Source: Chthonomonadales bacterium | GTDB lineage: Bacteria > Armatimonadota > Chthonomonadetes > Chthonomonadales > CAJBBX01 | NCBI GenBank assembly: GCA_038229495.1 | Contig: JBBROJ010000008.1 | Location: 4,233-68,232, forward strand | Direction: 5' to 3' | DNA: 64,000 nt | Shown here: in pieces, positions 1 to 64,000 of the stretch | Position numbering within the stretch: the stretch's first letter is position 1 | Layout: each line of letters starts with the position of its first letter | Program-made: the position numbers and the translations under genes | Notes under the pieces: generated by a model | Seen by the model: only the letters and a program-made list of their open reading frames with translations | Told to the model about the DNA's origin: nothing | The model's database searches: none

Positions 1-28
1 CGCATCGGAAGATGGCGAAACCGCTGAT

Positions 29-107
29 TTAGCCAGTATGAACATTATGAATATGATAAAGACGAATCGGAAAGGGCTATTATGTTCATAGTATTCATAC
101 TGGCTAA
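29..107. repeat. Inverted-repeat element built from 9-mer units (29-bp arms)
   Basis: ttagccagtatgaacattatgaatatgat (29-57) vs reverse complement of 79-107: 25/29 identical; 3 of the 4 mismatches are G-U compatible on the + strand. Confidence 0.8.
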
Positions 108-136
108 CCAAGACGTTAGTAGAAGGCGATCTTGCA

Positions 137-802
137 ATGGCTGGGAATGAGTGGAAACGACTAAGAATAAAAGACCCGTTTTGCGGCGTCTCCCATGGCG
201 TAGGGGCGGTACTCTCGGTCGCAGCGCTCATCACGCTGCTTATCGTGGCGGGCGGGCGCGTCTGGCATACGGTCAGCTTTGCCGTTTATGGCGCAAGCCT
301 TATCATTCTTTATTCGGCGAGCTGTCTTTATCACTCCCTGACGGTTGACGAGCGCAGGGTCGAGCGGTTGATGCGTTTCGATCACGTCGGAATCTTCCTG
401 CTCATTGCGGGAACGTATACACCCGTATGTCTTGTAACGCTGAGAGGAACCTGGGGCTGGTCCATGCTTGCCGCCGAATGGGTCATGGCCGGGCTAGGTA
501 TCGCCGGAATCCTGCTGTTGAAGAAGATGCCAAGCTGGTTGCGGGTCGTGCTCTATCTCGGAATGGGGTGGCTGGCGGTCATTGCCATGCCGCCTTTGCG
601 CGCCGCCCTGCCGCCCGCGGCGATCGGCTGGCTGTTCGCCGGAGGCATCATCTACAGCGTCGGCACGGTTATCTATGCAACGGAGCGGCCCAATCTCTGG
701 CCCGGCAAATTCGACGCCCACGACCTCTGGCACGTATTTGTGCTCGGCGGCAGCGCGTGCCACTTCATCCTGATGCTCCTCTTCATTGCGCCGGGCGGGT
801 AA
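137..802 (+). CDS. Hemolysin III / PAQR family membrane protein
   Basis: Multiple hydrophobic helices; SHGVGA, S..YH, RFDHVGIFLLIAGTYTP and H.LWHVFV motifs typical of HlyIII/YqfA. Confidence 0.92.
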   Translation: MAGNEWKRLRIKDPFCGVSHGVGAVLSVAALITLLIVAGGRVWHTVSFAVYGASLIILYSASCLYHSLTVDERRVERLMRFDHVGIFLLIAGTYTPVCLVTLRGTWGWSMLAAEWVMAGLGIAGILLLKKMPSWLRVVLYLGMGWLAVIAMPPLRAALPPAAIGWLFAGGIIYSVGTVIYATERPNLWPGKFDAHDLWHVFVLGGSACHFILMLLFIAPGG

Positions 803-832
803 AGTTCTGCGATGAGCGAGTGAATGAATTCA

Positions 833-873
833 CTCGCTGAAGGGCCTGCGGCCATTCGTCCTGCCGGACGAAA
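833..873 (-). repeat. REP-like dispersed repeat (core cgtccggcaggacg..tggcc)
   Basis: 37/41 identical to 25049-25089; same palindromic core as 15020-15078, 17194-17252 and 62204-62260. Confidence 0.75.
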
Positions 874-923
874 GAACACTTAAACAAGAAGGGTGCTGAG
901 TCGCAAAAAGCATCAGGATTGAG

Positions 924-1142
924 TTGGATAGATACAAGGTCGTGATTTTGTGGAGCGAAGGTGACCAGGCGTATCTTGCGGAGATGCCGGAACTGCCTGG
1001 TTGTATGGCGGATGACGCTACGCAAGAGCAGGCGCTGCAAATCGTGCGGGAAACCGCGCATTTGTGGATGCAAACTGCTCAAGAGATTGGCCGCCCGATT
1101 CCCGCGCCGGATACGAGCGAGTTTATGCTGCGCGCGGGATAG
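924..1142 (+). CDS. hicB: HicB-family antitoxin, orphan (no adjacent hicA)
   Basis: Y.VVI.WSE.DQAYLAEMPELPGCMAD.AT..QAL....E....W...A.E.GRPIP pattern of short HicB. Confidence 0.8.
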   Translation: MDRYKVVILWSEGDQAYLAEMPELPGCMADDATQEQALQIVRETAHLWMQTAQEIGRPIPAPDTSEFMLRAG

Positions 1143-1149
1143 AATCCTT

Positions 1150-2160
1150 ATGTTTCGTCTTCAAGTATGCTTCGCCGTGATCGCTGTGCTTGCGCTCTTG
1201 TCGAACCGTGTTCTCGCCGCCCCGGACGTCCCGGACGGACCGACTTCCGCCGAGCTTCGCAGGATCGCCCAGGAGGATCAGGCGGACCGATCCAAGCCGC
1301 CGCCATATCCACCTGAAGAGATTCGCCGGATGAAGCGGCGTGATTCGGAGCGTCGAAAGCGTGTTTCTGATCGTCTGGCACGAGACATGCTGGTGATCGG
1401 CGAGGATTTCGACCACGCCGCACTGGTTTTCCAGCATGGAGAAAAGCTCGACGATTACCTGATCGCCCGAGAACTCGGCATCCTCGCCGCCATTAACGAG
1501 AGTTACACGAGTCTTCCCGCGCTCGCCGAATACCGATTCCTGGTCACAATTCACCGGAAACAGAGATTCGTAAGCCAGTCACACTTCGATAAGCGCGGCA
1601 GTCAGCATGCCGATCCGATCGATGAGGAAGGAGATACCGCGGTCACGGACCCGCTCAGACTCGATTTTCTCACGGCTCCGCTCGCGGAATCGAAGACCAA
1701 ATTCGAGCGCGCGGTTCAGGAGTCGATGCCCGCGATCTTCGAGAGGCTGGGGAAGCGGCTGGATCCGGCGAGGCAGGAAGAGTTCGAACATAGCGAGGGC
1801 ACTCAGGAATTAAACAGTCTCTTTGAGAAGCACCGCGACTGAACCGAGATTTCAGAGGCAACGCGTGGGCGGGTTGTGGCAATCTACCGCGCGGATAAGC
1901 TCATGGTGGCAAACGACTACTATCGGGCGGCGTTTCTGCTGGCTATAGGTAAAAGGCGCGAAGACATTCTGCTCGCCAACGAGCTTGCGGTACTCGCCGC
2001 GATGCGCAAACAGCCCAACGCGCCGCGGCTCTTCGCGGCGACCTGGGATCGGTTTGCGCGCTCTATCCGCCGACCCGCCCGCTACGGAACCTTCCCCGAT
2101 TCAAAGGTGCACCCGGATGTCGCGCCGGCCGTCGGACGCGCTTTCGGCCTCATCCAATGA
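1150..2160 (+). pseudogene. Secreted two-repeat-domain hypothetical protein interrupted by in-frame TGA (1840-1842)
   Basis: Signal peptide; ORFs 1150-1842 and 1876-2160 are in the same frame with one stop between them; the second half repeats the first-half pattern (D...AA.......D.L.A.EL..LAA...L.A....RF...I.R..R). Confidence 0.65.
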
Positions 2161-4060
2161 ACAGTCCTCCGAACGCCTCCTCGGCCAACTCGTCCTCAAC
2201 CTCTACAATGTCTTCGCCGATAGACCCGACATTCAAGCCTGTTAGGAATCGAGACGGAGAGACGGTCGCGCTGTTCCAATTCTGAAGCGAGGAGATGACC
2301 AGTGCATCCCGAGCACGCGTAGCCATCACGTAGGCGATTCGTCGCTCCTCATCCACGTCCTCGGCTTTTCGGTGCGGTAGAATCTCCTCCGACCATCCTG
2401 TCGCGAAGACATATCGCCACTCCAGCCCTTTCGCGGCGTGACCCGTGCAGAGCGTAACCGCATCCTCCTCCTGCCGCTTCTTTTTCATCTCGGCCTTCAT
2501 CCGCTCGTTGTTTTCTCGCACTTTGCGAACCGCCCTAAGGTAGTCAGCAATAGTCGGATAGTGCGAGGCGGCGTCCTGCATTCTCTGGAGGTTCTGGATA
2601 CGGTCGTTGTCACGGGAGTCCACCTCCTCGATTCGGAGCCAGGCGTCGAACTCGCAGATCTGGCGAATGGTCTTGACCGCCTCGCCCGCATTCGCGGCCC
2701 GAGGCAGGCGCTCATCGATCTGCTGAAGCTCCCCCAGCATATGCCGGACTGCGCGGTGAGAATTCAGGTCCGGCGCGGTGAAATCGGGCAGGCTCTGCCA
2801 GACCGTCTTTCCCTGCATTTCTGCCACGCGCCGCATTTCGGAGCCGACGGAGCGTAACAGCCTGCGATTCGGGAGATTGAGGAATGCGAGCAGCCATTCA
2901 TCATCATAATTGGTGAAGAACTCGAGGTAGGCCATCATTCCGGCGATCTCTTTGCGGCCATAAAAGTCGCCGTCCTGCCGGGTTATGAAGGGAATATTCA
3001 GCGCCGCGAGGTTACGCTCAAACGCTTCCGACTGCGCGTTGAGGCGATAGAGAATCGCCATATCCTTGAATTTCGCGCCCTTCTCCGCCAGCCGCAATAT
3101 CTCGTCTCCCACCGCCAGCGCCTCCGTATCCGCGTCTGCAAACCGGCTCCAGCGAACGGGCGTCCCTTCACTCCTGGTCGGGACGAAATGTATGGGCCTC
3201 CGATTCTCGTCCTGGCGAATCAGGCTGTCGGCGAAGGTAATAATCGAGCGGGTGGAGCGGTAGTTCTCCTTCAGCTCATAGATATGCGTCGTAGGGTGTC
3301 CCGCGAACTGCTGGTACGTCTCTCCGTCCGCGCCGCGGAATCCATAGAGTGACTGGTCGGGGTCCCCCACCAGCATCACGTTGTGGTGATGCTGCCCCAG
3401 GGCCAGGGCGATGACGTACTGCGGCCGGTTCATGTCCTGCGTCTCGTCTACGAGAATATGGGTGAATCGATTGGACCATTTTTGCAGCGCAACAGCGTCC
3501 TGCTTTAACAGATTGGCTACGTCGATCAGTAAGTCGTCGAACTCCTTCAGGCCGCGCTGCACCTTGATCTTTTCGAAGCTTTTCCATGCTCCCGCGAACT
3601 CGCGGTCCTCGTAAGTGCCATCATGCTTGTAACCGCTCGCGCTCTCGCCGGTATTCTTCAAGAAGCCCATGCGGGTTAGAAAGCCGTTGACGCCTCCCTC
3701 CAGCTCCAACGCCCTCGCGGCTTCGGCGATTCCACGCCGCTGGCCTTCATCGGTGAGAATTTGGAACTTTAGGCCCTGGGAACGGAGAACGGCGAGGCAG
3801 AGCGCGTGAAGCGTGGTGATGTGGGCGCTTCCGGGGCTGCTTTTCGGGACGAGCGGGGAGATTCGCGACCGCATCTCCTCGGTCGCGTCGTTGGTGAAGG
3901 TGGTAACGAGCACGCGGCAGCCGCGCTCAGCCAAACGGGCCGCCCGAAGCGCGACCACCCGTGTCTTACCGCTGCCCGGCCCCGCGTGGATTGCTGCCGG
4001 TCCCTCGTCATGAAGCGCGGCAGCCCGCTGGCTCGAATTCAGTTGCGACCAACTTGCCAA
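2150..4060 (-). CDS. UvrD/PcrA/Rep family SF1 DNA helicase
   Basis: AGPGSGKT Walker A, TTFTN, ILVDETQD, VGDPDQSLYGFRGA, ENYRS, ILYRLNAQS, T.HAAKGLEW, EERRIAYVMATRAR motifs. Confidence 0.95.
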   Translation of the reverse strand: MASWSQLNSSQRAAALHDEGPAAIHAGPGSGKTRVVALRAARLAERGCRVLVTTFTNDATEEMRSRISPLVPKSSPGSAHITTLHALCLAVLRSQGLKFQILTDEGQRRGIAEAARALELEGGVNGFLTRMGFLKNTGESASGYKHDGTYEDREFAGAWKSFEKIKVQRGLKEFDDLLIDVANLLKQDAVALQKWSNRFTHILVDETQDMNRPQYVIALALGQHHHNVMLVGDPDQSLYGFRGADGETYQQFAGHPTTHIYELKENYRSTRSIITFADSLIRQDENRRPIHFVPTRSEGTPVRWSRFADADTEALAVGDEILRLAEKGAKFKDMAILYRLNAQSEAFERNLAALNIPFITRQDGDFYGRKEIAGMMAYLEFFTNYDDEWLLAFLNLPNRRLLRSVGSEMRRVAEMQGKTVWQSLPDFTAPDLNSHRAVRHMLGELQQIDERLPRAANAGEAVKTIRQICEFDAWLRIEEVDSRDNDRIQNLQRMQDAASHYPTIADYLRAVRKVRENNERMKAEMKKKRQEEDAVTLCTGHAAKGLEWRYVFATGWSEEILPHRKAEDVDEERRIAYVMATRARDALVISSLQNWNSATVSPSRFLTGLNVGSIGEDIVEVEDELAEEAFGGLFIG

Positions 4061-4215
4061 AAATCAAACTCCGAGCGGCCAAAATACGGTTCCTGTCTCT
4101 TAGAGACTGTATAGAAACCTCCGCCAACCCTGGCCCCGTACCCACCCCCAGGCCCCCTCCCGGGACGGGGGGGGAGCTTTGGCGGAAGATTCGAGCTTTC
4201 GCCCAGGTTGGTGTT

Positions 4216-4297
4216 AGCCCCCTCCTTACTAAGGAGGGGGTTGGGGGAGGTGTTCCATTTAAGCCCCCTCCTTACTAAGGAGGGGGTTGGGAGAGGT
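4216..4297 (+). repeat. Two 36-bp palindromic direct repeats (4216-4251, 4262-4297), with a related inverted copy near 4141-4177
   Basis: agccccctccttactaaggagggggttggg[g/a]gaggt twice, one mismatch, 10-bp spacer; internal hairpin ccccctcctt-act-aaggaggggg. Confidence 0.85.
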
Positions 4298-4301
4298 TCC
4301 C

Positions 4302-5456
4302 CTACTCCCAGCGGAACGTGCGCGCGGCGATGAGGAGTCCGCCCAGGAGCCACGCCGCCATCACCCCGAAGCTGACCGGCACGGTATAAGTTAAGGGCGC
4401 ATCGACCATAACGTGGCGAAGCAGATTCGCGAGATGTGTGGCGGGCAGGACGCCAACGATCGAGCGCATGCCTTCAGGAAGTATCTGCAATGGTATAAAC
4501 ATACCCGAGAGAAACATCATGGGAAAGTTTACCAGCTGCACCATGGACACGCCGCTCTCCTGCGTCTTGGCGATGGACGCCAGGACAGATGCGATTCCAA
4601 TAAAAGTAAAGACGCCGAAGATGATAATCGCGAGCAGCGCCGGCCACGAGCCGGTCATATGGAATTTGAAAAAGAGCAGACCTACCGCCAGAATAACCAT
4701 CGTCTGGAGGACGCCGATAAACAGCCTCTGCGTCACCTGGCTCCCGATTATCGTCATGCGGGGAAGCGGAGTGGCGCGCAGCCGCTTCAGTATGCCCTTT
4801 TCGCGCATGTTGATGAAGGGAATCGCGGTAAATAGTCCCAACTGCATCACAGTCATCGCAAGGATTCCCGGCAAGAGGAAGTCGATACCGTTCAGCTTGT
4901 CCTCTTTCGCCCGATTTCCGGTGGGAGCGAGCGATTCTTGTGAAACGCGGAAGAGCGGCGCGGCTGATGCTTGGGGATTTCGAGCATTCGCCAATCTGCG
5001 CACAGTTCCAAGCTCCATATTCGAGATGACGTTACGGAGCAAGCCCATCACCATCTGCGACGTTTGGGGCTGCGTTTCATCCGCGAATATCTTTACATCG
5101 CTCGTCTGCTGAGACAGCAGCTTGACGCCGAAATCCACTGGAAACACGATGACCGCATCCCGCTTGCCCTCTTTCAGCAGGTTCTGCTCCGCTTTCAGAG
5201 AGCCGGTCGTCGTTTTCAGGATCTTGGCGAGGTCACCGCTCCGAAACACCTTTGGGACCCACGCTGCGGCAGGTGATGGGTCAAGGACGACCAGCCCCAC
5301 CTTGAACTGCATCTGCGGTCCATCCTTCTTCTGCCCAAAAATGGTTCCGAAAATGAAGATGAAGAAGAGTGGGAAGAAAAAGCTCCAGAAGACGCCCTGC
5401 TTGTCTCTAAAGAATCCGCGGATTCCCGCACGCGTTAGGTGAAGATAGGCATTCAA
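4302..5456 (-). CDS. ABC-2 type exporter permease
   Basis: N-terminal TM helix, extracytoplasmic domain, C-terminal TM bundle with REKGILKRLRATPL and FPMMFLSGMFIP motifs; downstream of the ATPase gene. Confidence 0.92.
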   Translation of the reverse strand: MNAYLHLTRAGIRGFFRDKQGVFWSFFFPLFFIFIFGTIFGQKKDGPQMQFKVGLVVLDPSPAAAWVPKVFRSGDLAKILKTTTGSLKAEQNLLKEGKRDAVIVFPVDFGVKLLSQQTSDVKIFADETQPQTSQMVMGLLRNVISNMELGTVRRLANARNPQASAAPLFRVSQESLAPTGNRAKEDKLNGIDFLLPGILAMTVMQLGLFTAIPFINMREKGILKRLRATPLPRMTIIGSQVTQRLFIGVLQTMVILAVGLLFFKFHMTGSWPALLAIIIFGVFTFIGIASVLASIAKTQESGVSMVQLVNFPMMFLSGMFIPLQILPEGMRSIVGVLPATHLANLLRHVMVDAPLTYTVPVSFGVMAAWLLGGLLIAARTFRWE

Positions 5457-5507
5457 TGTTTGGCGAACCTCACTCCCAACAGCCTGGCAATCAAGCAGCC
5501 CTGCGCT

Positions 5508-6428
5508 CTAGTCACGAATCCGGCGTCCTGTCAACTTCAAGAAAACATCTTCCAGCGTGGCGCGTCGAATTCGGATGTCGCCCAGCTCCAATCCTTGGGT
5601 TTCCGCCCGCTCAAGTAGAGCGGCGAGAGTTTTTTGGACAGCATCCGAATAGAGAACAACGAGATCACTCTCGCTGGCGGCGCGCAGCACGCCCGCGAGA
5701 TCGGCATACGATTCGGGAGCCGTTCCTTCGGGAGCCTCGAACTCGATGGCGCGCTCAGGGAACTCTGATTTGACCAGGCCATCCGGCGAGTCGAGGGCCA
5801 AAATCTTCCCATGGTCCATAATTGCAATGCGATCGCAAAGTCGCTCCGCCTCGTCCATGTAGTGCGTCGTAAGAAAGACGGTCTTACCGCTCGCGCGCAT
5901 CTCCTCGATTACCTCCCACAGAGAGCGGCGGGCCTGCGGATCGAGGCCGGTCGTTGGCTCGTCCAGAAAGACAAGTTGAGGATCGTTTACGAGCGCGAGG
6001 GCAACGGCCAGTCGCTGCTGCTGACCACCCGACAGGGTCTGGACTCGCGCATTCCGCTTCTCCTGGAGGCCAAGGCGGTCAAGCAGCGAATCGGGCGATA
6101 CGCATTTTGGGAAGAAGCTGCCAAAAAGGTCCAGAAGCTCCCAGGGCGTCTGATTCGGGAACAGCGAGGTGGATTGCAGCGCCACGCCGACCTGCGTCTT
6201 CACCTTTGCCGCCTCGCGACCCAGGTCCATGCCGAGCACTTCGGCGCGTCCGCTGTCAGATGTGCGAAGCCCCTCTAATATCTCTGACGTGGTCGTCTTG
6301 CCCGCGCCGTTGGGGCCGAGCATGCCGAATACTTCGCCCTTCTCGACGCTAAAGCTTATGCCATCGACGGCGCGCACCCCGCCATAGCTTTTCACCAGGT
6401 TGTCCACGCGAATAGCGGTCATTGTCAT
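5508..6428 (-). CDS. ABC exporter ATP-binding subunit
   Basis: GPNGAGKTT, LSGGQQQR, LDEPTTGLDP, TTHYMDEAE. Confidence 0.95.
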   Translation of the reverse strand: MTMTAIRVDNLVKSYGGVRAVDGISFSVEKGEVFGMLGPNGAGKTTTSEILEGLRTSDSGRAEVLGMDLGREAAKVKTQVGVALQSTSLFPNQTPWELLDLFGSFFPKCVSPDSLLDRLGLQEKRNARVQTLSGGQQQRLAVALALVNDPQLVFLDEPTTGLDPQARRSLWEVIEEMRASGKTVFLTTHYMDEAERLCDRIAIMDHGKILALDSPDGLVKSEFPERAIEFEAPEGTAPESYADLAGVLRAASESDLVVLYSDAVQKTLAALLERAETQGLELGDIRIRRATLEDVFLKLTGRRIRD

Positions 6429-6590
6429 CTCGAAAGCTGATGGATGCAATACGGGAGGGGTATTTCGGAACGCGCCCAGCGGACACTACGCCGTCCCCGC
6501 TCGGATGGTTTCAAAGGTGGGCAGCGGACTGAGGAACACGGCGGAAACGCGAGCGGCCCCATCATTTCCATGAATGAAGGGGCCGCCAAT

Positions 6591-6665
6591 TGGTTGCGGG
6601 GGAAGGTTTCGAACCCTCGGTCTTCTGGGCCAGAACCAGACGTGTTGCCGCTACACCACCCCGCA
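6591..6665 (-). tRNA. tRNA-Gln (anticodon CTG), CCA encoded
   Basis: Minus strand TGCGGGG...CCCCGCA-A-CCA acceptor stem (U1-A72), anticodon arm TCTGG-TTCTGGC-CCAGA, GGTTCGAAACC T-arm. Confidence 0.95.
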
Positions 6666-6677
6666 CCGACGCTTTAT

Positions 6678-6706
6678 ATTATATCGGACAGCCTCGAATC
6701 TGTCAA
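6678..6706 (-). promoter_or_regulatory. Sigma70 consensus promoter of tRNA-Gln
   Basis: TTGACA-N17-TATAAT on the minus strand immediately upstream of the tRNA. Confidence 0.85.
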
Positions 6707-6763
6707 TGTAAAGCGCGAATAATTCCGGATCAACGACTGATTTGCGACGAGGAGCAGCACGAA

Positions 6764-7291
6764 CCCTACATGTACAGCGCCAATAGTGGTTATAGGAATG
6801 ACGGGGATGCCAGTCTTGTCCATGTGGGAGCCAGATACTACGATCCTCAAGTAGGGAGGTTCATTACAAGGGACAACGAACTAGACCAACATCCGTATCT
6901 CTATTGCGAGCATGATCCTGTTAACTGTCTTGATCCGAGCGGGCACGTCCGGAAGTGGGTCTTGAAACTCGTACGCATCATCGGGCTTGGCTGAAGCGGA
7001 TACCGAGACGACCCAACGGGTGAACCAGTTCCGATTAACCCCAAGCCTGACATCGTACGCTCGATTGGCAGCGGAGGCGGGGGTAATGGAGGCGGTAGCA
7101 ATCTATGGAATACCAACGGCGGATCTACTGGGCAACCATTACAACCAGGGGGGTCAACGGGGGTGGACGGCTTCCTTCCGATTCTAAAGTCCTTCTTTAG
7201 TGCCTCACTACTGTACTTCTATCCGAAAGGAGGCATGATGAGCTTGATGCCGGGTGGAAATCCGGCAGGCGGGAATCCGAACGACTGTTGA
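6764..7291 (+). pseudogene. RHS/YD protein C-terminal core fragment plus variable tip, with in-frame TGA at 6992-6994
   Basis: GYRND.D..L.HVGARYYDPQVGRFITRD...YLYC..DPVN..DPSG is the RHS-associated core ending; the frame stays open 99 codons beyond the TGA; no N-terminal part. Confidence 0.8.
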
Positions 7292-7457
7292 TTCTGTTAA
7301 GTTTGCCCGCTTGGGTTGCAGATAGGCCTTGGCGGGCAAACTCATAAGCAAGAACGCCATATTTTGATGAATGTAATGTGTCCGTGTTTGATTGGATTGA
7401 TTGGACGAGGCAGTCATATTAACCATATGATCAGCGAACTGAAGGGAAACCGGAGCA

Positions 7458-8111
7458 ATGATAAACATACATCTGCCGCTCGTCCGGAATTTATTTGATC
7501 CCATTCTGCAGGCAGAGTTTATAAGCTTCGCTCAAGTCGCATACAATTCGTGCGTGGACTGGTTTGGCGTGCCTAACGATGAGAAGCGAAAGTTTGTCTT
7601 GGTTTGGGGACATTTCGACGGTTGCTGCCGCAATCGTCTCGTTCGTGAATACACTATTGTGATTCGAAGAGAATATCAACATCCAGAGCAGATTATGGCT
7701 GCTACGGCCCACGAAATGTATCACCGAGTAACAATGTGGAGGCGAGGCTTGACACAATGTGTTTGGACCGATGAAATGCTCGCCTTTCTTGCATCCCAAA
7801 AACTTCTGGTATTACACGGAATGACCGATTACGCGCGACTTCGGTATGAGACACTACGCGAACATCACAAGATGTTGAGCATGGACTCTTTGCGCAAATG
7901 CGTTCGTAAGCGTGTTACTTTTGGACGCCGTGGAGTTGTTTATCCCGAGGGCTTTGGCGAAAGTGTAGCCCGTGTTGGAGTAGAGCTTGAGGCTCTCGTT
8001 GGCTGGGACGCAATTTGCCGCATCGTAAAACACACAGCATGGAACGACTGGCTCGTTGAAATTGATGCCATAACAATTCCTGCCGTCGCCAAGCTCCTTT
8101 CGCTCGGTTGA
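7458..8111 (+). CDS. Hypothetical protein with HExxH (HEMYH) plus downstream E, zincin-like
   Basis: 217-aa ORF in a visibly lower-GC stretch; AHEMYH...DEMLA arrangement. Confidence 0.6.
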   Translation: MINIHLPLVRNLFDPILQAEFISFAQVAYNSCVDWFGVPNDEKRKFVLVWGHFDGCCRNRLVREYTIVIRREYQHPEQIMAATAHEMYHRVTMWRRGLTQCVWTDEMLAFLASQKLLVLHGMTDYARLRYETLREHHKMLSMDSLRKCVRKRVTFGRRGVVYPEGFGESVARVGVELEALVGWDAICRIVKHTAWNDWLVEIDAITIPAVAKLLSLG

Positions 8112-8126
8112 TTCAGTAGTATGTGA

Positions 8127-8678
8127 TGCTCCAACACGACCAGCTACGCATATACGAGCACCCAAACCGTCATCACGGACGCCAACTCGCACACGGTCAA
8201 GCATAACTACACGAGCGGCAAATTATCGAGCGTGGAGGATCAGGCGGGCGTATCCGAATCCTATACCTACGATGCGGATTACTACAAGACGCAGATAACG
8301 GACAGGCGCGGGCACAATTGGACCTATACCTACGATTCAGCAGGTAATGTCCTCACAAAGACCGACCCGCTGAGCCACGTCTGGACCTATACTTACAACG
8401 CCAGGAATCAGGTGACTTCCGTCGTGGACCCGCTCGGTAATCAGGTAGTGAGCGCCTACGACACGCCGGGCAATCTCACAACGGTCACCGAGAAGAACGG
8501 CGCAGGAGTCACCCCGGCAACCACGACATATGCCTACGATTCTGGCGGGCACGGTCTTTTGGTCATCAAGGCAGTCTCCAATAGCCACGCTCGCGTTAAT
8601 CTATCTTCGATGGTCCCGAAGCTCCATCCCATCTACGGATACATGCCACGTATTGTGGTTGCTTCGGCGACGCGCTGA
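8127..8678 (+). pseudogene. YD-repeat (RHS) internal fragment
   Basis: Repeated YTYD..GN.....DP..H.WTYTYN..NQVTSVVDPLG units; no proper start; similarity is lost near 8570 where it runs into the gdhA 3' end. Confidence 0.8.
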
Positions 8679-9982
8679 ACGCCCAGGATATATGCGGCCA
8701 GGCGCAAGCTCACGTGGTCCCGATCCGCCACGTCTATGACGCTCTGGTAGGCGCGCATCATCATCTGCTCCATCCGATTGTTCACCTCGTCCTCCTCCCA
8801 AAAGAAGGACTGAAGGTCCTGAACCCACTCGAAATAGGAGACGACCACGCCGCCCGCGTTGGCAAGGATGTCCGGGACGAGAACGATACCGCGGTCGTCA
8901 AGAATCTGGTCAGCGGCGGGAGTAACCGGTCCGTTCGCGCCCTCTACGATAAGCCGCGCCTTGACCCGATTCGCGTTGGCGCTTGTAATCTGATTCTCAA
9001 GCGCCGCCGGCACGAGAATGTCCACGTCCAGCTCCAGCAGCTCCTCGCTGTTAATCTTCTTGCCGCCCGGATGAGTCGTCAGCGTGCCGTCGCGCCGCGA
9101 ACACTCCAGCAGGCTCGGAATATCGAGGCCCTCCGGGTTGTAGAGTCCGCCCAAAGCGTCGCAAACTGCGACCACCTTCGCTCCGTGCTCGTGAAAAATT
9201 CGCGCCGCAACCGACCCGACGTTACCAAACCCCTGCACCGCTATGGTAGCGCCTTCGAGCTCCATTCCCATGCGCCTGGCAGCCTCGCGAGCCATGATTA
9301 CAATGCCGCGGCCCGTGGCGTCCAGGCGTCCTTCCGAGCCGCCGATGGAAACCGGCTTGCCCGTTACAACCGCAGGATAGGTATGCCCGCGATGCATGGA
9401 ATAGGTGTCCATGATCCAGGCCATCGTCTGCGCGTTCGTGCCCATGTCGGGAGCGGGGATATCGCTTTCCGGGCCAATGAGCAGGTCGATCTCGGTGGTG
9501 TAGCGGCGGGTGAGGCGCTCCAGCTCTCCCTGCGACATCGCATTGGGGTCGCAGAGCACGCCGCCCTTCGCGCCCCCGTAAGGCAGCCCGAGAAGGGCGC
9601 ACTTCCAGGTCATCCACATGGCAAGCGCGCGGACTTCGTCGATATCGGTTTTCGGGCTGTAGCGCAAGCCGCCCTTGGCGGGGCCACGCGCCAGGTTGTG
9701 CTGCACCCGGAATCCGGTGAAGACGCGAGTGGTTCCGTTATCCATCTTGACGGGGAAGTGTACTGTCAGCTCACGCTGATGGTATTTCAAAACCTCGTGA
9801 AGACCGGGATCGAGGCCAAGGTGCTCCGCGACAATTTCAAGCTGCTGAAGCGCGTTTTCATAAGGGTTTGAGCTCTCGCGCAGGGGCGCGTTATTATGCG
9901 GCTCGCGAGGTTCACGATGTTTGCCAGATTTGCGAGGTTTGCGTAGTTTGCTATACTGGTCCACCAGAGTACTGACGCTCAT
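8633..9982 (-). CDS. gdhA: Glutamate dehydrogenase (Glu/Leu/Phe/Val dehydrogenase family)
   Basis: RGPAKGGLRY, GGAKGG, PAPDMGT, VTGKP..IGGS.GR..ATGRG, QGFGNVG, EGANGP, NAGGV.VSYFEWVQ; GAGGAGG RBS. Confidence 0.95.
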   Translation of the reverse strand: MSVSTLVDQYSKLRKPRKSGKHREPREPHNNAPLRESSNPYENALQQLEIVAEHLGLDPGLHEVLKYHQRELTVHFPVKMDNGTTRVFTGFRVQHNLARGPAKGGLRYSPKTDIDEVRALAMWMTWKCALLGLPYGGAKGGVLCDPNAMSQGELERLTRRYTTEIDLLIGPESDIPAPDMGTNAQTMAWIMDTYSMHRGHTYPAVVTGKPVSIGGSEGRLDATGRGIVIMAREAARRMGMELEGATIAVQGFGNVGSVAARIFHEHGAKVVAVCDALGGLYNPEGLDIPSLLECSRRDGTLTTHPGGKKINSEELLELDVDILVPAALENQITSANANRVKARLIVEGANGPVTPAADQILDDRGIVLVPDILANAGGVVVSYFEWVQDLQSFFWEEDEVNNRMEQMMMRAYQSVIDVADRDHVSLRLAAYILGVQRVAEATTIRGMYP

Positions 9983-10158
9983 TGATTCCTCCTCGAATCA
10001 AAGGTAATGCTATCCTCGGTAACTATACGTGTAGAAAGATACGTGTTTAACGCTGTCGTAAGTTCATTATCGGCAGGCGAGCGGCGGCCGGGTATCGGCG
10101 ACACTGCCGGTATGCAGCCGCAAGTGTCCAGGATAGCTGTATTCGCCGTTTTGTGCCC

Positions 10159-10187
10159 TTGACAGTGTCAGAACGCAACGTTATAAT
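10159..10187 (+). promoter_or_regulatory. Sigma70 consensus promoter of tRNA-Gly
   Basis: TTGACA (10159-10164)-N17-TATAAT (10182-10187). Confidence 0.85.
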
Positions 10188-10197
10188 GACTTCGTGC

Positions 10198-10269
10198 GCG
10201 GGAGTAGCTCAGTGGTAGAGCATCTGCTTCCCAAGCAGAGGGTCGCGGGTTCGAGTCCCGTCTCCCGCT
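10198..10269 (+). tRNA. tRNA-Gly (anticodon CCC), CCA not encoded
   Basis: GCGGGAG...CTCCCGC-T acceptor stem, anticodon arm CTGCT-TCCCAA-GCAG, GGTTCGAGTCC T-arm. Confidence 0.95.
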
Positions 10270-10276
10270 TCGATCG

Positions 10277-10314
10277 ACAGCAGCCCCGGCGCCGAGCCGG
10301 GGCTGTTGCTGTTT
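10277..10314 (+). terminator. Intrinsic terminator after tRNA-Gly
   Basis: cagccccggc-gccga-gccggggctg stem followed by T-rich tail. Confidence 0.7.
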
Positions 10315-10360
10315 GCGGATTCTGAACGGCGGAACGTAAAGCCCCGACACTGGAATCGTT

Positions 10361-11059
10361 TCAAAAACGGTATCCGACCGAAAGATTAAAGCTCGACGCG
10401 CGGATTACCACCACGCTTCCCGTGATATTATAGGCTCCCTCGACGTACATCCGGCTGGTCAGGTCGACTCCCAGCAGTACTCTTGCTCCACCCACCAGCT
10501 TGCTTTCAGAGACGGTTCCTCCCGCCGCGCGTCCCCGGTGCGACTGCGCGATCTGCTCATTCGGATTCGAGCCGCCTGTAGGGTTAGATCCTCCGCTGGG
10601 AGTGCCGCCCGATCCCGGCGCAGGCCCCGTGCCGTCAAGGTATGACAGCCCCACTCCCAGTCCAAAGTACCACACTCCGGGGCTGTGGCCCGGCTTTCGC
10701 TCTTCCTTGGAAAGAGCGATTTTCTCCGTGTACATGAAACCAACGTTGTTAATCGTGTTGCCGCGCCCGTCGACCCGGTCGAAGTGGAAGTTGAGAGAGG
10801 GCGTGCTCCGGTTGGGAGCGAGCAGGGGTTTCGTCTTTAGCTCAAGACCAAGCCCCAGGTGAAATCCCGAGTCGCTGGTCGAACGCCGGCTGGCCCCGTT
10901 TGCCAGATAGCTCAACCCTACCTCGGCGGTCACCGGTCTCCCGCCCTCGTCGGCATGAGTCGGCGCGGAAATATTCATCACGACCGGAGCCGCCAGAATG
11001 GCGGTCGCATTGATGGTCGTGCGCTGATATGATCGGCGCGATCTTCTGCCTGTATTCAT
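10361..11059 (-). CDS. Probable outer-membrane beta-barrel protein
   Basis: Signal-like N-terminus, alternating amphipathic strands (WYFGLGVGLSY, LLGVDL, YVEGAY), C-terminal VGYRF; Gly/Ser/Pro-rich loop. Confidence 0.7.
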   Translation of the reverse strand: MNTGRRSRRSYQRTTINATAILAAPVVMNISAPTHADEGGRPVTAEVGLSYLANGASRRSTSDSGFHLGLGLELKTKPLLAPNRSTPSLNFHFDRVDGRGNTINNVGFMYTEKIALSKEERKPGHSPGVWYFGLGVGLSYLDGTGPAPGSGGTPSGGSNPTGGSNPNEQIAQSHRGRAAGGTVSESKLVGGARVLLGVDLTSRMYVEGAYNITGSVVVIRASSFNLSVGYRF

Positions 11060-12783
11060 TGCGCGTTTTCTCCCTTTGTAGTTGGCTTGCGATTAGATGA
11101 ACTCGACATCTCCAGCACGTCTCGCTTCAAGAGCAGCGCGATATGCAGCCGCACGTCCTCCTCTCCGAACCCGGTGCCACGGGCTGCGTCCTCCGAAAGA
11201 TCGGCCACCCGTATCCACTCCGTCCGGCTCTGTTTCAGCGCCTCAAAAAGCGCATCGACAACCGCCTGATGCAGTATCGGAAGGGTCTCGTCGTAGAATC
11301 GAAGGGATGCTTTCTTCTCGACGACCTCCCAGCCCGCCTCGCTAAGCCGTACGGAATGGCCGTCCGGCTCCAGAACTCCCGAGGCATAGTGGCTGAAAAT
11401 CCGCGCATAGGGCGTCGGCAGCCCCAGCCTCCGAGCATAGCGGCGTCTATCCTCCGCTTCCACGGTGGTCTCCTCTTTCGCAGATTCAAGCAGCTCGCTC
11501 CACAAAGCGTGCCACCGATTCAGCGCCACCGGCCAATCGTACTCCTGCTCGGCCCTCCGGCGCGCGCTGCCGCCCATGCGCTCCCGCGTGCCGGGCGATG
11601 TTAGCAGCGATCGCAAAGCTTCCGTGAGCACCGATGAATCGACCCAAACCGACTGCGCGATAAAGAGATGCTCCGTCAGGAAAGGGGTAACCGGCGACAG
11701 GGCATCGATACGCCCCGTGCCGGGAACCCACCATGTCGCCACGAGAATCCCCGTCTCGCCATCTACCACTAGATCCCTCATGCCATCCCAATCGGAGACG
11801 ATGGTGGGCAGCCCGCAGGCCATCGCTTCTATCACGGTGTTCCCAAACGACTCCTGGATGGAATCGCCGGGGAAGACAAAAAGGTCGGCTGCCGAGAAGT
11901 AGAGCGGGCGGAGTGGACCCTTTACGCCCGGCTTAAGGATAAGCCGCTCTCCAAGCCCGAGATCGTCCCCCGATTCCCGAAGCCGGCGGAAATATCCTGG
12001 CGCATTCTCTTCGCCTACAATCAACAGAAAGTCGTCGCGCCGATCGGTGGCTCGCGCGAAGGCGCGAAGCAGCGGGAGAAGGTCGGCCTTGTCATAGGGG
12101 GTGACCCGGCCCAGAAAGAGGGCGATCTGCCCCCGCTCCGGCAGTCCCATCAGCCGCCTTGCTTCCGCTCGGCGCGCCGGATCTGTCTGGGCGAAGAATT
12201 GCGTGTCCACCCCGCGCGGCAGGAGATCCAGCCGGCACGGCGGAACCGCTCCCGGCTCCGCCAGGAAACCATCGAAAGCCCGGCGCAAAGCTTCCCGGCA
12301 GGCTTCGCTGATGCACACGATACTGTCATAGGCGACCGGGGGCGCATCGGCGAGTCGCGCAAGCGGAGGCCACAAGCGATGCGGGCCCAGCGCATGCGTA
12401 TCACACGTAACCGGCATCGGCCCAGCGGCAAAACGGTCGCGAAGATAGCGGTCCCTGGCGATCCACTCCGGGTCCAGCGTAAAAAGAATGCGCGGCAGCC
12501 CGTCGCTCCACACATCGGGCAGGGCATGAAAAGGGTGAAACCGCACCGCGCCATGACCGCGCCGCTCCGGAGGCAGCACGGAATGGGCAGCCCGCTGCAG
12601 CCGTTCCGGGTCCAGCATTTCGGATGGAGGAAGAAACAGCTCGAGCGCTTCAAGCCGCTGGTCCTGGGCGAACCGTCGCAAAGTGGAAGAGGTGGCAAGA
12701 TTGGCGCCGTGCACGGGAAGACCGGCGGCTTCGGGGGAGAGGAATTCCAGATGATCCAGCACTACGCTGACAATGTGTCCCAA
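11056..12783 (-). CDS. Glycosyltransferase family 4 with extra C-terminal domain
   Basis: LFLGRV...K, DLFVFP.DSIQESFGNTVIEAMACGLP.IVSDWDG; GGAGG RBS before TTG at 12783. Confidence 0.88.
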   Translation of the reverse strand: MGHIVSVVLDHLEFLSPEAAGLPVHGANLATSSTLRRFAQDQRLEALELFLPPSEMLDPERLQRAAHSVLPPERRGHGAVRFHPFHALPDVWSDGLPRILFTLDPEWIARDRYLRDRFAAGPMPVTCDTHALGPHRLWPPLARLADAPPVAYDSIVCISEACREALRRAFDGFLAEPGAVPPCRLDLLPRGVDTQFFAQTDPARRAEARRLMGLPERGQIALFLGRVTPYDKADLLPLLRAFARATDRRDDFLLIVGEENAPGYFRRLRESGDDLGLGERLILKPGVKGPLRPLYFSAADLFVFPGDSIQESFGNTVIEAMACGLPTIVSDWDGMRDLVVDGETGILVATWWVPGTGRIDALSPVTPFLTEHLFIAQSVWVDSSVLTEALRSLLTSPGTRERMGGSARRRAEQEYDWPVALNRWHALWSELLESAKEETTVEAEDRRRYARRLGLPTPYARIFSHYASGVLEPDGHSVRLSEAGWEVVEKKASLRFYDETLPILHQAVVDALFEALKQSRTEWIRVADLSEDAARGTGFGEEDVRLHIALLLKRDVLEMSSSSNRKPTTKGENAQ

Positions 12784-12938
12784 TCGAAAGCCTCCGCCAC
12801 GGAAAACGATAGCAACCCTGTTAAGCTGGGAACCGGGCAAAGCATAACACACTTATTGCCTGCTCGTCAATTTCGATGACGGGCATCGGGTGTCGAATTT
12901 GACCGCCGATCCATTTATCCAACGACCCAACGACCCGT

Positions 12939-12968
12939 TTGACCGCTCTTCTCGCGGTGGGCTATAAT
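12939..12968 (+). promoter_or_regulatory. Putative proS promoter
   Basis: TTGACC-N18-TATAAT; overlaps the ORF-track ATG at 12967, which favours GTG 13009 as the start. Confidence 0.55.
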
Positions 12969-13008
12969 GACTCGACGTCCTTTGCTGTCAAAGAATTGGA
13001 GAGAATTG

Positions 13009-14808
13009 GTGAAAGCGTCCCAACTGTTTATTCCCACGCTTCGCGAAGTGCCTTCGGAAGCGGAGATTATAAGCCACAGATTGATGCTGCGCGGCGGATT
13101 CGTGCGCAAACTTGCCGCCGGCGTATACAGCTATCTGCCGCTGGGCCTGCGCGTCCACCAGAAGATAGCAAACATCGTGCGCGAGGAGATGAATGCGATA
13201 GGCGGGCAGGAGTTGTTCATGCCCGTGCTTGTGCCGAAGGAGCTACTGGACGAGTCGGGCCGCTCGAGCGTGGACGTGCTTTTCCCGCTCAAGGACAAAA
13301 ATCAGCGCGACTTCTTTCTCGGCTTCACCCATGAAGAGGTCGTAACGGACATCGTCCGCAGCTACGTCACTTCATGGAAGCAGCTTCCGCTGACCCTGTA
13401 TCAGATACAGACGAAGTTTCGCGACGAAGCCCGCCCGCGCGGCGGCCTGATTCGCGGACGCGAGTTCACGATGAAGGATTCCTACAGCTTCGATTTCGAT
13501 GAAGAGGGGCTGGATAGAAGCTTTCAGTCGCACCGCGCCGCCTACGAGCGAATCTTCGTCCGCTGTGGATTGGAATACCTCGTCATAGATGCCGACTCGG
13601 GCGCCATCGGCGGCTCGCAGAGCAACGAGTTCATGGTGCTGGCCGAGAGCGGCGAAGACACTGTTCTCCTCTGCGATTCGTGCGGCTACGCGGCCAATGC
13701 GGAGAAGGCGGGGATAGGGCGAGTCGAGAGTCGAGAGTCGGGAGTGGTGAGTCGGGAGTCGAGAGTCGAGGGTACCGGGCAGCCGACCGTAGGGGCTGTT
13801 GCCGTACAATCCAAAATCCAAAATCCAAAATCCAAAACCGTCTCCACGCCCGGCGCGCATACCGTTGCCCAGGTCTGCGAGTTCCTCAGCGTGGATCCAA
13901 CTCAGCTTATCAAGACGATTATCGTGACTGCCGGTGGTACTCCCCGTGGTACGCCCGTAGCCGCGCTCGTGCGCGGCGACCGCGAGCTGAACCTGGCAAA
14001 ACTTGCTGCTTTCTTACAGATGGGGCCGGTGGAGATGGCGGACGCGGTCGTCGTTCAGCGTGTTACCGGCGCGCCTGTCGGATTCGCCGGGCCGGTCGGC
14101 CTTACCGGCGTTCGAATCGTGGCCGACTACGAGCTTCAAGGCACGTCCGATTTGGTGGTTGGCGCGAACGAGAACGACGCGCATCGCGTTGGGGTAACAC
14201 CCGAGGTGGATTTCGCCGTTTCAGACTGGGCGGATATTCGCGTCGCGATTGCGGGGGACCCCTGCGTGCAAGCGGGTTGTACCGGCCATTATACGGAGGC
14301 GCATGGCATCGAGGTTGGCCACATCTTCAAGTTGGGCACGAAGTACAGCCGGGACATGAAGGCCCAGGTGCAGTTGGAGACGGGCGAAAACCGCGACGTG
14401 ATAATGGGCTGCTATGGGCTTGGGATCAGCCGGACCATGGCTTCGGCCATTGAAGCGCACCACGACGCGGATGGAATCATATGGCCCGCGGGTATCGCCC
14501 CCTTCGAAGCGGTTATCATTCCGGTAAACATGAAGGACGAGGCGCAGTGCTCGGCTGCCACGACGCTCTACGCGGACCTCCAATCGCGGGGCGTGGAAGC
14601 GCTTCTCGACGACCGTGACGAGCGATCCGGAGTAAAGTTCAAGGATGCCGATCTGATCGGCTATCCGGTAAAGATCGTCATTGGCCGAGGACTTGCCGAA
14701 GGCAATGTCGAGGTTGGCCTGCGCAGGGACAAGAGCTCGACTGAAGCGGTTCCAGTGGCTGAAGCCGCTGCGCACATTGCCACGCTCGTGAATCGATTGA
14801 AGACATAG
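13009..14808 (+). CDS. proS: Proline--tRNA ligase (bacterial type with editing domain) carrying an in-frame repeat insertion
   Basis: KASQLFIPTLRE start, SHRLMLRGG..RKLAAGVY, FRDEARPRGGLIRGREF.MKDSYSF, EVGHIFKLGTKYS, MGCYG.G.SR, GVKFKDADLIG. Confidence 0.97.
   Translation: MKASQLFIPTLREVPSEAEIISHRLMLRGGFVRKLAAGVYSYLPLGLRVHQKIANIVREEMNAIGGQELFMPVLVPKELLDESGRSSVDVLFPLKDKNQRDFFLGFTHEEVVTDIVRSYVTSWKQLPLTLYQIQTKFRDEARPRGGLIRGREFTMKDSYSFDFDEEGLDRSFQSHRAAYERIFVRCGLEYLVIDADSGAIGGSQSNEFMVLAESGEDTVLLCDSCGYAANAEKAGIGRVESRESGVVSRESRVEGTGQPTVGAVAVQSKIQNPKSKTVSTPGAHTVAQVCEFLSVDPTQLIKTIIVTAGGTPRGTPVAALVRGDRELNLAKLAAFLQMGPVEMADAVVVQRVTGAPVGFAGPVGLTGVRIVADYELQGTSDLVVGANENDAHRVGVTPEVDFAVSDWADIRVAIAGDPCVQAGCTGHYTEAHGIEVGHIFKLGTKYSRDMKAQVQLETGENRDVIMGCYGLGISRTMASAIEAHHDADGIIWPAGIAPFEAVIIPVNMKDEAQCSAATTLYADLQSRGVEALLDDRDERSGVKFKDADLIGYPVKIVIGRGLAEGNVEVGLRRDKSSTEAVPVAEAAAHIATLVNRLKT
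13721..13835 (+). repeat. Heptamer tandem arrays inside proS: (gagtcgr)x7 at 13721-13769 and (aatccaa)x4 at 13808-13835
   Basis: Read directly; translated as RVESRESGVVSRESRVE and QSKIQNPKSK. Confidence 0.95.
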
Positions 14809-14934
14809 CGTTCGTCAGGATACGGAACGGCGCGATGATTGTAAGGCCGAATAAATCGGGCTGATTGGCTGGACGCATCGAAACATGCGCACGAGATAAA
14901 TCGCACAGTTGTCGAATGCTTGCCTGACCACCGA

Positions 14935-15072
14935 TGTAAAACCGGTGTCTGGGGGGCGGGCAAGCCGCCAAAAGTCCTCACGGGCGGGACAATATTAATC
15001 TGAATCCATCTTGTACGGGTTTACCGTCCGGCAGGACGTTTGGCCGAAGGTCCACCTGCCACACGTTTTACA
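14935..15072 (+). mobile_element. ~138-bp MITE-like element with TGTAAAAC...GTTTTACA termini
   Basis: Short terminal inverted repeats; an inverted sister copy lies at 17200-17335 (59-nt core 55/59 identical). Confidence 0.6.
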
Positions 15073-15157
15073 CGCGTGGACCGGCAGAAGGCCATTTTTG
15101 GGTACAGCCAAGCGGCCTTTCAACAACCATGCGATTTATTCGCCCCAACGAGCCGCA

Positions 15158-15185
15158 CACCTGACACCTGATACCTGACACCTGT
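15158..15185 (+). repeat. Heptamer array (yacctga)x4 just before mgtC start
   Basis: cacctga cacctga tacctga cacctgt. Confidence 0.9.
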
Positions 15186-15187
15186 CC

Positions 15188-15886
15188 ATGCATAACTTTT
15201 TCGGCATGATGATTCAAGACAACTCGCTGCTTGGAATGACCTTTCCACTGCTGGTTGCGGTCATCCTGGGCGGCCTCATCGGTCTTGAGCGAGAGATCCA
15301 CGGCCACCCCGCCGGCATGCGAACGCATATTCTCGTTTGCGTCGGCTCCACCCTCATCACGCTTGTCTCCACTTCCATCGGACAACTTAACGGGGCGCAC
15401 GGCGACCCAGCGCGACTTGCCGCCCAGATCGTCAGCGGGGTCGGATTTCTCGGCGCGGGGGCCATTCTGCGCGAAGGCGCTACGGTACGCGGCCTGACCA
15501 CCGCCGCCAGCATCTGGACGACTGCCGGTATCGGAATCGCACTGGGCGCCAACCCTTTCTACGGCCAGCTTGCGGTCATCACCGCTGTGATCGTGCTGTT
15601 CACGCTCTGGGGCCTCAACTACTTCGAGGATTGGGTTAATGTCCACGCTCACCGCGCATTTCCGATGGTGGTGACCGTCCACGATACCGATCACTCTTCC
15701 GCCGAGATTCTCGCCCAACTGGCGCAGCACAATATCCGGGTTGAGTCCGTCCGCTTTGAGCCCGGCCACAAGAAGAACACGCGTGAGATTCAACTCAGAG
15801 TCTGCCTGCCGGCACGGTTCGATCGAGTCGAATTCATAAGCCGGCTCTCCGAACAACCGAATGTTATCGGAGTCGAAATGGAGTGA
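15188..15886 (+). CDS. MgtC/SapB family membrane protein with C-terminal ACT-like domain
   Basis: LGGLIGLERE..GHPAGMRTH.LV, DPARLAAQIVSGVGFLGAGAI, VRGLTTAASIW. Confidence 0.93.
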   Translation: MHNFFGMMIQDNSLLGMTFPLLVAVILGGLIGLEREIHGHPAGMRTHILVCVGSTLITLVSTSIGQLNGAHGDPARLAAQIVSGVGFLGAGAILREGATVRGLTTAASIWTTAGIGIALGANPFYGQLAVITAVIVLFTLWGLNYFEDWVNVHAHRAFPMVVTVHDTDHSSAEILAQLAQHNIRVESVRFEPGHKKNTREIQLRVCLPARFDRVEFISRLSEQPNVIGVEME

Positions 15887-16042
15887 CGGCACGGCTACAC
15901 CCAAAATCCAGTATTTCTGCGGGCGGGCAATGCGATCCGTTATGCGTATGTTGGCACGACTCTTGCACTGATACTATTTGCAGTATCGAGCAAGCGAACG
16001 GTCCGGAAGTCCAAAAATACCTAACGGGATGGAGTTCACGCA

Positions 16043-16837
16043 ATGAAACTCGGCTTGAATGCAGTAGCATGTGCATGCTTGGCGCTATGGGCGTCCGCCG
16101 CAACAGAGCAGGCTAATGCCCAATTGAAGGTTTTCTTCCTCGGTTACGAGACGACGCAGCAGCAAAACAACAACGTTCGAATCGACATCTTAGGCTCAGA
16201 CGCCCGTTTCGACCTCACACACAGCGCCTCGTCCGATGGCGATGCATTGGCATTTCCGACACTCGCCGCGCTCCAGCAATACGACGCAGTCCTTGTCTGG
16301 ACGAACCAGGTCCCGGACAACAGGATTGCGCTTTCGAATCGCCTTGCCGACTATGTCGATGGAGGCGGACGGGTCGTAATTACGACCTTCTGGGGCCAGG
16401 AGATGGGCGCCGCCGGGCGATTGAACACGCACGGCTATAACCCGTTTACAGATCCTACTCCCGGCAACACGACAGCCGGCTCGCTTGGCTCGTTCGATGC
16501 ATCCGATCCCCTCTTCGCGGGCGTCAATTCCCTGTCCGCCACTCAGTATCGAGGCGACTATCTTCCCGGTGTGGACAGCGGCGCAACGCTCGCGGGGTCG
16601 TGGGACGACGGAAGGCCGCTTGCGGGATACAGCGCCAACCGAAAGGTTGTGAACGTTACACTGTATCCCTATGTGTATCAGTATTTGCACGCTACGGGCG
16701 ACTACCGAGAGCTGTTCCGCAATGCGCTCGCTTTCCCGGCAACCGCTCCCGACGCCAACACTCCAGAGCCCGGAATGCTCACCTTGCTGGCTGGAAGCGC
16801 TGTGTTTGGCGGCCTGCTGCTGCGGCGTCGATTATAG
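16043..16837 (+). CDS. PEP-CTERM sorting-domain surface protein
   Basis: Signal peptide; C-terminal TPEPGMLTLLAGSAVFGGLLLRRRL (PEP, TM helix, Arg cluster). Confidence 0.88.
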   Translation: MKLGLNAVACACLALWASAATEQANAQLKVFFLGYETTQQQNNNVRIDILGSDARFDLTHSASSDGDALAFPTLAALQQYDAVLVWTNQVPDNRIALSNRLADYVDGGGRVVITTFWGQEMGAAGRLNTHGYNPFTDPTPGNTTAGSLGSFDASDPLFAGVNSLSATQYRGDYLPGVDSGATLAGSWDDGRPLAGYSANRKVVNVTLYPYVYQYLHATGDYRELFRNALAFPATAPDANTPEPGMLTLLAGSAVFGGLLLRRRL

Positions 16838-17199
16838 CGCCTGCCGCGACAAAGCCGCGACTATACGGCTACAATTACCTGTCACATGTCGTACGGCTAT
16901 TAGTCACACTTGTAATCCGGACAGCCGCTAGCCTGGGTGGCGAACGCAGAAGCATCCGGCGGCAGCGAGCTGACTCTAACGGACGGGCCGGATGGCAACG
17001 ACACGAATCCCTTCCTCAAGCGCGACCCGAAGCGGACGCCGATTGTGACGACGCTCGAAGCTGCTTCCGATGAGTTCCGGGTCGCGTTCGGCACAATTCG
17101 TGTAAAACGCGTCGACATTGTCGCTGACAAAGACGAGTAACTGAACCCTACAGTCCACCCGTGTAAAACGGGTTTCTGAGAGGCCTTCGCAGTCACGCG

Positions 17200-17335
17200 T
17201 GTAAAACGCATGGCAGGTGGGCCTTTGGCCAAACGTCCTGCCGGACGGTAAAGCCATGATGAGTCGGATTCTATCGAGAATATGACGCCCGTGATGGCGT
17301 TTGGCGGCGCAGCCGCCCCCTGCCACCCGTTTACA
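17200..17335 (-). mobile_element. ~136-bp MITE-like element, inverted sister of 14935-15072
   Basis: tgtaaaac...gtttaca termini; core identity to the 15020-15078 segment; extra cgtgtaaaacg motifs near 17100 and 17160. Confidence 0.6.
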
Positions 17336-17358
17336 CGGGTGTGTATGAAACAAGTCCC

Positions 17359-19227
17359 ATGCATCGAATCGTCACCTGCATAAAATACGCTGGTATTCTG
17401 ACCGCTGCGCTGTGCTTCCGGCTGCCCGCGGTTGCCGACACCCCTGCCCCTGCACCTCCAGGCAGCACAATCGATTGGTCGAGGGAGCAGAGGTTTTGGT
17501 CCTTTCAAAAGCCCAGGGCGCAGACCCGGCCTGTCGTAAAGAACGTCCGATGGCCCAGGGTTCCGCTCGACTATTTTATCATGGCTCGGTTGGAGCGCAC
17601 AGGATTGACTCCGTCGCCAGAAGCAGATCGAAGAACGCTGGTCCGCCGCGTGACCTTCGACGTTACCGGTCTTCCGCCGACGCCGGACGAGGTGACGCAG
17701 TTCCTTGAGGATAAGCGGACCGGCGCTTACGAGCGGCTGGTTCAGCGATTGCTGGATTCGCGCCGGTTCGGGGAGCGAATGGCGAGCATGTGGCTGCCGC
17801 TGGCGCGATACGCTGAGGACCAGGCGCATCAGGTCGGCGACGACACGATGTACTTCTACCCGAATGCGTATAAGTATCGGGACTGGGTTATCGGCGCGTT
17901 CAACCGCGACCTTCCGTACGACCAGTTCGTCCGGCTTCAGCTTGCAGCAGATAAGATTGATAAGATTTTGAAGGCCGCTCCTGCCGCCAAAGACTCCGAC
18001 CTGGCGGCGCTCGGCTTCCTGGGCCTGGGGCCGAAATACTATGACCGCGGAAAGCTTGGGGTAATGGCGGACGAGTGGGAAGACCGCGTGGATACGGTGA
18101 CGCGTACATTCCTTGGGCTTACCGTCTCGTGTGCGCGCTGCCACGACCACAAATTCGACCCCATTACGGCGCGCGACTACTATGCGCTGGCTGGCGTGTT
18201 TGCCAGCACGAAAATGGTCAACCGCAAGCCCGATGGACAGGCCGAAAAAGGGGACGTGAAGGCGGACAAGATGAACCCCGGCACGCTTCACGTCGTGGAA
18301 GATGGGGCTGCCACCAATCTGAATGTATTTATCCGGGGTAACGTGGAGCAGAAGGGACCGCTCGTGGAGCGTCGATTCCTGCGTGTCCTCTGCGACAGCG
18401 AGCCTCCTCCGTTCAAGGAGGGCAGCGGGCGCGGAGATCTGGCCGGGGCCATTGCCAGCCGCGAGAATCCGCTCACGGCGCGTGTTATCGTCAATCGCGT
18501 GTGGGGACTGCTCTTCGGCCGGCCGCTAGTCGATACGCCGAGCAACTTCGGCCGCCGGGGTTCGCTTCCCACGCACCCGGAGATGCTCGACGATCTGGCC
18601 GTGAGATTCATGGACGGCGGCTGGTCGATCAAATCGCTGGTCCGCGAGATCGCGCTCTCATCTGCATATAGGCAAGGCTCTGCTAGTGATGCGAAGAAGG
18701 CGGAGATCGACGCCCCTAACCTTCTACTCTGGCGAATGAATCGCCGCCGGCTTACCGTAGAGCAGTGGAGAGACGCGACTCTATTCCTATCGGGCGAGCT
18801 GAAATGGGAGGGCGAAAACTCGCCCGACCTGGACAACCCGGCGAATCATCGCCGCACGGTCTGCGCGCGAATCAGCCGATTGAATCTCAACGGCGTGCTG
18901 GCCCTTTTCGACTATCCCGATGCCAACGTGCATGCGGAAAAGCGATCAGTCACCACCACTCCTACGCAGAAGCTGTTCATGCTGAACAGCCCGTTTATGA
19001 TGGGCCGGGCCAGGGCGCTGGCCGCGCGAATCGCGGCGCAGTCTGACGAGAACGACCCGGCGCGCGTCCGACGAGCCTATCAAATGCTTTTTGGCCGCGA
19101 TGCGGACCCTTCGGAACTGAAGATTGCGCTGGAATTTTTGCGGCGGCCGGCGGCGGCAGGCATGACACGGTGGGAGCAGTACGCGCAGATGCTGCTCGCC
19201 TCCAATGAGATGCTTTTTGTGGATTGA
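17359..19227 (+). CDS. DUF1549/DUF1553 (PSD1, Planctomycete-type) protein
   Basis: WSFQKP, DRRTLVRRVTFD.TGLPPT, YRDWVI.AFN.DLPYDQF, CARCHDHKFDPI, NPLTARVIVNRVW, PTHPEMLD.LA, P.Q.LFMLNS. Confidence 0.9.
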   Translation: MHRIVTCIKYAGILTAALCFRLPAVADTPAPAPPGSTIDWSREQRFWSFQKPRAQTRPVVKNVRWPRVPLDYFIMARLERTGLTPSPEADRRTLVRRVTFDVTGLPPTPDEVTQFLEDKRTGAYERLVQRLLDSRRFGERMASMWLPLARYAEDQAHQVGDDTMYFYPNAYKYRDWVIGAFNRDLPYDQFVRLQLAADKIDKILKAAPAAKDSDLAALGFLGLGPKYYDRGKLGVMADEWEDRVDTVTRTFLGLTVSCARCHDHKFDPITARDYYALAGVFASTKMVNRKPDGQAEKGDVKADKMNPGTLHVVEDGAATNLNVFIRGNVEQKGPLVERRFLRVLCDSEPPPFKEGSGRGDLAGAIASRENPLTARVIVNRVWGLLFGRPLVDTPSNFGRRGSLPTHPEMLDDLAVRFMDGGWSIKSLVREIALSSAYRQGSASDAKKAEIDAPNLLLWRMNRRRLTVEQWRDATLFLSGELKWEGENSPDLDNPANHRRTVCARISRLNLNGVLALFDYPDANVHAEKRSVTTTPTQKLFMLNSPFMMGRARALAARIAAQSDENDPARVRRAYQMLFGRDADPSELKIALEFLRRPAAAGMTRWEQYAQMLLASNEMLFVD

Positions 19228-19261
19228 CGCCTGCTTATGGGCTTATGGAGTGGGGTTAGAG

Positions 19262-20665
19262 ATGATTGAAGATATTCAGGCAGGGTTGAGCCGCCGCGAG
19301 ATGCTCCGGCGCATGTCCGCCGGGTTCGGCATGCTCAGTATGGCAGGCATGACTGCGCCGGCACGCGCTTTCGCGGACAGCGCCACCCATTCCCCGCAAT
19401 TCGCGCCTCGCGCGAAGCGCATCATTTTCCTGTTCCTCAACGGCGGGCCGTCGCACATTGACACCTTCGATCCTAAGCCCGCGTTGAAGAAGTTCGAGGG
19501 CCAGAAGCCCACGGGAGATTTCTACCGCAAGGTGAAGGGCACAGGGTTCATGCCCTCTCCATTCACCTTCAAGCGCTGCGGCCAGAGCGGAATCGAGGTC
19601 TGCGAAACGCTGCCGAACCTGTCGCGAATCATTGACGACTGCTGCGTCATTCGCTCGATGAAGACCGACGTGCCGAATCACGAGCCTGCGCTGCTTCAGA
19701 TGCACACGGGCAACGTCCAGCCCATCCGGCCCTCGATGGGCTCGTGGCTCCTTTATGGGCTTGGCTCCGAAAATGAGAACCTGCCGGGTTATGTCGTCCT
19801 GCGGCCCAGCTCGAAAATAGTCGTCGGTCCCGCGCTGTGGAGCAATAGCTTTCTCCCCGCCGAATACCAGGCAACAAGCGTCATTACCGCCGATATGCAG
19901 GTGGAGAAGCTGGTCGCCAACATCCGCAGTTCCACTCTCACCGTGCAGCAGCAGCGCGAGGACCTGGACATGCTCGGCCGGCTGAATCGCATGCATCTCA
20001 AGAAGCGTGACGCCGACCCGGAGCTCGAGGGCCAGATCAAAGCCATGGAGACCGCTTTCCGCATGCAGAAGGAGGCGATGCGCACGTTCGACATCAACCG
20101 CGAACCGGAGCACGTCCGCAAGATGTACGGCGATACCACGTTTGGCCGCTCGTGCCTGCTCGCCCGGCGTCTCGTCGAGGATGGCGTGCGATTCGTCACG
20201 GTGTACTATACGAGTGACCAGGACAACCAGCCTTGGGACACCCATTCCAACCACGACGCGCGGCACCCGAAGCTCTGTGCGGACGCCGACCGAGCCGGGG
20301 CCGCGCTCATATCCGATCTCAAGGCGCGGGGACTGCTGGAGGACACGCTCGTAATCTGGGGCGGGGAGTTTGGCCGCACGCCCTACGCGGAAAACCCGGA
20401 GAAGTCGAAAGCGGGCCGCGACCACCACCACACGGCGTTCAGTATGCTGCTGGCAGGCGGGGGCGTGAAGGGCGGGACGGTCTACGGAACGTCGGACGAG
20501 TTCGGGCTGAATGTAGCCGAGAACCCCGTTCACGTACACGATCTGCACGCCACGGTACTCCATCTGCTGGGAATCGATCACACCAAGCTGACCTATCGGT
20601 ATGCGGGCCGCGACTTCCGCCTGACCGATGTCTATGGAAATGTCGTGAAACCGATATTGGCGTAA
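19262..20665 (+). CDS. DUF1501 domain protein (Tat-type SRREML signal)
   Basis: AKRIIFLFLNGGPSHIDTFDPKP, FGRSCLLARRLVE.GVRFV, WDTH, WGGEFGRTP, GRDHH, VHVHDLHAT.LHLLGIDH..LTY...GRDFRLTDV. Confidence 0.92.
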   Translation: MIEDIQAGLSRREMLRRMSAGFGMLSMAGMTAPARAFADSATHSPQFAPRAKRIIFLFLNGGPSHIDTFDPKPALKKFEGQKPTGDFYRKVKGTGFMPSPFTFKRCGQSGIEVCETLPNLSRIIDDCCVIRSMKTDVPNHEPALLQMHTGNVQPIRPSMGSWLLYGLGSENENLPGYVVLRPSSKIVVGPALWSNSFLPAEYQATSVITADMQVEKLVANIRSSTLTVQQQREDLDMLGRLNRMHLKKRDADPELEGQIKAMETAFRMQKEAMRTFDINREPEHVRKMYGDTTFGRSCLLARRLVEDGVRFVTVYYTSDQDNQPWDTHSNHDARHPKLCADADRAGAALISDLKARGLLEDTLVIWGGEFGRTPYAENPEKSKAGRDHHHTAFSMLLAGGGVKGGTVYGTSDEFGLNVAENPVHVHDLHATVLHLLGIDHTKLTYRYAGRDFRLTDVYGNVVKPILA

Positions 20666-20672
20666 CAAGATT

Positions 20673-20702
20673 ATAGGGGCGGACACGCAGGTCCGCCCTT
20701 AC
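20673..20702. repeat. GTAG-type REP-like palindrome between convergent genes
   Basis: taggggcggac-acgca-ggtccgccct-tac hairpin. Confidence 0.6.
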
Positions 20703-20726
20703 GATATATGGCCCGACGTTTCGAGA

Positions 20727-21440
20727 TTAGCCGGCGAGCGCCTGCTTTTGCAGTTGATTCAGAGCCTGGCATCCCTGCGCCGCGAGGTCAAGGAGCTTGT
20801 TCAAGCGCGCGCGGTCGAACGGAGCGCCTTCCGCCGTGCCCTGCACCTCGATGTATCGGCCCTTGTCCGTCATCACCACGTTCATGTCCACCGCCGCGAT
20901 CTTGTCCTCGGCATAGCAGAGGTCCAGCAGCTCCTCGCCACCGGTTGCTCCCACGCTGATGGCCGATACCATCTCCGTCATCGGCATCACCCGAATCATG
21001 CGCTTGGCCTTCATCCAGTTCAACGCGTCCAGGAGCGCAACATATGCGCCTGTAATGGAGGCGGTGCGCGTGCCGCCGTCGGCCATAAGCACGTCGCAGT
21101 CGAGGAGAATCGTGCGTTCTCCCAGCGCGTCCATGTTCACCACGCTGCGCAGGCTGCGGCCCACGAGACGCTGAATCTCTACCGTGCGCCCGCCCGGTCC
21201 CTTCGTGTCCCTCTGTGTGCGATCCTTGCAGGAGCGGGGAAGCATGGAATACTCCGCCGTAACCCACCCCTTGCCGCTGTTCTTGAGGAAAGGCGGCACC
21301 CGGTCCTCCACGCTGGCGGTGCAGATGACCTTCGTGTTGCCAAACTCAATGAGACAGGAACCTTCGGCATAGGGCATGAACCCACGCGTGATCTTTACCG
21401 GGCGCAGCTCGTTATTCGCTCGGCCATCCACTCTTGGCAT
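20727..21440 (-). CDS. rph: Ribonuclease PH
   Basis: [83 protein letters not shown]. Confidence 0.97.
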
Positions 21441-21568
21441 TGTACAGTTCCTCGCGTCAGCTAGAATGATTCTATAAGTCTCGCGACGACTATGGGCTGC
21501 GCCGCACGGCGGTTGTTCGGCGCAGCGACCCAATTCTCCTATTGTTCGGGGCATCCTCTTTTAGCGTA

Positions 21569-22067
21569 TTGCGTCACGAATGAACCTGACTATGGGGCAT
21601 TCGTTGCCTCATGGGAGAATCTGACTATAGCCGTCTGGGTAAGGCGGTGGGTTGACCTGCTGTTGTCGTTCAGGTTGCGAGTTCGCGGAGAAGGTCCGCG
21701 AGCTGCTCCAATGCCTGTATCCGCTCAATGATCTCTTCTCCCTTCTCACCGTGTTGCCGGGTTTCTGTACGGTCGTTGAAGTAGTCGTCCATCTCATCTC
21801 GGGCGGTCTGGACAGCCCCCCGTGCGACCACGATCAGCGCGCGCCACCGACGCTCCGCCGGGATGGTAGGAATGGGCGGCGCAGGCGGCAATCCTTTTGC
21901 CTCTCGCTCATTTGTAGCGAGCGCTCACCTCCCGGGCGTACTCATGGCATGACTGGTTACTCATCATATGCCTCACATGCCTCCGTAACCACATTCTGCA
22001 CATGTGGCCCGCTCAGGTTTATTCGTGAGGCAACGATACCGCTTGGGTCAGGTTCTTAATGAGGCAA
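21569..22067. mobile_element. Putative non-autonomous element remnant with paired 20-21-bp motifs at each end
   Basis: Motif TCAG.TT.....(.)TGA.GCAA at 21569-21589 and 21604-21624 (minus) and 22013-22033 and 22048-22067 (plus); 35-bp period on both sides. Confidence 0.5.
21670..21945 (-). pseudogene. Small helical hypothetical protein with disrupted N-terminus
   Basis: Coding-like ...EAKGLPPAPPIPTIPAERRWRALI..AR.A.QTA.DEMDDYFN.R...GEKGE.I.ERI.ALE; in-frame TGA at 21925-21927 truncates the 5' part. Confidence 0.5.
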
Positions 22068-22113
22068 CGCGCGCGTGTTCCGACACTTGCAGCGCATGTG
22101 CTATAATTGTACG

Positions 22114-22290
22114 CTGCTTCTCCAGGTCCATGATGAGATTGTCTTCGGCGTGGACACGGCGGCGCTGCCTGTCGTCACGTCCGAAATTGTCCGCCTGATG
22201 GAGGATGCGTTCACGATGGACGTGCCGCTCCGCGTGGACGCCAAGGCCGGATCGAATTGGGCGGAGATGATGCCAATACCGCGCGCATAA
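22114..22290 (+). pseudogene. polA: DNA polymerase I C-terminal remnant (~58 aa)
   Basis: LLLQVHDEIVF (motif C)...MEDA..MDVPLRVDAKAGSNWAE is the extreme C-terminus of PolA; no upstream polA sequence. Confidence 0.85.
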
Positions 22291-22540
22291 CCTTCCCTCC
22301 CGCATCGGGCAAGTGAAGCGCAGCCCGAGCGAGCGAAAGACGAGGGCCGGGGTGCGTAATCTGATTTCTTTGCAGGAATCGCGGCACGCGCCGCTCTCTA
22401 CGTGGCTTACGCCGCGTTTGGTGGCGCGCACTATCACTTTTCGATGAGGCCCTGCCGCCCATCGCGACTGCTAATACTGATGTCGCCTACCGTCACACTG
22501 TCGGAAGTCCAGGCGGCATCGCGAGAGGAGTTTAGTTGCA

Positions 22541-24313
22541 ATGACTGATGAGAATTTGAACCCGCACGCGGAAATCGCGGAGGGAACGAGCGCCAAAGCG
22601 GCCGCTCCTGCCGACGACACCACCGAATCGGTCGATTCGGCGTCGCCTGCGGACGCGCAGCCAAACAGGGCCGGCGCTGTTCTGGACGATCCGGTTTCCG
22701 ATACAACGGGTACAATCGTCGCGGATCAGGATGGGGCGACCCCGCCGCCGCTCGTCGACGCGTCGTTAGACGCGCCGGTAGCATCGACGCCGGAGCCAGC
22801 CACAGAATCCGCCTCCGCGCCATCAGCCACGGCCGAAGCTCCCGCCCAGCCTGCGGCCGGCAAAGCAACTCCCAAACCGGCCGCGCCGAGTCCCGCGAAA
22901 TCCAGGGCTAAAACCCCTGTTCCGGCAGCGCCCAAAACTCTCGCGCCTCCCGAAGCTTCCTCAGCGCCGGCGCCTGAGGCTCCCGTCGCCGCCGTTACAA
23001 CTGCGGCTTCACCGTCGCCGGAACCCGTTGCCGAGTCCGGCCGCTCGCTCCGCAACGCGAACACGCTTCCCGAAATGTCTATGGAGGCCGCCGACGACTA
23101 CTCCTCCACCTTTACCGCCCTGCGAGAAGGCGACGTAGTGACGGGCGTGGTCGTCCACATCGACCGCGAAGGCGTGCTGGTGGACGTGGGCACGAAATCC
23201 GAAGGCATTATCCGCCGCCATGAGCTTTCCCGTGACTCGTCTCTCTCCGCCGAAGACATTGTCAAGGTTGGAGAGCGGATCGACGTCTACATTATGGAGA
23301 CGGAGAACCAAGACGGCAACCTAATTCTCTCCAAGAAACGGGCCGACTTCGAGAAGGCATGGGAGAAAGTTCAGGAATCGAAGGAGAAAGGCGAGACCCT
23401 TACCGCCATGGTGACCGACCGGGTCAAGGGCGGCCTCGTGGTGGACCTGGGTATCCGTGGATTCGTTCCCGCTTCCCATGTCGGCAACGGCTCCATGAAG
23501 AACAATCTGGAAAAGTACGTCGGCCAGTCCATTCCGCTCAAGGTCATCGAGGTGGACAAGGAGCGCCGGAAGGTCGTTCTGTCCAACAAGCTCGCCATGG
23601 ACGAGGACCGCCAGAGCCGCAAGGCCGAGACGGTGGGGAGCCTCCAGCCGAACCAGATTCGCCGCGGAATCGTCCGCCGTCTTACCAACTATGGCGCGTT
23701 TATCGATCTCGGTGGCATCGACGGCCTGCTCCACATCTCCGAAATGTCGTGGACGCGAATCAACCATCCTTCGGAGGTGCTGAAAGAGGGCCAGGAGCTC
23801 GACGTGGTCGTGCTGAAGATGGACATCGAAGCCGGCCGGGTCAGCCTGGGGCTGCGGCAGATTCTTCCCGATCCGTGGACCGGCATCGACGCCCGCTACC
23901 ATGCAGGCGACGTTATCACCGGCCAGGTGACCCGCGTCGTTCCGTTCGGCGTCTTCGTGCAGGTTGAAGGCGGCATCGAAGGAATCATTCCGAACGCCGA
24001 GATGGGGAGCCGAAAGGGCGGCAAAGGCGGAACGCCGTTCGTGCAAGGCCAGGACGTGGAGGTCAAGGTGCTTGACGTTCGTCCGGACGAGCGCAAGATG
24101 ACGCTTTCGCTCAAGGCGCTCCAAAGCGAACCGGAGCAGCGTCGCGACCGACCGGAGGCTGACACCTTCCAGCAGCAGCAGCCCCGCTCCGAGCGGGAGG
24201 AGACTCCCCGCTTCACCATCGGTGATGCGCTCCGCGCCAAAGAAGAGGCAGAGTCCGAAGCCGCGGACGCCGAGGCCGACTACGAAGACGAAATCGAAGG
24301 CGAGCAGGAGTAG
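22541..24313 (+). CDS. rpsA: 30S ribosomal protein S1 (4 S1 domains) with ~178-aa Pro/Ala-rich N-terminal extension
   Basis: GDVVTG.V..IDREGVLVDVGTKSEG, VKGGLVVDLGIRGFVPASH, TNYGAFIDLGGIDGLLHISEMSW, PFGVFVQVEGGIEG; GAGGAG RBS at 22541. Confidence 0.95.
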   Translation: MTDENLNPHAEIAEGTSAKAAAPADDTTESVDSASPADAQPNRAGAVLDDPVSDTTGTIVADQDGATPPPLVDASLDAPVASTPEPATESASAPSATAEAPAQPAAGKATPKPAAPSPAKSRAKTPVPAAPKTLAPPEASSAPAPEAPVAAVTTAASPSPEPVAESGRSLRNANTLPEMSMEAADDYSSTFTALREGDVVTGVVVHIDREGVLVDVGTKSEGIIRRHELSRDSSLSAEDIVKVGERIDVYIMETENQDGNLILSKKRADFEKAWEKVQESKEKGETLTAMVTDRVKGGLVVDLGIRGFVPASHVGNGSMKNNLEKYVGQSIPLKVIEVDKERRKVVLSNKLAMDEDRQSRKAETVGSLQPNQIRRGIVRRLTNYGAFIDLGGIDGLLHISEMSWTRINHPSEVLKEGQELDVVVLKMDIEAGRVSLGLRQILPDPWTGIDARYHAGDVITGQVTRVVPFGVFVQVEGGIEGIIPNAEMGSRKGGKGGTPFVQGQDVEVKVLDVRPDERKMTLSLKALQSEPEQRRDRPEADTFQQQQPRSEREETPRFTIGDALRAKEEAESEAADAEADYEDEIEGEQE

Positions 24314-24320
24314 CCAGTCA

Positions 24321-24402
24321 GTCAACTGGTCAATTAGTCAATGAGTAAATGAACAGCCTTCTCGATGACCCATTGACCCGTTGACTAATTGACTAATTGA
24401 CC
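24321..24402. repeat. Inverted pair of octamer arrays (GTCAATka / ttGACtaa) filling the rpsA-coaE gap
   Basis: 4 units at 24321-24352; about 5 inverted units at 24365-24402. Confidence 0.85.
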
Positions 24403-24403
24403 T

Positions 24404-25027
24404 ATGTTAACCATCGGAATCACAGGGGGAGTGGCGACCGGCAAAAGCACGGTCGCCACTCTTTTTCGTCAGCATGGCGCGACGGTTCTTAGCGCCGACG
24501 AGGCCGCGCGCGAGGTGACCGCGCCGGGCTCTCCCGTCCTCGCTCAGATAGCATCAGCATCAGCATTTGGTCATGAGTATATCCTTCCGGATGGCTCGCT
24601 GGACCGCGCGGCGCTCGGCCAACGGGTGTTCAGCAAATCGGAGGACCGTGCCGCGCTTGAGGCTATCACGCATCCTGCCATTCTCCAGCGGCTTCACGAG
24701 CAGATTGAGGCGGCCCGTGCCGTCCTGCCCCCCAATTCCGTCATCGCTGTCGAGGTCCCCCTCCTTTACGAGGCCGGTATGGAGTCCTGGTTCGACCGTG
24801 TTGTGGTAGCAGCATGTTCCGAGCCTGTTCAATTGAGTCGCCTTCAGTCCCGAGGCAATTTGAGCGAAGAAGAGGCCCGCCTCCGCACCGGCACGCAAAT
24901 GCCGCTTGCGGAGAAGATTAGCCGTGCCCACTACACGCTTTGGAACAACAGTACGCTGGAATATCTGCAAATGCAGTTCGAGAAATTATGGGACGAATTC
25001 ATGGCGCTGGGTAATGAGGGGGAATAA
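24404..25027 (+). CDS. coaE: Dephospho-CoA kinase
   Basis: IGITGGVATGKSTV, ADEAAR, LDRAALGQRVF, LEAITHP, EVPLLYE, R...QMPL.EK. Confidence 0.95.
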   Translation: MLTIGITGGVATGKSTVATLFRQHGATVLSADEAAREVTAPGSPVLAQIASASAFGHEYILPDGSLDRAALGQRVFSKSEDRAALEAITHPAILQRLHEQIEAARAVLPPNSVIAVEVPLLYEAGMESWFDRVVVAACSEPVQLSRLQSRGNLSEEEARLRTGTQMPLAEKISRAHYTLWNNSTLEYLQMQFEKLWDEFMALGNEGE

Positions 25028-25048
25028 CAAAACTCTAGCATAAGGGTT

Positions 25049-25089
25049 TTTCGTCCGGCAGAACGATTGGCCGCAGGCCCTCAAGCGAG
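25049..25089 (+). repeat. REP-like dispersed repeat (sister of 833-873)
   Basis: 37/41 identical to the reverse complement of 833-873. Confidence 0.75.
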
Positions 25090-25201
25090 GTCACTTCAGT
25101 GCCTCGCTCGCCCGTGGCCCGCGCTGATGGCGCATGGAAATGACGGATAAGTCACATATGACGGATAATATCAACGACTGATTGAGAGGAGTAGCACTCG
25201 C

Positions 25202-26137
25202 ATGAGGTACGGCAGATTTGGCTCTGTTGGGACGATTCTTTTGATGGCGGGAATGGCCCTGTGCCTCTGTTCAGGGCCCGCGCATTCTCTTGCCACGACG
25301 CAGTCCAGCGATGCGAACGATGGGAAGCTGCGAATCATCGCTTTTGGCGCGCATCCCGATGACTGCGAGCTGCGCGTAGCAGGCACGGCGGCAAAATGGG
25401 CGGCGCAGGGACATCACGTGAAGTTCGTCTCTCTTACGAACGGCGACATAGGCCATTGGGCGATGGCAGGCGGTCCGCTGGCGCGGCGGCGGGCGGCGGA
25501 GGTGCAGAAATGCGCGCAGATACTTGGAATCACCTCGCAGGTGCTGGACATCCACGACGGCGAGCTTCTGCCCTCCCTCGAAAATCGGCGCATCGTCACG
25601 CGGCTGATTCGCGAGTGGAAGGCCGATATTGTACTTTGCCATCGGCCTAACGACTATCATCCCGACCATCGCAACGTGGGCATGCTGATCCAGGACGCCG
25701 CCTACATGGTCACCGTCCCCTTCTTCTGCCCCGACACGCCCTACCTCCAGCGAAATCCGGTGTTCCTGTTCTACGAGGACCGCTTCACGAAGCCGAATCC
25801 GTTTCAGGCGGACATTGCGGTGGGAATCGACGACGTTATACAAAAGAAGCTCGATACGGTGGATGCGCTGGAATCCCAGTTTTTCGAGGGCGGAGCCAAC
25901 GGATCGACGGCGCTCATTCCTCCCGACGAAGCGGGACGGGCGGCGCGCAGGAAAAGCGTGCGAGAAGGATTCGCCGGACGGTTCGCAGGCTCCGCGAACG
26001 AATTCCGGGCAAAGTTGCGAGACCTCTACGGGATGGAGCGGGGCGACGCGGTAAAGTACGCGGAGGCGTTCGAAATCAGCGAGTATGGCCGCCGTCCGGG
26101 CAAGGATGAGATTCGGAAGCTATTCCCGTTCTTCTAA
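25202..26137 (+). CDS. PIG-L/LmbE family deacetylase, exported
   Basis: Signal peptide; GAHPDDCE, TNGD.G, DYHPDHR, YAEAF. Confidence 0.9.
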   Translation: MRYGRFGSVGTILLMAGMALCLCSGPAHSLATTQSSDANDGKLRIIAFGAHPDDCELRVAGTAAKWAAQGHHVKFVSLTNGDIGHWAMAGGPLARRRAAEVQKCAQILGITSQVLDIHDGELLPSLENRRIVTRLIREWKADIVLCHRPNDYHPDHRNVGMLIQDAAYMVTVPFFCPDTPYLQRNPVFLFYEDRFTKPNPFQADIAVGIDDVIQKKLDTVDALESQFFEGGANGSTALIPPDEAGRAARRKSVREGFAGRFAGSANEFRAKLRDLYGMERGDAVKYAEAFEISEYGRRPGKDEIRKLFPFF

Positions 26138-26888
26138 AGCGACCGCCGGGCCGGCGCGTTTTTGTTACGGCACTCGTCTCCAGAGCATCAAGGAACAGGG
26201 CGGCCCAGACCTTGTATCCCGCGACGTTGGGATGGTCGCCGTCGGCAGAATAGTGCTGGCGCGACAGCTTGCCACTGCCATAGACGTCGACATGCGTCAC
26301 ACCGAAGTTGCCAATGAGCGAACGGACCAGCGCATTCTCTTGCCGGCATTGAGCGGCGAACAATCTTTTCAGGACCCAGGGAAAGGCCGGCCCGCCGCTC
26401 ATGTCGGGCGAGCCCGAGACCAGGACTTGACGGGCAGGCAACCGCTGGAGTACCTCCATAAGCTCGATGAACTGCAGCCTGTACTCGCGAATGGACGTTA
26501 GATGAGTGGTGTCCATTCCCCCGACAAAAACGAGCAGGATGTCGATGGGTTCGTCCTCGATAGAGGGAATCTGCGATGCGGCGACATCCCGCAGGTAAGC
26601 TCCCGATTCCGCGAGATTTCGGATTCGCACGCAATACCCTTCATCCGCCAGCCCAACCCCAATCTGATAAGGAAGAGAGCCGGTAACCTCCACTACCCCA
26701 TAGCCTGTCGTAAAGCTGTCACCAAGCGCGGCAACGTTCAGTGGGGGATCCTTTGGATCCCCCACTTCGTAGTTCCGCTCGAATTGCATGCTTATGCGCC
26801 GCAGCGCGTGGCTCCTGAAAAGACGGTATCCCGCGCGCGCAAGGACAGCTGTGATATAGGCGCATAGAAGGGGAGTGACTGGATTCAT
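26076..26888 (-). CDS. SGNH/GDSL hydrolase
   Basis: LGDSFTTG block I, GGMD block III variant, DGDHPN..GY block V. Confidence 0.85.
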   Translation of the reverse strand: MNPVTPLLCAYITAVLARAGYRLFRSHALRRISMQFERNYEVGDPKDPPLNVAALGDSFTTGYGVVEVTGSLPYQIGVGLADEGYCVRIRNLAESGAYLRDVAASQIPSIEDEPIDILLVFVGGMDTTHLTSIREYRLQFIELMEVLQRLPARQVLVSGSPDMSGGPAFPWVLKRLFAAQCRQENALVRSLIGNFGVTHVDVYGSGKLSRQHYSADGDHPNVAGYKVWAALFLDALETSAVTKTRRPGGRFRRTGIASESHPCPDGGHTR

Positions 26889-26923
26889 TCTGACAATCTC
26901 GAAGCTGCCACCGGGTCGCGTGC

Positions 26924-27673
26924 TTACTTCTCGGGTGTCAAGGATACGCGTACGTCGTTGCCCTTTTGGGAGAAGTCGTTATTGCGCAGCGTGAACACCA
27001 GGTCCTTCAGCTGCGTGCTCTGCGGCACGCTGAACAGGATAGCGAAATCGACCTTGGACCCAGGCAGGAGCGGCTTGCTCTGAATCGGCGCGCCCTCCAA
27101 ATCGTAGCCGACCGGCGCCTGCGACTCTCCCTGCGTGTCCGCCAGCGCGTTGTTCACGTCTTTACTTGCCATCCAAAAAGTCTGAGTCGTCTTCTGGCCG
27201 TTGGACATGCGGCACTGGACAATCACGAGCTTGTAGCCGGTCTTGGGCTTGAGCAAATGGGAGGTACGATTGTAGTCGATAATGTCCCTTGGATAGGAGC
27301 TTGGCTCCACCCCAAGAGTCTTCATGGTATAAGATTCTGGCATCTGGACGCTCAGCACCTGGAAGCGCCACCTGCCGTCGAAAAGCACGTCACCAATCTT
27401 TCCCTGCGAAACACCCTGCACCTGATTCGCGCCGCCGGCCTTCGTCAACTCATATCCGCCGGGCCGCTTGACAACCACCATTCCCAGAGCCTTCGCTATG
27501 TCCGCAAGCTTCACATAGGCGCTTCCGTTAATGGTGCGCACATCCGCCGGAACGGCCTTGCCATTCACCACCAGGTCGTCTCCGGCCAGCGCGGGCATTG
27601 CGGTGAGAACCAGCGCTAAAGGCAGCATCATGCGCGAAACGGCGGCCTTCAGGTTTGTGCCGGGTCGGTTCAT
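26924..27673 (-). CDS. Exported hypothetical protein (short N-terminal stalk-like domain plus beta-rich domain)
   Basis: Signal peptide; VNGKAV..DVRTINGSAYVKLADIAKALG N-terminal pattern; strong coding signal. Confidence 0.7.
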   Translation of the reverse strand: MNRPGTNLKAAVSRMMLPLALVLTAMPALAGDDLVVNGKAVPADVRTINGSAYVKLADIAKALGMVVVKRPGGYELTKAGGANQVQGVSQGKIGDVLFDGRWRFQVLSVQMPESYTMKTLGVEPSSYPRDIIDYNRTSHLLKPKTGYKLVIVQCRMSNGQKTTQTFWMASKDVNNALADTQGESQAPVGYDLEGAPIQSKPLLPGSKVDFAILFSVPQSTQLKDLVFTLRNNDFSQKGNDVRVSLTPEK

Positions 27674-27817
27674 TTCTCTTCCTTTCAATGTTCGGCGCTC
27701 AGTTGAGCAGTCCGCCGTTCAAGTTCTGCACAACCTCGACTCGCGGGAAACAGGAGTATAGCAGGAAGAGCGCAATTGCGAGAAGGATGCAAGCCATAAC
27801 CGCTCGCTCTTTTACGG

Positions 27818-28957
27818 TCATGGCCGCGTACCTTCACCAGATTTGATAGGATTTGGCTGACTGCCGACCATGCTCGGAGCTTCGGGCCACCCGTCTGCTG
27901 TCCACGTCATCTTCTCAATGCGGAGCTTTGGAGTGCCGCGGTCCTCGGCATCGTAGGAGTGATAGACCAGCCAGTCTGCCGACTTTTCTCGATAGACCGC
28001 GTTATGGCCCGGTCCCTTCCACCGCTCTCTACCCCACAATAGCCGCTTGCCTCCGCCTTCGAGCATCGGCTGTCCATCCCTGTCAACGTATGGTCCCGTA
28101 ATCTTGCCCGCTCTCCCCACTCGCACGTTGTAGGTGCTGGCGGCTCCCCTGCAGCAGATGTCGAAAGAGGCGAACAGGTAGTAGAACTTGCCACGGCGGA
28201 TGATATAAGGGGCCTCGATTGCTCCTTTGATATCGCCGCCTCGCGGCCGGCTCGCCAGCGAGAAAAGCTGCGAATCTCTCTCATCGCGCTTGCCTGTTGA
28301 CGCATCAATCCTCACCAGCTTGATGCCGCTCCAGAAGCTCCCGAACGAGAGCCAGGGGTTTCCCTTCTCATCCAGCGCAATATTGGGATCGATGGCATTC
28401 CAGTCGTCGGCCTGCTTCGACTCCACCACGATGCCCTCGTCTTTCCAGTGATAGCCGGGCCGCCTCGGATCGAGCGTCGTATTGGTCGCAAGTCCGATTG
28501 CGGACCGGTTCTTGCCGAATGTGGAGATCGAATAGTAGAGATGCCATCTGCCGTTGAAAAAGGAGATGTCGGGCGCCCAGTAGTAGTCGGTGGAGCCCGG
28601 GACAGTAGCCGCGGTCCAATCTATCGGCTTCTCGAAAACGCGTTCGGGGCGCCCCCAGGTGACCATATCTTTCGAGGTGTGAACGGTGATTCCACGTCCT
28701 GTCGAGAATACAAAATAGGTGTCTCTCTCCTTTGTCATCCCCGGATCGTGGACCCGCGACGTTTCACCTTTGACGTCCAGCGGTAGTTTCTTCTGAGAAG
28801 GTTCCTGCGCTTCCAAAGTACAGCCGCAGTCGAACCCCCGTTCATCTCCAACAGGGTAAGCAGCGTGACCGCCCACCGCGAGCAGTCCCAAGACACATAT
28901 CGAAGTAAAACCCGTGAGGATTCGATGCATGTACTTCATTTCGAATTCCATAACCAA
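27818..28957 (-). CDS. GH43 endo-1,5-alpha-L-arabinanase-like glycoside hydrolase
   Basis: VHDP, WAPDI, YYSISTFGKNRSAIGLAT, NAIDP, SFGSFWSGIK, IEAPYI, GPGHN, LVYHSYD. Confidence 0.9.
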   Translation of the reverse strand: MVMEFEMKYMHRILTGFTSICVLGLLAVGGHAAYPVGDERGFDCGCTLEAQEPSQKKLPLDVKGETSRVHDPGMTKERDTYFVFSTGRGITVHTSKDMVTWGRPERVFEKPIDWTAATVPGSTDYYWAPDISFFNGRWHLYYSISTFGKNRSAIGLATNTTLDPRRPGYHWKDEGIVVESKQADDWNAIDPNIALDEKGNPWLSFGSFWSGIKLVRIDASTGKRDERDSQLFSLASRPRGGDIKGAIEAPYIIRRGKFYYLFASFDICCRGAASTYNVRVGRAGKITGPYVDRDGQPMLEGGGKRLLWGRERWKGPGHNAVYREKSADWLVYHSYDAEDRGTPKLRIEKMTWTADGWPEAPSMVGSQPNPIKSGEGTRP

Positions 28958-29030
28958 ACCGAGGCCGGAGGGATGGCGCCGAAACCAGGACGATCATGTG
29001 GCTAGGGGAAAGGGAGGTCTATTAAAAGCG

Positions 29031-29240
29031 CTAATTTAGATCGTCTTCCGATAAGTTTGCAGACTTCAAAAGAAAAGAGAGCAGGCCGGTCTTTAACGGA
29101 CTATTTCCGTGTATCGGTACTGATAACCTTACTCGAACACCTTCTTTGCCGTAAATATGGTGGCTGCTTTGTATTCGGAGGAGCTTCCAGCCATGCCGTT
29201 CCAGCACCCGGGCAAGCTCTTTCCCCGATACCGACTTCAA
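29031..29240 (-). CDS. hicA: HicA-family mRNA interferase toxin
   Basis: SGKEL.R.LE.HGW.L.RI.SSHHIY.K...V.LSVP.HGN..LK.GLL..LLK.A.L. Confidence 0.88.
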   Translation of the reverse strand: MKSVSGKELARVLERHGWKLLRIQSSHHIYGKEGVRVRLSVPIHGNSPLKTGLLSFLLKSANLSEDDLN

Positions 29241-29440
29241 ACTGCTATCTCCATAACCCGATCTGTTTCGGAATGACCGGCGGCCTCAACGTCAACTGAT
29301 AGGCAACCCTCTACGGCGTCATAGAGATTTTGCAGCAACTCCTCAAATGTATCGCCCTGCGTCGCGCATCCTGGAATTGCCGGCACCTCCGCCCAAAAAC
29401 CGCCTTCCTCGGCTTCATGCACAACGATCTTAAGTTTCAT
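29237..29440 (-). CDS. hicB: HicB-family antitoxin
   Basis: LKIVVHEAEEGGFWAEVPAIPGCATQGDTFEELL.NL.DAVEGCL; 4-bp overlap with hicA. Confidence 0.9.
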   Translation of the reverse strand: MKLKIVVHEAEEGGFWAEVPAIPGCATQGDTFEELLQNLYDAVEGCLSVDVEAAGHSETDRVMEIAV

Positions 29441-29505
29441 GGGAATTATCCTTTATCACTATGATAACAAGACCGAGGTGCTGCCATCCAGGCCGCAATT
29501 ATGGT

Positions 29506-29844
29506 TCAGAGCGATTCACCGAAACCCAGTAGTTTGTGATCGTGGGGCGCGGAGGAGTGCATGTCGGCGAGGCGGTGACGGACCTCTTCGATCGAGAGGC
29601 CGGAATCCTGAACGGCGTCATGAATGAAGGCCCGGCGGTCGCGAGCGAGAAGCATGTCGATAGTGGCAATGCCGAGCACGTCCGAGAGCACGCCCAGCGC
29701 AGGCGCGATTCGGTGCAGCTCCTCCTCCGTACGGGCGCGAAGCATCTTGCGCGACAGGTCGATCTCGCCTTCCGCGCGTTCCAGCGGCGCGACCATGGTG
29801 AGATATTCCCGCAGCTTCTCCTGAATGAGTGTCGATTCGTCCAT
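29506..29844 (-). CDS. Hypothetical protein
   Basis: 112-aa ORF with genome-typical codon pattern, co-oriented downstream of accA; no motif recognised. Confidence 0.55.
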   Translation of the reverse strand: MDESTLIQEKLREYLTMVAPLERAEGEIDLSRKMLRARTEEELHRIAPALGVLSDVLGIATIDMLLARDRRAFIHDAVQDSGLSIEEVRHRLADMHSSAPHDHKLLGFGESL

Positions 29845-29848
29845 AGTA

Positions 29849-29943
29849 GGCGTGAGGCGTGAGGCGTGAGGCGTGAGGACCAGCGCTACGGTATGTGGCG
29901 GAGGTTGCTCCCTACTCGGAACTCACGTCTGGCGCCTCACGCC
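29849..29943. repeat. Inverted heptamer arrays (ggcgtga)x4 ... (tcacgcc)-like x3
   Basis: Read directly; the accA stop codon (29937-29939) lies inside the right arm. Confidence 0.85.
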
Positions 29944-30917
29944 TGCCGTTCCTCCCACGTTCCGTAGCAGCGCATGCGCTTGTAGCGGGATTCTACGATT
30001 TCCTGTATTTCGAGCGGCTTGAGCGCGCCCAGGTGCTTGATGAGTGCCGCTTTCAGGGTTTCGGCCATCTCCAGCGGGTTGCGGTGGGCGCCGCCCAGCG
30101 GCTCCGGCAACACCTCGTCTATCAGGCTGAACCGTTTGGCATTCTGCGCCGTAAGCTGAAGCGCCTCGGCGGCCTCAGCGCCCTTCGCTTTGTCGTGCCA
30201 TAGAATCGCCGCGCATCCCTCCGGAGAAATCACGGAATAGATGGAGTGCTCCAGCATCAGCACGCGGTCCGCCACGGCCACTCCAAGCGCGCCGCCGCTG
30301 CCGCCTTCGCCAATTACCACGCACACCACGGGCGTCTCCAGCAGGGCGAACTCACGCAGGTTCCGGGCAATCGCTTCGCTCACGCCGTGCTCCTCCGCCT
30401 TCAGGTCCGCCGCCGCGCCTGCTGTATCGACAAACGAGATCAACGGCTTGTGGAACTTCTCGGCCAGCTTTGCCAGGCGCAGCGCCTTGCGGAACCCTTC
30501 CGCATGCGCCATGCCGAAATTGCGCCGCTGACGCTCCTTCAGATCGCGGGCTTTCTGCTGCGCGATGACCACGACCGGCTCGCCATCCAGCCGCGCCAGG
30601 CCGCCGACCACCGCCTCGTCATTGCCCGCCATGCGGTCGCCGGAAAGCTCCATGAATTCGTCGAAGATGCTGCGAATGTAGTCGAGGGCGTAGGGCCGGT
30701 CCTTGTAGCGCGCCATCTGCACCTTCTCCCACGGCGAGAGATTGGTGTAGTGCTGCACCATCACGCGCTGCAGCTCGGCATCCAGCCGGGCAACCTCGAC
30801 GTCCACGTCGATGCCCTGATCGCGAGCTTCAGCCCGCCGTTGGGGACTCCTGAGCTGGATTATAAGGCCCTCCAGCTCGGCTATTACCTGCTCGAAATCG
30901 AACGCATTATCCGCCAT
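29937..30917 (-). CDS. accA: Acetyl-CoA carboxylase carboxyltransferase alpha subunit
   Basis: LSPWEKVQMARYKDRP, ELSGDR, RNFGM, GFRKALRL..LAEKF, DT.GA, IGEGGSGGAL, YSVISPEGCAAILW. Confidence 0.96.
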   Translation of the reverse strand: MADNAFDFEQVIAELEGLIIQLRSPQRRAEARDQGIDVDVEVARLDAELQRVMVQHYTNLSPWEKVQMARYKDRPYALDYIRSIFDEFMELSGDRMAGNDEAVVGGLARLDGEPVVVIAQQKARDLKERQRRNFGMAHAEGFRKALRLAKLAEKFHKPLISFVDTAGAAADLKAEEHGVSEAIARNLREFALLETPVVCVVIGEGGSGGALGVAVADRVLMLEHSIYSVISPEGCAAILWHDKAKGAEAAEALQLTAQNAKRFSLIDEVLPEPLGGAHRNPLEMAETLKAALIKHLGALKPLEIQEIVESRYKRMRCYGTWEERQA

Positions 30918-31812
30918 CGACACCCTCCGCCGGGTTTCCGCTTTTCCTGGTCGATCTGCGGGGCTTCGGTGCGGGGGCCGGCGGCTCCTCGAAGAAAGAG
31001 ATAAGGCTCGACAGCGCCGCCCGCATCTCTTTACGCGGAACAATTCGGTCCACCATCCCATGCTCCAACTGGAACTCGCTCGTTTGGAAGTTGTCCGGCA
31101 GCCTGCCGCCCAGCTCCTGATTCCCCACGCGTCTGCCCGCGAACCCGACAATCGCTCCCGGCTCAGCCAATATCAAGTCTCCCAAACATGCATAGCTGGC
31201 ATAGACCCCGCCCGTGGTCGGGTCCGTGAGAACGACGACGTAAGGAACCCCGCCCCGGTCCAGCTTTCCCGCCGCCGCGGAGGTCTTCGCCATCTGCATC
31301 AGTGACAAGAGTCCCTCCTGCATTCGCGCGCCGCCCGACGCGGAGAACATGATGACGGGAACGCGCTCGCGCAGGCCCCGTTCCATCGCCCGCGCAATCT
31401 TCTCGCCCACGACGGACCCCATCGACCCGCCCATGAATCCGAAATCCGCGACTCCTATTATAAGAGGACGGCCCTCAATCGTCGCGCGGCCGGTCACAAC
31501 CGCCTCCGAGCTTGTGGAGGTGTCGTTAGCACGCGCCAGCTTGTCTTTATAGTCCGGGAAATCGAGGGGATCGCGCGACACCAGGTTGGCATCCATCTCC
31601 TCGAACGAATCTTCGTCCACCGTGATTTCGAGCCGTTCAATCGCCGTCAACCGGTGGTGATACCCGCACTTCGGACAGACCTTGAGGCTGCGTTCGAGGT
31701 CACGCGCGAAGATGATCTGCCCGCAGCCCGCACACTTGGTCGCGAAGCCTTCCGGCACGTTTTCCGCCACGCGATCCCTCCGCTGTCTGCCGAACCAGCC
31801 ACGACCGGTCAT
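30907..31812 (-). CDS. accD: Acetyl-CoA carboxylase carboxyltransferase beta subunit
   Basis: KC..C...VCPKC zinc finger, FMGGSMGSVVGEKI, SGGARMQEG, DPTTGGVYAS, FAGRRV, FQTSEFQLEHGMVD. Confidence 0.96.
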   Translation of the reverse strand: MTGRGWFGRQRRDRVAENVPEGFATKCAGCGQIIFARDLERSLKVCPKCGYHHRLTAIERLEITVDEDSFEEMDANLVSRDPLDFPDYKDKLARANDTSTSSEAVVTGRATIEGRPLIIGVADFGFMGGSMGSVVGEKIARAMERGLRERVPVIMFSASGGARMQEGLLSLMQMAKTSAAAGKLDRGGVPYVVVLTDPTTGGVYASYACLGDLILAEPGAIVGFAGRRVGNQELGGRLPDNFQTSEFQLEHGMVDRIVPRKEMRAALSSLISFFEEPPAPAPKPRRSTRKSGNPAEGVDGG

Positions 31813-31861
31813 AACGTCCTCCGGGCGGCCTCCTGCAGGAGTCCAGCCGCGCAATAGAGAA

Positions 31862-31921
31862 AGTGTTGAGTACCGAGTACTGAGCGCTGAGTTAGTCCGA
31901 CTCAGCGCTCAGCACTCAGCA
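31862..31921. repeat. Inverted heptamer arrays (tgagtac-like x4 / ctcagca-like x3) between accD and pheA
   Basis: tgagtac cgagtac tgagcgc tgagtta ... ctcagcg ctcagca ctcagca. Confidence 0.85.
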
Positions 31922-31932
31922 CAGAGGTGTTC

Positions 31933-32997
31933 ATGAACTTAAACGAACTGCGTAAAGAGATCGACACAATTGACGAGCAGGTGGTCGCCTTGCTCAATCG
32001 CCGCGCGGAGATCGCGCAGGAGATCGGCCACCACAAGTCGCGCTCGAAATCATTTCATTATACTCCCGAACGCGAGCAAACCGTCTACAAGCGGCTCGCG
32101 ACCCTGAACAAGGGCCCTCTTCCGGTACAGTCCGTGCGCGCAATCTATCGGGAGATCATCTCCGCGTCACGCGCTCTGGAGAAGCCGCTCACGGTCGCCT
32201 ATCTCGGGCCGCCCGGCACCTTTTCGCACCAGGCGGGAATCACCAAGTTCGGGTCTTCGTCCGACTTTCATCCGACCGATGCGATCGCTGATATATTCGC
32301 GCAGGTAGAGCGAGGAACATGCGATTATGGCGTCGTGCCGGTGGAGAACTCGCTGTCCGGCGTGATTCCAGAGACGCTCGACACCTTCATGCAGACGAAT
32401 CTGCGAATCGTCTCCGAGTTGTTCGTGCCGATTGTTCACAACCTGGCGACGCGCTGCGAAACTATTGAGCAAGTGAAGCGAATCTACTCCAAGACGGAGC
32501 CGTTCGCGCAGTGCCGCCAGTGGCTGCGCTCCCACATGGCCCACGCCCAGCTGACCGAGGTTTCGAGCACCGCGCGGGCGGCGGAGATGGCGGCGGCAGA
32601 GCCCGATTCTGCTGCGCTATGCCCGGCTCTCGCAGCGGAGATGAATGGCCTGCCGATTCTCGTGGAGCACACAGAGGACAACCCGAGCAACCGCACCCGC
32701 TTCCTGGTCCTGGGCTACAACGAGCCCGAGCCTACGGGCCGTGACAAGACCTCCGTCATGTTCTCTGTTCACAACCGTAGCGGCGAGCTCTTTCGGGCGA
32801 TGGCTGCCTTCGAGAAGTACGATGTAAACCTTACGATGATCGAATCGCGGCCTGCCAAAGTGGCGGCCTGGGACTACATATTCTACATGGACGTTCAGGG
32901 CCACATTCGCGAAAAGAATGTGGCAAAAGCAGTAAGCCTGCTTCGAGAACACGCGCTTTTCGTAACCCTACTCGGAAGCTATCCCGCGGCGGATTGA
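31933..32997 (+). CDS. pheA: Bifunctional chorismate mutase / prephenate dehydratase
   Basis: LRKEID.IDEQ.V.LLNRRA (AroQ), VAYLGPPGTFS, GVVPVENS..G, N.TRFLV, ACT domain NLTMIESRP. Confidence 0.96.
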   Translation: MNLNELRKEIDTIDEQVVALLNRRAEIAQEIGHHKSRSKSFHYTPEREQTVYKRLATLNKGPLPVQSVRAIYREIISASRALEKPLTVAYLGPPGTFSHQAGITKFGSSSDFHPTDAIADIFAQVERGTCDYGVVPVENSLSGVIPETLDTFMQTNLRIVSELFVPIVHNLATRCETIEQVKRIYSKTEPFAQCRQWLRSHMAHAQLTEVSSTARAAEMAAAEPDSAALCPALAAEMNGLPILVEHTEDNPSNRTRFLVLGYNEPEPTGRDKTSVMFSVHNRSGELFRAMAAFEKYDVNLTMIESRPAKVAAWDYIFYMDVQGHIREKNVAKAVSLLREHALFVTLLGSYPAAD

Positions 32998-33211
32998 CGC
33001 CGGGGTTTCACGCGGCGATCAGATGATACGTGCGTTGTCACTATGTAACCTGTGTAACCAGTTTGCCGTTTGAATCGTAGATAGTAGAGGGAGTCTGGCA
33101 TTAGGCTATGAGTCCGCCCGGCCGAAGCGCTATTCGGCGCGAAGCCGGCAACATCGACGCCCGGCCATCCGCCCGGCCGGAACTGACCGCCGCACATACG
33201 AGGTATCCGCA

Positions 33212-34255
33212 ATGTTCTCTTTAAGAATTGGCAGCAGAGCAGGAGTTGGGATTCTCGCGTTTACTGCGCTGGGGTCTTCCCTGGCAGTGGCATTGCCGTC
33301 ATCGGCGCAGCTTCCGCCCGGCGATGCGCGAAAAATCTATCCGGGCGCCGACCTCTTGACCCGGCCGAAGCCCGCGCCTGACCCCACCTTTACGCACGGC
33401 GCGAGATTTATTCCGGGGGGCGGGTACGGCTACGGCGGCGGTAACTTTATCATCGTAAACGGCCAGCCCTGCTACGCGCCTGCCTACTACGGCGGGAGCT
33501 ACGGAGGCTACGGCAGCTATGGCGGCTATGGCGGCTATGGCGGCTTATATAATGGCTACAACACCGGTGGATACTCGTTCGGCTTAAATGCGGGCGGGCT
33601 GTCTCTCGGCTACCGGCAAAACAACGGCTATTACGGAACGGTTCCGCCTCCGGTAAGCTACGATAATCGGTACGGGTATGACCGTCAGGGAAACGGAGAC
33701 ACGTTCGGGCGAAGCGACACAAGGGCCGACGTTCGCAGCGAGCCCCGCCGCGATTTGGGCCAGGCGTCCGACGACGCCGCGCCCTACGCCGCGCGCCGCA
33801 CAGCTCCGCCCATCAAAACCGGCGAGGACGCGGGCAACGACTACTATCTGAACCGCAAACCCTCTCCGCTGCAAAAGGATCCTGCGCTCGCGCAGGCCGT
33901 GAAGGACATCGAGACGGCGTTCAGGACCGGCAATTCAGCCCTGATCGAGAAGCATCTGGACGCGTCCGAGAATCTCACGCTGATGTCCCAAGGGCGGTCC
34001 CGGAGGCAGCTCGAGGTGGCGACCTACGTCGAGATGACTAAAGACGCCCTCAAGGCGATAAAGACGGTCCAATACAGCCTGGACAAGGTCGAGCCCGCCT
34101 CCGGCAGCGGATGGATGGCATACGGGAAGCACGTCATGAAGGCCGACAACGGCGCAGAACAGACCTTCAGCGTCGGATTCGTGCTCAAGAAAAAGACGGA
34201 CAAGGACGGGGACCGCTGGATCATCACTGAGGTGAGCGCCGACCCCGCGAAGTAA
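33212..34255 (+). CDS. Exported hypothetical protein with Gly/Tyr-rich segment and C-terminal NTF2-like domain
   Basis: Signal peptide; GGYG repeats; C-terminal alpha/beta region ending W.ITEV. Confidence 0.7.
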   Translation: MFSLRIGSRAGVGILAFTALGSSLAVALPSSAQLPPGDARKIYPGADLLTRPKPAPDPTFTHGARFIPGGGYGYGGGNFIIVNGQPCYAPAYYGGSYGGYGSYGGYGGYGGLYNGYNTGGYSFGLNAGGLSLGYRQNNGYYGTVPPPVSYDNRYGYDRQGNGDTFGRSDTRADVRSEPRRDLGQASDDAAPYAARRTAPPIKTGEDAGNDYYLNRKPSPLQKDPALAQAVKDIETAFRTGNSALIEKHLDASENLTLMSQGRSRRQLEVATYVEMTKDALKAIKTVQYSLDKVEPASGSGWMAYGKHVMKADNGAEQTFSVGFVLKKKTDKDGDRWIITEVSADPAK

Positions 34256-34285
34256 GCAGACGCAAGATCGCCGTCAATGCGAATT

Positions 34286-34335
34286 CCATGAAAAACATCC
34301 GATATTTGAAGCGGCATACCGGGTGTTTTTCATGG
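34286..34335. repeat. Inverted repeat (16-bp arms), possible bidirectional terminator
   Basis: ccatgaaaaacatccg ... cgggtgtttttcatgg, 15/16. Confidence 0.6.
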
Positions 34336-34351
34336 CCGAAGGACGACCGCA

Positions 34352-34648
34352 ATGGAACGAGGGCAAGAGCTGCACGATAGATTCGCCCGAAACCTCCCTC
34401 TCTCGGAATCGGAGCGATTGGAACTAATGGAGTGGTATGCCGCAATGGATGCCGAAGAGTCCCGAACCGTGCGTATTCGTGACGGTTCCGATCGCATGTC
34501 GGTACAGGCTCAGATCGACGCGGCGCTTCATGACATAGAGGAGACCTCGAAGCGCCTCCTACAGGTTCGCGCCGAAAATCGGGTTCTCCGCCAGGAGATT
34601 CTACAGATGCAAAAGGACTTTCTGCAAAATCGAATGACAACCGCCTGA
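34352..34648 (+). CDS. Hypothetical coiled-coil protein coupled to HNH gene
   Basis: 98-aa ORF; stop overlaps the HNH ATG (TGATG). Confidence 0.65.
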   Translation: MERGQELHDRFARNLPLSESERLELMEWYAAMDAEESRTVRIRDGSDRMSVQAQIDAALHDIEETSKRLLQVRAENRVLRQEILQMQKDFLQNRMTTA

Positions 34649-35177
34649 TGCGACTGTCCTCGTCCATTCGACAGCAGGTCCGACAGCGGGCAGAGTTTGC
34701 ATGCGAATATTGCGGAGTCCGTGAACAGGACTCAGCCGGCGAATTGGCAATAGATCATTACCAGCCGCGTTCTCATGGAGGAGACGACTCACTCGCAAAT
34801 TTGATCTACTCCTGCCATCAGTGCAATATCCGCAAAAAGCGGCTACTGGCCCACCTCTCCCGATATGCTGCTGCTATGGAATCCCCGTTTGGAGCCTTCA
34901 TCAATTCACGTCGTTCTTCTCGACGATGGTACGCTTGTTCCCTCTCACCCCTGTCGGCGAATTCTCAATTAACCGCATAAGCCTGAACAGGCCGATTCTG
35001 ACGGCATACCGCAGAGCGAACCTCCGAACCCGGCAGGAGGAACGAAGCGCAACGGAAGCTCGCGAGATTCTGAATGCATTGCGTCTCCTAAAGGAGGAGT
35101 TCGGGGAAGCGGCTACAGAGCAGCGTGAGCTTTTGCAAGAGCTGCGGCGAGGGATGAAACGGAGGAAACGGGGATAG
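34648..35177 (+). pseudogene. HNH endonuclease with two +1 frameshifts
   Basis: CEYCG....IDHYQPRS.GG.D...NLIYSCHQCN; continues as SGYWP...LWNP after an extra A in AAAAA (~34835) and as PLTPVGEF.I..I.LNRP.L after an extra C (~34940). Confidence 0.75.
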
Positions 35178-35229
35178 TGGTTCCGCGGGAACCCTCGTCT
35201 CACTGGTCGCATCGAGTTGGGTTTATGTG

Positions 35230-36318
35230 TTAGCCCAGCAATCCCACGATAGCCTCTGCCGCGCGGCAGGCGCCGCTGTCGGGAACCAGCCTCCGGGCGG
35301 AAGCGCGCATGGTGGATGCCGATAGCGGATCGAGTAAGCGCTCAATCACGGACGGAAGCGTTTCGGCGGAGAGCTCGGGGACGCACAGGCCCGCGCCGGC
35401 AGATTCAATGGCGCGGGCGCGCGCCTCCTGATCGTCCACCTGCCGCTCGAAGGGAACGAACGCGGAGGGGACGCCGTGGTGCAGAAGCTCCATCGCGGTG
35501 TTGTAGCCCGCCGCCGAGAGGGCGGCGTCGAAGGCGGGGTAGAGCTCCGCCATTGGGTAGTAATCGACCGGCGTAACGGATTCGCCCCGGAAAACTCGCC
35601 CCCGATAGAGAGGCGCGCTTGCGACCGCCAGATGAAGGCCGGGCCGATTAGAGAGCGCATCCACCGCCTTACTGAGCGCGTCGTCCATATCCGCGTCGCC
35701 GCCGCCCCCAAAGGTTATGTAGACTACTTGCTTGTCGGGCGGCAGGCCAAGAATGTGCCGCGCGTCCCCACGGGGCTTCGTTTCGCTGTGTTCACGGATG
35801 AGAATTGGGCCCGTCCACACGCGCTCCAATCCCTCCGGCATGGGGGCCTCCACCTCCCCCTCGAAATGCGGGATTAACGCGAGGTCGTAGAGTTGGAGCG
35901 TGTTCTGCATCAGCGGACTCTGCGCGGTCTCGGGCCGCTGCTCGCGATAGACGAACACCTTCCGCGATTCCCATCGCAGGACCGGCAGAAGCTCCTGAAT
36001 TGCACCGGCCGGAAAGGTATCGACGACCAGAATGTGCGGATGAAATGAGGCGAGGAGATTCAGCGTCACCGTCTGGAGCATCCGCGCGTAGGTGGCCGAG
36101 CGCAGGCGCGCCTCCGTCCGAATCGTCTTCGACGGCACCTTGAACGCCGCGAATCCCTCGCGAAAGATCACGTCCTCCGCCTCGGAAGAGGTGAAGAAGA
36201 CGATTTCGGCTTCCGGAACGAGCGCGCGAACCTGCCTTGCAATCGCCAGCAGGCGCGTCACGTGCCCGAGACCCAGGCCGTTTACGGCATAGAAGAGGAT
36301 TCGAGGGGAACGAAGCAT
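35230..36318 (-). CDS. GT-B glycosyltransferase (GT28/MurG C-terminal-like)
   Basis: NGLGLGHVTR, ITFGGGG, SAAGYNT..E.L..GVPS.FVP..RQVDDQ.ARA. Confidence 0.85.
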   Translation of the reverse strand: MLRSPRILFYAVNGLGLGHVTRLLAIARQVRALVPEAEIVFFTSSEAEDVIFREGFAAFKVPSKTIRTEARLRSATYARMLQTVTLNLLASFHPHILVVDTFPAGAIQELLPVLRWESRKVFVYREQRPETAQSPLMQNTLQLYDLALIPHFEGEVEAPMPEGLERVWTGPILIREHSETKPRGDARHILGLPPDKQVVYITFGGGGDADMDDALSKAVDALSNRPGLHLAVASAPLYRGRVFRGESVTPVDYYPMAELYPAFDAALSAAGYNTAMELLHHGVPSAFVPFERQVDDQEARARAIESAGAGLCVPELSAETLPSVIERLLDPLSASTMRASARRLVPDSGACRAAEAIVGLLG

Positions 36319-36324
36319 AGAATG

Positions 36325-36387
36325 GGTATTCAGGTGCTCAGGTATTCAGTTGTTCATGAGCGCTGCCCGCCTGAATACCCGAACGCA
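36325..36387. repeat. Inverted octamer arrays (ggtattca-like x4 / tgaatacc-like)
   Basis: ggtattca ggtgctca ggtattca gttgttca ... tgaatacc cgaacgca. Confidence 0.75.
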
Positions 36388-36400
36388 TGACCATCTTCCG

Positions 36401-38287
36401 TCACGACCGATCCGACCCGATGGAATCGCCCCCTGACGTGCCGCCGAAATTGGCGTCTCCGCCGGTGGGCGAGAGGAAGTCGGCGCCGGACGAATCGTTG
36501 GCCCGATCGATGTCGCTGTTATCGCTGTAGCCCGCCGCCTGGCCGCTGTAGTAGTCGCGGTAGTTGTCGTGGTCGGGATAGAAGACATAGTTGTTGCCGC
36601 CGTAGCCGTATCCGCCGCCCCAGCCCCAGCCGACCGGATGACGCCAGTTCCAGAACATGCTGTCGATGGCGTTCATGGCGAGCATGCCGGTGACAAAGGA
36701 GCCTGCCCCGCCGCCCCAGTAGCCGGGATGGTAGTAATCGCGGTAAGGGTCGTAACCCTGGTAGGCGTACCACGGCACGTTGCGGCCATCCTGCTGGAAC
36801 GTGCGCATCTGCGGCATTTGACCCGATTTGATGGTCACAAGGTCGTCCGGGCAGGCGAGGACCTTCTGTTGGCTGCCATCCAGATTCACTGAGACGGGTG
36901 TCAGCTCGCGTAGGAGCGCAGGCCGGGAACAGAAGAAGCAGACCCCCTTCTCTTCCTTCGGCACCTGATTCCAATCGGTGGATGTTCCCGTCGCAGCGTT
37001 CGGATAGACGGGCGGAACAGCCCCGCCAGAACCACCGGAACTTGCCGAACCGCCTGACGGAACCGCACCGCCACCGAGCGCACGATCGAGAGCCGCACGC
37101 CCACGCTGTACGTCGGCCTCAGCTTGGTCGAGAAGGCTCTGCGCGCGGTTGAGATCGGAAACGCTGGAAGCATGACTCAGGATTCGCGAGGCCTCGTCCA
37201 GCTTGGTTCCGGCGGCGAATCGGGCCTCCTTCACGCGGGCCGCGCTGTTCGCGTCGAGGCCAATGGCGTTCTCTTCCAGGTAGTTCATTCCGCTGATGAT
37301 GCCGCTCTTCTGGCGATCCAGCGGGTCACGCCGGGCAGCCATTTCGCGCTTGCTGTTGAGCGAACGAACGATGAGCCAGACAATCACGACGCCCGCGATT
37401 CCGACGACGAAGATGAGCATCCAGTTCGGGACGTGGTGAACGACCGGAATGCCGTTCGGACCCAGGCTCGTAGACGTGGCGCGCGGCGCGCGTTCGTGTA
37501 CGAGTCCGCGAGCGAGCTTCTCAAGCCCCTCCGTGTAGTGGCCCGAGCTCATAAGCGGCGCGACCTGCGAGATGAGGTCCCTCTTGTCGCGGTCGCTAAG
37601 GGACGGGCTGGAGACGGCTATCGCGCTGCGGCTGCCCACGATGACGTAGCCCTGCCCCTGGTTGATATAGCTCTTGAGGAAGTTTCGGATTCGGCCCGCT
37701 TCGCGGTCGAGCGCGCGGGAGTTGGAATTTGAGTTGAAGACGACGAATTTGACGACCGCCGGTTTCAGCTGCTGCGCCACGCTCCTTAGCCGTTCGACGT
37801 CCACGTTCATGCCCGGCTCCACATAAACGTCGCTGTTCATTAGCTGCTGAGTGAGGTTGCCCCTGCCCGATCCGCTGGTCGTCGATCCCGTGCTCACGGG
37901 CGGACTGGCCGGATTCGAGGCGGGAGCAGGGGCGGGCGCCGAAGCGGATGTCGACGAGCCTGCCTGGCTCTGGCGATCCGCGAGTGTCTGCTCGTACTTG
38001 CCCGGCTGCGAGGCGAACGCGTGCGCCGGATCGACCTGCCCCGCCTTCTCGACCGCCTTCAGCGCGTCGGATTCTCTCTTGAGCTGGTGATAGGTGAAAT
38101 TTAGCTGCCACCAGATCCTCGCGTCGCTTGGATTCTCTTTCGCTGCCTGTTCGAGCTTGGTCGCTGCCTCGGCGAATTTGCCCGCTTTGTGGAGGTCCTT
38201 GCCTTCGCTAAACAGATCGGCAAGGCAGGCGCACGCAAGCGTTAGAATCGCCGCGGCTAAGACACTGAAGCGTAATACTCGTCGCAC
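36401..38287 (-). CDS. Exported TPR + TPM-like domain membrane protein with Cys-motif and Gly/Tyr-rich C-terminus
   Basis: Signal peptide, TPR pairs, TPM-like domain, TM helix, CFFC...C motif, Gly-rich tail. Confidence 0.7.
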   Translation of the reverse strand: MRRVLRFSVLAAAILTLACACLADLFSEGKDLHKAGKFAEAATKLEQAAKENPSDARIWWQLNFTYHQLKRESDALKAVEKAGQVDPAHAFASQPGKYEQTLADRQSQAGSSTSASAPAPAPASNPASPPVSTGSTTSGSGRGNLTQQLMNSDVYVEPGMNVDVERLRSVAQQLKPAVVKFVVFNSNSNSRALDREAGRIRNFLKSYINQGQGYVIVGSRSAIAVSSPSLSDRDKRDLISQVAPLMSSGHYTEGLEKLARGLVHERAPRATSTSLGPNGIPVVHHVPNWMLIFVVGIAGVVIVWLIVRSLNSKREMAARRDPLDRQKSGIISGMNYLEENAIGLDANSAARVKEARFAAGTKLDEASRILSHASSVSDLNRAQSLLDQAEADVQRGRAALDRALGGGAVPSGGSASSGGSGGAVPPVYPNAATGTSTDWNQVPKEEKGVCFFCSRPALLRELTPVSVNLDGSQQKVLACPDDLVTIKSGQMPQMRTFQQDGRNVPWYAYQGYDPYRDYYHPGYWGGGAGSFVTGMLAMNAIDSMFWNWRHPVGWGWGGGYGYGGNNYVFYPDHDNYRDYYSGQAAGYSDNSDIDRANDSSGADFLSPTGGDANFGGTSGGDSIGSDRS

Positions 38288-38358
38288 GTTAAACCCCCCG
38301 AGTGAATGGATTTATGGATCGATGGATTGGTTGGATGTCTGCAGGACGCCTGTTTTCT

Positions 38359-39153
38359 CTATTTCACGACTGCGCGGGCGAGCTGCTCTAGCCCGCGCGC
38401 CGCATCCCCGTCCCGGACGGCGCGGCTCACTCTGGCCGATTGCGCCTTCAACTCCTGGGCGGAAGTCGAGCCGGTAACAGCGGCCGCTCCGCCCCGTGAC
38501 GCGACGAACAGATAACCCTTATCGATATGCAATGCGCGGTGCATGGCTGTCGCATATCGCAATAGCTGGCCTCCGCGATATTCGTTGGCCGTGACGAGAA
38601 ACTTTACCGGAAGCTTCCCGGCGCTCTTATGCTGAAGCTCGCCCGACAGCGATTCAAGATAGCTTACGTTTACTCGTGCCCAGTTCGGTTCCTGCACAAA
38701 TACAGCGCTCTTCCCGAGAGCCGCGACCTCCGGCAAAACTGCTGCTTTAGTCGGAGGAGCCGCGCGCCGGGCCGACCCGCGGTGAGCCGGGATTGGCTTA
38801 ACCTTTCGGCGGGTGGAGGATACCAGCTCCTCATACTTGCCGGGCTTGGAAGCGAAGCTGTGGGTGGGATCCAGCTTGCCGGCCTTCTCGAACGCGGACA
38901 GCGCCTCGGCATAGCGGCCCAGCTTGCGATAGGCAAAGCCTTCATTCCAGAGGATAGCCGGATTGGCCGGATGCTCTTTCGCGGCTTCCGCGTACTTCGC
39001 GGCCGCTTTCGCATACTGCCCCTGCTTGTAGAGGGCGCGCGCCTCGGCCAGGGCATCAGCGCCAGCCGCCAATACCGGACCGGCAATCGCGGGTGCAACG
39101 GGCATTGCAGCCATTGCAGCAGCAACGCCAAAGAATCTGACAATACGCGTCAT
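38359..39153 (-). CDS. Exported TPR + TPM-like protein, paralogous to the N-terminal half of 36401-38287
   Basis: EKAGKLDPTHSFASKPGKYE vs EKAGQVDPAHAFASQPGKYE in the neighbour. Confidence 0.75.
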   Translation of the reverse strand: MTRIVRFFGVAAAMAAMPVAPAIAGPVLAAGADALAEARALYKQGQYAKAAAKYAEAAKEHPANPAILWNEGFAYRKLGRYAEALSAFEKAGKLDPTHSFASKPGKYEELVSSTRRKVKPIPAHRGSARRAAPPTKAAVLPEVAALGKSAVFVQEPNWARVNVSYLESLSGELQHKSAGKLPVKFLVTANEYRGGQLLRYATAMHRALHIDKGYLFVASRGGAAAVTGSTSAQELKAQSARVSRAVRDGDAARGLEQLARAVVK

Positions 39154-39382
39154 CTCGCTTCCTCGTCTCTCCGAGAAACCTACGTAGGATGGACGCAAGC
39201 GGTTTCGGACCGTCTTTTCGCCGAGGACCGAAGGCTCTCCTGCTGAAGCGTTGCCGTTCACAATGTTAGAGTGAGCGAAAGCGAAGGCCGGCGAACGCGA
39301 CGGTCCCGAGGCGAAAGAAGAGAGCGGCGATTTCACGGAAAGGAGTCATGGGTCGTTGGGTCGTCGGGCGGGAATGGTCTCT

Positions 39383-39452
39383 GTCTTCCGTCTTCCGTCT
39401 TCCGTCTTCCGTCTTCCGACTTCCGTCTTCCGACTTCCGTCTTCCGACTTCC
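39383..39452. repeat. Heptamer array (gwcttcc)x10
   Basis: gtcttcc x5, then alternating gacttcc/gtcttcc; begins 8 bp past the stop of the 39460-40401 gene. Confidence 0.95.
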
Positions 39453-39459
39453 TCCGCCA

Positions 39460-40401
39460 TCACTTCCGCGAAATCTCCCAGAGCGGGCACGGGACGCCCT
39501 CGCTGGTGGTGAAGAGGAACCGGCCGTCCAGGCTGTAGCACAGCGATTCGAACTGGCCGATCCAAGGCACGGCGAATTCTCGGGGCCTGGTTCGGAGCGC
39601 GTCGTCGATGGCCTGGCCCGGCTGGATATTCCATTCGAATCCATCGGTGTAGGTTCGGATAGCAATGTGCCTTCGATCCGGCGAGATGTCGCCGCCCGTG
39701 GCAAGCTTGCCAACGGCCCGGCCGCGAAATCGCAGGGGATTCGTGAAAGTTACGGTTGCCACCTTCTGAAGCGTAGCCACGCGGTTTGGCGTGAGCGGCA
39801 GGGGAAATTTGTAGACGGAGCTGAGGCCGGAGTCCGTCTTGATGATTATGAATATCTCTTCGGTTTTCGGATCGACCAAGAGAGTCTCCGCGTCGTGGTG
39901 CCCGTCGGCATAGCGGTAGGGGAACTTTTCGGCCTTCGCGGTCTGTCCTGTCTGACCGGGCTTGTTGGAGTCCACCTTCGGTTCGAGTATGCGATAGACC
40001 GCCGTGTCGTCGCGGGAGCCGCCGTTGTCGCCTATGTCGCCAATATAGAGTGTGGCGCGGTCCCCTCGTTCCGGTCCCGCCGCGATATCCTCCCAGTCTA
40101 CGTTGGTCGCGCCGGGCACCGTGAAGGTCGCGAGGGAGCGTCCCCTGCGGTCCGTCGCAAAGAGGTTGGGACCGTCACCCGAATCGTTGTGCGTCCAGAA
40201 GATTCCGGGCGTCCGGCGGCTCGCGATAATCCCGGAGCTCTCGTTTATCTTGCGATTCTGTAGGTTGGCAAGGAACACCGGCTCCCTGAATCCGCTGTCG
40301 GGCGCGAGGGCCTGAGGCGCTCCGGTGGTGAGTACAGCCATTAGTATGACGGCTGCGCAGATGAGCAGTAAGCGGCGCGGTAAGCGGCTGCCTGAATGCA
40401 T
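39460..40401 (-). CDS. Exported beta-propeller-like hypothetical protein
   Basis: Signal peptide; INESSG...S......WTHNDSG, DWEDIA, LYIGDIGDN, DAETL, T.GDISPD, Q.E...Y......TSEG: a recurrent uncharacterised family pattern. Confidence 0.75.
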   Translation of the reverse strand: MHSGSRLPRRLLLICAAVILMAVLTTGAPQALAPDSGFREPVFLANLQNRKINESSGIIASRRTPGIFWTHNDSGDGPNLFATDRRGRSLATFTVPGATNVDWEDIAAGPERGDRATLYIGDIGDNGGSRDDTAVYRILEPKVDSNKPGQTGQTAKAEKFPYRYADGHHDAETLLVDPKTEEIFIIIKTDSGLSSVYKFPLPLTPNRVATLQKVATVTFTNPLRFRGRAVGKLATGGDISPDRRHIAIRTYTDGFEWNIQPGQAIDDALRTRPREFAVPWIGQFESLCYSLDGRFLFTTSEGVPCPLWEISRK

Positions 40402-40536
40402 AAGAGAAATCTCCTGGGGAGCGCGCGCGGAACTTCGCCCGAAGCCGCGCCGTCTTTCAATTATAGAGTACCCGCTCGCTCTCGCCCATAAATGTGCAGG
40501 CGAGCTTATCATAAAAGAAAGTGAATCACAATGGTA

Positions 40537-40872
40537 ATGTTTCGCCGCCCGCCGTCCATTGGAAGCGTACCCACGCTCACAGACGGCGCGCCGCCGGATC
40601 CCGATATTCAGGAACAGGTCGTGACAAATCAGGTGCGCTCCGCCAGCCAGTGGAATGATACGGACCACGATATGGTTCTCAGCAATATTATCAATGAGCG
40701 AGAAGATCGGCGCCAAACACGCTGGGAGATACTTGCGCTTGTCGCTCTTACAATCATTCTGTTCATCTGCGGAAGCATCTGGACGTATAACTCGATCCAG
40801 CATGACCGGCTGTTCGCCTCCGAGAAGGCGGCGGGCCAGCAGACGCCCTATACGCCCGAGACAATTCGATAG
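40537..40872 (+). CDS. Small single-pass membrane protein
   Basis: One hydrophobic helix (ILALVALTIILFICGSIW) in a ~111-aa ORF. Confidence 0.6.
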   Translation: MFRRPPSIGSVPTLTDGAPPDPDIQEQVVTNQVRSASQWNDTDHDMVLSNIINEREDRRQTRWEILALVALTIILFICGSIWTYNSIQHDRLFASEKAAGQQTPYTPETIR

Positions 40873-40925
40873 CAGGAACTCACCTAACGCAGACGAATGA
40901 GCACAAACCAATGCGCGTGAATGCG

Positions 40926-41078
40926 AGGGGCTATCGGCCCTCGCTGTGGGGCCTTCGGCCTCGTGTCCTTCTACAAGGACACCTGCGACGCACGGTTCGA
41001 CAACCTGGTGCGGCGGATTCTCCACGCAGATGAAGAAGAAGCGGCGCAACCGCTCCACAGCGAGAGCCGACAGCCCCT
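40926..41078 (+). ncRNA. Candidate structured RNA (6S-like closed-stem architecture; MITE not excluded)
   Basis: 27-nt ends are complementary (aggggctatcggccctcgctgtggggc / gctccacagcgagagccgacagcccct); internal hairpins; terminator follows. Confidence 0.4.
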
Positions 41079-41101
41079 AGCACGCCAGTAGCAGGTTCAT
41101 G

Positions 41102-41140
41102 AAAGCCCCGCGGTTTAGCGCACCGACCGCGGGGCTTTTT
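41102..41140 (+). terminator. Intrinsic terminator
   Basis: aaagccccgcgg...ccgcggggc-ttttt. Confidence 0.85.
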
Positions 41141-41246
41141 GCCGCGTGGCCGGAAGCGATTCCTGTCCGACGCGTCGTATATGAGAGTGGACGGCCGATT
41201 CCGAACAAGGTAGGTAAACTGGCTGTTAGGAGCGAAACGAGAACGA

Positions 41247-41755
41247 ATGGACGCCCTCATACTCTTTTCGCACGGATCGGTGCTTTGCGGCGCGGGCGAA
41301 ACTCTGAGCTGGCATGCGCGCAGGGTGCAGAAGATTGGCGGTTTTGCGGCGGTCGAAGTCGGCTTCATGAACTACACGGAGCCGACGTTCGCGGACGCGG
41401 TGGAACGCTGCGCGCAGTCCGGGGCGAAGCGAATCATCGTCGTGCCCTATTTCCTCGTGCCGGGCAAATTCGTGAGAGTGGATCTCCCCGCCCATGTCGC
41501 GGCGGCCCAGGAGCGGTGGCCGAATCTCGAACTCCGAATAGCGCCTCCGCTCGGTTTCGACGAGGCGCTGGCGGACGCGCTGCTGGAACTGGCCTCGGAT
41601 GCGCGCGGACCGGAACATTGGCGCGACGATTTCAACAAAGCCGCCGAGTTCTGCGAGGCGGACCCGCAGTGTCCGCTCTACGGCACACCGCGCTGCCCCC
41701 GCGTCCCGTATCTTCCCGCCGGTATCGCCGTCGCAGAAGCGGCGAAGGCTGCTCC

Positions 41756-41759
<4 letters not shown>
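41247..41759 (+). CDS. CbiX/SirB-family chelatase domain protein with Cys-rich C-terminal tail
   Basis: ILFSHGS, VEVGFMN..EP, IIVVPYFL.PGKFVRVDLP, PLGFD; tail C.ADPQCPLYGTPRC. Confidence 0.85.
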
Positions 41760-42166
<407 letters not shown>

Positions 42167-42183
42167 CCTTCGAGGAAGCCATT

Positions 42184-44358
42184 TTGCCCGAATCTCCTGA
42201 GCAGCCCCGCCGTTTCACCTTGAAAGCGATCTTCGATTCCGATACGTTTGAAGAGAAGAGCCTCGTCCAGCCGCTTTGGATGAAGGACAACCAGCGGCTC
42301 TCATTCCTCGACAAAGCCCACGAATCCGAACGGAAAACGGTTTGGATTCTGGAGACGGACACCGGTCTGAGAGAGCAATTCATCGACCCCGATTCCCTCA
42401 ACTTACCCGGAGCGCCCGGAATGGGCGACTCCCTGCCAATTCACGCCTATGCCTGGTCGCCGGACGAGACGAAGCTGCTTCTGCCTGAGCTGGCGCCCAC
42501 CCGTTTCTCTCCCTCCGGCAATCTATTTCTGTACGACGCAGCAGAGCGCAGCGTCGAGCGGCTGACGGATACGCGTGAGCCCCAACGCAATGCCAAGTTC
42601 TCGCCGGATGGCAAGCTGCTAGGATTCGTGCGGAGTGATAACCTCTGGACCCTCGATCTAGAGACCCGAACCGAGCGCCAGTGGACATTTGATGCTTCCG
42701 CGGCCCGCTATAACGGGCGGCTCGGCTGGGTCTATGAGGAGGAGCTGGGCCTGTCCGACGGATGGGCCTGGTCGCCCGACGGACTCCGAATCGCCTATTT
42801 CCAGCAGGACGAGACGTGCGTCCCCGAACTCCTGCTGCCGGATTACGACAACCTCCACATGACCCCGATTCGCACGCGCTATCCCCGCGCGGGAGACCCG
42901 AATCCTACCGCGAGAATCGGCGTGCTCGACCTGAATACCGGCGAAACGCGCTGGATGCGAATCGAGCCGGAAAAGGACGATGAAGCCTATGCGGGCGGAG
43001 AGTTTTACGTCGCGCGCATGCAGTGGACTCCCTGCGGGAATAACCTTCTCGTTCAGCGGCTGAACCGGCTCCAGAACCATCTTGATGTCATTTTGGCGGA
43101 CCCCGATACGGGAGACGCGCGCGTTCTGTTCAGCGAGCAGGAAGATGCTTGGTTGGATTCGCCAGGCGACGCGCGTTTCGTTGGAGAGGACGCGTTTCTG
43201 TTGCTGTCGGAGCGAGACGGATGGCGGCATGCCTATCTCTACAGCGTGCAGGGCCATCTGATCCGGCAAGTGACTTGGGGCGAATGGGAGGTTGACCAGG
43301 TTCTGGCGGTGGATTCGGATGCTCGCGCGGCCTTCTTCTCCGCCGCCCGCCCGTCGCCCGTGGAGAGACACGTCTACCGCGTCTCGCTCGACGGCGGCGA
43401 GCCCAAATGCCTGACAGCATCCACGCAGGGCTGGAATCGCGCTCTCTTCTCCCATGACGCGTCGCGATTCGTTCACACGCACTCAACCCTCAACCAGCCA
43501 CCCGTTGTCAAAGTGAAGGATGCCGGCGGAGCGGAGGGTGCGACGATTATCCAGGAACCGCTGCCGAATCTTGCAAAGTTCGATCCCGGTCCCTGGGAGC
43601 TGCTCACGATTCAGACGTCCGAGGGCGAGACGCTGAATGCCCGCATGCTGATGCCGAAGGGGTTCGACCCGGAGCGCCGCTATCCCGTGCTCATGCATGC
43701 GTATGGAGGGCCGGGGTCGCAGATTGTGACGAACCAGTGGGGCGGCGTGCGCGCGCTCTGGTATCACCTTCTTGCGCAACAGGGTTATGGCGTGTTCATG
43801 GTGGACAATCGCGGCACGGGCGGACGAGGGGCTTCGTTCGAGAAACAGGTGTACCGGAAGCTCGGCGAGCGGGAGGTCAACGACCAGATGGAAGGGGCGC
43901 GCTTCCTGCACACCCTGCCGTGGGTGGACCCGAAACGCATAGGAATCTGGGGCTGGAGCTATGGCGGCTGCTTGGCTTCGCTGTGCATGATGCGCGGCGC
44001 GGACCTGTTTCGGGCAGGCGTCGCCGTCGCGCCGGTCACGGATTGGACACTCTACGATTCGATCTACACCGAGCGGTACATGCGGCTCCCGTCCGACAAC
44101 CCGGACGGCTATCTCGGCGGATCGCCCATCACGCACGCGGACAAGCTGAAAGGCCGCTTCCTGCTCATCCATGGATTGCAGGACGACAATGTCCACTTCC
44201 AGAACTCGGCACGGCTGGCAAACGCCCTGCAGGACGCCAAGCGCAGCTTCGAGACCATGTTCTATCCCGCCAGGCGGCACGGACTCGATAATCGCCATTT
44301 TCATCTCTTCATGACGATGACGGAGTTTTTGCGCAGGAGTTTGCTGCGGAACTTGTAG
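42184..44358 (+). CDS. S9B dipeptidyl-peptidase IV-like serine peptidase
   Basis: DPPIV N-terminal propeller (WVYEEEL, WSPDG, YPRAG..NP); YGGPGSQ, DNRGTG.RG, GWSYGG, APVTDW..YD..YTERYM, HG..DDNVH. Confidence 0.95.
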   Translation: MPESPEQPRRFTLKAIFDSDTFEEKSLVQPLWMKDNQRLSFLDKAHESERKTVWILETDTGLREQFIDPDSLNLPGAPGMGDSLPIHAYAWSPDETKLLLPELAPTRFSPSGNLFLYDAAERSVERLTDTREPQRNAKFSPDGKLLGFVRSDNLWTLDLETRTERQWTFDASAARYNGRLGWVYEEELGLSDGWAWSPDGLRIAYFQQDETCVPELLLPDYDNLHMTPIRTRYPRAGDPNPTARIGVLDLNTGETRWMRIEPEKDDEAYAGGEFYVARMQWTPCGNNLLVQRLNRLQNHLDVILADPDTGDARVLFSEQEDAWLDSPGDARFVGEDAFLLLSERDGWRHAYLYSVQGHLIRQVTWGEWEVDQVLAVDSDARAAFFSAARPSPVERHVYRVSLDGGEPKCLTASTQGWNRALFSHDASRFVHTHSTLNQPPVVKVKDAGGAEGATIIQEPLPNLAKFDPGPWELLTIQTSEGETLNARMLMPKGFDPERRYPVLMHAYGGPGSQIVTNQWGGVRALWYHLLAQQGYGVFMVDNRGTGGRGASFEKQVYRKLGEREVNDQMEGARFLHTLPWVDPKRIGIWGWSYGGCLASLCMMRGADLFRAGVAVAPVTDWTLYDSIYTERYMRLPSDNPDGYLGGSPITHADKLKGRFLLIHGLQDDNVHFQNSARLANALQDAKRSFETMFYPARRHGLDNRHFHLFMTMTEFLRRSLLRNL

Positions 44359-45509
44359 AGGTATCCATCGGAGCCGAACCCGTACACCGCACCGTCACTG
44401 ATAATGACCGCCAGTCCCTTCATCTTTGGACGCTCGCTGCTCCACGCCTGTCTGCCGGTCTTCGCGTCGAAAGCGTAGAAACCGCCCTTTGCAATTCTGA
44501 AGTCCCGCTCCGCCGTGTGCCAGCCGGGAACGAGAATCCAATGGTCCGTTCCTGCCGCCATGGACGTATAGTTGTCGAGCGCGTAGCCGCCGACCCAGAT
44601 AGGCTGCCGCCAAAGCTCCTCTCCCTTGGCAAGGTCGAGCCCTATCAGCTCCTGCGGGTCGGTCCGCGATTTGGCAAGAACCCACTGTCCACTCGGCCCG
44701 CGCGCAATTCCGTGGGCCGCTCCGCGCCACGCGTGCGTGCCGCCTATTGTCTTCATCATCGCCGGATCGTAGATTCCGGCCCTGTGCATCGGTCCCTGAG
44801 CCGCCAGCCGTCCATTGGCGACCATCGGCCAACAGTTTCCGCCGTCGTACCAGGCCCAGCGAGGCAGCAACGAACCGCGGTCGAGAACTTGAAGCCAGTG
44901 GGCAGTCCCCACGTAAAGCGCATCACCGTCAAGCGCGGGCGGACCGAATCCCCAACTCCAATCCCGCTCCAGCTTTGAAACCACAGCCCCGTCCGACAGG
45001 CGAATCACGTAAAGCTTCAGCGGCGACTGCCAGCCTGTGTAGAGGCAGTAGAGAAGCCCGTCTCTCGCGATTGCGCCGCGCAGGTCCGCGGGAGCTCCCG
45101 CGTTCGGCAGGGACCAGAGAGGCGTTTCGGAATCTTGCCGGTAGGCCCGCATCTCGCCGCCAACGCTTACGACTAGCAGGCCGTCGTGAAAATAGGCGGG
45201 CAGCATGCCGGGCATGCGACGCAGGAGATGGCCGCGTGAATCGTACAGCCGGATCTCGGGCTTCAGACTGCCCGGCGCTCGCAGACCCACGCAGACAAAT
45301 CCACCGCTCCCAAGGAGCACGGGGACAGCAGATTCGCGGACCTTTACGCGCCAGTCGAGGACGTACGGCGGCGCGAGGCTGTCCGCGCTCAAGCCGGTGT
45401 TGCCGCTGTCATGCCGGACGGTAGGCCAATCGTCGGCGCCGGCTCGCGCCATCATCGCGCAGACGGCGGCTGCAACCAAAATTACGAATATCGAATACCG
45501 CTTCTTCAC
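44301..45509 (-). CDS. PQQ/BamB-like beta-propeller protein, exported
   Basis: Signal peptide; DWPTVRHD.GNTG; repeated G...W motifs (AFDAKTGRQAWS, G.DLAKGEELW). Confidence 0.75.
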   Translation of the reverse strand: MKKRYSIFVILVAAAVCAMMARAGADDWPTVRHDSGNTGLSADSLAPPYVLDWRVKVRESAVPVLLGSGGFVCVGLRAPGSLKPEIRLYDSRGHLLRRMPGMLPAYFHDGLLVVSVGGEMRAYRQDSETPLWSLPNAGAPADLRGAIARDGLLYCLYTGWQSPLKLYVIRLSDGAVVSKLERDWSWGFGPPALDGDALYVGTAHWLQVLDRGSLLPRWAWYDGGNCWPMVANGRLAAQGPMHRAGIYDPAMMKTIGGTHAWRGAAHGIARGPSGQWVLAKSRTDPQELIGLDLAKGEELWRQPIWVGGYALDNYTSMAAGTDHWILVPGWHTAERDFRIAKGGFYAFDAKTGRQAWSSERPKMKGLAVIISDGAVYGFGSDGYLYKFRSKLLRKNSVIVMKR

Positions 45510-46906
45510 CTGTGACCGTCCTTGCGACTTTTCGTCTGATTCTTACCTGTTTCTCCGCCCGGCATTTTCTCGCGCATATCCGAAAGCGTGACCATATCTG
45601 CTCCGGGAAAGTAGTGTGCCAGTATGTCGCGGTACGAGCGGCTGTAGGGCGGCGCGGCCATTCCCATCGCTCCGGCCTGGCAAAGCCCATGACCGTGACC
45701 ATAGCCGCGCCCCTCGAACTGGTAAACCCCTTCCGAGTTGCGGGCAATCTTGAAGAGCGTACTTTTCAGGCGGTTGTAGCCGACCAATCCGCGAAACTCC
45801 GACCCCGAAATATCTTTTACCGTACCCTTGCTGCCGGTTATCCGCACAGTCCTCGCGCGTCCGGACACGTCGACAGACAAGACTTCCAGATGCGTGAGCT
45901 TCTCCTCGGAGACGTTGTCCACAAACCTTCGAACCAATAGTCCCATCTCCGCCGCGCTCACGGAAAGCTTCCAGGCGTGTGACGAGCCTTGCGCGCAGTA
46001 GTCCAGTCCATAACTGCCCGGACCGTCCACAACGGACGGAGGAAAATCATCCGGCGAGTCGCCCGGCGCGGTTATGCCGCCGCAATCGTCGTAGTAATCA
46101 GCCTCGATGAGCGCCCCCGACCGCTTGAGCACGATGCCGCAAGTCTCGCGCACCGCGCGGTCCGATGATTCGGCCTCCGCTTCCACTCCGCCGTAGACCT
46201 GGCACGCCGTCGTATCGGTCATGTCGTATCCGGCCGCCGAAAATCTTCCACGGTTCTTCAGGGCATAGGTTCGGGCGGCGACCGATTGGGCTTTCAGGGC
46301 CTCGCCCGGCGCGTCCGCCCCGATTTCCCTTCCCACAACGCCTCGCAGATACTCCTCGAGCGGTACTTCATTGACGATTCGCAAGCTCCCGGATTGCGGG
46401 CCGCAGGCGAGCTCGATCTCGCCGCGAAAACGAGCCGGGGCCGGCAGTGCGCGGCTGCGCGAGTTGAGCGCCTGTCCCGATGGCCGAGTAATAGGAGCGG
46501 AGAGAGACAGCCCTAGAAATTCTCCATGGCTATGCTCGCCAATCACGATACGCACAGTTGAGCCCCGCGCCGCGACCGAGTCGGCGGCGTCCATAACGGT
46601 TATCTCCCGGCCACTTCCAACACGAGCGCGCCAGAGAGCCGGACCTTTTGCTTTCACATGCCCATCGCCATCGACAAGACGCGCAGATTCGGGAGCAGAG
46701 ACATAGACCTCCGCTGCGCTGCCAAACTGCCGCACGAGGCCGATCCGCAAAACGGGATTTGCCGATTCCTGCGCGGCGCGTGACGCAGAAGCGCCCATAA
46801 TTATGATTATGATGAGGAAAATCGCGAAAAGGCCGGCGAGCGGGAACTTTGATTTGCGCTTATATCGGAGGATTTTGGACATCCGAACACCCATGAAGGA
46901 TACCAC
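45506..46906 (-). CDS. SpoIID/LytB domain protein (lytic transglycosylase-like)
   Basis: IVNEVPLEEYLRGVV, EALKAQSVAARTY, T..CQVY.G, G.G.GHG.GLCQ.GA, ILAHYFPG. Confidence 0.92.
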   Translation of the reverse strand: MVSFMGVRMSKILRYKRKSKFPLAGLFAIFLIIIIIMGASASRAAQESANPVLRIGLVRQFGSAAEVYVSAPESARLVDGDGHVKAKGPALWRARVGSGREITVMDAADSVAARGSTVRIVIGEHSHGEFLGLSLSAPITRPSGQALNSRSRALPAPARFRGEIELACGPQSGSLRIVNEVPLEEYLRGVVGREIGADAPGEALKAQSVAARTYALKNRGRFSAAGYDMTDTTACQVYGGVEAEAESSDRAVRETCGIVLKRSGALIEADYYDDCGGITAPGDSPDDFPPSVVDGPGSYGLDYCAQGSSHAWKLSVSAAEMGLLVRRFVDNVSEEKLTHLEVLSVDVSGRARTVRITGSKGTVKDISGSEFRGLVGYNRLKSTLFKIARNSEGVYQFEGRGYGHGHGLCQAGAMGMAAPPYSRSYRDILAHYFPGADMVTLSDMREKMPGGETGKNQTKSRKDGHR

Positions 46907-46921
46907 CCGATCCAGGGCGAG

Positions 46922-47536
46922 CTACAACAAGCTATTTAGCGCCTCGGCATAGGCGCGGCAGGCGGCGGTCTTGTCATAGGCGCTCATCGCGGGCGAGCAG
47001 ATCGCCACACCCACCGCCCCGGCCACAATGCACTCCGCAACCCGTTCCACCGGCATATCCGTTCCGACGATTATGGGCGCCGCGAGACCTTCGACCAACT
47101 GCCGGAAGTGGGCGAGAATCCGCTCCGGACTCGTCCAGTCGTACTCGATGAGCAGATAGTCCGCCCCCTCGCCTGCCCTCTGTTCAGCGTCTTTCCGGCT
47201 GCTTATAGACGCCCCAACTATCCCCTCCTGTCCAACGCGCTCGCGAGCTTCCGCAATGGATACTCCAGCGCCGGAGATATGTACTCCTTGCGCCCCGATC
47301 CTGCCGGCCATCTCCGCGTCGTCCGAGATAAGGAAAGGCACGCGCCGCTTCACGCCGTCGGCAACGAATCGCGCAATCGTCATGCGATGATTCGCCGGGA
47401 TATCCGTCTCCCTCAGCGCCACGAGATTGCACCCGCCGGTGATTGCGGGGGCGACCACCTGTGCCAACGTCCAGTTTGGCGTCAGGCGCGTGCGGTCGGT
47501 CAACAGCATCAGGCACGGGTTCGGAATACTCGGCAT
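46922..47536 (-). CDS. Thiamine-phosphate synthase (ThiE/TenI) family protein
   Basis: GG..LV.LRE, ...DD...A...GA.GVH, G..GIVGAS, A..GADY; divergent C-terminal half. Confidence 0.65.
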   Translation of the reverse strand: MPSIPNPCLMLLTDRTRLTPNWTLAQVVAPAITGGCNLVALRETDIPANHRMTIARFVADGVKRRVPFLISDDAEMAGRIGAQGVHISGAGVSIAEARERVGQEGIVGASISSRKDAEQRAGEGADYLLIEYDWTSPERILAHFRQLVEGLAAPIIVGTDMPVERVAECIVAGAVGVAICSPAMSAYDKTAACRAYAEALNSLL

Positions 47537-47561
47537 GTCGTGACTGTAAACCGGACAACCA

Positions 47562-47666
47562 GTAAATGTGTCAATGGGTAAATTGGTCAATGGGTAAATC
47601 AATCAATGGGTAAATTGGTCAATGAATCTAGGCGCGTTGACCCATTGACCAGTTTACCCGTTGACT
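47562..47666. repeat. Inverted octamer arrays (gtmaatkg x8 / cattgacc-like x4)
   Basis: Same unit family as 24321-24402. Confidence 0.88.
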
Positions 47667-47732
47667 GACAGCAAAACGGGAGCGTGGGACCTTCTCCCAC
47701 GCTCCCGCAAGCCTATCTATTCCGTTTTCAAT

Positions 47733-49148
47733 CTAACCGCGAGTATCGTTACCAGCGCCCTTGCCAGTATCTTTGCCACTATCTTTGCCACTATCTTTGC
47801 CACTATCTTTGCCACTATCTTTGTCGCCGGGCTTCGGCGCATCTTCAGTACCCGAAGTCGGCTCGGCAGATTTGGAATCGCTTCCGCCCGGCGTGGCCGG
47901 GTCCGGCGGACCCACTGATGAATCGGTGGGGGCGGGCTCCACGCTGGCGTCGACGGTATGTTTTGCATGTTTTCCGGCACGAACGCGACGACGGCCGGCG
48001 CCGCGTTCGTACGGCGCGTTCATGTCGCGAACCGCGTTGGGGTCGGGAGCGTCGATATTGAGCGCGACCAGATCGTTCGGGAAGAATATCTCCTGAATCA
48101 TTTTCGCGCTCTTGTCCGCGTAGATGGTTACGTAGCTCGGCCCCTCGAAGGAGGGCAGAGTCTTGATCGTGATGTTCTCTTTCGGAATGGAGCGGGCAAA
48201 GTTAGCCAGCGTGTACATCTGGTCCCGGCTAAGATTCGCGAGCTTCAGGTTGTCACTAAGCCTGTCCACGAGCTTGGGCAGCACCATGAACGTGGAACCA
48301 GCCTTCAGCTTCGTGCGCATCGCCTCAAGGAATTCATGCTGGCGCTTGGACCGCATTTCGTCGCTGTCGGAGTGCCGCATCCGCACGTAACCCATGGCGC
48401 GATAGCCGTCCATGTGCTGGTAGCCGGGCTTCAGATGGATATGGAGGTTGCCCCAGTTGTCGTCGTAATCGAGCTTCTTCTCGACATTCACGTCGATGCC
48501 GCCGATGGTGTTGACTATTTGCTGGAACCCCTCGAAATTGACCGTTACACAAGCGTCGGGCTGAACGCCGAAGACGCTCTTGATGGTCTCCATGGTCAAT
48601 TCTTCGCCGCCGAGGTTGTGCGCCGCGTTGATTTTGTGAATGCCCCGGTATCCGGGTACGCGGACCGCCGTGTCGCGAGGAATAGTAATCGCGCTGACGG
48701 TCTTGTTGATGAAATCGACGCGCGCCAGGAGAATCGAGTCGCTGCGGCCAGGGCTGGACTTCACTATCTGATCGCGGTCGTCGTAGTCGTGGTCCACGCC
48801 GAGAATGAGCACGTTCATCGACGTACGGTCGGGGAACTGCCGCTCCGGCGTCCACTCTTTGGTTGGGTCCCCGGATGTGAGCACATCCATCGCAACCTGA
48901 AGCCCGTGCTCATTGAAAGTTTTGTGAAAAAAATCGCTGCCCCAATAGAAGTGACCGAAGACGGTTCCCGCGGCAAGCGACATGAGACAGAACACAGTAC
49001 CAAATACCATGCCTGCCTGACGCCAGCGCCGCTGACCTGATGTCCGCAGTACGACGGTAATCTTATGCGAGCCGGAATCGGAGGGCCTCGCGGCTGCTGT
49101 TTCCTGATTCGACTGCGGTATATCTGTCGGTTTTGAGTTGTCGGACAA
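47733..49148 (-). CDS. LCP (LytR-CpsA-Psr) family cell-wall transferase
   Basis: N-terminal TM; NVLILGVD, RSDSILL, IPRDT, KINAAH, F.GF..IV..IGGIDV, YVRMRH.DSD..R.KRQ; C-terminal (KDSG)x4 from a 12-bp repeat at 47769-47816. Confidence 0.93.
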   Translation of the reverse strand: MSDNSKPTDIPQSNQETAAARPSDSGSHKITVVLRTSGQRRWRQAGMVFGTVFCLMSLAAGTVFGHFYWGSDFFHKTFNEHGLQVAMDVLTSGDPTKEWTPERQFPDRTSMNVLILGVDHDYDDRDQIVKSSPGRSDSILLARVDFINKTVSAITIPRDTAVRVPGYRGIHKINAAHNLGGEELTMETIKSVFGVQPDACVTVNFEGFQQIVNTIGGIDVNVEKKLDYDDNWGNLHIHLKPGYQHMDGYRAMGYVRMRHSDSDEMRSKRQHEFLEAMRTKLKAGSTFMVLPKLVDRLSDNLKLANLSRDQMYTLANFARSIPKENITIKTLPSFEGPSYVTIYADKSAKMIQEIFFPNDLVALNIDAPDPNAVRDMNAPYERGAGRRRVRAGKHAKHTVDASVEPAPTDSSVGPPDPATPGGSDSKSAEPTSGTEDAPKPGDKDSGKDSGKDSGKDSGKDTGKGAGNDTRG

Positions 49149-49477
49149 GGTGCATCTCCCAGCAATATTAGTTATGAATTAGATGTCGCTTTGTTCGGCC
49201 CGGCCTGCACAAAGAGAGGCTCAACCCTCGCAGGACAGTAATGTCAGGACAGCAATGTCGAGAGGAACCCGGTCCATTTATGCTATCATGCCGGGCAGTC
49301 GCTGTCAAGTAATATAGTCTATTTTGTGAAAATATAATCTTATGCCTGAAACTCATTTCACATTATAGATGTGCGGCATTCAACCCTTCCAAAGAAACGG
49401 CCTATAGGGAGCGCCTGTATCCGCGCCCCGCATTGCTTGAACCCACCTCTTACCACATTGCCTCGTCCCTACCATTC

Positions 49478-49486
49478 TGCTATAAT
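49478..49486 (+). promoter_or_regulatory. Extended -10 promoter upstream of dnaA
   Basis: TGcTATAAT about 60 bp before the dnaA ATG. Confidence 0.5.
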
Positions 49487-49547
49487 TTCGCACTGTGACG
49501 ACAGACTATGGCGAAGAGACGCATCCTGTGAGCGGACCGGTGAATCG

Positions 49548-50990
49548 ATGAGCGGCGAACAGCTTGAGCTTGGTGACGACGATCGCTCCATTACGCTCAA
49601 GCGCGCATGGAGCCGCGCCCTGGTCACGCTGGCATCCGTCATCAATCGAGCCGCCTTCGAAGGCTATATCCGCCCCATTCAGCCGTTGACTTACAGCAAT
49701 GGCGTCGCGACGCTGGGCGTTGCAAGCGCCTGGGCGAGAGAGTGGCTCAAGAAGTACCTCCCGGACATTCGCACGGCCCTGGAAGAGCATCTCAGCGCAC
49801 CCCTCGATATTCGATTCAATCTCATAACGCCGGAGGAGCGCCCCCTGTTCGGCCTCCACTCCGATTCTGAGAAACAATTCGTGCAGATTGCAGCGCCTAC
49901 TGCTGCCGCGCGCTCCTCCGCACCACCGCCACTGCCCCCTATCGATGCTATCCCTTCGCTCCCGTTGAACGAAGGATATACGTTCGACCACTTTATAGTC
50001 GGCAGAAGCAACCGTCTGGCGCATGCAGGCGCGACGGCAGTTGCAGAGTCTCCCGGAACCGTCTACAACCCGCTCTTCCTCTACGGTAACTCCGGGTTGG
50101 GCAAAACCCACCTGCTTCACGCTATTGGTCATGCCGTGAGGCAACGGGATGGCAGTATTCGCGTCGCGCTCGTGGATGGCGAAAACTTCACGCAGCACTA
50201 TGTCGGCGCGCTCCGCGACAAGAAGATGGATCTCTTCAGGAGCTATTTCCGCAGCATGGACATCTGGCTCGTGGACGACGTCCAGTTCATCGCCGGAAAG
50301 GAGCAGACGAAGGAGGAGTTCTACCACACCTTCAACGCTCTCTATCAATCCGGAAAGCAGATAGTCATCGCTTCGGACCGCAGTCCGCGCGAGCTGCGCA
50401 CGATGGATGAGAGATTGCGCTCCCGATTCGAGAGCGGGCTGATTGCTGACATCAACCCGCCGGAGTTGGAGACGCGGGCCGCGATTCTGGAACGGCGCTG
50501 CGAAGCGGAGAACTGGTCCGTGCCGGGAGACGTGCTCTTCTACATCGCCGACGCCATCCAGTCGAACATCCGCACGCTGCAAGGGGCGCTGACGAAGCTG
50601 GTGGCCTATGCCTCCATCATGAAGACGCTGCCGAGCATGGAGGTGGCGCAGAGCGTGCTGGGCGAATACTACATAGACCGCCCGCTGCCCGGCACGCGCA
50701 AGAACGTTCCGGTCGAGATGATCATGCAGGCGACCGCCGAGGAGTTCGGGACAACGGTCGAGGGTCTTCGCGGCGAGCGGCGCGACAAGGCCGCGGTGCA
50801 GGCGCGACAAGCGGCAATGCTTCTCTGCCGAGAGCTTGCGAACATGCCGCTCGCGCAGATTGGCGCGGCCTTCGGCGGGCGCGACCATACGACGGTTCAG
50901 CGCGGAATTGCGAAACTGGAGGGGCTGCTTCCCTTCGACCGCCCGCTGCATGCCCGCGTACAGTCAATTCGCGGCAAGCTGGAGCGCTGA
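49548..50990 (+). CDS. dnaA: Chromosomal replication initiator DnaA
   Basis: YTFDHFIVG.SNRLAH, YNPLFLYG.SGLGKTHL, LVDDVQF, QEEFYHTFN, RLRSRF..GL, SNIR.LQGAL, FGGRDHTTV. Confidence 0.98.
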   Translation: MSGEQLELGDDDRSITLKRAWSRALVTLASVINRAAFEGYIRPIQPLTYSNGVATLGVASAWAREWLKKYLPDIRTALEEHLSAPLDIRFNLITPEERPLFGLHSDSEKQFVQIAAPTAAARSSAPPPLPPIDAIPSLPLNEGYTFDHFIVGRSNRLAHAGATAVAESPGTVYNPLFLYGNSGLGKTHLLHAIGHAVRQRDGSIRVALVDGENFTQHYVGALRDKKMDLFRSYFRSMDIWLVDDVQFIAGKEQTKEEFYHTFNALYQSGKQIVIASDRSPRELRTMDERLRSRFESGLIADINPPELETRAAILERRCEAENWSVPGDVLFYIADAIQSNIRTLQGALTKLVAYASIMKTLPSMEVAQSVLGEYYIDRPLPGTRKNVPVEMIMQATAEEFGTTVEGLRGERRDKAAVQARQAAMLLCRELANMPLAQIGAAFGGRDHTTVQRGIAKLEGLLPFDRPLHARVQSIRGKLER

Positions 50991-51400
50991 ACCTGCTTCT
51001 TACCTGCCCGAGCTACCGGTCGAGTTATGCACAGCGCTGTGCATAACTTAGTGCGTAACCTCCCCGCTCTGTGCGCAAATCCGAATCGCCGGACTTCCGG
51101 CCTCAAAGTTAGCTGCATGAACGCACAAATGGAGACCTGGTTATACACCGTAAATCAGCCGATTCTGCGTAACTATTTCTTCCTGATTCACGGATTTTGG
51201 CCGCAAATCGTTTCTATCCGAATACAGCGTTGACAGTCATTGGCTATTCCATTGGGGCCGCTGTAAATGATATTTCTCTCTCGCATTTTGCGGCAATCCG
51301 GCTGCGTGCTAAGTTATGCACGTTATGCACTGCATAATAATCATAACAAAACTAAAGACTCTCTCTATATATACCAATAATGAGTCTCTTGCGTGCGCGA
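50991..51400. other. Replication origin oriC
   Basis: Gap between dnaA and recF with TTATGCAC-type boxes at 51025, 51038 (inverted), 51314 and 51323, degenerate boxes at 51050, 51070 and 51141, then an A-centred triplet run (taa taa tca taa caa aac taa) and ctatatata. Confidence 0.85.
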
Positions 51401-51462
51401 GTTCGGCCCGGATGGACGGCCTGATCGGGCGAATGGACATTTTCGGGACACTGGTAATGTGA

Positions 51463-52677
51463 ATGCGGATTCAACAGCTTGAGCTGCGGAACTTTCGGAA
51501 TTACACGGAGCTGAATCTGTACCCCTGTGAGGGGCTCAACGTTCTCGTCGGGCAGAACGCGCAGGGAAAGAGCAACCTGCTCGAGGCGCTCTATATCCTC
51601 GCCACGACTCGAAGCCTCAGAGCGAGCCGGGAATCGGAGATGATCCAGCGCGCCGCCGACAAGGCCACGGCAGCGGCGGAGGTGATTCGAGAGCGCGAGC
51701 CGGACGTGGAGTTGGAGCTCTCCGTTTTCCAGACCGACAAGAAGTCGATTCGGATCAATGGCGTCCGGCGTCCACGGGTTATCGAGCTTCTGGGGCAGCT
51801 GAACGCGGTCTTCTTTGGGGCGCTGGACCTTGGTATCGCTTCAGCGGATCCCTCTATCCGACGCCGCTGGCTCAACCTCGAAATATCCCAGATCAGCCCG
51901 AAATACTGTTTCGATCTGGCGTCGTACAAGAAGGTGCTGGAGCAGCGAAACCGTCTTCTCCGCGACCTGCGCGACCGGCCCTATCGCGACAGCGGGCTGG
52001 ACGCATGGAACGATCAGCTCGTCCACTACGGCGCGCCGATTATAGACAAGCGGCGGTTCTTTCTGGAGCGCCTCGCGCCGCTCGCCGATGAGATTCACCG
52101 GGACCTGACGGACGGGCGCGAATCGCTGGCCGTCCGCTACCTGCCCAATATCCCGCTTCCGGAGGGCTGCGATGCCGCCGCGTTCGCCACCGCATTCCAT
52201 TCGGAGGTGAAGCGGGTCTCGGCGGACGAGCAGCGCCGTGGCGTCACGCTGGCCGGCGCTCAGCGCGACGACGTCCAGTTCCTCATCAATGGCGCGGATG
52301 CGCGGACGTACGGGTCGCAGGGGCAGCAGCGCACCGTCGTGCTCAGCCTGAAGCTCGCGGAGTTCCGGTTAATGGAGGAGTACGTCGGCGAGATGCCCGT
52401 GCTGCTGCTGGACGACGTCATGTCGGACCTAGACGACGCGCGCCGGGGCCACCTGCTCGGCTGGATGCGGGGCCGCGGCCAGACGTTCATCACCTGCACG
52501 AACCTGCGCGCGTTTCCCGCCGATATCTTGCAGGATGCGCGGGTGTTCCATGTCGAATCTGGAACGGTATCGCCGGTATCACCGGTATCGATAAACGGAT
52601 CACTATCTTCGAGCGAGAAACCAGGGCAGGCTCAGCCCGTCAGCGCGGCTGTCGGTGGAGAAAGCGATGAGGCGTAG
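51463..52677 (+). CDS. recF: DNA replication/repair protein RecF
   Basis: L.L.NFRNY, G.NAQGKSNLLEA.Y.L...RS.R, RRRWL, G.QRDD, YGSQGQQRT..L.LKLAE, LLLDDV.S.LD..RR. Confidence 0.97.
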   Translation: MRIQQLELRNFRNYTELNLYPCEGLNVLVGQNAQGKSNLLEALYILATTRSLRASRESEMIQRAADKATAAAEVIREREPDVELELSVFQTDKKSIRINGVRRPRVIELLGQLNAVFFGALDLGIASADPSIRRRWLNLEISQISPKYCFDLASYKKVLEQRNRLLRDLRDRPYRDSGLDAWNDQLVHYGAPIIDKRRFFLERLAPLADEIHRDLTDGRESLAVRYLPNIPLPEGCDAAAFATAFHSEVKRVSADEQRRGVTLAGAQRDDVQFLINGADARTYGSQGQQRTVVLSLKLAEFRLMEEYVGEMPVLLLDDVMSDLDDARRGHLLGWMRGRGQTFITCTNLRAFPADILQDARVFHVESGTVSPVSPVSINGSLSSSEKPGQAQPVSAAVGGESDEA

Positions 52678-53269
52678 AGGGCGAGGGCAGGGCGCGGTCA
52701 CGGAGGCGCTGGAAGGGCTGTTCGGCAGCATGGAGAGCGGCGCGAAGGTCCGCGAGAGCCTGGCGCTCGCCTATTGGGCCGGGGCGGTAGGTCCGCAGGC
52801 GGCAGCCGCGACTGAAGCCGAGACGGTCCGGGACGGCATCCTCTTTGTCCGCACCAAAAGCTCGGTATGGTCCCACGAGCTGACCTTCCTCAAGCCGCAT
52901 ATCCTCGCGGAGTTGAACCGCCGTATCGGCCGTCCAATTATCAAGGAGATAATCTACCGAGCGCAGGGTGTTAAGAAATCAGCAGTCGTAGACGAGAGAA
53001 TCGAGAATCCTTCGGAGGAGGATTTGACGCTGGTTGCGCTGTCCACGGACGAGAAAGTGGCGCTCCTAAAAGAGCTCGATTCGCTGGTCTCCATCCCCGA
53101 CGAGAAGATGCGCCAGTCTATTACCGTGCGCGTCACACGAGACCACAACCTCCGCAGGTGGCGGCTCGACCGAGGCTGGAAGCAGTGCGCTGGCTGCACC
53201 GCCCTTCACGACACGGACGGCAATCTCTGCCCCATCTGCCGCCTCTGCCGGAAGCCCTACGCTCAGTAA
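52667..53269 (+). CDS. DUF721 (DciA-like) protein with C-terminal CxxC...CxxC zinc ribbon
   Basis: W..AVG....A.T......DG.L.V...S.VWSHEL..LK..IL..LN; C.GC...C..C; canonical position after recF. Confidence 0.85.
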   Translation: MRRRGRGQGAVTEALEGLFGSMESGAKVRESLALAYWAGAVGPQAAAATEAETVRDGILFVRTKSSVWSHELTFLKPHILAELNRRIGRPIIKEIIYRAQGVKKSAVVDERIENPSEEDLTLVALSTDEKVALLKELDSLVSIPDEKMRQSITVRVTRDHNLRRWRLDRGWKQCAGCTALHDTDGNLCPICRLCRKPYAQ

Positions 53270-53574
53270 CCCCTGCTCGCGAGGGAACGCCGACGGCGAG
53301 CGAGGCACTGAAGTGACTATGGTTTCGTGGCTGGAGGGCCTGCGGCCGGTCGTCCTACCGGATGAAAGACCCACTTATGCGGGGTCTCCACTCTTCCATC
53401 ACTCAGATATTCGTTGCATTTTGTTGTCTGCATGCTTCCGCTTCCGGCACGGTACTGCGAGTAGGATAAGTGGATGATCGACTGCTTGGCTTCGCGATAA
53501 CGACGTAGCTGATGCCGCACGGTCGGTGCTCCGAACTTTTACGTCTCAATTTGATCGAGGGAGACAACGGCCGC

Positions 53575-54336
53575 ATGGAAAACCAACTGCGCATGATTGT
53601 GGACAACGGTTGGCGACAGTTCGGGTCCGCACAGGCACCACACATCGTCCGGCCCGCGATTCCAATCCTGTACTTTGGCGATCTGACTGCATATCAGCAA
53701 TCCGACATCCGAATCATCACGGTTGGGCTCAATCCATCGTCGGCAGAGTTTCCAATGGCAGACTGGTTCTTAAGGTTCCCAATCGCGAGAGAGCTTGTGG
53801 GCAGAGTCGTCTTAACCGACTCTGAGACTATGACATATGTCGATTCGCTCGGCTCGTACTTTAGCGCAAAGCCATATCGGGGTTGGTTCGACCAGGCATT
53901 TGGCGCTATTCTGGATGGGGCAGGCGCGAGCTTCTACGAAGGCCGCCGCGTGGCGCTTCACACTGATATTTGCTCACCTCTGGCAACCGATCCGACGTGG
54001 AGCAAGCTTTCCACTGGTGAACGCACCAAACTGCTCGATTGGGGGGTTGAGCTCTGGCATGAGCTGGTTGAGTACCTGCAACTCGACCTTGCGATTGTGT
54101 CGGTCGCGAGGCACTACATGGACCGAATTGAGTTTGGCGAGGAGAGATCCTGGAAGCTATGTTACCGCGTCGCGCGACTAAGACCATATGACGTGGAGAT
54201 TTCGCGCCGCCTGTTTAAGACAGGCAAGCCATGCATGTTTTCATTTGGGCGGGCTGCGCAAAGACCGTTTGGCACGGTTGGTGGAAACGACAAGAGGGAA
54301 ATCGGCAAGGCTCTTGTGGAGGCTCTTAATGCATGA
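53575..54336 (+). CDS. Hypothetical protein, uracil-DNA-glycosylase-superfamily-like
   Basis: PILYFG...IITVGLNPS motif resembling UDG/MUG motif A (VGxNP); RBS present; lower GC than flanks by eye. Confidence 0.5.
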   Translation: MENQLRMIVDNGWRQFGSAQAPHIVRPAIPILYFGDLTAYQQSDIRIITVGLNPSSAEFPMADWFLRFPIARELVGRVVLTDSETMTYVDSLGSYFSAKPYRGWFDQAFGAILDGAGASFYEGRRVALHTDICSPLATDPTWSKLSTGERTKLLDWGVELWHELVEYLQLDLAIVSVARHYMDRIEFGEERSWKLCYRVARLRPYDVEISRRLFKTGKPCMFSFGRAAQRPFGTVGGNDKREIGKALVEALNA

Positions 54337-55201
54337 TCAACTGGTATTTGTTCAATTTATGCATCCAGGAGGCGAGCATAAGCCTGATCAGGGAAATCTG
54401 CGTACCTGGAACACGGGTGATCACAAGCGCAAGTTCATGGTAAGCGAGGCCAGCTATCTTGAGGCCGGCACGTTACGGCAAGGCAACGTGCTATTCTGGG
54501 GCGAATGGGAGGCCGAATCGGAAGCTGTCAGCCGATTTGCCAAGCCGTCCGGCAATCTACCGGAATTCGTCTATCGCCCCTTTTGGCGCAAGCCCGTCAG
54601 CTACAATGGGATTCAAAACACCGACCCATTTGTCTTTGGCCATGCAATCTCATACTCGTGCTGCAAGCAATTCACGAAGGTTGGGCCGACTTACCTCCGT
54701 CACCTTTCCAGAGGCTCCGTTGTGTTGTTCGGGTCTCATAAAGCGGGCCAATTCGTCCTGGACACGGTGCTGGTGGTGGATTCCTGGGTGGAGCACGACA
54801 GGGAGCGCTTCTGGTCCGACGTGGCCGACAAATTGCATCCGACTTATCGTGACGTGACATTCGCTCCCATATACGGACCGAAGTCCACATGCGGCAACCA
54901 GGATGAGGGCAGCGCGCTCATAGGAGCATCTTACAGACTGTATTCCGGAGCGACAGTTGAGAATCCCGTTAATGGCATGTTCAGCTTCTTCCCATGTATG
55001 AAAGCGGAATTCGATTCCGGGGGCTTTTCAAGACCGAGTATCAGAATGGCGGAGGTTACGGACGCACTAAAGATGGGTGGCCGCAAGAATATCGTTGAAA
55101 ATACCGACGACATACGATTGTTATGGGACAAGGTGCGCGAGCAGGTCGAGAGCGCGGGGCTGTTGCTGGGCTTTGCTGCCAGCATGCCTCCAGAGCGATG
55201 A
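54329..55201 (+). CDS. Hypothetical protein, Nmad2-like (nucleotide-modification-associated)
   Basis: NTDPFVFG...YSCCKQ....LR.L.RGSVVLFGS....F.LDTV.VV resembles the P..G..T...CK..+R....GD core of Nmad2; 8-bp overlap with the upstream gene. Confidence 0.4.
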   Translation: MHDQLVFVQFMHPGGEHKPDQGNLRTWNTGDHKRKFMVSEASYLEAGTLRQGNVLFWGEWEAESEAVSRFAKPSGNLPEFVYRPFWRKPVSYNGIQNTDPFVFGHAISYSCCKQFTKVGPTYLRHLSRGSVVLFGSHKAGQFVLDTVLVVDSWVEHDRERFWSDVADKLHPTYRDVTFAPIYGPKSTCGNQDEGSALIGASYRLYSGATVENPVNGMFSFFPCMKAEFDSGGFSRPSIRMAEVTDALKMGGRKNIVENTDDIRLLWDKVREQVESAGLLLGFAASMPPER

Positions 55202-55226
55202 GGATGTCTAGATTGAAGAAGCACCA

Positions 55227-55949
55227 ATGACCGAATCGAACGGGAAACGAAGAATCCTTGCCGTGGGCGCGCACCCCGACGACATCGAGATACTCTGCGC
55301 CGGCACGCTCGCGCGATGCCGGGAGCGCGGCGATGAGGTTGTCCTCTGCGTGGCGACAAACGGAAATATGGGCAGCATGACCCACCAGCCGCCGGAGCTG
55401 GCCGCGATTAGGGAATCCGAGGCGCGCATCGCCGCCGCCCATCTCGACGCGGAGCTGATTTGGCTCGGCTATCCGGACGAGTTTATCTATGCGGACCACG
55501 AAACGCGCATGCGCTTCATCGAAATGATCCGGCACGCGCGCCCGGACCTCATACTGACGCACACGCCCAACGACTATCACCAGGACCACCGCACGGTGAG
55601 CGAGCTCGTCTTCGTTTCCTCCTTCATCGGCGCGGTCCCCCACGTGCAGACCGCATCCCCCATGCATCCGCAAATCTGCCCCATCTACTACTTCGACACT
55701 CTGGCGGGCGTGGACTTTCTGCCGACCGAGTATGTGGATATTACGACCACGCTCGAAACCAAGCTATCCATGCTCCAGTGCCACAAGAGCCAACTCGAAT
55801 GGCTGGGCGACTACAACGGTATCGACATCGTGGAGTTTGCAACGACGGTCGCGCGATTCCGGGGCCTGCAATCGGGTGTGCGATATGCGGAAGGGTTTCG
55901 CCGCGCCGAAGCGTGGCCGCGCGTGACCACAGAGCGCCTTCTTCCGTAG
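55227..55949 (+). CDS. PIG-L/LmbE family deacetylase (cytoplasmic)
   Basis: AVGAHPDDIE, TNGNMG, DYHQDH, YAEGF. Confidence 0.9.
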   Translation: MTESNGKRRILAVGAHPDDIEILCAGTLARCRERGDEVVLCVATNGNMGSMTHQPPELAAIRESEARIAAAHLDAELIWLGYPDEFIYADHETRMRFIEMIRHARPDLILTHTPNDYHQDHRTVSELVFVSSFIGAVPHVQTASPMHPQICPIYYFDTLAGVDFLPTEYVDITTTLETKLSMLQCHKSQLEWLGDYNGIDIVEFATTVARFRGLQSGVRYAEGFRRAEAWPRVTTERLLP

Positions 55950-56086
55950 CCCGTGCGACTAAAGTCACGGGCAACATCTCGGCACTCGGACCAGTGGCGT
56001 GCCGAGAACTCTGGCACAAAGTCTCCTAAAGGAGACTGGCGGCTCCACGAATTGTCAGTGGGTTGTGCAGTGTCCTTTAGGACACT
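55946..56086. repeat. REP-like cluster with TAAA-loop hairpins
   Basis: GTAGcccgtg-cgactaaagtc-acgggc (55946-55972); agtctcc-taaa-ggagact (56020-56037) and inverted agtgtcc-ttta-ggacact (56069-56086). Confidence 0.65.
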
Positions 56087-56154
56087 TTGGTGCAGTTGTT
56101 GCAGCGGTTTTAACCGCCCAACCCGCCACCTACAGACCTGAATCGAGAAAAAAT

Positions 56155-56184
56155 TTGACATGCTTGCACGGCGTACGCTATAAT
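56155..56184 (+). promoter_or_regulatory. Sigma70 promoter of the arg leader
   Basis: TTGACA (56155-56160)-N18-TATAAT (56179-56184). Confidence 0.85.
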
Positions 56185-56209
56185 CATCTCACACATAGAG
56201 GATAGACCC

Positions 56210-56296
56210 ATGATCATCGGCGAACCGACAACTGAATACTGTATCCGTCGCCGTCGCGAGCGCAGCAGGAGTTTCGCCCACGACGCGTGCCACTGA
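56210..56296 (+). CDS. Arg-rich leader peptide (28 aa, MIIGEPTTEYCIRRRRERSRSFAHDACH)
   Basis: GAGGA RBS at 56198-56202; four consecutive Arg codons at 56246-56257 plus two more; lies between promoter and terminator upstream of argC. Confidence 0.8.
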   Translation: MIIGEPTTEYCIRRRRERSRSFAHDACH

Positions 56297-56393
56297 TCCA
56301 GTGATCCAGGTCGGGCCGTACCAGCCGTGGGCAACTCGAAGGAGTTTGCTTGCGGCCATTTTGGTTTTAGGGTTTCTGAAATCCTGGCGTACC

Positions 56394-56424
56394 AAAGCCG
56401 CAGGCGAGTCCTGGCGGCTTTTTT
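56394..56424 (+). terminator. Attenuator terminator upstream of argC
   Basis: aaagccgcagg-cgagt-cctggcggc-tttttt; its 5' arm can alternatively pair with 56348-56365. Confidence 0.85.
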
Positions 56425-56503
56425 CATATTTTTTCCCGGCCGATTATCGTTGCAGGTAACGGCTTTCATGCAGGTTCAAGAGTAACAATGGAGTTTGGCG
56501 ACA

Positions 56504-57541
56504 ATGGACACCGCGATTATAGGGGCATCGGGATACGGAGGGGGCGAGCTTCTCCGGTGGCTTTCGTGGCACCCCGAGGCGCGCGTAAAGGTAGCGACCT
56601 CGAACACATATGCCGGGCAGCCGGTCTCCGCGAGCTTTCCTGGGCTGGCGAAGCGGCTCGAGCTGACTTTCTCCGATGGCTCGGACCCTCTGGACGTGAG
56701 TAATTGCGAGGTCGTCTTCCTTGCGAGGGACAACGGCGTCGCCATGAAGGTCGCTCCCGAGCTGCTTGATATGGGGTGCAAGGTCATTGACCTGAGCGCC
56801 GACTTCCGATTCCGCGATCCCGCCGACCACGCCGCGTGGTACAAGACGACCCACGCCGCGCCGGACCTTACCCGCGCTGCGGTCTACGGCTTGCCGGAGC
56901 TTCACCGAGAGGATATTAGGGCGGCTTCGCTCGTAGGCAATCCCGGCTGCTACACCACGACCTCTATCCTGGCGCTCGCTCCACTGGTCGCGCGCAAACT
57001 GATCGACCCACACAGCGTCATCATCGACGGGAAGTCCGGCGTTTCGGGCGCGGGCCGGAGCAAGTTCGGCCTCGACTACCATTTCTCGGAGGTGAACGAG
57101 AGCACGTCGGCGTACAAGGTTGCGGGTACGCACCGGCATACGGGCGAGATAGAACAGGAGCTTTCGGTGCTCGCCGGGCAGCCGCTGAGGGTCTCGTTTA
57201 CGCCGCACCTCGTCCCCATGACGCGGGGAATTCTTGCGACCTGTTACGCCAATCTAACCGGCTCCCACAGCGCGGAGGAGCTTCGCGCAATCTATTGCGA
57301 ATTCTATTCGGACGCGCCGTTCGTCTACATTTCCGACAATCTGCCCGCCACCAAGCACGTCCTCGGCTCCAACATGTGCCACATCGGGCTGGCCGTGGAC
57401 GGGCGCACGAACCGCGTTACGGTCATCTCCGCTACGGACAACCTCGGCAAGGGCATGGCCGGACAGGCGATTCAGAACATGAATCTTATGTGCGGATTCG
57501 ACGAGACCGCCGGTCTGAATGTCCCCGGCCAGTGGCCCTAG
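56504..57541 (+). CDS. argC: N-acetyl-gamma-glutamyl-phosphate reductase
   Basis: IIGASGYGGGEL, VIDLSADFR, YGLPEL, NPGCY, SGVSGAGR, H.H..EIEQEL, PHLVPMTRGI, DNLGKG.AGQAIQNMN. Confidence 0.97.
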   Translation: MDTAIIGASGYGGGELLRWLSWHPEARVKVATSNTYAGQPVSASFPGLAKRLELTFSDGSDPLDVSNCEVVFLARDNGVAMKVAPELLDMGCKVIDLSADFRFRDPADHAAWYKTTHAAPDLTRAAVYGLPELHREDIRAASLVGNPGCYTTTSILALAPLVARKLIDPHSVIIDGKSGVSGAGRSKFGLDYHFSEVNESTSAYKVAGTHRHTGEIEQELSVLAGQPLRVSFTPHLVPMTRGILATCYANLTGSHSAEELRAIYCEFYSDAPFVYISDNLPATKHVLGSNMCHIGLAVDGRTNRVTVISATDNLGKGMAGQAIQNMNLMCGFDETAGLNVPGQWP

Positions 57542-57593
57542 ACAGCCATTCCACTACGGACGATGTGGACACAAGAAAGGATGGAGAGATAGA

Positions 57594-58379
57594 GTGAGCG
57601 GGAAAAGAAAACCCGTAAAATCGTTCAGGCAGGCGCAACTCACAGCGGTAGATAAATGGATACAGTCCGCATTGGACTTTCTCGATGCTGAGGATTTCGA
57701 ATCGGCGGAAGCGGCGGCTCGGCGGGCCATTGGCTACGCAGTTCGGCGATCGGAAGAGCACATTGTGGCAATGCAGCTCCTCGCCAGCGCAACTTCAAAC
57801 CTTGGGAAGCCGGAAGCCGCTCGAGATCTGATATCTGAAGTGCTGGAAATGGCGCCGCTGAATGGAAGCGCGTATTATGATCGGGCCGTCTATCACGCAA
57901 ACCTCGAGCGATTTGGCCAAGCAGCTCGCGATGCGGAGCGGGCTCTGGCGCTCGATCAGCGAGTGGAACTGGTCCAGGAAGTCCAGAAGTTCATCGCCAG
58001 GAATCAGCCTCACGTCGATGCGGAGTGCGTGCTGCGTTCGGAAGAATTCACCCTTGCAAACTTGATTGCACAAGAAGATATGTATGACAAAGCGCTGGCG
58101 GCGAGCAAAGCAAAGCGTTTTTCCGAAGCCGAAGACTTATGGTGCTCCGCTATCGAGATGGGTGACGCAAGAGCGGTTCCGTGGTGCAATCTTGCCGTTG
58201 CTCTCGCGCTGCAGAAACGCCCGAAAGAGGCAGAAATGGCCCTGGAACGTGCAACTGAACTTGAGCCGGATCATCGGGCCGTAAAGCACAATTCGGACTG
58301 CCTCGCTCGCTTGCTCGAACTGTCTCATTTGGAAGTACTGACAGACGAAGTCGTCATGTTTATGAACGAATTTATATAG
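57594..58379 (+). CDS. Tetratricopeptide-repeat protein
   Basis: Several TPR consensus units (AYYDRA..HA.L.RF..A..D.ERALALD; W.NLAVAL..QKR..EA..ALERA.ELEP). Confidence 0.8.
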   Translation: MSGKRKPVKSFRQAQLTAVDKWIQSALDFLDAEDFESAEAAARRAIGYAVRRSEEHIVAMQLLASATSNLGKPEAARDLISEVLEMAPLNGSAYYDRAVYHANLERFGQAARDAERALALDQRVELVQEVQKFIARNQPHVDAECVLRSEEFTLANLIAQEDMYDKALAASKAKRFSEAEDLWCSAIEMGDARAVPWCNLAVALALQKRPKEAEMALERATELEPDHRAVKHNSDCLARLLELSHLEVLTDEVVMFMNEFI

Positions 58380-58419
58380 CATCGACCGTGATCTCTCTAC
58401 GCTTTACCGATGAACAGCA

Positions 58420-58932
58420 ATGAGCGGATTTACAGGGACAATTTTAAGGCAGTTACTGCTGAGGCCGCGCGTTAAACGGGCGACGTGGCCGCAGCTCTGC
58501 GCGGCGGCGATGGCGCTGCACGAGCGATTTGCCGCGATGATCGACGGCGTCACGGAGGCGGGCGCAGCCGTGGAGGGGGATGATGGGTTCTCTCTGCGTT
58601 CCATCTTCTCCCACCTGGCGACGGAGAACCGCCGCACCGCCGCTGTGCTAGACGCCATCCAGCGCGGGATGCCGCCTGGTGCTGTCCCGCCTGTGATTGC
58701 ACGGACTCTGTCCGAGGCGCGGGCGGCCTACGCGGATTCGTGGCGGATGCTCGGCGAGGCGGCCGCCGCGCCCATTGCAAGCCCGGCGACCGTAGAGCAC
58801 GAGATGTTCGGCCCGCTCAGCGCGGCGGAATGGCTGGCGCTGGTCGGCTACCAGCACGAGCTGCACGCCCGGCGTATCGAGCGGATCATGGCGTCGGAAA
58901 AGTACCGAAAAACGCAGGGAGCGGCGTGGTAA
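58420..58932 (+). CDS. DinB/DUF664-like protein
   Basis: SLRSIFSHLA..., H.MFGPLSAAEWL.LV..QHELHARRIERI. Confidence 0.75.
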   Translation: MSGFTGTILRQLLLRPRVKRATWPQLCAAAMALHERFAAMIDGVTEAGAAVEGDDGFSLRSIFSHLATENRRTAAVLDAIQRGMPPGAVPPVIARTLSEARAAYADSWRMLGEAAAAPIASPATVEHEMFGPLSAAEWLALVGYQHELHARRIERIMASEKYRKTQGAAW

Positions 58933-58942
58933 CCCAACAGCT

Positions 58943-59083
58943 TTTTCACCACGAAGAACACGAAGAACACGAAGAAAGACACCAGGAAAGACAAAACCAC
59001 ATTTTCTCTGTGTCTCTGTGGTTCAAAAGTCTTTGACGTTCTTGGTGACGTTCTTCGTGTTCTTCGTGACTTCGTGGTGAAAA
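58943..59083. repeat. 141-bp inverted-repeat element of 9-mers (cacgaagaa)n
   Basis: ttttcaccacgaag... / ...cttcgtggtgaaaa ends; ~40-bp arms; inner ctctgtgtctctgtggtt. Confidence 0.9.
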
Positions 59084-59106
59084 TAGTCTTTGAAGGAGAT
59101 GTGACC

Positions 59107-60330
59107 GTGATTACGGTTTGGAAAGAGCAGGCGGACGCGGGAGTTACCTTCGCGGAGGGCTTTGTGGCGGCCGGGGTGCGTTGCGGATTGAAGACGGAGG
59201 GAGGCGACCTCGCCCTCATCGTCTGCGACAGCGCGGCCACCGTGGCCGGCGTATTCACCACGAACTTCGTGCAGGCCAGCTGTGTCACCTGGTCTCGCCG
59301 GGTGGTGCGGACAGGCGCGGCGCGCGCCATCCTCTGCAACGCCGGCAACGCAAACGCCTGCAACGGCGAGCGGGGCGAGGAGGACACCCGCGCGATGGCG
59401 GGACTGGTAGCGCACGACCTGAAGATCAGCCCCGGCGAGGTTCTGATCGCCTCAACCGGGATCATCGGGCATCCGATGCCGATGGAAAAGATCGAAGCGG
59501 GCGTCCCGGCGGTAGTTGAGGCGCTGGATCGCGAAGGCAGCGTTGACATGTCCGTCGCGCGGGCCATCATGACCACCGATACGCGGCCCAAGACGATTGC
59601 CGCGGCCTGTGATTCCGATGCCTGGACCGGCGCGATGCGAATCGGCGGCAGCTGTAAAGGCTCCGGCATGATCGCGCCTAACATGGCGACCATGCTCTGT
59701 TTCGTCACCTGCGACGCGCGCATCCCCTCGCCGCTCCTCCAGAAGGCGCTCTCGCGCGCGGTGGCGCGAACCTTCAACCGCATGACCGTTGATGGCGATA
59801 CCAGTACGAACGACATGGTCCTGCTGCTGGCGTCCGGCATGGGCGACTGCCGCATATCCGTGGAAGGCCCCGCCTACGAGGATTTTTGCGAGGCGCTGGA
59901 GCGGATATGCCTCCAACTTGCCAAAGAGGTCGCACGCGACGGCGAGGGGGCGACAAAGCTGGTCGAGGTCGTCGTCCAGGGCGCATTGTCCGAAGACGGC
60001 GCCGCGAAGATCGCAAAAACGATTGCCGAATCGCCGCTCGTCAAGACCGCTCTGTTCGGCTGCGACCCCAACTGGGGCCGAATTCTGATGGCGGCGGGCC
60101 GCGCGGGCGTTGCATTCGCCGCCGAGCATGCCGAAGTGCTGCTCGGCGATATCTCCGTCTTCCTCGACGGATCGGGCGTCGCCTTCGACGAGCTGGCTGC
60201 CCACGACTACCTCAAGTCTCCCGAAGTCCGAATCACGCTCGACCTCCACGCCGGCGAATCCTCCGCCACCGTCTGGACCTGCGACTACTCCTACGACTAT
60301 ATCCGAATTAATGCGGAGTACCGTACTTGA
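59107..60330 (+). CDS. argJ: Ornithine acetyltransferase / N-acetylglutamate synthase ArgJ
   Basis: AGVFTTN, NAGNANAC.G, ASTGIIG, IMTTDT.PK, KGSGMIAPNMATML, DGDTSTND, DGEGATK, S.LVKTA.FG.DPNWGRI, WTCD.S.DYIRINAEY. Confidence 0.97.
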   Translation: MITVWKEQADAGVTFAEGFVAAGVRCGLKTEGGDLALIVCDSAATVAGVFTTNFVQASCVTWSRRVVRTGAARAILCNAGNANACNGERGEEDTRAMAGLVAHDLKISPGEVLIASTGIIGHPMPMEKIEAGVPAVVEALDREGSVDMSVARAIMTTDTRPKTIAAACDSDAWTGAMRIGGSCKGSGMIAPNMATMLCFVTCDARIPSPLLQKALSRAVARTFNRMTVDGDTSTNDMVLLLASGMGDCRISVEGPAYEDFCEALERICLQLAKEVARDGEGATKLVEVVVQGALSEDGAAKIAKTIAESPLVKTALFGCDPNWGRILMAAGRAGVAFAAEHAEVLLGDISVFLDGSGVAFDELAAHDYLKSPEVRITLDLHAGESSATVWTCDYSYDYIRINAEYRT

Positions 60331-60783
60331 GGGATGAGGGATGAGGGATGAGTAGAATCGACAGATTTGAAGATTTGATTGCATGGCAAAAGGCGCGAGC
60401 GCTTACTAAAGCAGTATACGAAATTTCGCGACAGGGCGCGTTCTCGTAAGACTACGGTCTTGCAAGCCAGATTCAACGCGCGGCAGTGTCAGTCATGTCA
60501 AATATTGCAGAGGGTAACGAGCGAGGTAGAACCGCTGAATATTTCAACTTTCTTTGTATCGCGAAGGCTTCCTGCGCTTAGCTTCGCTCACAATTGTATG
60601 TCGCGTTCGATGCGGGCTACATAGATCGCGACGCGTTCGATCATCTACGGAACCAGGCCGAAGAGGTTGGAAGGGTGGTTGGCGGCCTTCGCGCTTCCAT
60701 TGAGAGACTAAAGAATTCATGAGCATACGATCAGCAGAGCCAGTGAGGGACTCTCATCCCTCATCCCTCATCCCTCATCCCTC
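60328..60783. mobile_element. Heptamer-array-flanked four-helix-bundle cassette
   Basis: (tgaggga)x3.5 at 60328-60352 and inverted (ctcatcc)x4 at 60753-60783 bracket a four-helix-bundle pseudogene. Confidence 0.7.
60348..60722 (+). pseudogene. Four-helix-bundle (IVS/23S rRNA-IVP-like, TIGR02436-type) protein with two nonsense codons
   Basis: FEDLIAWQKAR.L...VY...[22 protein letters not shown].......FL.IAKASCA.LRSQLY.A.D.GYI; TAA at 60447-60449, TAG at 60579-60581; missed by the ORF track. Confidence 0.9.
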
Positions 60784-61639
60784 GGACGCCGCTCTCCGGG
60801 CGGGCGTCCTCATCGAAGCGCTGCCCTATCTGCGGCAGTTCTACGGAAAGACGCTTGTCGTGAAGTATGGCGGCAATGCTATGATCGACGACACGCTGAA
60901 GGGGCAGGTGATGCAGGACATCGCGCTGCTACACTACGTGGGAATCAGGCCGATTCTGGTACACGGCGGCGGGCCGGAGATCTCGGCGTTGATGAAGCAG
61001 ATGGGTCATGAGCCGACCTTCGTTGGCGGCCTGCGCGTTACGGATGCGGCGACCATGGAGATTGTAGAGATGGCACTGGCGGGCAAGGCCAACAAGGGGA
61101 TTGTGGCGCTGCTGAACCGGCAGGGGGCGAAGGCGGTGGGTCTGAGCGGCAAGGACGCAAACCTCATCGTGGCGCACAAGATGGAGTCGCCGAACGGGGA
61201 CCTTGGATTCGTGGGCGAGATCGAGCAGATCAATGCCGCCCTTCTCAAACTGTTGGCGGACGAGGGCTATATTCCGGTCATCTCGTCGGTGGCGATTGGC
61301 GAGGACGGCGAATCATACAACGTAAACGCCGACCACGCCGCCGGCGCAATCGCGGCGGAGGTGAAGGCCGCGAAGCTGATTATTCTGACGGATGTCGAGG
61401 GACTGTACGCCAACTATCCGGACAAGGATTCGCTCATCTCGGAGATGGACATTGCGCGGGCAAAGGAAATGCTTGCCTCCGGCGCGGCGGAGAAGGGTAT
61501 GATTCCGAAGGTGGAGGCCTGCATCACCGCATTAGAAGGCGGCGTCGAGCGCGCCCACATGATCGATGGCCGCCTTCCCCACGCGATTCTCATCGAGGTC
61601 TTCACCGATACCGGAATCGGGACTATGATTCGGGCATGA
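60719..61639 (+). CDS. argB: Acetylglutamate kinase
   Basis: LIEALPY..QF.GKTLVVKYGGNAM, VHGGGPEI, GLRVTD, GLSGKD, GFVGEI, YNVNAD, LTDV.G, GMIPKV, DGRLPH.ILIE.FTD.GIGT. Confidence 0.97.
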   Translation: MSIRSAEPVRDSHPSSLIPHPSDAALRAGVLIEALPYLRQFYGKTLVVKYGGNAMIDDTLKGQVMQDIALLHYVGIRPILVHGGGPEISALMKQMGHEPTFVGGLRVTDAATMEIVEMALAGKANKGIVALLNRQGAKAVGLSGKDANLIVAHKMESPNGDLGFVGEIEQINAALLKLLADEGYIPVISSVAIGEDGESYNVNADHAAGAIAAEVKAAKLIILTDVEGLYANYPDKDSLISEMDIARAKEMLASGAAEKGMIPKVEACITALEGGVERAHMIDGRLPHAILIEVFTDTGIGTMIRA

Positions 61640-61674
61640 AAAGACGATTAACACTTAACGGGAGGACGATTGCA

Positions 61675-62142
61675 ATGAAGAAGTTTGGGATACTGCTGTG
61701 CTGTATGTTATGCGTAATTCTGATTGCCGGTACGCGGGTCACCGCGCGGGCGGACATCAAGTCCGACATGATCGCTATTATGGACAAGCTAGGAGTGGAC
61801 AAGCCGGGAAATGAGGCGCTGATCGATTGGGATCACCTCGTCATCAACACGCCGCAGACCAAGGGAATGAATCTGAACTCCATGTACAAGTCGATGGATG
61901 CAAAGAACAAAAAGGCCTTCCGCACCAGCTTCCTGAAGTCGTTCGCATCCTCGTTCAAGCAGAGCTCCGGCGGGCACAAATTCTCTGAAACCGCCAAGCT
62001 GAAGGGCGCGATCACAGTCGACGGTAAAGGCGGTCATCCAACGATGACACTTCATCAGAAGCAGACCAAAGGCGACCTGAAGATATTCTATATACGTAAG
62101 GGCAAGCAGCTTCTCTTCCAGGGGATGGAGAGCAAGAGTTAA
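61675..62142 (+). CDS. Exported hypothetical protein
   Basis: GGAGG RBS, signal peptide (MKKFGILLCC...ARA), Lys-rich body. Confidence 0.7.
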   Translation: MKKFGILLCCMLCVILIAGTRVTARADIKSDMIAIMDKLGVDKPGNEALIDWDHLVINTPQTKGMNLNSMYKSMDAKNKKAFRTSFLKSFASSFKQSSGGHKFSETAKLKGAITVDGKGGHPTMTLHQKQTKGDLKIFYIRKGKQLLFQGMESKS

Positions 62143-62203
62143 GTCGCCAAACGCCCTCACGGGCGAAATTGCTAACCCGAGCTTGAATTCATCCTTATTG
62201 GAA

Positions 62204-62260
62204 TTTACCGTCCGGAGGACGTTCGGCCGTGGGCCCCCCAGACACGCGTTTTACACGCGG
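62204..62260 (+). repeat. Partial copy of the MITE/REP family (tttaccgtccgg...cgttttacacgcg)
   Basis: Matches the core and right end of 15020-15078. Confidence 0.65.
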
Positions 62261-62328
62261 GGTACGACAGATGTATACGCGCGGACCCAGCTCCGGTTTT
62301 AACCGCTTGCTCCGAAAGGAAACCAATC

Positions 62329-63549
62329 ATGACCACCCTGACACATGAACAGATTAATACCGCGGACATCATGGCGCTTGACCGCGAAGTCGTGATGGGC
62401 ACGTACGCGCGTCAGCAGGTGGTCTTCGTGCGTGGCGAGGGCGCGCGCCTTTGGGATTCGGAAGGCCGGGAGTATCTGGACTTTCTGGCCGGAATCGCGG
62501 TCTGCGGCGTCGGGCACTGTCATCCGAGGGTCGCGCGGGCGATAGCCGAGCAGGCGCGCACGCTCATGCACGTCTCGAATCTGTTTCACAACCCGCTGCA
62601 AGCCGAGCTTGCGAAGCGGCTTACCGAACTGACCGGCATGCGGAAGGCCTTCTTCTGCAACTCGGGGGCGGAGGCCAACGAAGCGGCGATTAAGATCGCC
62701 CGCAAGTGGGGCAAGGCGCATAAGGGGCCGGACTGCCACGAGATAATCACGTTCCACGGCTCCTTCCACGGCAGGACGCTCGCGACCGTCACGGCGACCG
62801 CGCAGCCGAAGTACCAGGCCCCGTTCACGCCGCTGCCCGAAGGATTCCGCTATCTGCCGCTGAATGACCTTGCCGCGCTGGATGAGGCGCTCGGCGAGCA
62901 GACCTGCGCCGTGATGATCGAGCCGATTCAGGGCGAGAGCGGCGTCAACGTGGTCGCGCCGGAGTTTCTGGCGGCGATTCGCGCGCTCTGCGACGAAAGC
63001 GAGACGCTGCTGATTCTGGACGAGGTGCAGTGCGGTCTCGGGCGTACCGGGCATTTCCTCGCGAGCCAGCGGGCGGGAGTGCAGGGCGACATCGTGACGC
63101 TTGCCAAAAGTATCGCGGACGGCATGCCAATGGGCTGCTGCCTTGCGCGAGGCAGCGCCGCCGATACGCTCGTCCCCGGCGACCACGGCTCTACCTTCGG
63201 CGGACAGCCGCTCGCCTGCGCCGCGGCCCTGGCCGTGCTGGACGTGATTGAGGAGGAGGGCCTTCTGGAGAACGCCGCGCGAGTCGGGGCCTATTTCCTC
63301 GACGGTCTGCGGCAGCTCCAATTCCGGCTGCCGGGCGTCATCATGGAAGCGCGGGGCGCGGGCCTCATGGTCGGCCTGGAGCTGAGCGTTCCCCATGCGA
63401 AAGAGACGAATCGCGGATTGATGGAGCGCGGAATCATCGCCAATGTCATCGGAGATACTGTCCTTCGCTTCCTTCCGCCGCTCATCGTCACCAAAGCCGA
63501 CTGCGACCGCGTCATCGAGGCGTTGGTAGGAATACTAACGGCAATTTAA
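62329..63549 (+). CDS. argD: Acetylornithine aminotransferase
   Basis: YLDFLAGIAV..VGH.HP, FFCNSGAEANEAAIK, FHGRT, EPIQGESG, DEVQCG.GRTG, DIVTLAK, GDHGSTFGG.PLAC, LRFLPPL. Confidence 0.96.
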   Translation: MTTLTHEQINTADIMALDREVVMGTYARQQVVFVRGEGARLWDSEGREYLDFLAGIAVCGVGHCHPRVARAIAEQARTLMHVSNLFHNPLQAELAKRLTELTGMRKAFFCNSGAEANEAAIKIARKWGKAHKGPDCHEIITFHGSFHGRTLATVTATAQPKYQAPFTPLPEGFRYLPLNDLAALDEALGEQTCAVMIEPIQGESGVNVVAPEFLAAIRALCDESETLLILDEVQCGLGRTGHFLASQRAGVQGDIVTLAKSIADGMPMGCCLARGSAADTLVPGDHGSTFGGQPLACAAALAVLDVIEEEGLLENAARVGAYFLDGLRQLQFRLPGVIMEARGAGLMVGLELSVPHAKETNRGLMERGIIANVIGDTVLRFLPPLIVTKADCDRVIEALVGILTAI

Positions 63550-63675
63550 CCGCCCGGTTCGCTAGAGACGCAGAGCAAACAGAGAAAGGCTTATACCGCC
63601 AGACACTGTTGAATTCTACGCTTGCCTTCGTATTTTCTCTGCGATCTCTGTGTCTCTAGCGAAGCGGGCGGTTAA
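63546..63675. repeat. 130-bp inverted-repeat element with 9-mer-like arms; the argD stop TAA forms its left end
   Basis: ttaaccgccc..ttcgctagagacgcagag / ctctgtgtctctagcgaa..gggcggttaa. Confidence 0.85.
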
Positions 63676-63705
63676 TTCGTCTTTGACGTTTGAGGAGGAT
63701 TGGTT

Positions 63706-64000
63706 ATGTGGCAGCGGTTTTCGGAACGCGCGCGAAAGGTGATTTTCTTCTCTCAGGAAGAAGCTGGACGATTAGGACAAAATTGTGTTTCGACCGAGCA
63801 TTTGCTCCTCGGCCTTTTGCGCGAGAATGACACTGTCGCTGCACGAATTATCGAGAGATTGGGCTTCGACTTAATTCGAATCAGAGGCGAGGTAGATAGG
63901 CGGGCGCCTTGTGGAGAAGAGCGACCGGGACAGGAAATGTGTTTGGTTCCCGATGCCAAGCAGGTTATCGATTTTGCCTACGAGGAAGCTCAACGTATAG
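63706..64000 (+). CDS. Clp N-terminal (Clp_N) domain protein, truncated by window end
   Basis: GAGGAGG RBS; MWQRFSERARKVIFFSQEEA.RLG...V.TEHLLLGLLRE; whether an AAA domain follows cannot be seen. Confidence 0.85.
   Translation, partial: MWQRFSERARKVIFFSQEEAGRLGQNCVSTEHLLLGLLRENDTVAARIIERLGFDLIRIRGEVDRRAPCGEERPGQEMCLVPDAKQVIDFAYEEAQRI

Follow-up and report, generated by a model that had tools for sequence, protein, structure and literature searches.

A candidate arginine-codon attenuator upstream of argC in Chthonomonadales

Leader-peptide attenuation has been described for the Trp, His, Leu, Thr, Phe, and Ile/Val operons. In the trp layout, the regulatory codons lie in the first segment of the leader and the stop codon lies just before the second. 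For arginine biosynthesis, the textbook forms of control are repression by ArgR and, in some Firmicutes, T-boxes. Fungi have the arginine attenuator peptide (the uORF of arg-2 or CPA1), which is a eukaryotic and translational system: ribosomes stall at the stop codon when the peptide acts jointly with free arginine, and a run of Arg codons is lacking.

The general model of leader-peptide attenuation is laid out in PMC1183508; T-boxes have been named as the RNA-level control that is known for arginine genes (PMC1262725); and arginine is not mentioned in PMC2965389. In our literature search, we came across no account of arginine biosynthesis genes under an Arg leader-peptide attenuator, and this absence does not prove that none was ever described. 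The nearest Arg-codon sensor that the search turned up is orf34 of Salmonella speF (PMC6386406). It too is a short ORF whose consecutive Arg codons report on arginine via ribosome speed and alternative folds. However, speF orf34 controls a polyamine gene, it acts via Rho-dependent termination, access to the ribosome binding site, and decay by RNase G rather than by an intrinsic terminator, and it has just two Arg codons in an unrelated sequence (PMC6386406).

Here we analyze the leader of an arg operon in a bacterium of the order Chthonomonadales (phylum Armatimonadota), which lies within a stretch of 64,000 nucleotides (the window; all coordinates refer to it, and all features are on its + strand). 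An earlier note, made from the sequence of the window, had proposed that this leader is an attenuator with Arg codons that gives read-through when arginine is short, and the comparative evidence supports this type of element. Based on sequence comparisons, the element is very likely a transcription attenuator of the arg operon that works through the ribosome (class I, trp/his-type). As for the best explanation as a whole, which is an Arg-keyed class I attenuator with tandem-terminator wiring, we put its probability at roughly 80%.

Like trpL, hisL, leuL, thrL, pheL, and ilvL, the element has a short leader with a run of codons for the end product and a series of overlapping hairpins that ends in an intrinsic terminator. 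As in the trp operon of E. coli or Salmonella, the regulatory codons are in the first segment and the terminating ribosome would cover the 5' arm of the antiterminator; indeed, the layout in one family of relatives (f3) maps one-to-one onto trp segments 1-4. Unlike the classical attenuators, this one is keyed to arginine, has no relationship to them by sequence or in Rfam, and comes from the phylum Armatimonadota. Also unlike them, most copies have tandem terminators, with a second antiterminator (3:4, below) that would couple the second terminator to the state of the first. It would be a new form of classical attenuation that is specific to arginine. It shares with the fungal arginine attenuator peptide an upstream ORF, a gene of arginine biosynthesis, and a predicted response to arginine, but here it is the run of Arg codons that is conserved, and the predicted output is transcription termination.

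The argC leader and its relatives

The genome that contains the window (G000) comprises 5.1 Mb in 235 contigs. Its arg operon begins with argC (56504..57541; TIGR01850, E = 1e-128), which is followed within the window by a TPR gene, an unassigned ORF, argJ, argB, another unassigned ORF, and argD. Beyond the end of the window, the same contig encodes a 498-amino-acid protein, which we take, by eye, to be a Clp_N-like N-terminus joined to ornithine carbamoyltransferase (an argF fusion); the gene after it is presumably argG, which was also identified by eye.

Upstream of argC there is a sigma-70-type promoter (56155..56184), with TTGACA at 56155-56160, an 18-nt spacer, and TATAAT at 56179-56184. 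It matches the consensus at 12 of 12 positions, just as the earlier note described it, and relatives keep TTGACA together with TATAAT or TATACT. Transcription would start near 56191. The Shine-Dalgarno sequence GAGGA (56198..56202) and the 28-codon ORF with a run of Arg codons are also present as described. GAGGA lies 7 nt upstream of the ATG at 56210, and the leader ORF (56210..56296) encodes MIIGEPTTEYCIRRRRERSRSFAHDACH*. The regulatory codons, which we refer to as segment 0 (56246..56269), are CGT CGC CGT CGC (56246-56257), CGC (56261-56263, after GAG), and AGG (56267-56269, after AGC), so that 6 of the 8 codons in the run are for arginine and 4 of these are consecutive. In a scan of the entire genome, the argC leader was the only clean short ORF with an Arg run that is followed by a terminator. 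The scan also yielded six other candidates for an Arg-run leader plus terminator, and all of these look like chance. When we looked for RNA-seq data, the only runs that contained the locus were metagenomic, and their contigs resembled DNA data, with a flat depth of coverage.

A BLAST-type search of relatives matched two separate pieces of the leader, the Arg-codon run and the terminator. A first covariance model, which was built from six leaders, found the element in 10 of the 24 genomes of the window's family and in 29 of the 68 genomes of Chthonomonadales, which is the sole order of its class (these genome counts and those that follow are lower bounds, as few candidates were scored per genome). 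A second model, built from 28 leaders, added five more genomes of the order (for a total of 34/68, or about half). Across a sample of 401 genomes of the phylum, it also identified the element in ten genomes of a Capsulimonadaceae-type genus. A diverged copy, MLNIARSIRLRRPRILRVVDGMPV*, is found in one further family (f11), and it too is upstream of argC. We also scanned named genomes with a DNA pattern, which proved too permissive in GC-rich genomes and gave at least 120 matches. Of the first 80 matches, which were scored with the covariance model, two were confirmed: a contig from "uncultured Chthonomonas sp." that is identical to one of the relatives, and a Capsulimonadaceae chromosome. In 14 of the 24 genomes of the window's family, argC lies behind a short plain leader without the element, which implies that the element has been lost or replaced repeatedly. 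Judging by sequence, its recurrence at 36 related loci is more than chance, and it appears to be a real, conserved regulatory element.

The conservation of the leader ORF bears signs of translation. As the earlier note anticipated for the upstream regions of argC in relatives, the Arg run and the ORF are kept in the 36 leaders: the ORF is open in all 36 (one copy, at the end of a contig, is without a start codon). It is mostly 14-30 codons long, with the start codon uncertain in several leaders, and motifs like Shine-Dalgarno sequences precede most of the homologous ORFs. Every leader has 3-4 consecutive Arg codons plus additional ones, with a consensus of x(n)-[NS]-RRR(R)-E-R-..., and the run uses synonymous codons across leaders (CGT, CGC, CGA, CGG, AGG, and AGA). 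Insertions and deletions within the run are multiples of 3, so that leaders with three and with four Arg codons differ by 3-nt gaps. What is kept across homologues is the Arg-codon run, the reading frame, and where the stop codon lies; the rest of the peptide varies, and its N-terminal part varies in both sequence and length. The conserved frame, the synonymous Arg codons, and the 3-nt indels are the signs that suggest that the leader is translated.

The part of the ORF after the Arg run contains a conserved heptamer, GCCCACG (56276..56282, or segment 1). In one genome (G005) and in the whole of family f3, the stop codon lies before or on GCCCACG, so the residues "AHD" that it encodes elsewhere are untranslated there. 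This implies that GCCCACG is conserved as RNA and not as peptide.

These observations bear on whether the peptide itself might be the sensor. Runs of positive residues slow ribosomes, and the amino-acid motif RRR(R)-E-R is conserved, so RRR(R)ER might arrest the ribosome over segment 1 when free arginine is high and thereby favor termination, much like the fungal arginine attenuator peptide or TnaC. However, the Arg run alone is conserved, the C-terminal residues differ between families, "AHD" is not translated in G005 and f3, and a diverged leader (G290) has scattered Arg codons and no motif. Furthermore, versions of this scaffold that precede trp genes carry Trp codons (see below), which fits codon sensing. 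We therefore consider a nascent-peptide sensor to be very unlikely.

Alternative helices and two predicted terminators

Running RNAalifold on six leaders gave three hairpins, which we refer to as 0:1, 2:3, and 4:5. We then counted pairs for this off state across the 36 leaders plus one spurious row, in an alignment that was fitted to that structure: 89.5% of the cells were paired and 20 pairs had changed on both sides. None of 500 shuffles reached the observed values, and pairing fell to 33-47% when the partners were slid by 1-3 columns.

Hairpin 0:1 (56247..56293; -18.9 kcal/mol) is internal to the ORF. Its 5' arm is the Arg run (segment 0), which pairs with CGCCCACGACGCGTGCC, and its 3' arm lies within 56271-56293; in the structure from six leaders, the Arg run pairs with the GCCCACGACG region. 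Across the alignment, 82.7% of its cells are paired and 7 pairs have changed on both sides. It is predicted mainly in the window's family (f1) and not in most of the f3 leaders.

Hairpin 2:3 (56324..56368 with its tail; -20 kcal/mol) is the best-supported helix: 94.7% of its cells are paired, and in 7 of its pairs both partners have changed. It consists of GCCGTGGGC-AACTCGAAGGAGTTT-GCTTGCGGC and is followed by CATTTTGGTTTT. In its stem (56324-56356), CCGTGGGC pairs with GCTTGCGG, and there is a small apical stem that covaries. This hairpin and hairpin 0:1 had both been overlooked in the earlier note. Hairpin 2:3 is followed by a U-rich stretch, and so it looks like a terminator in its own right, which we call T1, in most of the relatives. 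Within the 9 nt after the hairpin, 30 of the 36 leaders have at least 5 T and 23 have 6 T or more. The tail is strong in family f3 and in Capsulimonadaceae and is weaker in the window's family; in the window, where the tail is CATTTTGGTTTT, T1 is the weaker of the two predicted terminators.

The second predicted terminator, T2 (hairpin 4:5; 56397..56424), comprises GCCGCAGG-CGAGT-CCTGGCGGC, which forms a bulged hairpin at 56397-56418, and a run of six T (56419-56424). It had been correctly recognized as a terminator: 91.9% of its cells are paired, with 6 pairs changed on both sides, and its tail has at least 5 T in 31/36 leaders. A built-in terminator scan of the locus did not call T2 because of the bulge in its stem.

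Two other helices compete with these terminators. In the first, which we refer to as 1:2 or antiterminator 1, GCCCACG pairs with CGTGGGC (56326-56332). This core pairing had been proposed before, and in the alignment of the same 36 leaders, 96% of its cells are paired. In this genome, it is extended by 56269-56273 with 56333-56337. One pair of the helix is variable, being A-U in 21 cases, G-U in 9, and G-C in 6, and never unpaired; five genera, which belong to two families, account for the six G-C cases. In segment 2, this U/C column is paired with segment 3 as well (U-G in 17 cases, U-A in 14, and C-G in 6), which is the pattern that is expected of a strand with two partners. In the second helix, which is 3:4 or antiterminator 2 (56348..56405), GCTTGCGGC (56348-56356) pairs with GCCGCAGGC (56397-56405). 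This is the core of the antiterminator that the earlier note had claimed, and 84% of its cells are paired, with little variation. In this genome, 3:4 is extended by the pairing of TTTGGT (56360-56365) with ACCAAA (56391-56396) and encloses a genome-specific hairpin (56369-56385).

As predicted from the sequence, 1:2 and 2:3 are mutually exclusive, as are 3:4 and 4:5, because each pair of helices shares a strand. The covariation that had been expected of the three proposed helices was found for the terminator hairpin 4:5, with its 6 pairs changed on both sides. For 1:2 and 3:4, the support from covariation is modest, as both vary little.

The strong conservation of segments 1-5 in sequence, across two classes of the phylum, could also be taken to mean that the ORF is incidental and that an arginine riboswitch, or an arginine-sensing protein that binds the RNA, selects one hairpin over another. 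We used cmscan to compare 55000-57500 to Rfam (E up to 10), and no leader family was matched, nor was the T-box (RF00230); the single match, which is elsewhere in the stretch, was a chance match to the sodium riboswitch model. Thus, the element is neither a T-box nor a member of a known leader family. We know of no natural arginine riboswitch, so the Rfam search alone cannot dismiss this explanation. However, apart from the mutually exclusive helices we see no conserved structured aptamer, and loops and spacers are variable; the reading frame and the start codon are conserved, as are the 3-nt indels and the stop codon's position; and having two partners per segment suffices to explain the conservation of the segments. 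A riboswitch or a protein target is very improbable, even slightly more so than the nascent-peptide sensor.

The strong promoter, the short ORF, and the terminators could also form an independent unit, that is, a stand-alone small gene, encoding either an sRNA or a small protein, that is transcribed from its own promoter, ends in two constitutive terminators, and has nothing to do with the expression of argC. However, when we scanned 55500-57000 we found no second promoter-like site, and none between T2 and argC. In many copies the gap from T2 to argC is too short for a promoter (it is often only about 10-55 nt). Furthermore, the N-terminal motif of ArgC is found downstream of the element in 32 of the 36 copies, and three of the four exceptions are at the ends of contigs. 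Finally, alternative helices overlap both of the terminators. Of the explanations that we considered, the stand-alone gene is the least probable.

Ribosome position and the direction of the switch

If the element is an attenuator, then the position of the ribosome relative to segment 1 should determine which helices form. Segment 1 is preceded by the core Arg run, whose start is 24-36 nt upstream (26-30 nt in 31/36 leaders) and whose last codon, in most f3 leaders, is 14 nt upstream. A ribosome is assumed to cover about 12 nt beyond the first base of the codon in its A site. With these distances and this footprint, a ribosome that stalls anywhere in the core run would leave GCCCACG free.

The stop codon falls into one of two classes of positions. 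In the first class, counted from where segment 1 starts, it is at +2 to +5, and GCCCACG begins with the G of TAG. The window belongs to the second class, with the stop codon 15-19 nt after the start of segment 1. By this model, the terminating ribosome would cover all of GCCCACG in the first class and its 3' part alone in the second class. Because a stall would free GCCCACG and a terminating ribosome would cover it, 1:2 should be an antiterminating helix that competes with 2:3.

This is the opposite of what the earlier note had suggested for 1:2, even though the net outcome, which is read-through under a stall, is the same for both. In that wiring, 1:2 together with CGCAGCAG:TTGCTTGCG would be a protector that sequesters segment 3; a stalled ribosome would mask segment 1 and so release segment 3 for the antiterminator; and termination would depend on the release of the ribosome and the refolding of 1:2. 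The pairings do exist in the window, and a ribosome that stalled on AGG (56267), the sixth Arg codon, would partly cover GCCCACG. However, the extension pairings that this wiring invokes (CGCAGCAG:TTGCTTGCG and GAGTT:AACTC) do no better than shuffles: just 56.9% of their cells are paired, and 314 of 500 shuffles reached this value. The conserved geometry also argues against it, as segment 1 is 14-30 nt downstream of the core Arg run, and in f3 and G005 it bears the stop codon. In addition, this wiring leaves out hairpin 2:3, with its strong covariation and U-rich tail.

A variant in one genus (g25, represented by G063 and G032) is informative here. Its leader is minimal, with CCCACG, a terminator of GAGCCGTGGGT...ACCCATGGCTC-T5, and no T2. 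In these genomes, 1:2 is set against the terminator 2:3 alone, so there 1:2 can only be an antiterminator. We consider the earlier wiring to be quite unlikely. With the corrected wiring, a feature that had seemed atypical, namely a leader stop codon about 50 nt upstream of segment 2, is no longer an oddity.

The chain that we propose for the attenuator is 0:1 / 1:2 / 2:3 (T1) / 3:4 / 4:5 (T2), and this exact wiring is probably correct, with less confidence than in the class of the element. From the parts described above, we infer that stalling, its timing, and the response to arginine would proceed as follows. Transcription would begin near 56191 and the 28-codon leader would be translated. 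If Arg-tRNA is scarce, the ribosome would stall on CGT-CGC-CGT-CGC-GAG-CGC (56246-56263), with its leading edge short of GCCCACG (56276-56282). Once CGTGGGC (56326-56332) has been made, GCCCACG would pair with it, which would block hairpin 2:3 (T1). This would leave GCTTGCGGC (56348-56356) free to pair with GCCGCAGGC (56397-56405), which would block T2, and RNA polymerase would continue into argC and the genes that follow it in the arg operon. If Arg-tRNA is plentiful, the ribosome would reach the stop codon and cover GCCCACG, so that 2:3 and 4:5 would form and transcription would end. And if the leader is not translated, hairpin 0:1 would sequester GCCCACG, and again transcription would end.

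Folding calculations for the window are consistent with the proposed effect of a stall. With the transcript extended to 56342 and the RNA free from 56259-56274 onward, 1:2 was the minimum-free-energy structure (-29 to -24.6 kcal/mol). For the decision at T2 under a stall, the combination of 1:2 and 3:4 had an energy of -66.7 kcal/mol, versus -58.7 kcal/mol for 2:3 and 4:5, and overall the ON state was 6-8 kcal/mol more stable than the OFF state. For the decision at T1, 2:3 was slightly more stable than 1:2. However, 3:4 was still the minimum-free-energy structure without a stall (-88.2 vs. -84.2 kcal/mol), and placing the ribosome at the stop codon did not change this (-69.9 vs. -66.9 kcal/mol). 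Because 3:4 is favored even without a stall, the switch must be kinetic and would rest on the order of folding, as it does in other attenuators. Across the 36 leaders, partition-function folding at equilibrium with the ribosome's footprint masked gave the expected switch in about half of them, and given this mixed result, the switch is presumably kinetic in general.

Arginine control in Chthonomonadales and Trp-codon scaffolds

ArgR/AhrC and the arg T-boxes of Firmicutes control the same pathway with the same physiological logic as the proposed attenuator, and a T-box, like the attenuator, would read the charging of tRNA-Arg. However, there is no T-box match at this locus, and in a search with the ArgR model (TIGR01529), ArgR was absent from the genome of the window and from 67 of the 68 genomes of the order. 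For comparison, 9 of 14 named control genomes were matched by this model.

Besides the argC leaders, the covariance model picked up leaders with Trp codons: MRKEIENYVIWAWRWTYAACPFAKLD* and ...KTKWVWRG... lie before trpS, and ...NSKWAWRN... lies before trpE. These leaders all resemble the argC element in their second and third segments, and each has two terminators. The regulatory codons go with the operon, being Arg codons before argC and Trp codons before trpE and trpS, which argues for codon sensing. It is tempting to speculate that the Armatimonadota have a single modular chassis, consisting of a leader ORF, a CCCRCG/CGYGGG antiterminator, and two coupled terminators, whose codons have been exchanged between operons, and that this RNA device is the main or only arginine-responsive control of the entire arg pathway in those Chthonomonadales that lack ArgR, but we regard this broader idea as doubtful.

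The argC locus provides a well-conserved and anatomically complete version of an arginine attenuator, from a poorly studied phylum and from an order almost all of whose members are without ArgR. Its two-terminator design is unusual, in that one antiterminator would disable T1 and also release the strand that disables T2. Synthetic biology could use the element as a small part that responds to arginine. The leader ORF of the Capsulimonadaceae appears to be leaderless, with its start codon about 9 nt after the -10 box.

Trp-codon leaders upstream of trpS and trpE

The covariance model that we built from the Arg leaders upstream of argC also detected Trp-codon leaders in Armatimonadota families other than that of the window, with E values of about 1e-6 to 1e-4. 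Three of these leader peptides lie 5' of trpS (L042:1462-1542, L045:1451-1531, and L044:1385-1528) and a fourth lies 5' of trpE (L194, minus strand). Their peptides contain motifs such as ..IWAWRW.., ..KWVWR.., or ..KWAWR.., and each leader is followed by a hairpin with a U-run that resembles segments 2/3 (the arms of the first terminator of the Arg attenuator) and then by a second terminator. The trpS and trpE leaders may share a common scaffold with the Arg leader.

Arginine repressor and the genes of the arg operon

The arginine repressor ArgR (TIGR01529) was not found in 67 of the 68 Chthonomonadales genomes, and the sole match comes from a genome of only 70% completeness. Downstream of argD, a gene at 63700-64000 of the window, continuing to contig position 69428, encodes a 498-amino-acid protein, in which an N-terminal Clp_N-like repeat domain is fused to ornithine carbamoyltransferase; the next gene is argG (both assigned by eye). 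Between the arg genes of the operon also lie the gene for a TPR-repeat protein and two ORFs that match no family (57519-58932 and 61636-62142 in the window).

Variant leaders and flanking sequence

In the Capsulimonadaceae-type Arg leaders (L062:4662-4849 on the minus strand, L039, L041, and L043), the ATG of the leader ORF lies about 9 nt 3' of a TATACT -10 box, and none of the four leader ORFs has a Shine-Dalgarno sequence. The mRNA from which this peptide is translated is probably leaderless or nearly so. Another variant (L032:1501-1613, in genome G054) retains the Arg leader and the second terminator (T2) and is missing segments 2 and 3, and is possibly a copy that has decayed or been rewired.

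In several relatives, including L032, the gap between T2 and argC contains short tandem repeats with units of about 7 nt (GATTTTC, TTCAGGC/TTCAGGT, and CAGGATT) or longer repeat-rich inserts, which displace argC by as much as about 870 nt from the attenuator (the others are L010 in G001, L013 in G005, L027 in G055, and L195 in G058). On the other side of the attenuator, between the promoter and the upstream deacetylase-like gene, positions 55950-56130 of the window hold a series of short hairpins with loops of four A/T nucleotides, such as AGTCTCC-TAAA-GGAGACT, GTGTCC-TTTA-GGACAC, and GCGGTT-TTAA-CCGC.

Follow-up and report, generated by a model that had tools for sequence, protein, structure and literature searches.

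The segment at positions 60328-60783 of the 64,000-nucleotide stretch of DNA analyzed here (the window) is a 456-nt cassette at the argJ-argB junction, in which a PF05635-type gene lies between mirror-image heptamer arms. It is probable that this segment represents an IVS-type cassette, i.e., a promoterless PF05635 gene bounded by inverted heptamer arrays and inserted in the sense orientation into the arginine operon; its identity and architecture are virtually certain. The features of the junction are as follows.

59074-60330, + strand: argJ, bifunctional ornithine acetyltransferase (NCBIfam NF003802, 497 bits; TIGR00120, 464 bits)
60328-60352, + strand: 5' arm, (TGAGGGA)3.6 (TRF, 100% match; inverted repeat I1, 25/25)
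60348-60722, + strand: four-helix-bundle pseudogene (PF05635/TIGR02436, S23p-type), 124 codons, from its translation and HMM matches
60719-61639, + strand: argB, acetylglutamate kinase (TIGR00761, 270 bits from residue 45)
60753-60783, + strand: 3' arm, (CTCATCC)4.4, complementary to the 5' arm, from the tandem- and inverted-repeat scans

An earlier note on this DNA had placed the beginning of the heptamers on the argJ stop codon, and the first triplet of the 5' arm is indeed the TGA of argJ (60328-60330). The cassette gene likewise begins within this arm, with its ATG at 60348, and any run of at least three TGAGGGA units provides TGA in all three frames. The inverse heptamers were found as described, with a spacing of 400 nt, and the two arms pair at 25 of 25 positions. 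The 3' arm contains no stop codon in any of the three frames, and it lies inside the argB frame, where it is read as SHPSSLIPHPS. RNA folding closed both arms into a single long stem (MFE −176.6 kcal/mol, z −3.55). The enclosed gene, likewise recognized before as a four-helix-bundle gene with two nonsense codons, matched PF05635 of Pfam with 117 bits (cut-off, 33.8; E 5.5e-34; positions 1-104 of 106) and TIGR02436 of NCBIfam with 106 bits (cut-off, 24; E 9.9e-31). Its ORF is not intact, being interrupted by TAA at 60447-60449 and TAG at 60579-60581. One Logan contig from the source metagenome, which spans 60370-60781, showed no change at either codon, and the left arm differed in length by one unit on one Logan contig. 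No empty-site or excised form was found among the Logan contigs of the source metagenome, no Rfam match was obtained in 58500-64000, and no RNA-seq run containing the sequence was found. As for the classical features of transposons, terminal inverted repeats are present and the cassette carries no transposase; a target-site duplication was not visible at the cassette flanks, for which no closely related empty site was available for comparison. An IVS-type element was defined as an S23p-family ORF within inverted repeats whose stem measures 20 bp or more, with a total length of approximately 400-750 nt. The segment contains an S23p-family ORF and terminal inverted repeats, has a fold closed by its arms, and is 456 nt long.

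The helix-45 IVS of Coxiella burnetii is 428 nt long, contains an S23p ORF, and has a 28-bp terminal stem that is cut by RNase III (Warrier et al. 2016, PMC4990558); 2-3 tandem heptamers precede its ATG (PMC4990558). Leptospira also has an ORF-bearing IVS (Ralph & McClelland 1993, as cited in PMC4990558). The argJ-argB cassette resembles the 23S rRNA IVSs in the PF05635 protein, the size (456 versus 428-444 nt), the terminal inverted repeats, the stem of 25-28 bp, the heptamers of variable copy number directly before the ATG, and the frequent decay of the ORF with retention of the RNA structure. On the other hand, it is located in a protein-coding operon rather than in a helix of 23S rRNA, both of its arms consist purely of tandem repeats, the start of the downstream gene lies within it, and its unit recurs in approximately 45 gene-less arrays of the genome. 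RNase III cleavage was demonstrated for Coxiella, whereas for the argJ-argB cassette it is predicted by analogy. In the operon transcript, the arms would form a perfect stem of approximately 25-29 bp around the 400-nt loop, which RNase III could cut as in the Coxiella 23S rRNA IVS. By this proposal, such cutting would remove the cassette at the RNA level, and the cassette would therefore be tolerated within operons and rRNA. The genome encodes rnc (RNase III), and no 23S rRNA gene is present in the assembly. We give the processing of the cassette RNA by RNase III about an even chance. At the argJ-argB site, a cut in the stem would sever the argB start codon from the mRNA, and efficient excision would therefore be harmful there.

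The only in-frame start codons of argB are ATG 60719 and GTG 60743, both of which lie within the cassette, 5' of the 3' arm; there is no ATG, GTG, or TTG between the 3' arm and the conserved VLIEALPY helix of argB. The TGA stop codon of the pseudogene overlaps the argB ATG (ATGA). The cassette thus appears to have taken over the start of argB, supplying the start codon and, through translation of the 3' arm, an N-terminal extension, and the cassette gene would have died afterwards with the arms remaining perfect. Cassettes would in this way give neighboring genes not only start and stop codons but also repeat tracts that are translated, as exemplified by the N terminus of ArgB. In 23 relatives, argJ and argB are separated by a short junction or an unrelated insert, and none of the 23 has the cassette, which is therefore missing at this junction in other genera. 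Arrays fixed at the same junctions would have contradicted the mobile family envisaged earlier; in 37 relatives, neither argJ-argB nor 178 kb of sequence contained such arrays. The contig that carries P0002, an intact gene whose product is 76% identical to that of the cassette, has the same argJ-gene-next-gene order as here, with an ATGA-type overlap called. It may be that the insertion is ancient and has been inherited stably instead of being actively mobile.

All six PF05635 genes of the genome consist of a gene with inverted arms, each having its own 7- or 8-nt unit, and all six cassettes are sense-oriented between co-directional genes. The unit is AGGCGTG in the intact cassette on contig C188, an octamer of the GGTCAATG type on contig C174, and a member of the (GTCTTCC) family on contig C144, where the cassette is likewise intact. 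The other inverted pairs examined, with a spacing of approximately 400-2300 nt, enclose ordinary genes (rpsM, a fliJ-like gene, and clpP), as could be expected if common units happened to lie near one another by chance. These results bear out the earlier suggestion that the four-helix-bundle gene is the specific cargo of inverted arrays. Identity among the six paralogues is only 23-57%, which argues against a recent burst, and two of them are pseudogenes.

The structure of XCC0516 (2GSC), an entry of five chains, matched an intact paralogue (E 2e-13); together with bAvd (PDB 4DWL, named in PMC10053308), it belongs to the four-helix-bundle superfamily of the cassette protein. Weak matches to bAvd-like and DivGenRetAVD models (28 bits) would suit a DGR accessory gene, with the cassette gene being Avd and the repeats being template and variable repeats. 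These matches fall far short of the cut-offs of 40 and 80 bits, and the sole reverse transcriptase gene, seemingly split, lies on contig C60; in contrast to bAvd, neither a reverse transcriptase nor a TR/VR pair is found near the cassette. Its neighbors are argJ and argB, and its repeats are 7-nt tandem arrays rather than a TR/VR pair. The DGR explanation is therefore hardly credible.

The combination of gene and arms is not confined to this genome. Of 29 other Armatimonadota loci, 24 reached an inverted-repeat score of 14 or higher, compared with 0 of 58 shifted controls and 2 of 400 random sites. The same build was seen at 49 of 76 loci from Acidobacteriota, Nitrospirota, Planctomycetota, Chloroflexota, Deinococcota, Bacteroidota, and others, at 56 of 72 metagenome loci (all with period 7), and at all nine PF05635 loci of one Acidobacteriota chromosome. 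In addition, all six plasmid loci examined from Nostoc, Trichormus, Calothrix, and Riemerella were flanked by heptamer arrays on one side or both. It is therefore apparent that the gene with its arms is the normal state of the PF05635 family across many phyla. In the open-access literature, no paper on this general gene-plus-array architecture or on a link between STRR and PF05635 was found.

The nearest intact homologues of the cassette protein were 81% (locus L250) and 76% (P0002) identical. The arms of L250, (AGGGATG)n, represent the same TGAGGGA repeat, and it is flanked by genes for a membrane protein and an M42 peptidase. Since the 81%-identical homologue has TGAGGGA arms in another gene context, the gene and the arms move together. 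Within the protein subfamily, the TGAG core of the 5' arm is kept across phyla. Furthermore, protein identity correlated with unit similarity, and the observed value was attained in none of 500 permutations. These results indicate that the gene and its arms travel as one. Judging from such comparisons, the cassette is likely to be mobile, and it would represent a selfish mobile unit that operates without a transposase.

The gene order conserved in a second lineage, on the contig with P0002, could also be expected if the paralogues were domesticated host RNA- or DNA-binding proteins, with the arrays being the operators of a post-transcriptional regulon, the flanking arrays being autoregulatory, and mobility having been lost. 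This would agree with the correspondence of six divergent paralogues to six different abundant unit families, with the location of arrays inside operons beside stop and start codons, and with a property of Avd, a relative of the PF05635 family, which according to PMC6182149 binds RNA and a polymerase. However, pseudogenes are common, comprising, besides the two of six in this genome, 12 genes with internal stops among the 150 Armatimonadota matches listed. The family is also patchy, being present in 69 of 151 Armatimonadota genomes with a widely variable copy number; the cassette is absent from the junctions of relatives, and plasmid-borne copies exist. Because of the pseudogenes, the patchiness, the absence in relatives, and the plasmid copies, a selfish element is favored over a core regulator, and we regard domestication as rather improbable.

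Arrays were counted genome-wide when they had at least 3 copies and a match of at least 85%. There were 293, 206, and 72 arrays of periods 7, 8, and 9, respectively, compared with 2, 3, and 1 in the dinucleotide-shuffled genome. The 380 heptamer arrays fall into 74 canonical units, the top six of which account for 204 arrays, and 47% of the heptamer arrays are fully intergenic, compared with the 16% of the genome that is non-coding. Among 659 dispersed arrays, 178 (27%) matched the genome's own cassette units exactly, whereas none of the 659 matched in a control with the cassettes of another genome. Hundreds of gene-less arrays therefore use the units of resident cassettes; among the ten commonest unit families, four lack a loaded copy in the assembly, which is fragmented. 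Across 20 Armatimonadota genomes, compared with no phylogenetic correction, the density was 83 arrays per Mb in those with at least seven PF05635 genes and 2.5 per Mb in those with none, and within this sample arrays occur almost only in genomes carrying PF05635. The kinship of cassettes and gene-less arrays asserted in the earlier note is thus upheld by the unit families common to both and by the co-occurrence of arrays with PF05635 across the phylum.

The claim that a stop codon of the neighbor is embedded in such elements was also confirmed: 52 of 68 hairpins between co-directional genes begin −51 to +31 nt from the upstream stop codon. Gene-less hairpins showed no orientation bias with respect to transcription (28 versus 39). 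Their loops varied between copies, and no similarity to a gene remnant was found in them. Because the loops are not conserved, hold no gene remnant, and show no orientation bias, the gene-less hairpins are not simple deletion derivatives, and the earlier view of empty copies as derivatives of loaded ones was not borne out.

The excess of gene-less hairpins (approximately 100 to 6 loaded ones), their position at operon junctions beside stop codons, and loops unrelated to the gene would also be understandable if a host process, such as replication slippage together with selection for mRNA-stabilizing or processing stems at operon junctions, made and kept the hairpins, and PF05635 genes merely inserted or survived in the loops, as IVSs do at the tips of rRNA helices. 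Independent expansion of arms within cassettes points the same way: in the C34 and C162 cassettes, the two arms are unlike in homogeneity and super-period, and a variant in unit number exists on one Logan contig. In a permutation of unit order, a signal for mirroring of the arms beyond unit identity was obtained for the C174 cassette alone (p 0.02). Against such a passenger role, arrays are nearly missing in genomes without PF05635 and in close relatives, the repeat unit accompanies its gene to another context, the TGAG core is kept in the subfamily's arms across phyla although pairing alone does not require it, and the units of dispersed arrays correspond to those of resident cassettes. Therefore, an origin of the hairpins independent of the gene is considered unlikely.

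With the selfish cassette as the preferred reading, the four-helix-bundle oligomer would be a sequence-specific partner of the repeat units that aids the spread or upkeep of the arrays. Recognition of the repeats by this protein is putative and is proposed tentatively. A broader proposal, in which PF05635 oligomers are the sequence-specific partners of heptamer and octamer arrays, is offered with similar caution. Each paralogue, lying between inverted arrays of its own unit, would then be the autonomous copy of a selfish element that lacks a transposase, gene-less arrays would spread through operon junctions, and ORF-bearing 23S IVSs, possibly together with cyanobacterial STRRs, would be special cases of one cross-phylum class. 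Mazel et al. are said to have described the STRR (short tandemly repeated repetitive) heptamers of cyanobacteria in 1990. STRRs are not known to have been assigned a function since then, nor to have been reported as inverted pairs that enclose a gene. The arrays of the present genome resemble STRRs as dispersed tandem heptamers that are mostly intergenic and belong to few unit families per genome, all of which was found here, and plasmids of Nostoc, Trichormus, and Calothrix have PF05635 genes flanked by heptamer arrays. The host differs, being a member of Armatimonadota and not a cyanobacterium; the units also differ, and those of the cyanobacterial plasmids are distinct from the classical STRR1-3. 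The six plasmid loci thus suggest a possible link between STRR and PF05635. Three puzzles that have been separate for decades are concerned, namely the role of the rRNA-IVS protein, the nature of IVSs, and the origin of dispersed heptamers (STRR), and the first two are tied to the third by the quantitative tests in the present data. Cassettes also break assemblies, and they should be taken into account by annotation pipelines.

The window itself contains seven inverted array pairs (29-107, 24321-24402, 29848-29944, 31870-31922, 47556-47668, 58950-59068, and 63537-63684) and eight solitary arrays (13721, 13808, 15157, 36325, 38306, 39349, 39383, and 41766). The gene-less heptamer and octamer loci characterized by their units are as follows.

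13721-13837: two solitary heptamer arrays, (GAGTCGA)7 and (AATCCAA)4.3
24321-24402: gene-less octamer hairpin, GTCAATTA / GTCAATGA
29848-29944: gene-less hairpin (AGGCGTG)n, with the unit of the intact C188 cassette and a loop assigned to conserved loop family A
31870-31922: gene-less heptamer hairpin I19, with AGTACYG/AGYGCTG type units and a 7-nt loop
39383-39452: solitary array (GTCTTCC)10, of the unit family of the C144 cassette
41766-41797: solitary array (TTCCGAA)4.6
47556-47668: gene-less octamer hairpin of the GGTCAATG type, with the unit of the C174 cassette

With eight of the window arrays solitary and only approximately 230 of 776 arrays genome-wide having an inverted partner within 250 nt, the description of the repeats as mostly inverted array pairs was overstated. 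Nor do the repeats form one family, as had been supposed; at least three unrelated ones were distinguished, namely the heptamer and octamer arrays, 9-mer hairpins with conserved loops of their own, and REP palindromes flanking Y1 transposases.

REPs are also found after stop codons in operons, and the genome has seven Y1 transposase genes; the arrays could accordingly be regarded as REP-like repeats moved by Y1 (IS200/IS605-type) transposases, with the four-helix-bundle genes being irrelevant. The arrays share with the REP/BIME-RAYT (Y1) system the short palindromic repeats after stop codons within operons, the hundreds of copies, and an associated gene flanked by its own repeats. An internal comparison showed that the seven Y1 genes have this same flanking pattern with different repeats: each Y1 gene has its own non-tandem palindrome, e.g., GCGAGGGGCTTTCGGCCCTCGC or CCACGGGTTAAAACCCGTGG, and none of the seven is flanked by heptamer or octamer arrays, which flank PF05635 genes instead. 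The arrays of the argJ-argB type are tandem and periodic, unlike the single palindrome of REP/BIME, and the partner protein is a 120-aa helical bundle without known catalytic activity, unlike RAYT. Mobilization of the arrays by Y1 transposases is therefore very improbable. Most of the approximately 19 repeat loci listed for the window in the earlier note were real, with two exceptions: a REP-type palindrome from a different family is located at 812, and the repeat at 33039 has two copies only.

The argJ-argB junction is occupied by a cassette in which a PF05635 four-helix-bundle pseudogene lies between two inverted heptamer arrays, referred to as arms.

Features of the argJ-argB cassette (window numbering)
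59074-60330, + strand: argJ (NF003802, 497 bits)
60328-60352, + strand: 5' (left) arm, (TGAGGGA)3.6 (TRF, 100% match)
60348-60722, + strand: PF05635 pseudogene of 124 codons (translation; PF05635 and TIGR02436 profile matches)
60753-60783, + strand: 3' (right) arm, (CTCATCC)4.4 (TRF, 100% match)

The earlier note had described (tgaggga)n starting at the argJ stop codon, its inverse (ctcatcc)x4 400 bp further on, and between them a 124-codon four-helix-bundle gene with two nonsense codons, and each element of this description was borne out. The TGA stop codon of argJ is the first triplet of the left arm, and the two arms, separated by 400 nt, are complementary at 25 of 25 positions. The nonsense codons are TAA at 60447 and TAG at 60579; with X at these stops, the product matched PF05635 (23S_rRNA_IVP) with 117 bits and TIGR02436 (four helix bundle protein) with 106 bits. 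Both stop codons are unchanged in a Logan contig of the source metagenome covering 60370-60781, which derives from the same sample and hence gives no independent support. The ATG of the cassette gene lies inside the final unit of the left array, and its TGA overlaps the argB ATG as ATGA at 60719. Cassettes of the type known from intervening sequences (IVSs) of 23S rRNA form a very large class that crosses phylum boundaries, and the argJ-argB copy is one of its pseudogenised members. PF05635 pseudogenes are common, since one or two internal stop codons were present in 12 among the 150 matches listed for Armatimonadota.

Six PF05635 loci, one of them frameshifted, were found in the genome, and each of the six lies between inverted arrays of 7- or 8-nt units. 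The unit differs at each locus: TGAGGGA on C8 (the contig of the window), AGGCGTG on C188, GGAAGWC on C144, CAGTGGT on C34, GGTCAATG on C174, and TGAGGCGA on C162. The pairwise identity among the six proteins is only 23-57%. All six cassettes lie in the sense direction between two co-directional genes, and the cassette starts −5 to +10 nt from the upstream stop codon wherever a co-directional upstream gene is present. The other same-unit inverted pairs examined, approximately 400-2300 nt apart, contain ordinary genes (rpsM, a fliJ-like gene, clpP, and rplF), which fits chance adjacency of common units. The PF05635 gene is the specific cargo of inverted short-repeat arrays.

For each PF05635 gene, the 220-260 nt on its two sides were scored for their best ungapped complementarity, with a threshold of ≥14.

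Flank complementarity at PF05635 loci and control sites (loci scoring ≥14)
Armatimonadota genomes apart from this one: 24/29, with period 7 or 8
Shifted control windows at the same Armatimonadota loci: 0/58
Randomly drawn positions in the genome of the window: 2/400
Named genomes from many further phyla (Acidobacteriota, Nitrospirota, Planctomycetota, Chloroflexota, Deinococcota, Desulfobacterota, Gemmatimonadota, Bacteroidota, and others): 49/76, 38 clearly period 7
Metagenome loci with 58-82% identity to the window's protein: 56/72, every one with period 7

On a complete Acidobacteriota chromosome, nine of nine PF05635 genes lie between inverted arrays with nine different units, and a random 220-kb sample of it contained 155 arrays/Mb. 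Heptamer arrays were also present on at least one side of all six examined genes annotated as 'four helix bundle' or 'S23 ribosomal' on Nostoc, Trichormus, Calothrix, and Riemerella plasmids, with clear inversion on both sides at three of them. The 5' arm shows a polarity, with AGT or AGG on the sense strand in 26 of 32 clean cases versus 1 of 32 on the complement. The architecture of gene plus arms thus belongs to the protein family, not to this one genome.

A tandem-repeat scan of the whole assembly (5.13 Mb, 235 contigs; the window is C8:4233-68232), with criteria of ≥3 copies and ≥85% match, detected 293, 206, and 72 arrays of periods 7, 8, and 9, respectively, compared with 2, 3, and 1 in a dinucleotide-shuffled genome; in the unshuffled genome, periods 6 and 10 contributed no more than 34 and 22 arrays. 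The 380 heptamer arrays comprise only 74 canonical units, six of which make up 204 arrays, and the octamer GGGTCGTT alone accounts for 76. For approximately 230 of 776 arrays genome-wide, an inverted partner lies no farther than 250 nt away, corresponding to about 105 hairpins. Flanking genes are co-directional at 68 of 82 intergenic hairpins, and in 52 of these 68 the hairpin starts −51 to +31 nt from the upstream stop codon, as positioned by the gene calls of a crude custom caller. The gene-less design that the earlier note saw across the window was upheld in part: seven further inverted array pairs are present, while about eight arrays are solitary, the feature at 812 is a REP-type palindrome belonging to a different family, and no array was found at 33039. 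The 9-mer hairpins of the CACGAAGAA type at window 58950-59068 and 63537-63684 form a family apart, with conserved loops ctctgtgtctctgtg and related copies on C71 and other contigs; no four-helix-bundle gene was found in them. Some cassettes and arrays are probably missing from the assembly, because a period-7-9 array lies no more than 30 nt away from 10 of 470 contig ends (e.g., those of C188, C140, C121, and C177).

The proposal that the genome's short-repeat family has its loaded form in this cassette was supported as an association. Ten Armatimonadota genomes with at least seven PF05635 genes contained 28 arrays in 338 kb (83/Mb; eight of ten positive), whereas ten without PF05635 contained one array in 392 kb (2.5/Mb), a GC-rich low-complexity repeat; this small sample covered up to 40 kb in each of the 20 genomes, with several families in both groups and kinship ignored. 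The units of the six cassettes are six of the commoner unit families of the genome. The exact unit of an own-genome cassette was found in 178 of 659 dispersed arrays, and in 266 within one mismatch, compared with 0 and 8, respectively, for Acidobacteriota cassette units. The reciprocal test on Acidobacteriota arrays gave 5/34 for own units versus 0/34. The cassettes therefore co-occur with dispersed arrays of cognate unit.

Loops of gene-less arrays vary between copies inside one unit family, no likeness to the cassette interior was found in them, and hairpin orientation relative to transcription is unbiased (28 versus 39). These results argue against gene-less arrays being either recent deletion derivatives of loaded copies or identical MITE-like copies; what the gene-less copies have in common is the unit. 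A conserved loop module, approximately 45 nt long (GAGTAGGGAGCAACCTCCGC..GTTGCGCCGTGTTC), occurs in both orientations in hairpins of three heptamer units (AGGCGTG, AGTGCTG, and AGCAATG), at window 29848-29944 and at C98:8347, C81:21000, C7:26827, C46:25674, C4:31041, and C92:82, the C92 copy being internally repetitive, with tandem units of about 22 nt. In this module the arrays have a second 'cargo', one that is non-coding. Homogeneity and super-period may differ between the two arms of one cassette, and the left arm at 60328 is one heptamer shorter in a Logan contig of the source metagenome; each arm thus also changes by slippage. The summed depth of right-arm words in that metagenome was about 1200 versus about 10 for the flanks, which indicates that the same heptamer array is present at very many places in it.

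The argB gene comes after argJ in 23 relatives that belong to other genera of this family or order, and the spacer measures 5-65 nt in 18 of them. The cassette or TGAGGGA arrays were found at this junction in none of the 23, so its presence varies between genera and its gain is lineage-specific. No period-7/8 array was found in 178 kb around argB in 37 relatives, compared with 11 in the 64-kb window. Five of the 23 relatives carry unrelated inserts of 103-754 nt at the junction. Among the inserts of 190-750 nt in L039 (G006), L046 (G013), L052 (G040), and L068/L069 (G024/G026) are a small ORF and a block of 373 nt that combines 16-nt tandem repeats with GC-rich palindromes; this site is a repeated acceptor of insertions. 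The closest homologue of the window's protein (P0001, 81% identity), on a 1.1-kb metagenome contig, has arms (AGGGATG)n / (CTCATCC)n as in the window, with the upstream stop codon again within the first unit. The surroundings differ from those in the window, with a membrane-protein gene on one side and an M42-peptidase gene on the other, and the PF05635 gene and its arms therefore travel together as a single unit. The second-closest homologue (P0002, 76% identity; JGI sample 3300050046) is intact, and its contig, compared at the level of gene calls alone, has an ArgJ gene, the cassette gene, and a further gene in succession, the last of which overlaps the cassette stop by 4 nt. Because this repeats the order and overlap in the window, the insertion after argJ either is common to at least one further lineage or represents two events at one place.

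Unit similarity was correlated with protein identity among 63 clean loci (Spearman −0.14; 0 of 500 permutations as extreme), and units were nearly randomised below about 55% protein identity. Every arm in the window's protein subfamily has NNN+TGAG units (TGAGGAC, TGAGTGC, TGAGGGA, TGAGTAA, and TGAGCAA, often mixed per arm). Since base pairing by itself does not demand an invariant TGAG, some sequence-specific constraint acts on this core.

The only in-frame start candidates of argB, ATG 60719 and GTG 60743, are both within the cassette; the reading frame contains no ATG, GTG, or TTG between the right arm and the conserved ArgB VLIEALPY helix. The locus is thus a case of a cassette providing the start codon of a housekeeping gene, and the right arm reads SHPSSLIPHPS in the argB frame. 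Stem cleavage would part the start codon from the argB body, and a one-unit (7-nt) slip in the right arm would cause a frameshift; this arrangement stands against efficient excision at argJ-argB. It is apparently a peculiarity of the argB site and no general feature, because the gene downstream of the C188 cassette, read by eye, seems to own a GTG right behind the arm.

The predicted RNA fold of the operon transcript closes the arms (MFE −176.6 kcal/mol, z −3.55), and RNase III is encoded in the genome. The arms would pair as a long perfect stem, which RNase III may cut by analogy with Coxiella; cutting would free the cassette RNA and make the insertion tolerable in operons and rRNA. The PF05635 protein is a relative of structure 2GSC (an entry with five chains) and of Avd; it may bind the repeat units and share in the spread or upkeep of the arrays. 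The elements may also be mobile in the absence of a transposase, as the earlier note proposed. [quoted passage not shown] The argJ-argB cassette, however, sits in an mRNA. The authors of that study suspect that the RNA is more important than the decaying ORF, and refer to earlier suggestions that IVSs are mobile elements or remnants of transposition (PMC4990558). In the searchable open-access literature, no paper was found on the general gene-plus-array architecture or tying it to dispersed heptamer repeats, and the link between PF05635 and such arrays is not described there. The present locus contributes the co-occurrence and cognate-unit tests, the TGAG core specific to one protein subfamily, the within-genome RAYT comparison, and an example of a cassette-derived start codon in argB. 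'23S rRNA IVP' is named among CRISPR-array-associated proteins in a figure legend of PMC10910872; our guess is that the association in this legend might be a side effect of repeat detection on flanking short arrays.

The genome contains seven Y1 (RAYT-like) transposase genes, each beside its own non-tandem palindrome, and heptamer arrays flank none of the seven. A Y1 gene is accompanied by its own palindrome in this REP/RAYT system, whereas the PF05635 gene is accompanied by its own tandem arrays. REP-type palindromes, GCGAGTGAATGAATTCACTCGC and GCGAGGGGCTATCGGCCCTCGC...GTGGGGC, are present at window 795-850 and 40922-41082, and the RNA-like structure at 40926-41140 is probably a REP doublet. 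Both palindromes also flank Y1 genes on C170 and C141.
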